Position numbers and translations under genes: made by a program. This document shows positions 1 through 64,000 of a DNA stretch of 64,000 nt, piece by piece (position 1 is the stretch's first letter; each line of letters starts with the position of its first letter). The DNA lies in NCBI RefSeq assembly GCF_048593235.1, contig NC_133620.1, positions 332,645,765-332,709,764 on the forward strand, read 5' to 3'. Below the pieces are notes generated by a model that saw only the letters and a list, made by a program, of their open reading frames with translations, did not search any database and was not told where the DNA came from. The DNA comes from Sminthopsis crassicaudata (lineage: Eukaryota).

Positions 1-601
1 GGCAAATCTGTGACAAGAGCCATATTTCACCTGGCCAGGTAGGCTCTTGTAAGGGTCTGGGCCACACACATTAGGTTACTTTTCCTTAAAAGATTCTCCT
101 TGAGGCCTGACTGGTAGGCTCAGGTGCTGAAGCAACTTTCTAAATCTCAAAGACCACAAGGTGCACCAACTTTTCCATCAGGCTCCTAACTAGGAACACC
201 ATTGACAGGCTGGGCAGCTGTGCTCAGCTCCATGAATGTGAGTTCCTCTCTGAATCTGCTGTGGTGGAGGAAACCTTCTTTGGTTACCTGATGGATGACT
301 CACACATTTCTCATTTGATCCCTGTATCGTATCTAAACTATTAGGGAACCTGCCTGATTTGGGAGTCTAGTTTGCAACACCCAGAAAGTCTGTTCTTGGC
401 CTTCATGGAAGGAAAAAGCACAATATGCTTGACTTCCCTTTTAAAAAATCGCATTCTGAACAAGATCTAATTTTTTTTTATTTTATTTTTTCAGGGGAGG
501 ATATATGAAATAAATGCTTTATCAAAATGACTAATAGAAAATGTAATCTTTTAAAAGACAGGAGATGAACAAATGAGTTAATAATGAATGTATAAATGAA
601 T

Positions 602-730
602 GGAGGCAACTAAGTGGTGCAGTGGATAGGGCATCTAGTCTTGAATGAGGAAGACTTATTTTCATGAGTTAAAATCTGGCCTCAGAATATTTACTAGTTG
701 TGCTACCCTAGGTAAGTCACTTAATAACCA
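602..730 (+). mobile_element. CORE-SINE (MAR1/MIR-type) head fragment
   Basis: ggaggcaactaagtggtgcagtggatagggc...ctaggtaagtcacttaa: a tRNA-like head plus the CORE motif. Confidence 0.75.
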
Positions 731-3619
731 CAGCAGATAAATGCCAGGAAAATGAAGGCACAAGTAAGAAACTTAAGTGGAAAAGAATTTCCAAGGTATG
801 GCCAGTGGCAAGTCAATCAAGCCTTCTTAGAATATCCCACCCAAAGGGAATTTAGCATAGGTGTTACAGTTAGTTTTCAAGGGATTAGAGCTAGAGTTTC
901 TTATCCCCAAATAATCATAACTATATTGTAATAAAACAAGAGTCTTCCTGAAAGATAACCCTCTTCAACTTCATTTATGATTTAATAGCTAACTTCTGTG
1001 GTAGAATTTGCCACATATAATTCAATTAAGCAAGAACTTATTGAGTATCTACTATATAACCAGCAATATGGCAGATATTGAGAAGGGCACAAGGAAAGGT
1101 CATGATACTGTTTCTTCGTGAAGCTGATAATTTTCTTGGGGAGAGAAGCCTACATTTGAAACAAGAAACAATTCAAGGGAAAAAAAGGTGAGACAGAATA
1201 AAGTGCTAAGCTGAATAAAATCAAATTCCAAACTACATAATTTAGAGACTTTGTGCTATGGGCAGCTGGGAAAGGGAAAGTTCTGTTTAAAATTATCTTA
1301 GAGGATGTGAGATTTGACAACATCCTTGAAGGATGAATAGGAATTGAATTGCTGTAATGAGAAGAAAAAGCATTTCAGGTGACAGACTAGCCTGAGCCCA
1401 GGTTTAGAGATAGGAAGGGTAAAAGGTACAAATCACATGAACAGCCTGGTTGGATGGAAGATTTAGAAGAGGAAAAGAAGTTTGGACGGGTAATTTCCTG
1501 CAAAGTGATGGGGGTCTCTGAGTATCAGGAGGAAGAGGCAGCAAGATGCAGAAGTAAAAGGATGTGGGGTCTTAAGAAGCATCAGAATTCTAAATCTGTG
1601 ACATATGCAACCTTAGGCAAGTTGCTTATCCCTCATTAAGCCTCAGTTTCCTCATCTATATTGAGAGGCCTGGACCAAATAACCTCCATGTCCCATCTAG
1701 CTCCAAGTCTACAGTCTGCTTGAACTAATAGGTAATGCTTCCCCTGAGCAAAGGGGTTTGGCATCAGGAATGTGCAGGATAGATTGGAGCATTAACAGAC
1801 AGGTAGGAGAAAAGAACCTAGAGAGAGATGGTAAAAATGGGAGCATTGACTGGGCTGGTGGGAGCAGAAGGAGACAGGAAGAGATGATGCTGAGTTATAT
1901 TCTGAAGAACCAAAGGAGGGTTAATTGGCACGATAGATAGAAAGGATGGAAGAATGATAAGCTGAAGAGGAGACCCACTAAAGGAAAAATATTAGATTAT
2001 TTTACCCTGATATCAGTGGTGACACTCTGGTTGGGAAACTCATTTCCAATTGTTTTCTTGTCACATTCTTGTCTGAAGGAATCACAAGAGTCTATCTTCT
2101 CAAGAAATGTCTCCTATTATCACCTAGTAGGATGTAAACTCTGCCTCCTACTTTGGCCACCACAGGCAAAAAAGGAGAGAAGAGGAGGTTCCTTTCTGGT
2201 TGCTTCCACTTTGGTGGGATTTTTGGATCACTTAATGAATTGATTACCAGCAGTAGCTAAATTATGGGAAGACGCAGTTTGGGGTAGGTCTCTCTGGAGA
2301 AGGGGTGAGCTTACTGAATCCAGCCTCCTTTTTCAGGTTAGTGGGCATTGTCTGTGCAAAACAGAAACTGGAAAAAGTCAGTTCAAGCTTGAGGTTTTCA
2401 TTTAAGAGCAACGCTCCATGTTTTGTCCTTATATAAATAATCTTTTAAAGGAATCAGGAATTCTTTCCTTTGGGACAGTATGTATATGTGTTGGGGATAA
2501 CGTGGATAGTCTACCACAGGCTTACTGCTCCCCAACATTTCCCCTAAAAGTTTGGTCTTGCAAAATGGCCAAAAGTAACTCTCAAGGAATAGGAAGGGAA
2601 AAGGGCAGAAGCTGTACAAGAAGCAGTGACAAAAAACAAGGCAGACACTGGAATAGGAGTCTCACAGCAAAGGGGCTATGGGTCTGTGAATCCTGGGTTG
2701 GGCAATGTAATGTAGTAGTCACAATTAACAGAGGAACTGAGGAAGATTACCAACTGAGGGAGATGACCCACTAGAGAACCATATACGGAGGATAGCTCCC
2801 TCCTTCTATGTTGGCACCCTGAGGCAAAGCCCTGATCACCCTGACCTAGTTATAGCTTGATCTTACTTATAGTGTGATCTAGTGGTGGGCATAGGAGATA
2901 GTTTTAGTTTTTTCCAAATTGGTTACATATTCTTATAGGAAATGAATTGCAAGCATCACTTCGGGACTCTTTCTATTGCTCATCATCTTCCCCATGCCAT
3001 TAGATTATGTAGCAGCTTTTTTTGCCCACTTAATTGTTGAAAAATAACTTTCCTGACCATGGTGTAAACAATACCCACCATTAAACCCTGCTATTAGTCA
3101 GCTACACCATGGATAACCCACCTTCTGGAAATCTTTCCTCTAAAAGAAGTCTGGCAGAGGGATAACTGCTCACTAATACCTTTCTCTCTATTGACTTCTC
3201 TTTACCCTTATCCCTTTGAAAAGGCTTTAGAATTTCTACTACCTATTTTTTTTTAATCTATCTCTGTAGTGGGGATTCCATATGAATATTTTTAAGTGAG
3301 AAGGCAAAGGATATCATCTTAGATTCTTTATTCTCTCTCTCACCCATATCAATTGTCAAAGCCTATCATCCTACCTCTGGAATAGTCTCTTCAATACACA
3401 CAACTCTTTCTCTCCTCTGACAAATACATCATTTCAAGTTTTTACAAAAACAAACAAAAACAAACTCTGCTTTAAAAACGACAAGAAAAAACGAACACCA
3501 CATATCAGTCAAATCATTCAGGACCCGCTAACAGCATATCTTGTCATTCAATCAAGCAGTTCAGTTCCTATTAGCCTGGTACAGTATTTCATTCCCTCAT
3601 CCCAGGACTATATGGCAAT

Positions 3620-4215
3620 AGCCCCCTCTTCCCATTTCAATCTATCCTTCTCTCAGCTACCAAATTGATCTTCTTAAAGTGTGGGTCTGAACATGTCATC
3701 ACCCTATTCAATAAATTCCAGTGTCTCCCTCTTATCTCCAGGATCAAATATAAAACATATTTGGCTTTTAAAGCCCTTTTAGATTGACCCCTTTCTCCCT
3801 TTCCAGTATTCCTATGCTTAGTCCCCTGAACATATTCTGCAATCCAGTGACACTGAATTCCTTGATGTTCTCTATCTCCTAATTGAGCAATTTTCTGACT
3901 GTTCTCTTCTACATGCTTGGAATTCTCTCTCTCCTCATTTCTACTGCTGGCTTCCTCCAAGTCTTAACTAATGTCCTACCTTTTGCAAGAGTTTCCTGCT
4001 CCTCCTTAACCTTAGCATTTTCTCTATGAGATTACTTACTTCCAATTTATCCTGTATCTGTCTTGTTTACACATAGTTATCTTCAAGTTGTTTTTCCTAC
4101 TAAGCTTGACCGCAGGGACTAGATTTTTTTTTTTTTTGCCTTTCTTTGTATGCTCAGTGTACTTAGCACAGGGCCTGGCTAACAGGCACTGAACTGCTTG
4201 CTGACTGATTGAATG
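3620..4215 (+). mobile_element. L2 LINE 3' fragment
   Basis: Typical L2 3' sequence (ccaaattgatcttcttaaag..., cttagcacagggcctggc..., tgactgattgaatga tail). Boundaries approximate. Confidence 0.75.
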
Positions 4216-7200
4216 ACAAGATATGTTGTTGTTAAGAGTGGGTCCTGAATAATCTGACTGACACATGATATTCTTCATTTTTTCTTCTTGTTTCTAAAGC
4301 AGAGAGTTGTTGTTTTTTTGTTTTTGCATAAACTGATCAACCCCAATCAGGATCTCTTTGCTGTACTGCTAAGTACATGGCAGAAGGACCATTCATTCTT
4401 TCAATTCCTTCTTTCTCGGACTAGTGGGTATCTTCTCTGCAGTTTATAGTCTTTGTTGCTTACAATAGAGAGAGGATAAGTGACCTGGCCAGGTTCACAA
4501 TGCAGGATGTGTCAGAGACGTCCTTGAACTCAGGTGCTCCTGGCTTTGGGGGCAGCTCTCTATCTACCAAGTCGAGATTTCTTTCTCCCTTCTCCATCCC
4601 TACTTTCATCACCCTAGCCCAGGCTTTCATTATCTCATACCTAGATTATCTGACATAGAACCCAGAATTTCTTCAGTGCATAGGATTTCCCTTCCTTGCT
4701 CACAGGCTATGGTAGAAAATGCTTCATTTTTGTCTTTGTATCTTGAGTATCAAGTAGTAGTAGTTGACATATAGTATACACTGAGTGAATACTTGTAAAA
4801 TTGAATTGAATTCTCTAAGATAATACAAAGTCTTACTTAATCTAATCTCTACTCCAAATCTTTCTCAAACACAGGTTAAATTATACTAGTGCTTTTAAGG
4901 CTTTTCATACTAAGGCTTCATCCTAAGAATTTGATCTTATTTATGCCTACATCATCTCAGGTAATATAAATTGTCTGACAAGACAATGTCCCATTCCATG
5001 TACTGCTATGGTCATGCCTATTTTTATGCTTTTTTTGTATGCTGCTTTTCCCAGATTGGAAAGCCCCAGTTCCTCCATCCTATGCCATTTAAATGTCATT
5101 TATTCTTCAAGGCTTCTTTCCCTTTTCTAATCCTCTAGAAGTAGAGAATTTAGCAATTTCTACGTCCTATCATATTGACAGCCTGTCAATTGATTAATTG
5201 ATATGAATAATCCATTGATCATTGTTTCATATATGCTAATTTCATCTCACCAATTAAGACTGTAGGAGCTTTGAGATTTAAACTCTCAAAACTTCTCCAG
5301 ACCCATGGATATAGTGAACTCCTACTTGATCCTCCTTGAACCCACAGGCAAAAAGGAGCTATCATGGGTTATTGAGCAAGGGAAGTGTCATAATGAAAGT
5401 GGTATTGGCCACTGATGGCTTGGCAGGGAACTCGCCAGAGGGGACTAGTGCATTCCCAATTAGAATCATTTGTAGTAAATGCCAAAGATGCTCTTCCTGA
5501 CTTCCAAAGCCATCCTTCTATTTACTCCTACTTTCTGCCTTGCAGGCAGAATTATTTGACATTACTTGGGGATTAGACACCTTGCTCAACAAAAAGCACA
5601 GCTTTCAATGGAGACCTGGAAAGACCTAGTTAAGGACTCTTTCATCATGACTTAATTAAGGAGCCTTTCATCATCAAAAGGCAGAGGGCGTAACAGATCA
5701 GGCCAAGATCTGGGAAAACCAGAAGGGCTATTCTAGTCCAACTGAAAATGATTGCTTTTCAATTAAAATTTTATTTTAAAAATTCAATTTAAAAAACCAA
5801 GGTGTTTGGAAATTATCACCCTATATTTTAGGAGGTCTTTTTATTTGGTGACTCTTCATCTTTGTAGTCACAGCTAAATATTTTGTCAAACACATACATG
5901 TCCCACAACTCAGAAATATTAAAACAAGATGGGTACACTCCACTCCAGGTGGCAACAGAGCTGCCTAGAGACTTCCCCCATGGAAATAAGCCTGCATTCC
6001 AGTAGCGTTGCTCTACCCTAACATAGAATATCTGGGGTCCTTGAATTTAGACTTCCAAAATATAGACTTCAGGTTTATTCTAAGTTAGCACTATGTCTGC
6101 AGATGTCTCTTTTCCTGGTACTTTCTGCCAATTAACCTACAGGCTGTGCCAAATGAGTTTTTCGATTTATCTCACTGTAAATAACCCAATTTCAAATGCA
6201 AATGCTCTATATGCCCTCCCACATAGTCATCTTATTTTTATACTCCACATCATATTTTTTCACACAAGATAGAGAACCAGTTCCAGAGAGCAAAATCAAC
6301 AACAACAAAATGTCCGGTTTTTGAAAGGATGGATAGATTTCTAGATAAATCATAGGATTTTTTTTCTAAGATCAGAAAACATCTAAGAAATTCCTCGAAG
6401 GCATTTAAAAAATGTACCAAACTCTAGTTAAATTCTGTAGATATGAAGATAGGGTCAGGCAGGAGATAAGTGTACATGGAAGAAGAATGAAAATGGTGAG
6501 ACTTACCACCACCCAGATACACTGAGAGTCAAGATGGGATAAATAGAAAGAAAGCTGGCTTTGGAGTCAAAATGATCTAAGGTCATCTGTGAGATACATA
6601 GTTGAGTGACCCTAGGAAAATGCACCAATGGTGTCATACAATTTGGGAAACATGACATTAACAGCTTTTTATATTTTTAGTTTGTTAAATCTTTCCCAGT
6701 TATGTTTTAATCTGGACACATGTGCACTTGAAAGTTTTGCAAGGCACATGTGGCCAATAGGTGCTGAGTTTGACAACTCTGTCCTAGGGAACGCACCTGT
6801 ACTGGTAAAGGAGTTTCTTCATCTGGAAATTCCCTATAACAAAGAAATTACAGGTACCATCCTTTTTCCTATGATATATACAGTCAAAATCTAAGAACCG
6901 AGAAGAGGGTGTCTTCTTTTAGACTGAAACTATCCCCTTCCCATCCTAGTTGAACCCTTAATTACTGATATACTCACTCTGGCAGCCAGCATGAGACCAT
7001 CCTTAATGCATGGTGAGGAATCTTGTGCTACAAAGTATAAACAATTTACCAAATTATAAGTATATGATTTGTTTACAAAGTTTATAAACTCTTCAAAATT
7101 TTCAGTCTTACAGTTGGAAGGCACTTGAGTACATAGATTGTAGAGGAGAAAGACAATTTAAAGTATTCCCAAATTCAATTCAATTTAATCCACAAGTATT

Positions 7201-7639
7201 TATTATATGCCCACTAGTCCCAGGTATTGTTCCAGGTACTGGAAGACACAAAGATAAAAATGAAACAGTCTCTGGCTTCAAGCAGTTTACATTCCATAAT
7301 TCTTTTAGAATTAGAATATACAGAGAACTTTAATTACAAAATTTATACAAATTTTGTAGGGGTGGGGAAGGAGATCAAGATCAGCGTCCTATAGGAGGTG
7401 GTGCCTGCCCAGAGTTCTGAAGGTTACAATTCTAAGAGGTGAAAGGAAATGTATGATGCACTGGAATATAGTCTATGTAAATGAAAAATGGAATGGAATA
7501 TAAGGAGAACAGTGAGAAGGCTGGTTTAAACAGAAAATATGTGACTCATTAGAGGATTTGTCATCATGATTATTTAGTGAGCAAAATGAGTAGAAGGAAT
7601 GAGCTAAGGAAAAGAAGAAACAATATTAGAACTATTTGC

Positions 7640-8460
7640 AGCTGCTCTTGTTTACTTAAGAGAACCCCAGAGATTCAAGCAAAAATTAATTGAAAAAATT
7701 AATAATTTCCAGAAAATGGCAGACTATAAAAGAAACCCATGACATCATTAGGTTTTCTGTATGTCAGTAGCAAAACCCATCAGGAGGAGATATAAAAAGA
7801 AATCTCATTTAAAATAACTAAAGAATGAATAAAATACCTGGGAACATACCTATTAAAATAACCAGAGGAATCTTTATGCTCTGCTCTTCCAGCACTCTAC
7901 CCATAGCTTCTTGGAAAACTCTGGGTAATGGATCATGTCCTGTAAGAATTTCCTGTTTTGTCATTGGCTTACTAGTATTAAAAATTTTTTTTCACTCATT
8001 CCTATGTGAATGTAATGAAATTCTATTGTGCCATAAAAAACAGTGAACAGATGGATTCAGAGAAATCTGAAAAGACTTTTATGAAATGATGCAAATAGAA
8101 ATCAATATAATTAGGAGAACAATGCAAACAGTGGTCACATGTGAAAGGAAACAACTCTGAAAGACCTCAGAATTCTAACCAAAACAGCAATCAAACATAA
8201 CTTCAAAAACTGACAATAAAAGATGCATCCTGCTTCTTGACAGAGAAGTGATGGGCTGGTGGTGCACAGGAAAACATGGCATTCTCATGCCAATCAATAT
8301 GTTGATCTATTTTATTTGAGTATGTGTGTCTGTTATAAGGGAAAGTTTCTTTGGTGTGGAATGAGGAAGGGAGTTTGCTCAACAATGATAGACATTTTTA
8401 AAGATCTTCAAGAAAATATTTTATTAAGAATAAAAAAGTCATGATTCCTTGATTTCTTTA
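7640..8460 (+). mobile_element. Old L1 ORF2 and 3' fragments
   Basis: aaaatacctgggaacatacc (L1 ORF2 KYLG region) and L1 3'-region motifs, heavily decayed. Confidence 0.6.
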
Positions 8461-9966
8461 ACAGAACAGTGATAGGATCGGACCTTTGCCTCAGGGATAT
8501 TAGTTCTGTAGCTAGGTACAAGACATAGTGGAGAAGAAAAAGACTGAACAAAGGGAGACACATTAGGAAGCTAAGGACAGTCCAGGTGATAGGAAACTGA
8601 ATTAGGGTGTTCATAATGTCACAGTTGTCCTCTAACTAAACTTCCTCATTTTACAAATAGGAAGATGATGGCCCAGGGAAATTAGGTGGATTTGTCCAAA
8701 GTCGTATGGTAAATGCCAGAACTGGACAATGAAGCCAGATATTCTAACTCCAAACCTTTGCACTGTATCACTAGTTAGTGGGCTTGATTGCACTTCCTAT
8801 TCCTGAGCTCTCATTTCAAATTCAGCTCTTCCATTATCATTCTGTCTCTCATCCATTTTGGACCTATTCCAACATAAGCTTTCTCAAAACTCATATTTGT
8901 ATCACACATACATAAGTGAACATTTTTTGTCTACAGAAAAAGGAATATAATCAAAATGCATATATGAATGAATGAATTTAAAAAATGAAGGGACTGGATT
9001 AGATAACCTCTAAGATTATTAAATAATCTCCAGGTTTAAGGCTATGAACTTCCAATAATAACTGTCATTTATATAATGTTTTAATATTGAAAAATATTGG
9101 ATTACATTTGTTAACTCATTTAATCCTCATACTCTTCTGAGGTAGGTATTACTTATTATTATGAATAGGGAAATTTAAAGTCAATTTATCTGTATTCACA
9201 CTTTGCTTTTCAAATTTGAGATTTGAACCTTGGTCTTCTTGAATTTAAACCCACTTGGCCAGGTTTCCAAAGGAATCATAATGGGCTGCTTACACTATGA
9301 ATTTGACTTATGATAAGTAGAGTATGTTGCAGATAGAGAAAATTAGGTTTTGAGATTTAAATGTTTTGCTTAAAGGCTGGTCACACTGTTGCTTGATAAG
9401 ACAATCAAATTAAAACAAAGACTCCTGGTTTTCCTTCTTTCTCTTTTTTTTCTTTCTACCTATGGTGTAGTGGGTTTTGCTTTTAAATTTTTATATGAAT
9501 TGTTTCCTTTTATTAAATTATTTTATTTAACATTGACCATTCCCATAAAACAATATAGCATATGTTTCTTCATACAAAACACAAAATTGGACATTTTCTA
9601 AGTAATTGTTTGTTTCAACTATTTCTAAGAAAAAGAATTATCACATAAGAACAGGTATGCTGGCTCAAACCCATGACTTAGACAGCTCACTATGAGTCCT
9701 TTGGAAGTCCTACTTCCATCTTCCTTCCTATGCTTTAGATTATCCTCTCGCTCATCAATAAGCCTCTTGTAATGCCAGTTTCTCTAATATTTTCATCAGG
9801 TTTCTCTTGGAACCAAATGCCCACATTTGTGAGGTTGTTGACTAAGTATGGAGTACGTCTCTAGTTCTGAAGCATTTTCTTTTTTAATAAAGCTAGATGT
9901 CAGCTACATGTCATGACATCTGTCATGTCAGATGACATGTCATCTGTCAGATGTCATAACTACACT

Positions 9967-10086
9967 GGAAGACTTGTGTATATTGCAACATCAATTTGAT
10001 AATATGCAAATAACAGGTATGATGCCATCTCCTGTTTTCCAGTCAATGACTTGGTTATTTCATCATGAAGGCCACATCTCTAAGTT
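9967..10086 (+). repeat. Copy A of a 120-bp unit (inverted relative to 11522-11641)
   Basis: Ungapped manual alignment to the reverse complement of 11522-11641 gives 111/120 identities. Confidence 0.92.
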
Positions 10087-10443
10087 CAGTTTAAGCCACT
10101 ACTGATATACACCTGTGCAAATTGATCTAGCTTGTGCTGAACTTGAGATATTGAAGCAGGAATAAGAGGACCTGAATTTGAGTGCATTAATAAGCATGTT
10201 TTGTGTCTCTGGGGTCCAGCTGTAGGAGGAAAAGTTGGTGGCTTCAGCAGCAGTATATTTTCAACATTTGTTCTCCTTTGACTTTAGCAGAAGGGTGTTA
10301 GATGTTTGATCCCACCCCACTGAGCAAGGTCTGAATTTCTGGGCTATACATGCTGCAAATTTCAATCCCCCACTGAGGCTCATTCAACCAAAAAAGAGTC
10401 AGATTTTAAGGACAAAAAGGGGCTCTCAAGGGGTTCTTTAATC

Positions 10444-10636
10444 CAGGGCTTCTTAAAACTTTTTTCCACTTGTAATTCCTTTTTACGTGAGAAATTTTTA
10501 TGTGACCCTGGATTTGAAGGTATGTAAAACAAATATCCAAATTAAACATTTACCAATAATAAATCATAATTTCACAACCCCCACATTCAATTATGAGACC
10601 CCATAGGCGGTCACAAACCACAGATTAAGAAACTGG
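10444..10636 (+). mobile_element. hAT-Charlie-type marsupial MITE (Chap-like)
   Basis: Imperfect TIR cagggcttcttaaa / ttaagaaactgg, 8-bp TSD ctttaatc / ctttaatt. Related copies at about 20379 and 21374. Confidence 0.85.
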
Positions 10637-10835
10637 CTTTAATTTATTCCCTCACCTAAAAGGAGAGCCTATTTTTAAAATGATATCAAAATGATTGTCC
10701 AAGTGATATTATTTCTAGCACAAGTGACCACTGGGGTTTATTTATCTTTCTTCAAGCCAATTACCCCCTTCCTTGTCTATAGTAACCCTTTATGGCATAT
10801 ATTTAAAATCAAGGTCCTGGGAAGCCATCTAGGCT

Positions 10836-10975
10836 AGTGGTCAAACTCAAATAGAAATATCCTTATCAGCCACTTACTTAGAAAATTAACATTATCCATC
10901 TTGTACTATAATTTTTAAAAATTTCCCAATTCATTTCTAATCTGTTTCAGACTGGCTGTGAATTTGACCCCTCTG
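10836..10975 (+). mobile_element. Short hAT-type MITE (gtcaaactcaaatagaaa...gaatttgac family)
   Basis: Termini tagtggtcaaactc / gaatttgacccctctg. Similar pieces occur at about 6610-6782 and about 50115-50260. Confidence 0.55.
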
Positions 10976-11009
10976 ATTTAGTCCAACCTTCTCATTTTAT
11001 GGGTAATGA

Positions 11010-11190
11010 AAGAGAATGTGGTGGATGAAGAGAGAGCTAGACTTGAAGACAGAAGAAGCTACATTCAAATCCTGACTTTATTCTTATTATCTGTGTGATT
11101 TGGGTAAGGCCCTTAACCTCTGAGCCTCGGCTTCCTCACATACAAAATGGAGAAGTTGGACTATATCAATTCTACGGTCCCTTTCTGTGC
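11010..11190 (+). mobile_element. MIR SINE
   Basis: Contains the MIR core ctgtgtgatttgggtaaggcccttaacctctgagcctcggcttcctc. Confidence 0.75.
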
Positions 11191-11506
11191 TAAATGCATG
11201 ATGCTATGAAACAGATTAAGTGGCCAGCTCCTTTATTTCCGAATCCAACACTTTCTGCTGAGCTAATCAGAAATATTAATTTCATTTGGCTTTTCACAAT
11301 GGGTTCCAATGTCTCTGCTGACTTAGAAAAAGGAGAATGAGAAACTAATATTTGTTTCTAATGAGGCATTAATAATATGACTGAATGGAAGTCTACATAT
11401 CATTCACATAAGGTATGAAATGGTTTGTGAGGCACAAGACAGCAGAGCTTTAGAGAACAGATAATCACAAATCACAAGAAATATTGGACTAAGGATAGAA
11501 GAGTGA

Positions 11507-11891
11507 CAGCTCTTAAGGTTAAACTTAGAGATGTGGTCTTCATGCTAAAATAACAAACTCATTGACTGGAAAACAGGAGATGGCATCATACTTGCTATTT
11601 GCATATTATTAACTTGATGTTGCAATATACACAAGTCTTCCTAATACAGCTGGGCACACAATATGGGCTTGGCTTAGCCCAGTTTTGCAGAAAGGGAAAA
11701 AGGGAATTGAGGGGAAGAAGAAGGGAAAGATCTCATGGAGCAAAGGGAATAGGAATTAGGAAGATTTGTATATATTGCAATATCAAATTAATAATATTCT
11801 AATAACATGCAAATAGCACACTAATCTGCCTCTCTTGTTTTTTCAGTCAATAATTTGGTTACTTTCAGGATCAGGGTTCAACTTCAAGCTG
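11507..11891. repeat. Unclassified hairpin element: two inverted ~130-bp arms (B and C) with a ~117-bp purine-rich spacer
   Basis: Arm B (11522-11641, reversed) aligns to arm C (11759-~11890) with a ~10-nt indel. The outer ends cagctcttaaggtt / aacttcaagctg are also inverted. Confidence 0.7.
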
Positions 11892-12041
11892 AAAAAAACT
11901 TTTTGTGGCTGATTTGGCAGATACATGATAAAGCAGAAAACCTCACATGATGCAAGGCTTGAAGTCATATTCCATCATTAAGTGAAATTTTTTATATTTC
12001 TTCCTGGTCATGACAAATAATATTTAAATGAACTTGTTATA

Positions 12042-12202
12042 GGGGCCGCTAGGTGGCGCAGTGGATAGAGCACCAGCCCTGAATTCAGGAGGACCCGAGT
12101 TCAAATCTAGTCTCAGACATATAACACGTCCTAGCTATGTGACCCTGGGCAAGTCACTTAACCCCAGCCTCAGAAAAATAAACAAACAAACAAACAAACA
12201 AA
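12042..12202 (+). mobile_element. Young tRNA-derived CORE-SINE (WSINE1/SINE1-like)
   Basis: A box tggcgcagtgg, B box gagttcaaatc, CORE motif, (AAAC)n tail, retained CpGs, and an imperfect TSD aaatgaac(t/aa)ttgttat. Confidence 0.92.
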
Positions 12203-12339
12203 TGAACAATTGTTATGCCCAAATGTACAGAAGAAAGCACTTGGGTAGCTCTCTCTGAGGAATGGTTCGGACTGTGGCTTTCCTAGTATCACATACGTAT
12301 AGGTTGGCTGGCAGGAGTCACCGAGATTCCCTCTGTGAT

Positions 12340-12860
12340 TCCTGGCATACAGACACTGGATTCTGACAAACTTATGACTGTGGATTTCCCTTCAGAGATT
12401 ACAGAGAGATGGTAAAGGTCTGGGGGAATTGAAGGGGAAGAGGCAGTTACTTTATCAAGGTTAGTATGGCAGTGACATCTAGGTAGATTGGAACAGGGAA
12501 GAGACTGGAAGCAGACAAGTCAACTAAAAGTCCCTGTAATAGGTGGTGACAGTAGTGATGCAAGAACTGGTAAGACTTGTGAACAATATGGATGGGAGGG
12601 CCAAAGGAGATGGAGGGACCAAACGTTATTCTGAGGTTAAAGCAGAGATGATAATACTGTTACTTTTAAACCAACAAAGGGCAGTTTGGTGGATGAGGGA
12701 GAAGATCGTGAGTGGTTTTAACACCATCAGGTGGAAATGTTTAGCAGGCAGCTGAAAATATGGGATTAAAGCCTAGAGATGTCAGGTTGGATGTTACCTC
12801 GTCCCCATCTAAGTGATAGTTCAAGTTACTAGAGTGGATGAGATTGGGCAAATAAAGGTT
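12340..12860 (-). mobile_element. L2 LINE fragment (antisense to the + strand)
   Basis: Purine-rich reversed L2 motifs (gaacagggaagagactggaagcag..., gatgagggagaag...). Confidence 0.6.
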
Positions 12861-25924: not shown

Positions 25925-26534
25925 AAGAGAATGCCAACTAAACTAATCATCCCATAAGTCAGACCCCTCCCCAAGTCTCTCAAGTCATTTATTGCTTAGC
26001 CCCCTACATTACCTCTCTTGAAAGTGAGTAAAAAGATAAATTATTAGATTATGCATTAAGAGAGTTGGAAAGTAATGGGATCTTTTGAATTACTTTTGAA
26101 TTTCCAAAAAGACAATCCTATCATCTTAAGAAAAGTATTATTAGACATTTGACTTAAATTCAAAATTTTCAAAAATGAATTATTTTTATTATACAAAAAG
26201 AAGCATGTATGTTTAAGTTTCTAAAACTGCCTTCTCTTTAATTGGTAGAGAAGAAAAGGATTTATATCTATTTTTATACAAGAAAGGTTTAAATAATTAA
26301 AAGAACAGTGTAAAACTCAAAACTCTGTCCATTTTGTATAAGGCCTCTAATTTGTCCACATAATCAACCCATCCATTTATCCTTTTTATCATTTATCCTT
26401 TTTATCATTTATCTTTTACTATCCAGGATAGTTTTTCCTCAAGGAAAATCAAGAGAATTTGTGGCTTGGTTTCCTTGGCAACCTTATCTTTCCTGCAATG
26501 ATCCTTCCCTTAACTTTTCCCCTCCTTAATTTGT

Positions 26535-27315
26535 TTTTTCCCAATTACATGCAAAAATAATTTTAACATTCTTTTTTTTAAAATATGGAATTCCAAATTC
26601 TACCACACCATACCTCTGTCCTTCTCTTATCCCTAACCCACCTACATTTTTGTATGGTAAAATAGAATTCTACCCTCAAATGAGTGTGTATATTATTCTC
26701 TCTTTGAGTCTGTTCTGATGAGATTAAGGTTTATGTGCTCCTTTTTCCACTTATCCCATTTTCCCTTTCACTGTAAAATCTTTTCCAGGTCTCTTTTATG
26801 TCAGATAATTTATCCCATTCTACCTTTCCCTTTTCTCTCACAGCATTCTTTTTTCTCATTCCTTAATTTAATTTAATTTTTTTTAGATAACCGTCCTATT
26901 GCTTTTAACTTACACCTCTGCTTTCTATGTATATTTCTTCTAACTGGCCTAATAATAAAAAAGTTTTTAAGAATTACAAATATAATTTTCTCATGCAGAA
27001 ATATAAACAACTTAACCTTATTGAATCCCTTATGATTTTTTCCCATTTATCTTTTTATGCTTCTTCTGAATCTTGCATTTGAAAGTCAAATATTTTATTC
27101 AACTCTTTTCATTTACCTATTCAGGTCTTTTCATCAGGAATGCTTGAAAGTCCTTTAGTTCATTTAAATGTCCACTCCCCCATATCCCCAAAAGCATTAA
27201 ACTTGGTTTTGTTAAGTGATTATTGCTTGCAATCCTAGTCCTTTACCCTTCCCCTCCTCTCCATTCCTAGCCCTTCAATCCCTTAATACAGAAGCTTCTA
27301 AATCTTGTGTTTGTC
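26535..27315 (-). mobile_element. Old marsupial L1 fragment, antisense
   Basis: Reversed L1 motifs (ttcccaattacatgcaaaaataattttaacatt..., gaatgcttgaaagtcc). Confidence 0.7.
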
Positions 27316-27318
27316 TAG

Positions 27319-28676
27319 GCATAAAGAATGAGATTATAAATAAATTAGAAGAACATAGGATAGTTTACCTCTCAGACCTGTGGAGGAGGAAGGAATTTGT
27401 GACCAAAGAAGAACTAGAGATCATTATTGCTCACAAAATAGATAATTTTCATTATATTAAGTTAAAAAGCTTTTGTACAAACAAAACTAATGCAAACAAG
27501 ATTAGAAAGGAAGTAACAAATTGGGAAAACATTTTTTACAGTTAAAGGTTCTGATAAAGGCCTCATCTCCAAAATATACAGAGAATTGACTCTAATTTAT
27601 AAGAAATCAAGCCATTCTCCAATTGATAAATGGTCAAAGGATATGAAGGGACAATTCTCAGAATATGAAATTGAAACTATTTCTAGTCATATGAAGGAGT
27701 GTTCCAAATCATTGTTGATCAGAGAAATGCAAATTAAGACAATTCTGAGATGCCACTACACACCTGTCAGATTGGTTAAGATGACAGGAACAAATAACGA
27801 TGAATGTTGGAGGGGATGTGGGAAAACTGGGACACTGATGCATTGTTGGTGGAGTTGTAAAAGAATCTAACCATTCTGGAGAGCAATTTGGAACTATGCC
27901 CAAAAAGTTATCAAATTGTGCATGCCCTTTGACCCAGCAGTGTTTCTACTGGGCTTATATTCCAAGGAAATACTAAAGAGGGGAAAGGGACCTGTATGTG
28001 CAAGAATATTTGTGGAAGCTCTTTTTGTAGTGGCTAGAAACTGGAAACTACATGGATGCCCATCAATTGGAGAATGGCTGAATAAATTGTGGTATATAAG
28101 TGTTATATATTATTGTTCTGTAAGAAATGATCAGCAGGATGTTTTTAGAGGCCTGGAGAGACTTTCATCAACTGATGCTGAGTGAAATGAGCAGAACCAG
28201 ATCTTTGTATATGGCAACAGCAAGATTATACAATGATCAATTCTGATGGGCGTGGCTTTTTTCAACAATGAGGCTTGAATCAGGTCTGTTCCAATGGTCT
28301 TGTGATGAAGAGAGCCATCTCCATCCAAAGAGAGGAGTGTAGGGAGTGAATGTGGATCACAACATAGCATTTTCACTTCTTTTGTTGTTGTTTGCTTGAA
28401 TTTTATTTTCTTTCTTATTTTTTTTCCTTTTTGACATGATTTTTCATATGCAGAAAGATAATTGTATAAATAAGTATGTTTATATTGGATTTACATATAT
28501 TTTTACCATGTTTATCATTTATTGGATTACTTGCCATTTAGGAGAGGGGGTAGGAAAAAGGGAGAGAAACTGGAACACAAGGTTTTGTAAGGATTAATGG
28601 TGAAAAATTACCTTTGCATATGTTTTAAAAATAAAAAACTTCAATAAAAAATTAAAAATTAAAAAAAAAATAAAAA
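27319..28676 (+). mobile_element. 5'-truncated L1 (about 1.35 kb of ORF2 3' part plus 3' UTR)
   Basis: ORFs 27216-27545, 27586-27870 and 27916-28185 are frameshifted L1 ORF2 pieces (KLKSFCT, REMQIKT, CWRGCGK, CPSIGEW). Ends in an A-rich tail. Confidence 0.95.
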
Positions 28677-29510
28677 AGAATGCTCAAAAATCTTCTATTT
28701 CATTCTCCTAAAGAATTATACTCAGTTTTGCTGGGTAGAACATTCTTAGTTATAATCCTATCTCTTTTGCTCTCTGAAATACCATATTCTAACCCTTTAA
28801 TCCTTTAAATAAAAGCTGCTAAATCTTGTGTTATCCTGGCTGTGGCTCCACTGTGCTTGAATTGTTTCTTTCTAGATGTTTGTGGTATTTTCTCTTTGAC
28901 CTGGGAGTTTCAGAATTTGGGTATAATATTTCATCTTGGGGTCTCTTTCAGAAGGTGACTGTTTGGATTCTTTTAATTTCTATTTTATCCTCTAGTTCTA
29001 GAATATCAGCACAGTTTTCTTTGATAATATCTAGGCTCTTTCTTTGATCATGGCTTTCAGGTAGACCAATAATTTTAAAATTATTTCTTCTGGATCTACT
29101 TTCCAGACTAGTTGTTTGTCCAATGAGATATTCACACTATTTTCTATTTTTCCGTTCTTTTGGTTTTGTTATTATTATTTCTCATAAAGTCATTAGCCTC
29201 CATTTGCTAAAATCTAATTCTTAAGGCATTATTTTGCTCATTGAGCTTTTGTACCTTCTTCCCCATTTGGCCAATTTTGCTTTTTAGAGCATAATTCTTC
29301 TCATTAGTTTTATTTCCTTAGGCATCACTCTTACTAATTTTCCCTGTCTCTCATACTTGATTTTAAAAATCTTTTTTGAGCTTTTCCATGTTCTGAGACC
29401 AATTCATATTTTTCTTTCAGTCTTTGGGATGCAGAAATGTTGACTCTGTTATCTTCTTTTGAGTATGTGTTTTGATTTTCCTTGTCATCAGAGTAACTTT
29501 CAGGATTTTT

Positions 29511-29911
29511 TGTAACGTGCTATTGTCTCCAGAAGCTGCCGATCACTCTCTGGGAGGAGATCTGCTGTGTCAGCTCAAATCTCTCGGCCAGATTTTTCTT
29601 CCTGTAGAGAGTCAACTTCCCTTCCTGCAGAGAGCAGCCTCAAGTCTTGTCTAGGCAAAACTCCCCCTTTTCTCCAGAGCTGCCCTCTTTTATCCTCCCA
29701 GAGAATGGGCATGGGATAACGCAAGGGCTTCTGGGAAGAATTACTTCAACCAATTAACTTGCTCCTCCTAAGCATGCAAGCTCTTCCCCAGGAATTCACA
29801 AGTAAAAACTCCCAGTAAAGGCCAGAACTAGAGAATTGTCAAGTACTGACTTAGCACTTAGTAAGAACCTAATATCTCATTATCTCATTAGCACTTAGTA
29901 AGAACCTAACA
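29511..29911 (-). mobile_element. Solo ERV LTR (401 bp)
   Basis: TG...CA ends. Flanks ttttt / tcttt are a possible 5-bp TSD. A TATA-like GATAAAAG lies on the minus strand at 29687-29694, and ttagcacttagtaagaacctaa is duplicated internally. Confidence 0.8.
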
Positions 29912-30210
29912 TCTTTTCTTCTGTTGTTTGCTTTTTTTCCTGCCTATTTCTTGACTTTTACTCTATGCTAAAGTAGGGTGCTGTTTCCCAAGTGAAGGGG
30001 TCCTCCTCCCCAGCTTCAGGTTTTTTTATGTAGATTTTTTTCAGAGATTTCTGGTGATCTCTAAACTTTTGGCTCTTCCAGGAAGAGGTGTGTTTACTAT
30101 TCTATTGTTCTATGCCCTGGTTTTTAAGGGCACACAAGTATTCTTTTCAATCCTGGAACTGGACCAGGGTACTTGTTGCCCTGAAGCTGCTAGTTCTATT
30201 GTTTGAATAT

Positions 30211-30556
30211 TGTAGAGGCCTCTGAGTCAGCCAGTCAGGATGAATTAAAGTCCCTGGTCTTTAGGGGGAGAAGTGAAGGAGACAGGCAAGCAGAATCCTC
30301 GATTCAGGAGTTCACAGTCACCAACCTCCCTCCTCGAGTCCTGCTGCCAAGTGACTGTGGCCTCTGTCCCTCAGCCCTCCAATCCTTGCCTAGGATTCTT
30401 AACACCAATCATTCAGCAAGCACCAACAGTGAGAAGAGCCATTTATCCAAACATATGCTAATAGAGTCATTGTCTCACATCAAATTAGCCTAAATTAGCC
30501 TTATGTGCTAGGTTGTCTGATTCAAGCATACCTTTTTGGAGTTTCAGCCTTCTACA
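30211..30556. mobile_element. Solo ERV LTR (346 bp) with a 6-bp TSD (typical of ERV2/betaretrovirus-like elements)
   Basis: Inverted ends TGTAGAGG / CCTTCTACA and a perfect TSD GAATAT at 30205-30210 and 30557-30562. Confidence 0.9.
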
Positions 30557-31594
30557 GAATATTTCTCCTCACACTAAAGGACTAAGACTAAGACCAAGGA
30601 CTTCAACCCAGATCCAAAAGAATCCTAGCCCTGGTGCCACAAGGGAACCCTTGTACACCTCCTTCTGACCTCTTGTCTGATCCCCTTACTCTCTGTGGGC
30701 TGAGAGGTTTGGAAGCTACCCCAAGGCCTCCTGCTGGTTTGCTGGAGCCTGGTCTGAGCCAGCATGGCTCCTGGTACAACAAATCTTTCCTGTCAACCTT
30801 CTAAGTTGTCTTGGGCTGGAAAATTGTTTCACTCCATCTTTTTGTTGAGTTCTGTCGAATTTGTTTAGAGCACAAAATAGAGGCATCTGGGGTGTTTAGG
30901 GAAGAGCTCAGGCAAATCCTTGTCTTTCCATGTTTCCTTTTCTAAAAGTAATAAAGCCCTCTTCAGAATTACCAGAAGATGAAATCTAATTTGTGTAAGA
31001 TTAATTGTTACTGCTGATGGGGTCAACTTCCTGTCTGAGGGACAATGAGAAGACCCCATCTGACTCTAAACAGCTCTCCCACCAAAGAAACAGTGCTCGG
31101 AATTTCCATATTTCATTCCTGTGATTTAAGCAATGCCCTCTTTATGCAGTCTTTTTATATAACACAGAAGAACATATTACCTTCCTAATATTTTAGTGTT
31201 ATCAAAAGGAAGGAGTAGCTCCCTAGTACTGGTTCTTGAACTTGGAGGCAGAAGATAAGGAAAAGGAACAGAAAAGGAAAGAAGGATGGGGAAGATAGGG
31301 GAGCAAAGCACTGAAGAAGATTTTCTACTATATGTTACATTTCCTTCCAGAAGCCTGAACTTGTAGAAAAGCAAATGCACAAAAGATAAAAAGAAGCCAT
31401 ACTCCAATTTGAGAGTCTTGTGCATTTTAAGATGAAGACTATACTTAACTAGATCTAATCATTCTGTGGAAATTCACATGCTCAAATATCTCAGAGCTGG
31501 GTAAGACTGGGGGAGAAGAGGGTCATGGGAAAAATGATAATTCAATTTAGCAGCATTTATTAAGTGTCTACTATGTGCGAGGCAGTGTTACTAA

Positions 31595-32040
31595 TGAGGG
31601 AAAGGAAAGGGGAACCCCATTTCTCGGCACACAGATAATCCCATGAGGCACAGTGTCCCCTGTAAATGAATTTACAGGCCCGAAAACCTAGACTGATAAA
31701 TAAAAAGTTTATCGTAGGAATTTGGAAGTAAAGCTCAGTTAGAAAGACGCCAGGGCCAGAGGTGGCCGCTGGGCGGGCAGGAACCCTTACAGGGCTGGAA
31801 GGCTCCTGCAAAGAGGGAGTTCCGGCTCACCTCTTTTATACCCAAAAGATGATGGGTGGTACCCCTAAGTTCTCTGCGGGTTTTTCAGTTAGCTCAGATC
31901 AGGTGAAGGCTGGAGGAAGCTGAGCTGAGATGGGGGGCTGGGCCTGGATATTCAAAGGGTGCCTTTGACCAGGATTTATGAATCAAGGTCAGCCATGGGT
32001 TGGGCAATCAGGAATCTTAAAGGGACTTCAACCCCCATCA
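31595..32040 (-). mobile_element. Solo ERV LTR (about 446 bp), relatively young, inserted in an L2 remnant
   Basis: The minus strand runs TGATGGGG...CCCTCA with TATAAAAG at 31833-31840 and several retained CpGs. Flanks ttacta(a) / ttacca resemble a 6-bp TSD. Confidence 0.82.
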
Positions 32041-34079
32041 TTACCAGGCAATAAAGACAAAAAAAATAAAAAATAAAAAAATAAAAATTCCTACTCACAA
32101 AGAAATGATCAAGAAAATGCAAAAGCAACAGTTTTGAATTTTAATCAGTGTATGAGAAGAATGTTATACAATTAACATTGTGCAACTAAAACAAAGCAGA
32201 ATTTGGGACACTGACTCTTCTCCCAACAGCTGCAATTGAATAAAAGTAGCTTTTCTTTATACATACATTTATTTCTTAAAAATACAAACAAACAAAAAAC
32301 TTGCTGACTTTTATTTTATTCCTATTCACTTCCCCTTTGCCTCCAACCTCCTTACTTTTCCCCCTCCCCATGTTCTTGAGCTTATCTTTTACACAAGGAA
32401 AAACTTAAGAGAAATCATCTCACATAAAGACTAATCTGAAAGTGTATATTCTCTTCTATTCTCATAATTCTCCACTTCTCTGAGAGGAAGAAGGCGAGAA
32501 TCTTTTTATTTTCTTTCTTATTAAAAAAGAATTTTTAATGCTTTTTATTTTTATGACATAATCATTTTTTGGGGGAAAAAAGCCATTCCTATATTTTCCA
32601 GATTGAATTCTTTCTTATAACAAAGAAAAGCAATTAAGTAAAAAAACAAAAACAAAACAAAACAAAAAATTCTAAGCATAGTAATCTTTCACATTAATGT
32701 TAGGAATATTCTTTCCTAGGTGTCCCCTGCCTCTTTGACATGAATAAGAAATTAGGTTTAATTATTATCTGGGATCATCATTAATTTTTCAATTAGAATA
32801 ATCTTTCCATTTTTGTGATTTCCTTTCTTCCTTAGATTCTTGTAGTCATTGAATATACTGTCTTTTAAGTTATGCTTATTTTACTGTACAACTATTCATA
32901 CAGATCTCTCCATTTTTTCCTCACTATAATAATATTTTGTTGCATAATATTCTATACTATTCTTTTCTATTCATATGCCAATGGGAATCTACTTAGTTTT
33001 CTATTACCTGCCACCAAAGGAGTGCTATTATGAATATTTTGGAATAAACTCGAGCTTTGTTGCATCTTTGCTCTCTTAGGGTCATACTCTTATTTTCAAA
33101 GCAATTAGACAACCTTTAGTATCCTATCCTCACATCATTCCTATGAAATACTGTATGGTCCAGATTATCAATCCCATTTTACAGATGGGGAAATAAGACC
33201 CAGAGAAAGTAAGCAAGTATTCTAGCTCTCATATCCAGTTTACAATTTATGGTCAGAAAGAACTGAACATCAATAATATCTACAGAGGATTCTCAAACCT
33301 AATTTTTTATATTAATTATGAATTTCTTCTCCAAATACTTGAGTAGAACCAGGAACTAATATCCAAACTGGCCTTCTAGAGTTTCCTCTCCCCTCTCTAG
33401 TGGAAATCCTAACAAGATAGCCAGAAAGCCTCTCATTTTGATGTTACCTGGATTTGCTCATAACCAAGTAATTATCAAAGCTGAAAGCAGATAAGTCCCA
33501 GTGCTCATTTTGAGATTCCTAAGCCACGTGTTCTAAGCTGCCTAGACCAAATGCTTCAGAGCACCTCTCCGGGACATGGAAGAAAAAAATGCTAAGTGTC
33601 AGCAGTTTTTCAGAAACAGGAATTTAGGATAGGAAATTATTATGACATGGCTTAGTCCAGGAAAAGAAATGGAAGTAAACTTACATAAGCAACATTCTCT
33701 AAGTACAAAATGAGCTTGCCAAAACTTAATGAAGTTGGAAGAGACTTTGAAAGAGCCCCCTACCTTTCAGGCAATTGAATAGCCAAAACATTTAGGAGAG
33801 ATGTGTCTTTTCCACAGAGTGAGATGATCACAGGCCTGGTGTTTTGTTTTTTTTTTTTTAAAGTAGTTATAAAAGTTTCAGAGTGTCAAGAGAAGTCTGG
33901 GATCATCACCACAAAAATAGAGGGTTTTAAATGGACTTAAGTCATGACTCTTTATTTCATTTTCTTTCTGCCCACTCAATCTTAGTAATTTCACTTTGTA
34001 TTGGTTTCCATATCAACAAGATGTGATCCAAAAGCCATGGAAGTTGTTCTGCAAAGTCATGACACAAGCACATTAAATG

Positions 34080-35570
34080 TGAAGTTAAACTGAAAATCAC
34101 CAACTTGAAATGTAGCCAATTTGAAAAACACTGAGATGAAAAGGTCCAAAAACTTCATAGAAGATATGGACAATTTTGATAATTTGATAAATTTGATAAA
34201 ATTGAAAAGCTTCTGCACAAATAAAATCATGCAGTTAAGATTAGAAGGGAAGCAGTTAACTAGGGAAAAAACACGTAACAAGTTTCTCTGTTAAACACAC
34301 ACACACACACACACACTCATATGAAGCCTCTGCTTTTTCCTGTACATACATATTAATACAATCCAAAGGATCTAGTCTATTCAACTAGTACTGTATGATG
34401 ATGGTGTCCTACAGAATACTGGTCTCATCAAAATAGGGATCTGGTATCTAAGGTACATAGGAAATGGGTTCAAATATATAAAAAGGAGAGACATTTCCCA
34501 AGAGTTTTGATGTGAACAGGATATAAAGGATATAAAGAAAGAATCTAAACCATAGGGGAGAAAATGTTTAAAATTACAAATAATAAGAAAAGTACAAATT
34601 AAAATAACTATGAAGTCCCTTCTCAGATTTGCAAAGCTGACTTTAAAAAAAAAAAAGGAAAACAATAATTTTGGAAGGTATGTAGGAAAACAGGAAGACT
34701 AATGTACTGCTAGTAAGGTTAAGACTTAGCCTAACCATTCTGGAAAGAATTTGGACATGTACTCCCAAAGTCTCTAAAATGTATATATCCTTTCAATGAG
34801 AAATACCACTGTTGGGTATATATACACCAAAGCAAGCAAAGAAATAAGGAAAGTTTCCAAATGTAAAGAAATATTTATAGTAACCCTTTTTGTTGTAGCA
34901 AAGAATCAGAAACTAAAAATCTGTCTACCAATGGGAGGTGAAAAATTATGGTATTAAGAATGCAATGGAATATTATTGTATCATAAGAAATGACAAAAGG
35001 GATGGATTCAGAGACACCTGAATGTAAAGAGAGATAAATAAAACCAGAAAAAATTTTATAACTAAAACATTCTAAAGAAAAATAATGTTAAAAACTTCAG
35101 AACCCTGATTCAATAACCAAACACTACTCCAGAAGATCTACAAAGAAGCATGCTACCTATTCACCTGACACAGAGGTGGGGGACTAGTTGGGTAGAATAA
35201 AATAAACATCATTGGACATGACTAACATGTTTTGCTTGATGATATTTGTTACAAGGGAGGTGCTATTGTTTTTTTTTTTTTATTTAAAGGGAAACTAAAA
35301 ATAAGAATTCCAAAAAGAAAAAGAAAAAAAAGGGAGATCAGTATAGCATTTTTTAAAAAATGAACAGAAAAGAAGGAGACACACAAGCATGATGTCTTTG
35401 AAACTAATGTGTTGATATTCTTTTTGAAAGCAAAATGCAAGCTCTACATAATGGATATTCAAAATGTCATGCATAATTTTTTTCTGTTCTGTATATATAG
35501 AAATGCTCTTGTTTTATGATGTTTTATCAAGGAAAGAATAAAAAAAAATTTTTAATTTTTAAAAGGTATA
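34080..35570 (+). mobile_element. Old L1 ORF2 3' part and 3' UTR, interrupted by (CA)n
   Basis: Contains aaattgaaaagcttctgcacaaataaa (KLKSFCT) plus downstream L1 C-terminal and UTR motifs. Confidence 0.75.
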
Positions 35571-36429
35571 CCAGAAAAAGAAATTCTACAACAAGGCAAC
35601 ATTTTAATTGATTATAATTCTTCACCATAACAATCACTATGGAATTGAAGATAAATTAGAATAAGCAGAGACTTATTAAATACAGACTATGCTACTGAAC
35701 TCTGCATATACGAATATAAACTAGCAGTTCTGAATTCTGACACTCTAAACATTATCAGTTCATCCAGTTTGTTGCCAGTTTTGGCTTCTAAATAAATTGA
35801 CAAGCATCTGAAAAAAGGTCAGTCTACAGAAGCAGCTGACTCTTTGACCAGTGATATTGCTGGTATGTTGGGTAATTCTGAGAAGTTTCATTCCCAAAAG
35901 ACAAAATAGGGTCGCTAAGCATTAATAATTCTTTCTCCCTGCATGCTTGGCAGAAAGCACACAGCAATTAGTTGTTCAGCAAAGACCCTCAGGAGAGGGC
36001 CTCATCAATATAAAGTCAGTGTCTGGGGCTGGGGTAAAGGCCCATTTGGTTCTGAAAATTACTTGCCTATAAGATGAATCTTTCACCTGGGAAGATAGAC
36101 CTGCTCTTTGGGAGTTTGGTATTTGGAGCTGTTTTTTATACTCATTGCCTATAGTGGAACTGTCCAACAAATAGAAGAGCAAAAGCTTAAATCAGCCAAG
36201 CAGAAAATGAGATCCTGAGGTCTGAATAGTTGCCAATGAAAGTTACCTCTGGCTCCTAAGATTTCTTAACTGAAGAAAAGTACTCTGCAGATAGCCAATG
36301 GGACCCAGAATGAAGTCATATCAATGAGCCACCTGACATTTCACAGTCTCATAGAATCTTGAGACTGGGCTGGAACCTGAGGGCCTAACTAGTGCAATCC
36401 ATATGGTAAATGAATCCCCCAGGTTAATA

Positions 36430-38898
36430 TGCCTACAAGTAAGTTATCCAGATTCTACTTAAGGAAGTTTTTGTTGTTGTTGTTGTTGTTGTTTTTAAAG
36501 GAGGAGGAATTTACCACCTTTCAAAATAATCCATTCCACTTTTGGATTAGGAAATTTTTCAGGAAATCAAGTTTAAATCTGCCTACTTGCAACCTCCAAT
36601 CTATTGCTCCTTATTCTACTCTCTGGGGTCATGCAAAACAAGTTAAATTTCTTTTATATGACAAGTACTTGAAGACTACCATCATGTCTCCTCTTTCTCA
36701 AGCTAAAATAACCTCAATTTGTCTAACCCAGTTTGCCCAAATGATCTTCATATGGCATGGTCTCAATAATCCTCATTATTATGGTTATCCTTTTCTGGAC
36801 ATCATCAGTGTCCCTGAACCAAACCCATCCAGGGGTGGTTCAAACAAGGCAAAGAATAGATATTATCACTTTCTTATTTCTGGAAGCTATGGCTTTCCAA
36901 AATGATATAAGATTTTTTAGGTTTCCACATCTTATTGCTGATTCTTATCAAATTTGTAGCTCACTAAAACTCTCAGATCTTTTTCAGACAATTACTGTCT
37001 AAAGCATGCTTCCCCCTTATTGTACTTGTAAAGATGATTTATTTTAACCCAAGAATAAGACTTGATATTTATCCCTAATTCAACTCATTAGATTCAGCCC
37101 AATGCTCTAGCCTATCATCTAGTAGGTTAGCTTATCCCTCCCTGTCATGTGCAGATTTCATAAGCACATACCAATGCCTTTATCTTAGTCACTGGAAAAA
37201 AGGTTATGTCACTCAGGACCAACCACAGCTCCCAAGGACACTCCACTGGAGGTTCCCTGTCTTATTGACCCTGAAAGATTAATAGCTACTTTTTAAGTTT
37301 TGATCTTTCAAAAATTCTGAATCTAGCTAATTATATTATCTTCTAATCCACATATTTCTATCTTTACCACAAAAATGACATAAAAGGCTTAAATATTTGT
37401 CTAGATAAACTATATCTACAGCATTCTCCTCATCTTTTAATCAGTTTAATAACCTTATCAAATAAAGAAATAAGGTGAGTGTGACATGACCTGTTCTGGA
37501 TCAAGCTATACTGACTCTTTGTAATCACTGCTTTCCTTCTTAGATAGCTATTATTCTTTTCTTTCATACTTTACTCGAGAACTTCTTAGGAATCAAAGAT
37601 AAACTTTGCAGATGATTGCGAAAATGGGGGCATTTGTCTATCTCTAATCTAATGGATTTCACCCATTTTTATACAATCTTTTAAATACTACTGACTGTGG
37701 CATAGCAATTACATTTGCAATACTTTTAATACCTGAGGCTGAAATTAATCTGGACCAAGGAACTTAAATTCACCAAGGGCAACCAGGTATTATCAATTTG
37801 GCATACATTCTTAGCGCTAAATAATTTTTATTCTGTGCAAAGGTCACCCTACAGAGAAAACAGAAAAAAAAATTTTTTGAGAAGCTCTTGACTTCTTTCT
37901 ATTGTTTATTATCATCCTCCTATATATACCCCAAGCAGAGTTCTGGGCCTTCTTTGAATTTCCTTTTTACTCCCAAAACAGCTTTAAACTTCATCCCCCT
38001 CCCTTTTGTCCTTGGTTTCCCTTACCAGCCTCAGTTCATTCTAGCTTCTTTACTCCTGACATTTTTATAGGATACTCTTGTATCCATCCTTTGTTACTAG
38101 GATTTACTTCTATCTTCTTTATTTTCATTTTCAAATTTTAAGTGACTTAATAAGTTCCCTGCTTATTTACATGTTTTTTTCCCATATATTTCACATTTTC
38201 CTTCTTTATTGGACTTGTTTTCTTTTCTGTTAAAAATTTCATTCTGTTGTATATGTTTAACATACTAGATTACTTGTCATCTAGGGGAGAGGGTGAGGGA
38301 AAAGAAAGGAAAAAAAAATTTGCAAAGATGAATGTTGAAAATTATCCATGTATATGTTTTGAAAATAAACAGCTTTAATAAAAAAAATCACTCTGTAGCA
38401 TCTCTTCTTCATTCAAAATTCATTTTGTAGCATCTCATCATTCATTCTTCATCTTTTCTTGAGATGACACTCCTTGCATAATTTTAGTTCATGGGATATT
38501 ACCTAAGAGCTTCCTAAACCTTCTGAAATCTTTCCCCAAGGATGGATGTCAGATTATGTTCAGATCTCTTCCTCTCTTTCTTCTCTTTTTCCTCCTCACA
38601 AACTCCAGGTCCAAATGGTCACACCCTTCCCAGAGTTCCTATCAACTATATCCCAGAAATATGTTCTTTACTTTTAATAAGAATCAGAATAAAAATATTT
38701 TGCTCTTTTATTGTTTTCTCAATATTCTGAAGGATGAAGTGATCACCAAAAATAGTGCTTTTAGCAGAGAAAAAGCTCCTGCAAATACCTCGTTAAATAA
38801 AGTCCCCCAATATTGCTATATTGGTCCTATGTCACAGTTGCAACCTATTTCCCAATTTTCTCATCCATTTCTTCTTTCTACCAGTTTATAATGTGTAT

Positions 38899-38934
<36 letters not shown>

Positions 38935-39149
38935 TCCAATGAAAAAAATCATTTCTGATTCTCTAGCCACTTAACTCATCCAAATAGATTCCACCATGCT
39001 TCTCTCTTCTGGTTCCTAGATTTTTTTTTCACAAAAGCCTATCTTCTTAATTTACATTTCCCTTTGTACTCTGTGTGTGTGTATGTGTGTTTTATATTCC
39101 ATATATTCCAGTCATATTCCACTCAACAAGTCTCTGACATCAATGAGAT

Positions 39150-39180
<31 letters not shown>

Positions 39181-40140
39181 GGGTGTCTGTGTATAAGCAT
39201 TTGATGACATGGCCTTACTACTGCATCCTTTCTCGAAATTTATTTCTTATAAACTTCTGGGTGTCTTTAGTACTATTCTCTTTCTTCAATGTAGTTATTC
39301 TCTGTTATCTAGGTTGGCAATGATACATAGGTGATCTTCTCACTCTCCGTCATTCTTTTTAAATGTAAAACTCATTTGATCAAATTTACCATATATCTAG
39401 AAAATACTTTCTCATCACCCTTTGTAAAGTTTATTATATATCTGGTTTGGAATCTGTTATTTCTATATATTTTAAGAGGTAGTCCATTAATCCAAATCCT
39501 ATTCTCAGACACCACCTTCTTAGCCACCTGTTTATTTCCCAAATTAATTTTTCTCTTCTTCATCTCTTGTATTCATTTGTAAATAGTGAGCAGTAAGGCT
39601 AATTCTATATTCCTCTTTCTTTCCCAAAATTTCATAATTTTTAGCAAAACTTTTAAGGTTCTTTCTGATACTTTTTGTCCCCTCATGAATCATCATAAAT
39701 TGTTATCAGTCATCTATTCTGATAAATTTAGAGATGTTCTCTGTAATATCAGAGATAAATGCCTGGAAAGGAAACAGATTAAAGGAAACAGATTACTGTC
39801 TAATCACTTTGATGGCTCTGTTATAGCATCCTTTTCAGGACAAGAAGCTTCTTCCTCCTCAAAGCATACTCCCTCTTCTTCAGGAAGAGTCTCGAATAAG
39901 GTTAGTTTTTTTAGCTCTAATTGTGTAGCTGTCCTTTCTCTTTCTCTTCCTCCTTCTCTTTTTATTCCTCTACCCTTCCTGGTAAGGCCCTAATTCTCTT
40001 TCCCTTAGCAAGATTTCATTATCTTGAACAACTTAGGTGTGTGCCCAGATATTCCTTAAGTCCCTTCATCTCCTTCCCCAGGAGGAAAGATACCTCCATT
40101 TGGAAAACATTGTTAAGAGTTACTTGATTGTGACAGAAAT
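36430..40140 (-). mobile_element. Near full-length ancient CR1/L3 LINE fossil (3' end, RT, EN and ORF1 remnants) with later insertions
   Basis: Reversed CR1 3' end at about 36500-37260. Endonuclease motif IAILGD at about 38800-38820. ORF1 esterase-like peptide DITENISKFIRIDD**QFMMIHEGTKSIRKNLKSFAKNYEILGKK at about 39615-39750. Interrupted by an L1 3' end (about 38200-38390) and CA/TA microsatellites. Confidence 0.8.
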
Positions 40141-41387
40141 ACAATCATCATAATCTCAATGCAAGTTGCTGTAAGATTTACAGTTTTCCATACTGGCTAA
40201 ATTTTTCTCTTATTTTTTGAACAACTTATACATGTTTATACCTCAGGCTATGAACCATGCTTGAAATTTTAATTTCCTTGGTTCCCTTCAAGACAGCACA
40301 AATCTTAGCTTTTGCAGAAGGTCCTGTCCCCAACTGCTATTGTCCTCATCCCTTATGTTCCATTCACTCTGTATATATTTGTATATAATTATTTATTCAC
40401 AGTTATGTCTTCCATTAAAATGTAAGCTACTCAAAGGCACTGACCTTTATTTGGAATTATCACCATGTCTGGTACACAGAAACTTATTAACAAATACCTT
40501 CTGATTGACTGATAATTCTTAATGTTTATATGTAGTCTTTTCCTATTAGAATGTAAGTTCCTTAAGGAGAGGAACTATCTTTTTGCTTGCATTTGTTTTC
40601 CCAGTGTACACAGATTCCTGGCACACAGTAAACATTTAATAAGGATGCTTTTTTGATTGATTGACTGAAGAGCTGCTCAAACTAAAAGCCTTAAAAAACA
40701 AAAACAAAATAACATAAAAACCTACTTCCCAGATTAGTTTATAAAACCAGGACAGTATAAGCTATTAAGTTGAAAGAACTGTGTCAAGGATTTTAGCTGT
40801 GATTTTACAACTGACAATGTATGACTCTGAATATGTCATTTTGAGCTCGAGATAACAACGTGCAGAGGGGAGGGACAGAGAGAAAAAAGAAGCAGGGATA
40901 CGAGTTAGCTGTACTTCTTACTTCTCTCTGAAAGTCCTTTAGGAAATCCCACCTCAAAATCATGATTTCATTCTCTGAAAGTTTCTGCCAGTTCCAGTTT
41001 CTCAAATCCCATGATATAATCTGGAAATGCTGCTACCAGCTTCTGTTAAGAGTACATTCTCAAGAACACGTTATATTGAGCAAAATATCAACCCATGCAA
41101 GAGTCTGTGCTAATTATAATGCCAGGCTTCCCATTTAGATTCTCATAATTAAAGGAGAATATCACAATGTTTCTGAACCTTTTTAAAATAAAACAGAAGC
41201 ATCTTCAAACAACTTGTCAGACAGGAAAAGCATTGGACTATTGTGACTCTGTGATGGTGCTTTTGTTCTAAGCCTACCTCACTATAAGCCCAGATGGCCT
41301 TTAATTAGTGAAACTGAAGTATACACTGGTTCCCAAACTTTTGAGTTCTTTTTCAGGGCTGAAAATCTGTGATTTTGTGGGAGCTCG

Positions 41388-41590
41388 GGTTAACCTTTTG
41401 TGGTTCGGGGATGCCTCTAGCAGTCTGGTCTGCAGATCTCTCCTACAAACAACATTTAAATGCATAAAACAAAATATATATGATTTTAAAAAATATACAT
41501 GATTATAAAAGAAACCAATTCTTTTGAAATACTTATTAAAATAATTTAAAAATTAAATCATAGATTTCTGGTTAAGAATTCCTGCTTTAG
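41388..41590 (+). mobile_element. hAT-Charlie MITE (Charlie4z-like)
   Basis: ttaaccttttgtggttcggggatgcctctagcagtctgg...aaagaaaccaatt...ggttaagaattcctg matches the family as recalled. Confidence 0.7.
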
Positions 41591-43289
41591 CAAGAGAAAA
41601 CTGAATATTTGTCAGAGGAAATTGCTATTGATGAATTCCTAAGACAATGGGTAGGTACCTCAAGAACCTCCAAGGACATTGCTGTTTTCTATTCTCAAAG
41701 TCTTTCCTACTCCTTCTGGCAACTGCTCACACCCACCAACCCATGCATCTTTTTTCTGCGTTTTTTTCTGGCCTGATACAACTCCCAAGGCTTGCTATGG
41801 AAGTGGAATCATCAAATGACCTCCAAATTAAGAGATAAAATGTACCATAGTTCTTCTCACAGATATTAAACAGGGAAAGTAATGGTGATCAAGTGGGTCT
41901 CATGCTACATTAGAGTGACTGAGCATTCTGTGCTAAAATCAATTATGGAGCTGGGTTGCCAGCAACTAAAAAACAATTCTCCTGAAGAGATGCTCATACC
42001 CACATAGAGTTTCTTCCAAAATTTACAATTTAATGTGGCAGCCTTTGAGGAAGAAAAAAGGAGCTTTTTGAGATATAACTGCCTCTAAGAATTACCGAGC
42101 TCTACAAAAAGAAGTGGAAAGAGAGAATATTAAGGCAAGTCAATAAGAATTAAGCACCTACTATGTGCTAGGCAATGTGCCAAGTACTGGGGATAGAAAA
42201 AAAAGAGTAAAAACACAGCTCTTATCCCCCAAGAGATCATGATCTCAGGGGATGACAAGGACAGCATGAAAACAACTCTACACAAAAGAAACATAGAGAA
42301 TAAATTAGAAAGATTCCCAGAGAGATTTGACCCCAGGAACCAGCAGCTGCTGCTCTTTAACCTAGCACCATTTTAGAAGGTAGTCTGCTTTCTTCTTTAC
42401 AAAAGGTCAGTTTATGTCTTGATGGATTGGGCACTGGGAACACTTCTCCCTCCTCAGCTTGCTGAGATTCAGACTAGCAGAAGTAGATAGATGCTGGTGA
42501 GGGGTGGATGATACCACCAGGGGGTGGTATGCCAGCTTCCCCAGAGGCATAAACTACAATAAGAGAATATTCCACTTGAACTTAGATATGGACTAATAAA
42601 AACTTTTTAATCAATTCTTGCTTATTGACTTGCTCTCTTATTTCTAACTTCTTCCCTTTTCTATTGATAGAAAGGCTCTCTCTAAGTCACATAAAGCTAA
42701 TAACCTTAGAGACACTTCTGGCTCCTTCCTCTCCTTCCTAAGCACTTGATTCTCCTCCCATCTGCCCTTCTGTCTCCTTCAAAAGATCAACAATCAATTA
42801 ATCAATGGCTATTTATTAACTGCTCACTCTGTGGCAAGCACTCTGCTAGATGCCAGGGATATAAATATAACAGCAAATCTGTCTTTGGCCTCAAGGAGCT
42901 TATTCTATCAAGATTTATATAAAGGACATATAGAATACATGTTAGGAATCATGGGCCCACGATTTTATTTATATGGGGCATTCCCAGGATAGGAAATCCC
43001 TTCTACTGAAATCGGTCAGCATCTTCTCTACAATTTAGTAATCTTAGGGAATTTTCCAGAGAGATGAAAAGTGACTTGTTCAAGAATGCAGTCATTTAGT
43101 GTCAGAGGAAAACTTGAACTCAGGTCTTCCCACATATTCTCATGCAACATTGCCCTTTTTATATGCAATATATACAAAATAAATATAAGTCAATGAAACA
43201 GAAGAAATTAGGAGGGGCAGAGGATTAGGAAAGCCATCATGCAAAAAGTGGTACTTATAAGTTGAGAGATGAAAGAAACAAAAGTCTAT

Positions 43290-44320
43290 AAGTGGTAGAG
43301 AGAAGGAGAGACGGGATTACATTCCAAGGAACAGGGATAACCACAACAAAAACTCAGAAAGATGGAAGAGAAAGTGTTCCATGAGGAATAGCAGGAAGAG
43401 GAGTTTGGATGCACTACATATTGTGAGAGCCTTTTTCTTTCTCTTTTGGTGAGCATCTCATCTTCCTTGGGTTTAATAATCACATATCTCCAGTTAAATC
43501 TCAAATCTATATCTTTAACCAGTCTTGGTTTCTCTCATGAATTCTGGTCCCCAAACCTCAATCTCTTAGATATTTTGTACTGAATGTCCTACAAGCATCT
43601 CAAATGTCCAAAATTGTTTAAATATAAATCCTCTTTCCCTCCAAGCTTCCTCTCTTTTGAATTTTCTATTTCTGCCAAAGGCATTATCAATCCACTGAAT
43701 TCATGACTTTTATCATTCCTCCTCTAGATAAGCAATAAGTTTTCAAGTCTTGTTGATTTTAGCTGTATAGCTCTCCTGTAATATCTTCCTCTTTCTTTTC
43801 ACACAACCAAAACCTCTCATTTAGACTACTGCAATAGATTCCTAAATGATAATCCTGTCTCACATCTTTTCAAATCCATTTGTCAACCAGTTCTCAAGGT
43901 GATATTTCTAACCAGCTCTCAAGGTGATATTTCTAAAGTACAGTACTACATATCACTCCCCATTTCAGTGATTTCCTTCATGACCTCTGAAATCAAATAT
44001 TACTGCCTTGGTTTGGTATTCAAAGCCTTTCATAATCTGATCACAAATAACCTTTCCAATCTTATTACAAAATACTCCCCTTTACAACTCAGCCCAACAG
44101 TCCTTCTTGTCTTTTCTAATATATGAGAATCCATTTTCTGTCTATGAACTTTCACATACTTCCTCCTTACTTCTTGCTAGAATCCCTAGCTTATATATAT
44201 GTGGCATCTGCAGACAAAATATAAATTTTCTGAGGGTTCATTTCTATCTGTATTCCCACTACCTACAGACACTTAGGAAACGTTTGTTGATAAATGGATT
44301 AATGGAAATACTCAGATTAA
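43290..44320 (+). mobile_element. L2 LINE fragment
   Basis: L2 motifs through to the 3' tail gtttgttgataaatggattaatgga. Contains a 25-bp tandem duplication at 43885-43934. Confidence 0.7.
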
Positions 44321-46115
44321 AAATGAGGTTGGAAGGCTAAGAAAGAGCACTCTTTGACTCCCTACTAACAGATGCTCTAACAAGATCTAAATTTGAGATC
44401 AATCCATACTTACTGTTTATATTAAATTATCTTCAGCCTTGTTCTTGATCCAAATTCTCATCAAAAATAAATAATATCTTGTCATTAATCATCCTGACAG
44501 TCCTCAGCCATTATGAGAAAACTAACTTAGGAAATAAATGCCAGATGCATATGGTGAAAGGCAATACACATATGGCAGTCATACTATGGCTAATCTCAAT
44601 CATGAAAGCTCTAAGGGATATATAATTATTGCAAACCCAGACGTCAAAACTTGGACCCACAATCTGTTGTGTTGTTTTTTTCATTACATTTGGGAGAGAG
44701 AATCACTAGCGTATGTAAGCTTGTCTGTCCCATTGTGCCCCAAATCTTTTGGATGGCTTCATCATTCCTTGAATCCAATTTCTAAGTCACAATAAGCATT
44801 TAACAGGGCACCAGACTCCCCTTTTCCCATATGATTGAAGTGTTGTCCAAATGATAGAGAATTGACCAATAGATTTATTATTTCCTCAATTATGGGTATT
44901 CCTAACAGTGATGTGATCCATGCCTGACCACCCTGTGAAATTCTTATTTATGTTTACCCCAAAATTGGAATAGATGATACGGTGTATATGGAGGCATCCC
45001 CAATTGTACTTAGGGCCTCATGTTCTCTTGAACTGTGTGGATACCGATGGATCTTTCCTTCTCACTATTTGATCAGCTGATCTTTTTTTCTGGTCATACA
45101 TTTCTTTAACATTATCCTTTACACCACTTCCTGAATGTAATTATACATTTGCAATGTGTTATCATCATATACTTCTTCATTGTTTTTTGGTGGTAATCAA
45201 TTTCAATTTTTCAAAGACTAATATTTATTTAATGTCATATCTATATAAGATCACTAGAAGAATACTGATTTTAAAAATATGGACCTGGGTTTCAGAAATA
45301 AGGCTATAGTCATTAGAATTACTGCATGATTTAGAAAAAAAAGCAATCCAATCCATATTTGTCTTCTTATTCAATTCACTGTCTTCCACTAATAGCTATT
45401 CAGGATTTATGAATCAATGGATCAATATTTTAGTTCTACATACAAATATATATCCAAAGCTAAACAGCATAAAAAGGCAGAAGCTTAGTTATGTTTCTGG
45501 GGAATATTTACAAAGAAAGCAAGCATTCTTTTATGTTTTAGGTGTAAGTTTTAGCTTTTGTTTGGAGGGTCATTATGATAATACAAAAATAATAACATTA
45601 GCTAACAACCATATGTTGCTTTAAAATTTGCAAAATGTTTTACAAATTATCTCTTTTTATCTTCACTATAATGTTAGAGATAGGTGCTATTATTATTCTG
45701 ATTTGCAGATGAGAAAACTGAGAATGGGAAAAGTTAAGGGACATGCCCAGTCACATAAGTAATAAAGTTATGTTTAAGAACAGATTTTGAACTCAGGTTT
45801 TCCTGATTTCAAGCTCAGGGCTCTGTGTAAAGATAGGAAAAGATATAAGAAAGGGACCATCATACACCATGTTACAGATGACTCTCTATGTCCCAGAGAA
45901 GCTAACAGCTTTCTAAATGCATTACCCAGCAAGGAGGGTAATGGTCCAAGTATTAGAAAACCACTTCTTTCCGATACCCATCTTAGTGCTGTTCTCAATA
46001 ATCCACGTCTCATCTCACATAGTAGAAAGGTCCTGCTGGCTGAGGGTTGCCTTCTATGCCTGGCAAAAAGCTCCAAAGGCTAGAATGTGAGGTGGAAAAA
46101 GGTACAGTTTCTTAC

Positions 46116-46286
46116 CTGGAATATTATGGACTGTTATGGCTAAAATGAGCAACAGAATTCGTCTCCAACTATTACTGCCCTGTTTCACTCTGTTCTCCCT
46201 AGGAGGCCGGGAGGATGCAAAGCCATCAGACGCACCAGTAGGAGCCACCTTCTTCCTCGGATAAGCTTCTCCATTCTCACTCTTGT
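46116..46286 (-). CDS. SLC39A11: Internal coding exon of zinc transporter ZIP11 (end of the cytosolic loop plus TM4 with the HNxPE motif); probably the orthologue of human exon 6
   Basis: Minus-strand translation is (D)KSENGEAYPRKKVAPTGASDGFASSRPPRENRVKQGSNSWRRILLLILAITVHNIP(E). This matches human ZIP11 as recalled (DKSENGEAYQRKK...SSWRRIALLILAITIHNVPEG). The acceptor is ...ctctcttaactcttctccacag| (AG at 46288-46287) with a candidate branch point CTGAT (A at 46312). The donor is CCAG|gtaag (GT at 46115-46114). Length is 171 nt, phase 1 at both ends, with no stops. Confidence 0.96.
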
Positions 46287-46569
46287 CTGTGGAGAAGAGT
46301 TAAGAGAGAGATCAGATTGAAAATGAGCAAATAACATCAGGAAGAAGTTAGGGAGAACCTGAAAGAAGGAAGAAGAGAAAATGTTCTATTTTCCCATCTT
46401 TTCCTAAGAAACAATCATTCATTGATTTAATCTTTTCTGTAAGCAAAAATGTTTATCCAGTCCCTATTTTTTATTCAATATTGTATAAAGACAATAGCCT
46501 ACTCTTCCACCCTAAAGCATTTATCATTTCTTTCAGTGTGGACAATTCCTAGAAGCAGGGAAAGTTAAT

Positions 46570-46790
46570 GATGATGATGATAACTAGTATTTACATGGTG
46601 TTTTAGGATTTGTATTTACAAATACTAATTCATTTTATACAACTCTGGGAGATAAGTGCTATTATTAGCTTCAATTTACAGATGAGGAAACTGAGGCAGA
46701 CAGATTTAAGTGATTTAACCCAGAGTCACACAGCTATCTAAGTATCTTAGGTCTTCCCGATTCCAAACCCAGAGCTTTATTTGCTGTACT
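46570..46790 (-). mobile_element. MIR SINE, antisense
   Basis: ttacagatgaggaaactgaggcagacagatttaagtgat...cagagtcacacagct. Confidence 0.85.
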
Positions 46791-47989
46791 GTCTTGCCTA
46801 AATTTCATCCAGTCGATCCATAGGCTGGTAAGTTATGCCCAAGAGGACCTTTCTTTTCAATAGGAGAGATAAAATCTATAATTATAAATTAGAAAGCATC
46901 TCAGCTCTAACTGTGAACATTCTAGTCCCATTTTGACCATTTATGAGTAATTTAATTATGGGCAACTTACTGAATATGACACAACTGCTACCCAGTTTTC
47001 TTAGCTATAATATGGAGTTAATAACACTACACTCTTATATTTTTTCTATCTCCCCAGATTGAGGGATAAAGTACTCATTCGTTCTTCCATCCATTCACCT
47101 ACTCTTTCATTAAACAACCATTTATAAGCACTTACAATGTGTCAAGCAAACTGTGAAGTCTGTATATGTGAGTGAGTATGATATCAGGGTAGTTACAAAG
47201 ACCATAGCTAATGTTTCTATAGTGTTTCAAGGCTCTACTTATTATCTTATTTGAGCTTCAAAACAACCCTGTGAGATAGAGGCTACAGGCCTTATTAATA
47301 ACTGCATTTTATAAATCCAGAAGTTGAGGCTCAGAGAATTTTAATGATGTTTCAATGGTCATTCAAGTTTCAGTTAACTCACATTTATGTCAAACTGGTT
47401 AAGCTACATACAGCACTTTGGGAACATTAAAGCACTATATTATTATAGTTATTATATTTAAATATATCACATATATATAGATAGATATTGGCTATCACCA
47501 TTATATAAAGCATTAAGGGTATTCTCCTCACAATAACTAAGTATGCAGTATGTATGTCCCCATTTTGCAGATGAAGACACTGAAGCTTTATCATAGTAAG
47601 TGTTAGGGATAGGAATTTGAGGATAGACTTTATCTCTTCAATACTAATGTCTTATTACTCTCATGTTGACTCTAATTCAGCAAGAAGGATAAAATACCTC
47701 CTCAAATATATAATTGTTCATTTTAAGTCTATTGAAGAATAGACTATCCTAAGTAATGTAAGAATATGAAGTTCTTTGTGAGGTCTAAGAAAGGAAAAGG
47801 GAAACAGAATTCATAGTGTCTCCTCTCAGAGAGCTTACATTCTAAGGGCAGTAATGGAATTCCCACAAATAAATTAAATATGAGTGACAGAACTATACAT
47901 AATTTCACCTAACTCTTTTATTTCTGCTCAGGCTCCATCATTTGTGCTACCCAAGCTTACATCATCAGGCATCTTCCCCTGTTTATGCT

Positions 47990-48640
47990 CCCTCCATATC
48001 CAGTGACTTATTAATTCATCCTCAATATATCTAGTACACAGCTGCCAAACTGATATTTCTATGGCACAAGCCTGTCCATGTCACCACCGCCTGCTCAAGA
48101 AATCTCAATGGCTTCCCAGTACCTTCAGGATCAAAAACAAACATTTAAAGCCTCTTCCAAGGGTTCCAAACCATGTTCGGAGGCTTTCTGTACTTCTGCT
48201 ATACAATTCATTCTACCCAGCATACTGCTGCTCCCCAGACATGATATTCTGTCTCCTTTCTGTATGCTTTTGCACAGGCCAATTCCCAAGCCTGGATTGT
48301 ATTCTTTTTCCTTAACATCCTTCAAGATTCAGCTCAAGTATTGCCTTCTAAATGAGGCTAACCTAATCCCTTTGGTTGCTAAGAAGGCCTTTGGCCCCCA
48401 GAAAATGTGTGATAACTGAATACATTCATTTATTTACATATATATATATGCATGCATATATTTAACTTATATTTATACTCTATTTGTCTGTATTCATACT
48501 GCTCTTCAACCTTCCAGCCTTTACCCCAAATATAAGATCCTTAAGGGCAAGGACAGTTAATTTTTTTTTTTTTAAATTAGTAGTCTTAGTTCCCAGCTAC
48601 CTGCTGCACAAAACTGCTTAATAAATGCTTGCTGAATGAA
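47990..48640 (+). mobile_element. L2 LINE 3' fragments
   Basis: cagctgccaaactgatatttct...caatggcttcccagtaccttcaggatcaaa... with the tail gcttaataaatgcttgctgaatgaatgaa. Confidence 0.75.
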
Positions 48641-49487
48641 TGAATATACACTATGGCAATGTTTTGAACAGGCTGAAATTATCCTTAGAATCTGATTTGT
48701 ATAAAACTCCAGGGCATTCTATAAATAATGTGACTTTTCAAGGGATATACACATATGCTTATTCTTTAAAACCACAATCTTGGGCATGTCACGTGATCTC
48801 TGACATGGTAGAAGTACTAATACCTCTTTTATATTTTAACTACTCTTTTGGGGCATGTCATTCAACATATACCAGTGATGGGGACATCAAAAATATCCAA
48901 AGAAGAAGAGATAATTTCTTCAACTTAAAAACAGCTTTAAAAATTATTTTTAGATAGTTATTTAGAAATAATATATATTTTCCTTTTCTCCCATATGAAG
49001 AAAATTAAAAGGAAGTACAATTTTTTTAACATGAAGAGAAAATTAATGTAGAGGTAAAAGGTTTTTAATGTTTTTAACTGTTACTTATAGGGCTACAAGA
49101 CAGAAAAAGAAAATGTTCACCCAACCAAATGGGTATGATAAGTAACAGCAGAGGTAATTTTCAGACATTACAGATCTTGACATATGTATATATGTATGTA
49201 TCTCCTAGAAACTGTCTATCCTACATATTTTTTTATCTCACAGATACATAAATACACACAAACACAAAAATGTGTGTATATAGACATTTAAGTTTGTCAC
49301 ACACGCTCTTCTGCCTGAAGAGATTTGGCCCAATATGACATATAACAAACACCACAAATTATATATGACATATGAAGTGATCTAAGAACAAATTTTATGA
49401 CTATATGAAGGATCTCTGATATCACCAGTGTGAGGAACATCCATGCTGTTGTTATTCTCTCCACCAAACTACCTATGCCTTAACATA

Positions 49488-50043
49488 CAACATGTCCCCA
49501 AAATTTTAGTAATGTTCCAAGCTTTGACAACTTCAGAAGTATAAATGCTACAAATTTACAAAAATACGTTAAAGGATAATTTTTTAAAATACTGATTTTA
49601 GTTAAAATTCAACAGTAACATGCAATGATGCCTTATACATTGATGTATTTGTTACAGTGATGTGTTATAAATTGATCTAGTCGATTTCTTAACTTAGAGA
49701 AAAAAATTCATCAGTTCCTGCTCAGTGACTGGAAGCACTTGCAATTGCAATTCTAGCTTTAAGATCAATGGAAAAATAAAGTTTTCATGCATGCATAGCA
49801 GTTTTGACCAGATCACACAAGGAAAGTCTAAAGGATATATAGATTATGGGACAGAGATGGCCAAGCAAGAGGAACTCCTCTACCAATCTAAGAAGATGTC
49901 ACCCAGAAATATGCAAGCAACGTATAATGAGAGAGGTCCTCATCTTCTTAAGAGTTAAGAATATATTATTCAAAATTCATAAGACCAAATCTAAAATAAG
50001 TTTAAATTTTTAAATGTTTTTTGTGAGTTTGTAGCATTTATAC
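49488..50043 (-). mobile_element. Tc1/mariner-superfamily fossil, internally deleted, with a transposase C-terminal remnant
   Basis: TA then caacatgtccccaaaa at the left end. Inverted blocks gtataaatgctacaaatttacaaaaa (49539-49564) and tttttgtgagtttgtagcatttatac (50018-50043) match at 24/26. A frameshifted minus-strand peptide WPSLSHNL..PLDF.LCDLVKTAMHA*KLYFSIDLKARI lies at 49749-49863. Confidence 0.82.
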
Positions 50044-53000
50044 ATCTGATTTAAACCCTGGTCTTCCCAACTCCAAGCCCAACAATTTCCATCACTGGAT
50101 AGTGCAGTGTAGAACAGTGGTGTCAAACTCAAATTGAAACATGGAGCTTGTAACAAAAAGCTCCCTATTGACAGAAAACCCCCTTAACATTCTCTATGTT
50201 CTACAGTATTTTTATTTCCTTTGTTCTTTATTTCACCATAACATTTTCATGTGGTCCTGGGATATTCTGGAGTACCCACTTTATCAGTTTTCCTCATCTG
50301 CAAAATGGGGTGCCTACCACACAGGACTTTGATAAATAAACTGATCTTCCAGGACAAAAGTCTTCACAGAGGACTCCTCTGCTCAAAACCCTTGCATTTT
50401 GGTTCCTTATGGCTAATAAGTAAATTTCAAACTTCCTGGTGTGATATTCAAGCTGTTCTTGTTCCACACTCAGACACAGCTCTGTATTTCTGGTATTTTC
50501 TCATCAGCTCCCTTCAGTCGCCTCTAACTCAGTGAGCCCGTACTTCTCACCCCACTATTTCCTGCACTTTCACACCTCCTTGGCTTTTGTTCACACAATT
50601 TCCTATGCCTTAAGTGTCCTTTCTACTCCACCCACCACATCCTCCTCTGGTGAATTCTTATGTTTCCTTTAAAGTTGAATTATTACTTATCCTTTAAATG
50701 TTCCCTCTTCGCCGTTCTTCCCTGACTACTCCCACCTCTATTAGAATGAATTTGCTCTCTTTAATCTCACAGCACTTTGTTTGCACTGCTCATCTGCACT
50801 TACAGCCTATTGTTTTCTATTTAAGTTAGTGTGCTGTAGCCAACATTTGTATTTCTGGTGGAGCTTGAAACAGGGAGCAGTTACTTCATCATGCTATTGA
50901 AAATGAATTAAAATAAAGAGAAACTAAGTTATGGTCAGTAGGAAGCTACCTGTACAAAGATAAAGACCATTTTATGGGGAACTCACTCAGGGTAAGTGCT
51001 CATACAGTAAAAAGAGGGATACAAGAACAGTTTCAAGGTCTCTCTTAAGAATTCTGGAATTGATTGGGGGGCATGGGACATGGGAGACAGAAGTGGGCAG
51101 CAGAAGTTAATTAGCTCAGAAGAAATACAAGATGGGCAAAGTTAGAGAAGCCACCCCAAATGTTCGTAGGGACTCTCGGTATCTGATCAGCCACAGTTGG
51201 GCACATTGTAATTCAACTCTTAAAAGATGATGTCATTTTGATCCTCTGAGAACAAAGGACAACAGCCAATCAACCAAGACAAAGATCTATGTGAAGATCC
51301 CTAAAGGAGGACTTCATCTTGCTGGTACTTCCTCACTAGTTGGAATAGATCAGTGCTGATCTTAACGCACCTAGACTAAGTCCCTCAAAGTTATACATTT
51401 CTAATTCATTTATTCAACAAATATTTGTTAAGAATCTCCTATGCACCAGGTACTAGAGATACAATACAAAAACAAAACAGTGCTTAACCTCAAAGAACTT
51501 GGATTCTCTCATAAGGAATATCACATATACAAATATATGTAGGGACAGTGAAGGAGGGCAGTGGATGGAACAGTTGGTCTGGAATTAGGAAGAAATGTGC
51601 CCAAATCCAGCCTCTCACTTAATCCTTTAAATAACTTAATCAATCAGTTAATTCCTTTTTGCCCAAACTTCCTTATCCATAGAATGAGGATAAAAATAAC
51701 ACGGATCTCTCAAGGCTGTTGTGAGGTTCATATCAGATAATTGTAAAGTGCTTAGCACAATGCCTGACACACTGTAAGTACTCTATGGATGTTAGGTGCT
51801 ATTATAATGGTTATTATTTATAAACCATTTAGCACAATTCCTGGTATGTAGAAGGTACTATATATATAAATACTACTAGTTGTTATTATAATAAATGTAA
51901 CAAATGTACATTTTGTATATTTTATTAAATTAGATATATACTTTACAGAGAATTAACACAAGGTAAGTGTTCATATGAAAGTCACAAGAAGTGATAAAAG
52001 AATGAAGAACTTTGGAATCAACTGTGAAACAGGGGAGATACTGGCATAGGGCAGCCCAATATGGCAAGCCCCTATCACAAAAGGCACTGAGCTCTATAAG
52101 CAAAGCAGAATTGCAGTAGCTCAAAAAAAGTGAGATATGTAAATTTGGAGGCATTTCTATTCCAAATGTTCATGCGGATTATTTGTACACTGACCCCAAT
52201 ACAATGATTTTATTTTGAGTACAAAGGACAGCAAAATACAAGCTATTATTGTAATATGCAAATCCAATACTCGTATATTAACAATTGGCAGAGGGAAGAT
52301 AAAGGAAAAGCCTCATGTGGAAGGTGGTACCTGAAGGAAGCCAGAGACGTCATAAAGATGGAGGACAAGCAAGTATACATTTTAGACTTTGGGACAGGTC
52401 TCAGCAAAGATGGAGATGGAATGAAGCAATACACATATGTGACAATTAGCCAGGAGGGCTAAACTGGGAAGTCAACATGCAAAAAGCACAGAAAGAAGGG
52501 GTTGGCGTTGGGCAGAGCTGTGGTTTCACAGCAGAGTCAACTGATCCTCACAGGAATACAGCCCACCCCTTAGGCTTCTTCAATGTGGAGCTAGCATCAG
52601 CTGAGTTAGCTAGCAACAGAACCTCCATTAATATGGCTTACTAGCTCCAAAGGCTTGTTGGATTCAAATAAAAGAGACATCAAGGGTTGGGCTTGTAATA
52701 AGATCACTGTCCTGAAGTTTATGATTCTGGCATGGCCTCTCCTTGTATAAACAGGTACCACCATGGCACACACAAAAAACCCCACATCTTATTACCTACT
52801 TTAACACAAAAAAAGCAATACAAAAGACAACAGACTACCAGATTGTAATTAGCCTAAAGCTTCCAAAAAGCCCAGATGATCAGACATTTATTTGTGTTTT
52901 TCCTTTTCTGTCTGTTTCCTAGGGTAATGGCAGAGCTAGAAAAGAATCCAATTAAATACATGAATCTGACTCAGAGAGCTGAAAGCAATGCTCAGGTATT

Positions 53001-53439
53001 GGTACTGCGTAAGAAATTGGAGTTATTAGTTTAGTTCAAGGCATTCTAAATAAACAATAAAACAATCATTTCTGAAAATTGGTTTGCAATTCCCTTGGTA
53101 GTCCACTCTTCCTTCACAGATGTGGAGATTCAGGAAGAAGATATTAACTGGAGATCACCAGAGGCAAAGTCAAGATGGGAAAACAGATGTGGTGATTCTG
53201 GAGCACTCTCACTCTTGGCAAAGAACTCTTGAGTGCAGAAAACATCCCCAAAAGATGAGGGGTCTCTGCAAGCAAAACTCATTTAAGGGCAACAAGAAAA
53301 CATGCAAATTGTGCCCAGTTCCCTCATACAAATATTCATGGAGACAACAATCTATGTAGAAAGAATTTCTAGGCATAGACATTTTGAGAGAAGAGTCTAG
53401 ACTTAGTGTTCTATGAGCTTCCAGTTGGTACACATCTTG

Positions 53440-54130
53440 TCCTTTCTCTACTGGAGCACTCACATTCAGCCCCTCCTCCTTAATCCCCTTCAGTCCACTG
53501 TATCTCTTTGCCTGGACTACTGACAGAACTTGCTATTGGGTCTCCCTACCTCTAGCCTCTCTCCACTCAGATCTAACTTCCAAAGAACAAATAAGGTCAT
53601 TGTCCGACCATGACAGCTTAATAAGCTTCTGGTGACTTCATTTAGGACCTCAATACAAGCTCTTGTTTAGCATCTAAAGCTCTTCACAAGTTAGTCCCTT
53701 CCAACCTTTCCAATCTTTTTACACTTTACCTTACTCCACATTCTTATGATCTAACAATATCGGCCTTCTTGCGGGTCTGCACATACTATGTTCTATCTCC
53801 TGATTCTAGGCATTTGCAATGGTCACTCACCATGCTGGAAAAGCATTAACTTGTCACTGTCACTTTTCAGAATCCTTAATCCCCTTAGCTGAAGTGCCAC
53901 TTTCCACCTGAAGCCTTTCCTGAGCCCTCTACCCCCAAAGAGCTGGGATATTTTCTCCCAAAATTATGGTGTATGTATTTTGTTGACATTATTTACATGA
54001 CAAATAAATGGGCATTCTGTCACCCTTATTAAAATATAAAGTACTTGTGAGTGTAGGAACTATTTCATTTAGGTCTTTGTAGTTTCTGGCACATGGTAGA
54101 TGCTTAATAAATGTTTGTTGATAGATTGAT
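53440..54130 (+). mobile_element. L2 LINE 3' fragment
   Basis: L2 motifs ending in tggcacatggtagatgcttaataaatgtttgttgatagattga. Confidence 0.75.
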
Positions 54131-54779
54131 TGGGACTGCTGATCTCGTGTGCTCCTGTGAATATCCTGGAGAAGGAGAAAATTTTCAGTTGAAAATTCAA
54201 CTTTCCAGGGAGCAAAATACCTAGCATCAAAGATGGCTTCTGTAGGAAGAATGTGGGAATGGAATTCAGGAAATGTGATTTCTGGTATAATCTACACTAT
54301 TAAGTAATATGCACTTTCCAAGAAACCATTAATTAGCCATAGAAAGTCATGGAAGTTTAATTAGCTGTCTTTAAAAATTGGAGTTATCCTTATAGTGACA
54401 AAATGGAAATAATAATATCACCTCCCCTATATTCTCTATAAAAGTTATTCTGAGGATTCTTATTCACTCGTGGGCAATGATGATACAAAGCATCATTAAA
54501 TTTTAATAACTGTCCTTTAAGATTTTATATTCTGCTGGAGTTGAGAGCAGGGGATGATGATATAGAAAAATCAATACAAATTTAAACAAAATAATTTTGT
54601 AGAGAGGACACTCAAATCTAGAATATCAGGAAATACCTCAAAGAGGAAGAGGGACTTGAGCTGAGGAGCACAGTGAACAAAATGGGGGATAAAAGGAAAT
54701 ACATTTAGAAAGGCTGTTTAGAACATGATTGTGAAGAGCTTTAAATTTTTAAGGCAGTAAGATAAAGAGTATTTATTTG

Positions 54780-54787
54780 TGTGTGTT

Positions 54788-54843
<56 letters not shown>

Positions 54844-54848
54844 GCGTG
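54780..54848. repeat. (TG)n microsatellite ending in gcgcggcg
   Basis: Direct inspection. Confidence 0.95.
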
Positions 54849-55046
54849 CTTTCTTTATGCAGCAGGCACTGAAATTAGAATAATTGATGTGAACTACTAC
54901 AAGTATGAGACTAGTATCATTAGTTGGACTAGGCAGCCTCTTTTATCAAGTAACTTTAAAAATATATATTCATCTCCAATCTGTCTAAAAATTTCCTGCT
55001 GCATTGGCTACTTGGCTTGAAATTTCTGTCTTCATAAAGGAATATT

Positions 55047-55370
55047 TAACCTTTTCTGAGTCATGGATCTCTTTGGTAAAGGCAGTCTGGAATAGTCTAT
55101 TGACCCTATCTCAAAAGAATGTTTTTTTAAAATAAATTCAAATGTTTTAAATTAAATGCATGGAATTACAAGGGAAACTGGTTTTTTTTTTCTTTTTTTA
55201 CTGAGGCAATTGGGATTAAGTGACTTGCCCAGAGTCACACAGCTAGGAAGTGTTAAGTGTCAGAGGCCAGATTTGAACTCAGGTCCTCCTGACTTCAAGG
55301 CTGGTGCCCTACCCACTGCGCCACCTAACTGCCCTGGGAAACTGATTCTATTAAAACATAGTTAGCAAAT
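55047..55370 (+). mobile_element. Charlie4z-like hAT MITE split by a SINE insertion
   Basis: ttaaccttttctgagtcatggatctctttgg...ggaattacaagggaaactg[SINE]gggaaactgattctatt. Confidence 0.65.
55181..55335 (-). mobile_element. tRNA-derived CORE-SINE, antisense
   Basis: T-rich tail, reversed CORE, B box and A box. 9-bp TSD gggaaactg at 55172-55180 and 55336-55344. Confidence 0.92.
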
Positions 55371-55379
55371 TTAAAAAAA

Positions 55380-57490
55380 AATTAATCTTTTATATTTAAA
55401 AAAAAAAAGGAAAAACAGAAAAGCAATACAAAAGAGAAGAGAATATTATCATGTGCTCAGCAGAACATGAGGGAGGATTCAAAATATATAACAACAAATT
55501 ACCAGTTCAAGAAAGTGTGTGTGTATATGTGTATATATGTATATGTATATATATGTATGTATGTGTATGTATATGTGTGTAGAAGAAAATATATTCATAA
55601 GTATCCATCTTTTCTTTACTTCCTTATAAATTGTTCTTTTGTTCTCTGCTGTATACCTTTTTTTACTTTATTCTTTCCTCCCTTTCATCTCCCCTACCCT
55701 CAAGCAAGCAACAGTTAAGATATATTTATGTACACATATGTAGATATATACATATATATACATATACATACATATACTGACACCCCACATAGACACATAC
55801 TATCTTTCCTATTCCTGCTGACTGTGCTTTAATTCTGCTCCTAATTTGCCTAGCTTTTTACCTAACTTCCCCCCACCTTCTGCTTCCCCATCCACCAATC
55901 CCTACCTCCTTATTACTTTATAAGATTTTGGAGTGTGCTATACCTTTCATGATATATATGTAGTGTTATCTATTTAACCTGATATGAGAAGGTTTTCAGA
56001 ACTACAAGCCCTCTTTCCCTCTCTAATGCCTCTATGTCTCTTCTTCCTCTGAACCTCATTTGTGTAAAATGATTACTATTTTTACCTTAACTCTGCCCTA
56101 ATATTTCTTTTGAGCTACCCTATTATTGATGTCAATTAAACATATGGTATACATTTCCCATGTAAAAATAAAAAACAAACAATTTGTCCATGGAACTCAA
56201 GTTCTTGAAACTAATTGGCTCCTATATGTTAAATTTTCTATTAAGTTCTGGTTTGGTTGAGAAAAAGTACTGAAAATCTGCAAGTTCATCGAATGTCCAT
56301 TTTTTTTCTCATTCCCTATTGTAGATAATTTTGCTGGATATGATATTTTTGTCTGCAAGCCTAGTTATTTTGTGGTAGATTCCAGGACATGCAGTCTTTT
56401 ATTGAGGCTTCTGCTAAGTCCTATACAATTCTAATTGTGGCTCTAGAGTATTTGAATTGTGTTTTTAATTGTTGTTGTTGTTATTATTTCTTGCAAAATT
56501 TTCTCTTTGATCTAGGAGATTTGAAATTTGGCAATAATATTTCTATGTGTTTTCCACAAAACACCTTGTTGAAGTGGTTATCAGTGGATTTTTTTCTATT
56601 TCTATTTTCCCCTTATGTTTAATCGCTCCAAAGACAATTTTCTTGGATTATTTCTTATATTATTGTGTAAAAGTTCTTTTTTTGTTGCAACTTTCAGGCA
56701 GTCCAATTATAACATCTTCTCTTCTAGATCTGTTGTTTTTCATATGTTTCACATTGTCCTATTTTCTCATTCTTTATAATCTGTTATTTCTTGGTCTCTC
56801 ATAGCTTCACCGGCATCCCCTTGCCCAATTCTAATGTTCAAAGAATTATTTTTGTTTTTAAGACTCTATCCCCATTTCTAATTGCTTAATCTTTTTTTCA
56901 TAATTTTCTTGTTTTTCTTGATGGTTTTTATTTAATTTTATTTTAGTTTTTCCTCAGTATCTCGCATTTGATTTTTAAATTCTTTTTTGAGTTCTTCTAT
57001 AAATTTTTTCTGGGCAGGGAGACATTTTACATTACTCTGAGATAGAAGATTTTTTTTTTTATTATTTGAGTATCCTCCTCTGAAGATGAACCCAGATTTC
57101 CTTGTTCCCATAGTAGGGTTCCTTCTTCTTTGCTGGTTCATTTTTTTTTAAATAAGAGGTATTAATGTAAGCACCTCTAATTGTGGGGTGGGAGATGGTG
57201 CCTCTAGCTTCACTTCAGCTCACCCCTCTGATCTGGAATCCCAAACCAAAAGCTCCCCCCATCTCCTGTAAGACCCCCTGTTTCTGCCTCACCAAGTGCT
57301 GGTTCCTTCTCACCCAGAGCTGGGTCTCTGCAGCACAGGCTGAGCCTGGCATTCCTGATCAGCCAAAGGTTCCTCAGCTTTCCCAGACTCAGATTCAAAT
57401 TACACAAGCAGTCCAGGAGGTGAATGTCTCTGTGGTTCCTGCCAAAGCTCCAGCCACACCAAGCTCTCCCCAGCAATTGTTAGACAAACA
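55380..57490 (-). mobile_element. Old internally deleted L1, antisense (3' UTR, ORF1 N-terminus, 5' UTR)
   Basis: ORF 56938-57141 (…LPAQKKFIEELKKEFKNQMRDTEEKL) is like marsupial L1 ORF1. Reversed L1 3' UTR motifs occur at about 55400-55700. Confidence 0.75.
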
Positions 57491-59149
57491 CTAGATGACC
57501 ACTTGTCAGGAGTGAGTTAGGCAAGGTCATCTCTGAGGTTATCAATAACTTCTTACACCCTTAGGAATCACAGCTATCTTACAGGAGTGGGAGGCTATTC
57601 AATTTCCCCAATTATCTCTTGGCATGATGATTTACAACATTATAAATAATATAAGTAGTTCTCATTTCCTGGAGGAAAACTGTATTTGTTTGTTTTTTAA
57701 GTCAAAATTTGAAAGCCTCTCCAAAAGCCCTTTTTCTCAAAAGTTATACTGGACTTTTTACTTTTTACAGGATGATCCCAAAGCAAGTTCCCCTCTTCCC
57801 AGCACATTTGTTCTTTTCACAGCTGTGCTGGTAATAGCCATGAGGGGATTGGTCCAGGTAAGGATTGTGGAGAATACTTTGGGGCCTAGACAACAGTATT
57901 GGAAACAAGTTCTATTTCTCACACTGTAATAATAGCAACTCACATTCATCTAACACTTGAAGATTTAGTGTTTTAAAGTACTTTTGAAATCATTCATTCA
58001 ATAAAACTTCACATTTATAAAATGGCTGCTTTTGCTTTTCAATTGAAAAACTGACCTGAGAACTGGGAGCTGAATATATAGTTTATCAATATCAAGTATT
58101 GCCTTACTTAACTTTCTGGAACTATGAATAGTTTATTGCATGATTGACTTAATGGATAACTTTGGAACCTCTTTTTTTGTGATGTATATTTAATTTTAAA
58201 TTACTAGAAAAATCTATTTCTCTGCTGTCTTTAAGTAATTGCTTATTCAGAAACATAAAAGGTAAACTGTAGTACATATTCAATGTGAGTACATACGCTG
58301 ACTGAAAAGATGAGTGAGTCTAATCAACTTCTTTTACCCAGACTGCATTAGGCTCTGAGGTAATTTCAAAATGTGTGATTATTAGAATGATAAGCAAAAG
58401 CATCCAGCACAGTTCAAGAGATTGGCCTGTAAATGGAGTCATTATTTTGTTCCTGTAGCAGCAGGGTGCCTATTGCCACCATAGAGAGAAGCCTTCCTGC
58501 TCCAAGAGGGCTGTATTCCACTTTTCTTGTCAGGGCCCTAAAATACAGTGATTTCAATGCCTCTGTAGGCTTTAGCTTTTCTAGTTGTTGAGCAAATCAT
58601 CTGCTACATTCATTTAAGTTAGACACCAGATACCTTTGTAATCATGTTCATCAAAATTCAGTTCATCAGGTCAATTCCTTACTTGGGGACCTTCCTTCCA
58701 ATTAAAATACAGTTTGATGTCTCCCTGACTTAGAATTCAATTCCCAAATTGTGTCTGGGGTTTCTGGTCAATCCACTATGTAATTTTGGGTCACATATCA
58801 TACTCTTCTAGTCTCTATATAGTGTCTGTAATATGAAGAAAAGGCTTACCCCCTAATGGGAGGAGATATTCCAGCTTTCTGAAAGGACTGAACTGAGAAA
58901 CAAAGCTGACCTTAGTCAATACTCTGAGGTAAGTAGTTTGTCCTTGATTTGACAAGTACAATCTCTTGGAACAACCTACTCCAGGCCTTTAAATTAGTAT
59001 TCCCCATCCTCCATCCTAAAGATTTATGTTTCCTTCCTAGACTTCTGTTGGAAATTTCCTGGTCTAAATTTTATCTCCCTTATAACCAGGAGTGTTAACG
59101 AGTTACCTTTGTCAAACCATTTTTATTGCTGTTTGGAGGCAGGTAGGTG

Positions 59150-59340
59150 ACATGTTAAGTAAGAATGCTGGACTTGGGAGACAGGAAGACAAATTCAAAT
59201 TCAGCCTCAGATATGTAGCAGCTCTAGTGTGACCCTGGCCAAATCACTTAAACTGTTTCAGCCTCAATTTCCTCATCTGTAAAGTGATCATAGCAATATT
59301 ATAGAGATTATAAAAGGCTTTTGCAAACCTTAAAGTTTTA
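59150..59340 (+). mobile_element. MIR SINE
   Basis: Contains the MIR core gtgtgaccctggccaaatcacttaaactgtttcagcctcaatttcctcatctgtaaa. Confidence 0.8.
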
Positions 59341-59483
59341 TATTATCATTAGTTATTATTAATGGTAGGTTATGTGTGCATTTCAATTCTGGTTTCTTGG
59401 AGAAAGTAAGGTTTCTCTTTTCCTCTCTTTCTTCCTTTTTTGTCTGATATCCTAATGATAAGTAGGAGTTCTTAGCCTGAGGG

Positions 59484-59550
<67 letters not shown>
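59484..59550. repeat. (TA)n(TG)n microsatellite
   Basis: Direct inspection. Confidence 0.95.
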
Positions 59551-59554
<4 letters not shown>

Positions 59555-59866
59555 AAATATTTGGGGGGAATGGATTCTGAGAAGATGGTGGAATAGGCTG
59601 GTAAATTTTAAGCTCTCACCTATAAATAGAACAAATTTATACCTCAGGGAAAATACAGATTGGTGAAAAATTAAGAAGATTTGGGCAGAACAGGATCCTC
59701 CTGTTTCAACCCAAGATCTGAAGAAAGACCCAGGGCTAGGGATTAACCAGTATGAAGTGCAAACACTTGCAGTCTAGCAAAAGCATTATTTCCATGGGCC
59801 ACACCAAAAAAATTCTCCTTTCCTGTCCATCTCAAGCAAAAAATACAAGAGAACTGAGCCACAGTC

Positions 59867-59957
59867 CTCTTACTAGAACACTAATGCTCTTCCTCTATGT
59901 CATGATTCTTTTGTTTTCAACACAGGTTACAGAATTGGGGAAGAAGAAAACAAAACA
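59867..59957 (+). repeat. 91-bp direct repeat, copy 1 (copy 2 at 62195-62285)
   Basis: 90/91 identities by manual alignment. Confidence 0.95.
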
Positions 59958-59983
59958 TGATATACGAAAACTGATATGAACTA

Positions 59984-60511
59984 CCGTGTTTCCCCGATAA
60001 TAAGACACTGTCTTATTTTTTTTTTGGACAGAAAAACACCAGAGGGCTTATTTTCAGGGGAGGGCTTATTTTAATGAACATTGACAGCAATTTTAATAAA
60101 CAGGTAAATGTGAATAAAAAAATGTACCTTTATTCAATAATGATCGTATCATCTTCTTCAACAACATCATCATAAGTGTCCGTACCCTGAATTCAGTCCT
60201 GGATGTCTTGCGCCTCCATTTCCTTCAGAAGAAGTGGACCCAATCTGTCATGTCCAGCAATATCACTGCTGCAGCTCTGATTGGATGCAGCTCAGAGCGC
60301 GGCATGTGCTTCATGTGGAGGGGGGGGAGGAACGGGGACGACGGTGCATACAGAGGGTACCATAATGTAGTGTGTAGCGCAGGGGATCACCTTCACTACA
60401 GTAGCAATCTCAATAGGGCTTATTTTCGGGGGAGGGCTTATTTTAGAGGAATCTTACACAGTAAGGGGAGGGCTTATTTTCGGGATAGGTCTTATTATCG
60501 GGGAAACACGG
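59984..60511 (-). mobile_element. Non-autonomous Tc1/mariner-superfamily element (Tc2/pogo-type MITE), 528 bp
   Basis: Perfect 23-bp TIRs CCGTGTTTCCCCGATAATAAGAC / GTCTTATTATCGGGGAAACACGG. TA TSD at 59982-59983 and 60512-60513. Five subterminal AGGGCTTATTTT direct repeats and many intact CpGs. Confidence 0.95.
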
Positions 60512-60979
60512 TAGTATAGAGTGAAGTGAAGAGAACAAAAGAAAAATTTATTCTATAGTATCTATATTATAAAAACAATCAATTCAAAAAGATTTAAGAA
60601 CTTTGATCAAATAAATAATGAATCATGATTCCAAAAGAGTGAAGAATGGTGTCCACCTCATGACAGAAAGATGATAAATTAATAATGTAGAATAGAGAAA
60701 TAAAGGACTGATATATACAATGCTTAGACATGGCTGATGTAGGAATGCTTAACTATATTTATATGATACAAGAGTCTTTCCCTTCTTTTTTTCTTTATGA
60801 TGAGTGGGAAAAGGTGGAAAGGAAAAAAAAATAGAAAAAAATTACTTTAAAATTAATTAGAAAATGTAGAGTAAGTAAGACTAGAGTGGAATGAGAAAGT
60901 TATTCCTCCGTTTCTTCTATAATTATCAATCTCAAATCTATTTGATCACATCATAAGATTTAATTCAATAGAAAAATAG

Positions 60980-61192
60980 AGGGTAGCTAAGTGGCATTGC
61001 AGATAGAGTATCGGTCCTGAAGTTAGGAAGACTCATTTGTGTGACCCTAGAAAAATCATTTAACCTTGTTTGTTTCCTCAATTTTAAAATGAGTTGGAGA
61101 AGGAAATGACAAACTACTCCAGTATTTCTGCCAAGAAAGCCTCAAATGGGATCATGGAGAGTCGGGCATGATTGAAATGACTCAACAACAAG
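60980..61192 (+). mobile_element. MAR1 SINE
   Basis: tRNA-like head, CORE and tail ggagaaggaaatgacaaactactccagt...gagagtcgggcatgattgaaatgactcaacaacaa. Confidence 0.85.
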
Positions 61193-61437
61193 GAAAACAG
61201 AATTTAGATCAGAATTTAGATTTAGATTAGAATTTAGATAATAGTTGGACATCATATAGAACTGGAGAGCTAGCATGATTGGGTAATTAATACAAAAGGT
61301 GAGATTTCTAGGGGATTGCAAAATAGAAATTGATAATTTTGGGAAGAGATCCATAGTTTAATTGATTTCAAACTGGAAAGTTGGAATAAAGAACATCCAG
61401 TCCAGCATTTTCATTTTATTGATGAGAATGAAAGCCA

Positions 61438-62110
61438 AACTTATATCCCAAAGAAATACTAAAGACGGGAAAGGGACCTCTATGTGCCAAAATGTTTGTG
61501 GCAGCCCTCTTTGTAGTGGCTAGAAACTGGAAACTGAATGGATGTCCATCAATTGGAGAATGGTTGGGTAAATTATGGTATATGAAAGCTATGGAATATT
61601 ATTGTTCTGTAAGAAATGACCAGCAGGATGAATACAGAGAGGCCTGGAGAGACTTACATGAACTGATGCTGAGTGAAATGAGCAGAACTAGGGGATCATT
61701 ATACACTTCAACAACAATACTATATGAGGATGTATTCTGGTGAAAGTGGATATCTTCAACATAGAGAAGATCTAATTCACTTCCAGTTGATCAATGATGG
61801 ACAGAAACAGAGAAGGAACACTGGGAATTGAGTTCAAACTGTTTGCACTATTGTCTTTCTACCCAGGTTTCTTTTACCTTCGGAATCCAATTCTTACCAT
61901 GCAACAAGAAATTTGGTTTTACACACATATATTGTATTTAGGTTATATTGTAACACATGTAAAATGTATGGGATTGCCTATCATCTAGGGGAGGGAGTAG
62001 AGGGAGGGAGGAGAAAATCTGGAAAAATGAATACAAGGGATAATGTTATAAAAAAATTACTCATGCATATATACTGTCAAAAATTATAATTGTAAAATTA
62101 ATTAAAAAAA
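61438..62110 (+). mobile_element. Young 5'-truncated L1 inserted in an antisense MIR
   Basis: ORF 61492-61743 is the L1 ORF2 C-terminus. A-rich tail. TSD agaatgaaa(g/t)cca at 61425-61437 and 62111-62123. Confidence 0.93.
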
Positions 62111-62194
62111 AGAATGAAATCCAGAGAATTTAGATGAATTGTCCAAAACCACAGAGAGTTTGCAAATAATAAATTTGGTATTTAAACTCAAGTT

Positions 62195-62285
62195 CTCTTA
62201 CTAGGACACTAATGCTCTTCCTCTATGTCATGATTCTTTTGTTTTCAACACAGGTTACAGAATTGGGGAAGAAGAAAACAAAACA
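62195..62285 (+). repeat. 91-bp direct repeat, copy 2 (probable donor)
   Basis: Continuous with the degenerate antisense MIR on its left and with unique DNA on its right. Confidence 0.9.
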
Positions 62286-64000
62286 ATATGACAGTGTTTA
62301 CGGAAACTGTTCATTGCCAGAACTGAGGTGCTAGGACTGCTCCAGCTGTGCTAATGATTCAAGTAAAAATAATATTCCTTAAATGACTAAGGGAAAAACA
62401 AACAAACAAACAAACAAAAAAAAAACCCTTTTTTTGTGAATAACAGTTTTCAGAAAAGAAAAAGCAAAGTAGACAGATAGGGGGAAAAACAATTAAAAGG
62501 ATACATTGACAAAAGCATCACCTTTCTTTGGTTTCTAGAAGTCATTTCTTTTCAACAAGGACATAGAAAATATTGCAGTTACATAAAGTAATCAGTCAAT
62601 AATACAATCAATCAATGGATAGGAGCAACAAAGCCTGTGCTTGAAAACTTGAATTTGTCTTCAAAGCTTTGTCATACACAATAGAATCATGCTTTATTTG
62701 AATTAATTTCGTTTAACTGATTTTTAAGAAACTATGCTCTCTACTTTGTATTACTATCTAGGACCCTACCTAGGTGACACAATAGAAAGTTGGTCCCTTC
62801 TCTGTAAGTCACAGTCCCAGAGACTTTGGGGGGATTTGTCCATTAAGCAAGGAACCTAGGACTTCCTAGCTTTAAGATCCCTCCATTATCCACCATACCA
62901 TGATGTCTAAAATAAACTTTACCCTTTTTGAGAAGATAGGTCTACATTCAAAAGAAAAGCCAGAGGTCATTCTCCATTGTACAGATGAGAGAATCAAGGT
63001 CCAGAATGGTTAACTATTACAAAAGTTACACAAAGTAATAAGTAGCAGAGAAATGATTTGAACTGAAGTTCCACAACCCTAAGCTCAACACTTTGCTGTC
63101 CAACAATGACTTTCTTATAATTGTATTATTATTACTTTGAAAGATTGAGAATTTCTGGCCAAGAACGTATATTATTTTGCTTTGGTCTACTAAGAAATGG
63201 CTAGGATATATTTTTTTTAATTGGAATTGTTTCTAGCTTTCATCCTAAACATATATGCACGCAAATTTTATATATCTACATCGATCTATGAGAAAGAAAC
63301 CAGTTGAGCAGAAAGACAAACCAAAGATGACTGACTTTCCAGTGCTTATTATAAGGAACCTATCAGAAAATCTCTTCTTGGAGAGCCATGGTGAACCCCA
63401 GATAGCCTGGGGCGCATATTCAATGTTCCTTTCTCCCCAACTTCCCTTAGCCTTAATAATGTTGACTCAGGGAAGCCAAGCCTGGAAAAGAACTACAACA
63501 AACCATCCCGGTCAGGCTTTGCCTCAATAGGCCAACTTCATGTACCATGCTATAGGGCCCGATGGGGCTAGGCTCTTGTAGAAAGACTGGCTTCCCTGCC
63601 TGCTCACATCCAAGATCACGACCTTTAGCCAATCTTCATTAACAGACAAACGTGAGAAGGGAGGGAAGAGTCATGAATGTCAAAATGCTGCAGAGGGCTT
63701 GGGCTCAGGAGCTGGTACTAAATGGTCACCCTCCCCACTTGGGATAATTATATATTACTAATGGGTTAACCTTCTCAGGTGTTTAGAGAATTGCCATCTG
63801 CTCACAGCCAAGGCCTGAGTTTGACAGGCAAGGGGAATGAAGTCTGATTATAACAACACACCAAGTTTTAACTGTTTTCATCTCTGTCTCTTACTGCCAG
63901 CTTCCTTTACCTGACCCTCACTAGCAACGGGGGAGAGCAGTGAGAGGCCCTTCAGAGAGCAGAGTGAAGGGATTTTGCTGATCTAGGAACCTTATATTTC

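Follow-up and report, generated by a model that had tools for sequence, protein, structure and literature searches.

A young-looking, non-autonomous Passer/Tc2-type pogo transposon in a marsupial genome and its likely horizontal origin

In a 64-kb stretch of marsupial DNA, called here the window, one short element is bounded by perfect inverted repeats, and it raises the questions of what this element is, how recently it was inserted, and by what route its family reached a marsupial. To our knowledge, active cut-and-paste transposons have been missing from most mammalian lineages for tens of millions of years, bats being the well-documented exception. Our analysis leads us to conclude that the element is real and young-looking, and that marsupials are a new host group for the known Passer family. 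The explanation we favor, and which we consider quite probable, is that we are dealing with a MITE that arose by internal deletion from a pogo transposon of the Passer/Tc2 type, that is non-autonomous and would be mobilized in trans, and that is young and likely of horizontal origin.

By direct reading, the element is 528 bp long (59984-60511), with a span of 59982-60513 from TA to TA. Its left 23-mer, CCGTGTTTCCCCGATAATAAGAC, and the exact reverse complement of this 23-mer on the right are separated by 482 interior bases, and the order at the junctions is TA, then CCGTGTTTCCCCGATAATAAGAC at one end and GTCTTATTATCGGGGAAACACGG at the other, then TA. A repeat finder scored the 23-nt TIR arms as 100% complementary, and the palindromic flank extends the match to 27 nt. 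An earlier note on this DNA had reported flawless 23-bp TIRs, an intact TA duplication, and five copies of a 12-bp box, all of which were seen again by direct reading and repeat search. When up to three mismatches are allowed, the TIR 23-mer has just two sites in the 64-kb window, where shuffled sequences expect 0, and a looser, family-type TIR pattern detected no sites in the window beyond these two; according to these TIR scans, the window holds a single copy of the element. The 12-mer, AGGGCTTATTTT, is present in five exact copies, all on the plus strand, and nowhere else in the window. The element has the length of a MITE, below about 800 bp, along with the TIRs and target duplication, and contains no open frame with a transposase domain. 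Its features are listed in Table 1.

Table 1. Features of the element and of its immediate flanks, in positions of the window.
Feature	Positions	Strand	Evidence and remarks
Left flank, outside the element	59863-59973	+	Local duplicate of 62191-62309, 97.9% over the first 95 bp (62191-62285)
Left target-site duplication TA	59982-59983	.	Direct reading
Left TIR CCGTGTTTCCCCGATAATAAGAC	59984-60006	+	Perfect inverted partner at 60489-60511; 3' end in the former transposase-gene orientation
Degenerate box GTCTTATTTT, followed by a T-run	60010-60019	+	Motif map; orientation inverted relative to the adjacent TIR
Two exact AGGGCTTATTTT boxes (60043, 60061), 18 bp spacing	60043-60072	+	Inverted relative to the left TIR
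AATAAA poly(A)-type hexamer	60129-60134	-	Overlaps the TAA stop at 60130-60132
Transposase tail remnant, last 45 codons, SDIAGHDRLGPLLLKEMEAQDIQD (stop) IQGTDTYDDVVEEDDTIIIE	60133-60267	-	tblastn; in-frame TGA at 60193-60195
Non-coding interior	60268-60405	-	Presumed 5' UTR and deletion junction (about 60268-60291); CCAAT pentamer at 60280-60284
Three exact AGGGCTTATTTT boxes (60415, 60433, 60469)	60415-60480	+	On an 18-bp grid with the right-TIR box (60487); direct relative to the right TIR
Right TIR	60489-60511	-	Inverted-repeat match; 5' end in transposase orientation
Right target-site duplication TA	60512-60513	.	Direct reading
Insertion-point sequence with one TA, ...ATGAAC TA GTATAGAG...			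Element's two flanks

The boxes are the cores of units about 18 bp long, with the pattern AGG[G/T]CTTATT[T/A]TCGGGG, each of which copies the inner half of the TIR (AGGTCTTATTATCGGGG) without its terminal AAACACGG. In the transposase orientation, the motif map places units at 14, 32, 68, and 86 nt from the tip of the 5' end, all oriented as the TIR. At the 3' end, the two exact boxes start 60 and 78 nt from the tip, positions that the 10-nt motif map counts as 62 and 80. Their orientation is opposite to that of their own TIR, and consequently all units point in the same direction along the element.

The interior retains the end of a coding sequence. The earlier note had described an acidic peptide tail on the minus strand ending in AATAAA, and had taken it as a sign of an internally deleted autonomous element. 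We read the same tail, which closes with GTDTYDDVVEEDDTIIIE followed by the stop, and found by tblastn that it is identical at 41 of 45 residues to the C-termini of two transposases, P0006 and P0066 (E 4e-24). When all collected proteins were compared with the element, every other family member matched this same 45-codon stretch less closely, and upstream of 60267 the sole transposase similarity is a weak gapped extension to 60282 against P0013. Neither the N-terminal MSTKRK... nor the catalytic sequence was found in any frame of the element. Because of the tblastn match to the tail of P0006, we take the acidic tail to be the true C-terminus of a pogo-type transposase, and with the N-terminal and catalytic parts gone, derivation from an autonomous element by internal deletion holds well.

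The remnant differs from P0006 and P0066 at four of its 45 codons (about 3% of bases), including the in-frame TGA. At this codon, the copy from Petaurus has R and P0006 has G, and the TGA looks like CpG decay of the CGA found in the Petaurus copy. Such differences imply some age for this copy or for the MITE subfamily, or else that the true master is a different variant. A CCAAT box had also been proposed in this region. The pentamer is indeed there on the minus strand, but its place is the deletion junction, directly before the start of the transposase remnant, and a role as a promoter element is unsupported.

The best matching partner, P0006, comes from a Logan contig and is an uninterrupted protein of 432 aa with the Pfam domains DDE_1 (2e-19) and HTH_Tnp_Tc5 (7e-11). 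Its catalytic aspartates are D175, D279, and D315, and the 35 residues between the last two correspond to a DD35D signature. We detected neither BrkDBD nor CENP-B_N in P0006 at E<=0.01, and its DDE_3 score of 20.8 bits is under the cut-off of 28.6. A PDB sequence search with P0006 returned no solved relative. The 90% cluster of P0006 also contains XP_068919392 from the sugar glider, Petaurus breviceps papuanus, whose residues 195-626 are 98% identical to P0006. In this protein, which is annotated on a 2.3-Mb contig, a SCAN domain precedes the transposase part. At least one marsupial, Petaurus, therefore carries an intact matching transposase.

To which family does the element belong? Passer is defined by DD35D transposases of 400-500 aa containing HTH_Tnp_Tc5 with or without BrkDBD, by TIRs shorter than 30 bp, and by TA duplications (Gao et al., 2020, PMC7386202; Wang et al., 2023, PMC9976928). 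The window element has a TA duplication and a 23-nt TIR of the CCGTR...ATAAGAC type, and its partner P0006 is a DD35D protein of 432 aa with HTH_Tnp_Tc5; the absence of BrkDBD in P0006 is compatible with Passer, since the family definition permits a single motif. Passer TIRs of fish, lizard, and bat follow the pattern CCGTATTT...ATAAG (PMC9976928 supplement). In the planarian Schmidtea mediterranea, the 1,738-bp element Scme-PasserB1 (431 aa) has the TIR CCGTGTTTCCCCGAAAATAAGAC and carries AAAATAAGCCCT boxes in its first 80 bases (PMC9976928 Table S1), and 22 of the 23 bases of our TIR are equal to it. The same host spectrum has been described for elements called TC2, the older term (Dupeyron et al., 2020, PMC7325037). 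The Tc2/pogo label given to this element earlier was correct, Passer (DD35D, pogo superfamily) being the current family name. Our trees include proteins from Stegodyphus, which figures in the lists of Passer hosts, and a Helobdella protein gave a 72%-identical partial match.

Two other assignments were excluded. Tigger/pogoR transposases combine CENP-B_N with HTH_Tnp_Tc5 and have a variable DD29-36D spacing, and Tigger TIRs begin with a CAG-type sequence; this is not compatible with a partner lacking CENP-B_N and a TIR that starts with CCGTG. Tc1/mariner proper (DD34E/DD34D), whose catalytic domain is DDE_3 or Transposase_1, was discarded because DDE_3 is below its cut-off and the catalytic spacing is DD35D.

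An exact-pattern TIR scan of JGI metagenome contigs retrieved at least 120 loci. Most of the matches listed are TA-flanked elements of about 400 bp that have only their terminal 90-105 bases in common with the window element, at 74-84% identity. Locus L003, an autonomous relative, differs from these and contains a TA, a TIR, subterminal boxes, a leader, and a 431-aa open frame with DDE_1 (9e-21), HTH_Tnp_Tc5 (2e-13), and HTH_Tnp_1. The first 97 nt of the right (5') end of the MITE are 84% identical to positions 37-133 of L003, which also shows a like stop/ATAAA arrangement at 1738-1747, and its transposase, P0001, is 62% identical to P0006. L003 bears exactly the TIR published for Scme-PasserB1, but its subterminal sequence differs, and it is therefore, by this comparison of DNA, not the Schmidtea element itself.

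The boxes of L003 lie at 14, 32, and 86 from its own 5' end, offsets equal to those of the MITE, and the motif map of several metagenome MITEs gives units at 14, 62, and about 80. The five-box subterminal array that had been pointed out in the window element can thus be regarded as a conserved family feature, with a layout common to L003 and several metagenome MITEs. Conservation of this layout between ends that are 74-84% identical, and also in the planarian element, argues that the units are functional, most likely as transposase-binding sites, if one may go by the multi-site ends of other Tc1/pogo-type elements. Many of the metagenome MITEs, among the best-scoring rows, keep the last 25-70 codons of their own partner, P0009, so that a deletion architecture composed of the 5' end, the C-terminal tail, and the 3' end recurs independently. 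The contigs that hold hundreds of MITEs with this same TIR have a GC content of 0.40 and a CpG o/e of 0.87, and their host is therefore not a mammal. A PIG-F gene on these contigs matched plant and chordate clusters at equal scores.

From these data, we propose the following mechanism. The element retains only the parts needed in cis, namely the two 23-nt TIRs, the array of units of about 18 bp, a 5' leader of about 115 nt, and the last 45 codons with their stop and poly(A) hexamer. It could not move alone, and, judging from the family, a 432-aa DD35D transposase of the P0006/P0066 type would be supplied by full-length copies elsewhere. With its HTH_Tnp_Tc5 DNA-binding region, this transposase would recognize the TIR as well as the inner repeats; cleavage would follow at the tips of the TIRs, and the element would be inserted at a TA that is duplicated in the process. 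In Sleeping Beauty, Tc3, and similar Tc1-like elements, each of the IR/DR ends has several transposase-binding repeats, whose inner copies are devoid of the terminal cleavage bases. The window element resembles them in its multiple candidate binding repeats at each end, the inner ones without cleavage bases, but Sleeping Beauty and Tc3 (DD34E) belong to another superfamily, and the inner units at the 3' end of the window element are inverted relative to their own TIR.

Concerning the origin of the family in marsupials, a word-based protein search with the L003 frame defined a family whose full-length members have about 425-442 aa, and whose named members come from lizard, bats, frogs, snake, spider, whipworm, and fishes. 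We built quick maximum-likelihood trees, which comprise the relatives gathered here only, without reference sequences of other pogo families. The marsupial transposase pair has a support of 100 and falls in a weakly resolved group with Rhinolophus, Trichuris suis, Zootoca paired with Otolemur (support 98-99), Crotalus, and Ranitomeya. The nearest named relatives of the marsupial transposase are therefore those of horseshoe bat, lizard, bushbaby, and whipworm, the closest being P0013 of Rhinolophus with 82% identity. The marsupial lineage stands on its own branch, with a stem of 0.18 changes/site, a length which indicates that the databases searched contain no close donor. Elsewhere in the trees, Pipistrellus and Xenopus form a pair (support 95-96). 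When the five mammal rows were constrained to one clade, the log-likelihood fell by 155.6 units (p-AU 1e-64); this group had been chosen with the tree already in view.

Repeated horizontal transfer, already proposed for the TC2/Passer family (PMC7325037), agrees with the way the transposase tree departs from host relationships, with the patchy distribution among hosts, and with the intact reading frames. Tree conflict alone can also result from old paralogous lineages and differential loss. On the evidence taken together, the family most likely entered the marsupial lineage horizontally, and not from old mammalian Tc2 elements; the phylogeny of the transposase fits the horizontal transfer suggested in the earlier note. 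Neither viral contigs nor bacterial and archaeal genomes gave any match to the TIR, and the transposase likewise had no match in the viral contigs. These collections hence show no sign of a viral vector.

How young is this copy? The element contains 15 CpGs, with an o/e of 0.59 compared with 0.09 in the rest of the window and 0.08 in the 3 kb on either side. This agrees with the earlier count of more than a dozen CpGs in a CpG-depleted window. Relatives in hosts without CpG depletion have a CpG o/e of 1.05-1.16. The TIRs and target duplication, which together represent 50 nt with 4 CpGs, are unchanged. The probability of no change over these 50 nt is 50% at 2-4 My and 5% at about 8-16 My, if one assumes neutral rates of 1.5-3e-9 substitutions/site/year and tenfold rates at CpGs. 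We infer that the insertion of this copy was recent, roughly less than 10 million years ago. Its perfect ends, target duplication, and retained CpGs justify calling it young-looking, and we read it as young and not necessarily brand-new, the family having spent some millions of years in a methylating genome.

One may then ask whether the family is still transposing in this species, with a copy that is very young, possibly polymorphic, and driven by a currently intact transposase gene. The flawless ends of the copy would agree with this, as would the intact 432-aa frames, one of which has a zero-length terminal branch. Nevertheless, the difference of about 3% from the known transposase tail and a stop that is likely due to CpG decay point the other way, and an uninterrupted database frame says nothing about whether a gene is expressed or active. 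We consider present-day transposition possible, with the balance of the evidence tilting against it.

Equally tentative is a broader hypothesis, according to which Passer reached Australian marsupials by a horizontal invasion in the last few million years and is still mobile, with intact 432-aa genes and thousands of MITEs, some of them polymorphic, in this genome. If this were true, the 98%-identical sugar glider transposase would mean that the family had passed from one marsupial order to another or had entered several times from a single source, which might be a parasite, and marsupials would become the second mammalian group after bats with ongoing DNA-transposon activity. The interest of the element would increase if ongoing activity and transfer between marsupial orders were confirmed. 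As a separate observation, a whipworm protein belongs to the same clade as the marsupial transposase, which bears on the idea of a parasite source.

Very improbable, by comparison, is an old, vertically inherited, mammal-wide Tc2 fossil that stayed intact by chance or through gene conversion. The TC2 group of pogo-like elements corresponds to the RepeatMasker class DNA/TcMar-Tc2, old fossils of which exist in mammals, and the in-frame stop and four codon differences from the nearest transposase could be accommodated by such an age. However, old mammalian Tc2 fossils are decayed and the window copy is not: its TIRs and TA duplication are perfect, its CpG o/e is 0.59 against 0.09 around it, and in its coding tail it shares 91% identity with an intact 432-aa transposase. 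An age of tens of millions of years in a CpG-depleted genome would have removed nearly all CpGs and introduced mismatches in the TIRs, for which the 5% limit lies at about 8-16 My.

Still harder to sustain is the idea that the element has been co-opted, for instance as the precursor of a hairpin RNA or miRNA or in the regulation of the gene around it, and that selection explains its preservation. MITEs with long inverted ends can yield hairpin RNAs, and an exon-like segment is present 1.7 kb downstream, but the best Rfam matches reach 17-22 bits against cut-offs of 50-55, with no family above threshold, and preservation is even over TIRs, boxes, and a dead coding tail, as expected from youth and not from selection. 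An assembly artefact or contamination, such as parasite or prey DNA joined into the scaffold, is the least credible of all, since the close TIR relatives in non-vertebrate metagenome DNA and the transposase relatives in whipworm that might suggest it are set against a clean TA duplication within continuous CpG-poor host sequence, a CpG o/e of 0.59 already under the 1.05-1.16 of relatives in hosts that are not CpG-depleted, and a 98% identical transposase on a 2.3-Mb contig of another marsupial.

Taken as a Passer MITE, the window element can be compared with several known systems. With the Passer family, including Scme-PasserB1 and the active fish PS (PMC7386202, PMC9976928), it shares the TA duplication, the CCGTRTTT...ATAAGAC TIR, the AAAATAAGCCCT boxes, and a DD35D/HTH_Tnp_Tc5/DDE_1 partner, but it is a 528-bp deletion derivative without the catalytic domain. 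The host spectrum of the TC2 group (PMC7325037) is like that of our protein matches, with Stegodyphus, Helobdella, fish, snake, and a lemur-type primate. The bat Passer elements ('PasserC-bats', Myotis and Rhinolophus; PMC9976928 Table S1) are also mammalian and recent-looking, with TA duplications and 22-27-nt TIRs of the CCGTA/CTGTG type, but the inner sequence of their TIRs is different (CCGTATTTGCCGGCGTATAAGACG and similar). Bats have other recent DNA transposons as well (PMC10162687). Finally, the host genes POGK and POGZ descend from Passer transposases (PMC7386202) and so have the same ancestral family, but they are old syntenic genes with KRAB or ZNF domains, whereas the window element is of a mobile, non-coding, TIR-bearing type. 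The NCBI name of the Zootoca relative in our trees is 'pogo transposable element with KRAB domain.'

The suggestion that this family may not be well catalogued is consistent with the literature. The 2020 Passer survey recorded only Chiroptera and Afrotheria as mammal hosts (PMC7386202), and the 2023 survey added monotremes, rodents, an insectivore, and cetartiodactyls (PMC9976928). Marsupial names are absent from the host lists of both, including the supplementary files of the latter. Elements of the Tc1, Tc2, mariner, or pogo kinds go unmentioned in the Tasmanian devil transposon paper. In the genome paper on Antechinus stuartii, 3,098 unnamed 'TcMar-Tc2' copies totaling 1.75 Mb are listed without comment, and their mean length of 563 bp is compatible in size with a MITE such as this one.

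A fresh-looking Passer MITE together with an intact marsupial transposase would add a host group that is missing from both surveys, would supply another datable horizontal transfer into a mammal, and would point to insertions as a recent cause of variation in marsupial genes. Fish Passer transposases already serve as gene-delivery tools, and a mammal-adapted member of the family with conserved multi-site ends is for this reason of technical interest.

The surroundings of the element add some further detail. It had been described as nested in an old L1, for which our analysis gives no support: the nearest recognizable L1 piece (61439-62010, plus strand) starts about 930 bp away. This piece contains an ORF2 C-terminal motif (61492-61743) and shares 85.6% identity with 23277-23858. 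Called ORFs searched by words of the element's 103-aa open frame gave one weak, uninformative match and no further copies. The local duplicate of the left flank (Table 1) stops some 10 nt short of the left TA; in a looser MAFFT alignment, it extends as far as the TIR. Within the window, we could not detect homology to the duplicate on the other side of the element, nor any paralogous empty site spanning the insertion point. One possibility is that this duplicated patch, which halts beside the transposon end, is filler DNA from break repair. The downstream copy of the duplicate resembles the end of an intron, followed by a 73-bp exon.

The element's terminal inverted repeat matches at least 120 contig stretches (L001-L120) from JGI metagenomes (Ga0210059, JGI24021J15306, JGI24022J15233, JGI24158J21664, JGI24159J19872 and Ga0187758/60), whose source is a non-vertebrate eukaryote (GC 0.40, CpG o/e 0.87). 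Most of the matches listed are MITEs of about 400 bp with TA on both flanks and the same 23-nt TIR as the MITE in the window, and many of those listed retain the C-terminal tail of their partner transposase, P0009. Genes for F-box, O-FucT and PIG-F proteins lie on the contigs too, as does gypsy-type RT.

One of these loci, L003 (Ga0058703_1019014, 35-1859), is a near-complete autonomous Passer element, the contig running out before the right TIR. Besides a TA, boxes and the TIR CCGTGTTTCCCCGAAAATAAGAC, it has a leader some 310 nt long and encodes an intact DD35D-type transposase of 431 aa. Its TIR is identical to that of Scme-PasserB1, a published Schmidtea element, but the subterminal sequences of the two are unlike.

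The transposase relatives include three whipworm proteins, P0029 and P0051 from Trichuris suis and P0096 from Trichuris trichiura. P0029, the sole whipworm protein in the trees, groups with marsupial, bat, lizard and primate transposases in one weakly resolved clade. A parasitic nematode is a conceivable route of transposon transfer. In two further relatives, P0066 (XP_068919392, Petaurus breviceps) and P0103 (XP_012664069, Otolemur garnettii, annotated as myeloid zinc finger 1 isoform X2), the gene model joins a host SCAN domain by splicing to a complete Passer transposase. Either these models are annotation artefacts caused by insertions into introns, or they represent nascent fusions between host and transposase sequences, such as have been described for KRAB/SCAN genes.

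Next to the MITE lies one copy of a direct local duplicate, 97.9% identical across 95 bp and gapped after that. The upstream copy stops about 10 nt short of the left TA, and no homology between the copies was found past the MITE's other side. A duplicate ending at a transposon end could possibly be filler DNA of break repair. The downstream copy overlaps an exon-like segment, with a polypyrimidine tract, the boundaries cag/GTTACAG...CTGAG/gtgcta and the open frame VTELGKKKTKQYDSVYGNCSLPEL; small deletions shift the frame of its upstream duplicate.

A microsatellite lies about 430 bp upstream of the MITE. On the other side is an L1 3' fragment, 85.6% identical to 23277-23858 and 82% to 27954-28267 within the window.

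Features around the MITE (window coordinates)
Feature	Position	Strand	Content
(TG)n microsatellite	~59496-59555		reads as ORF MCVCVCVCVC...
Duplicate, upstream copy	59863-59973		
Duplicate, downstream copy	62191-62309		
Exon-like segment	62253-62325		
Its upstream duplicate	59925-59983		
L1 3' fragment	61439-62010	+	ORF2 C-terminal motif
ORF in L1 fragment	61492-61743		bears the motif, ...ALFVVARNWKLNGCPSIGEWLGKLWYM..MEYY...
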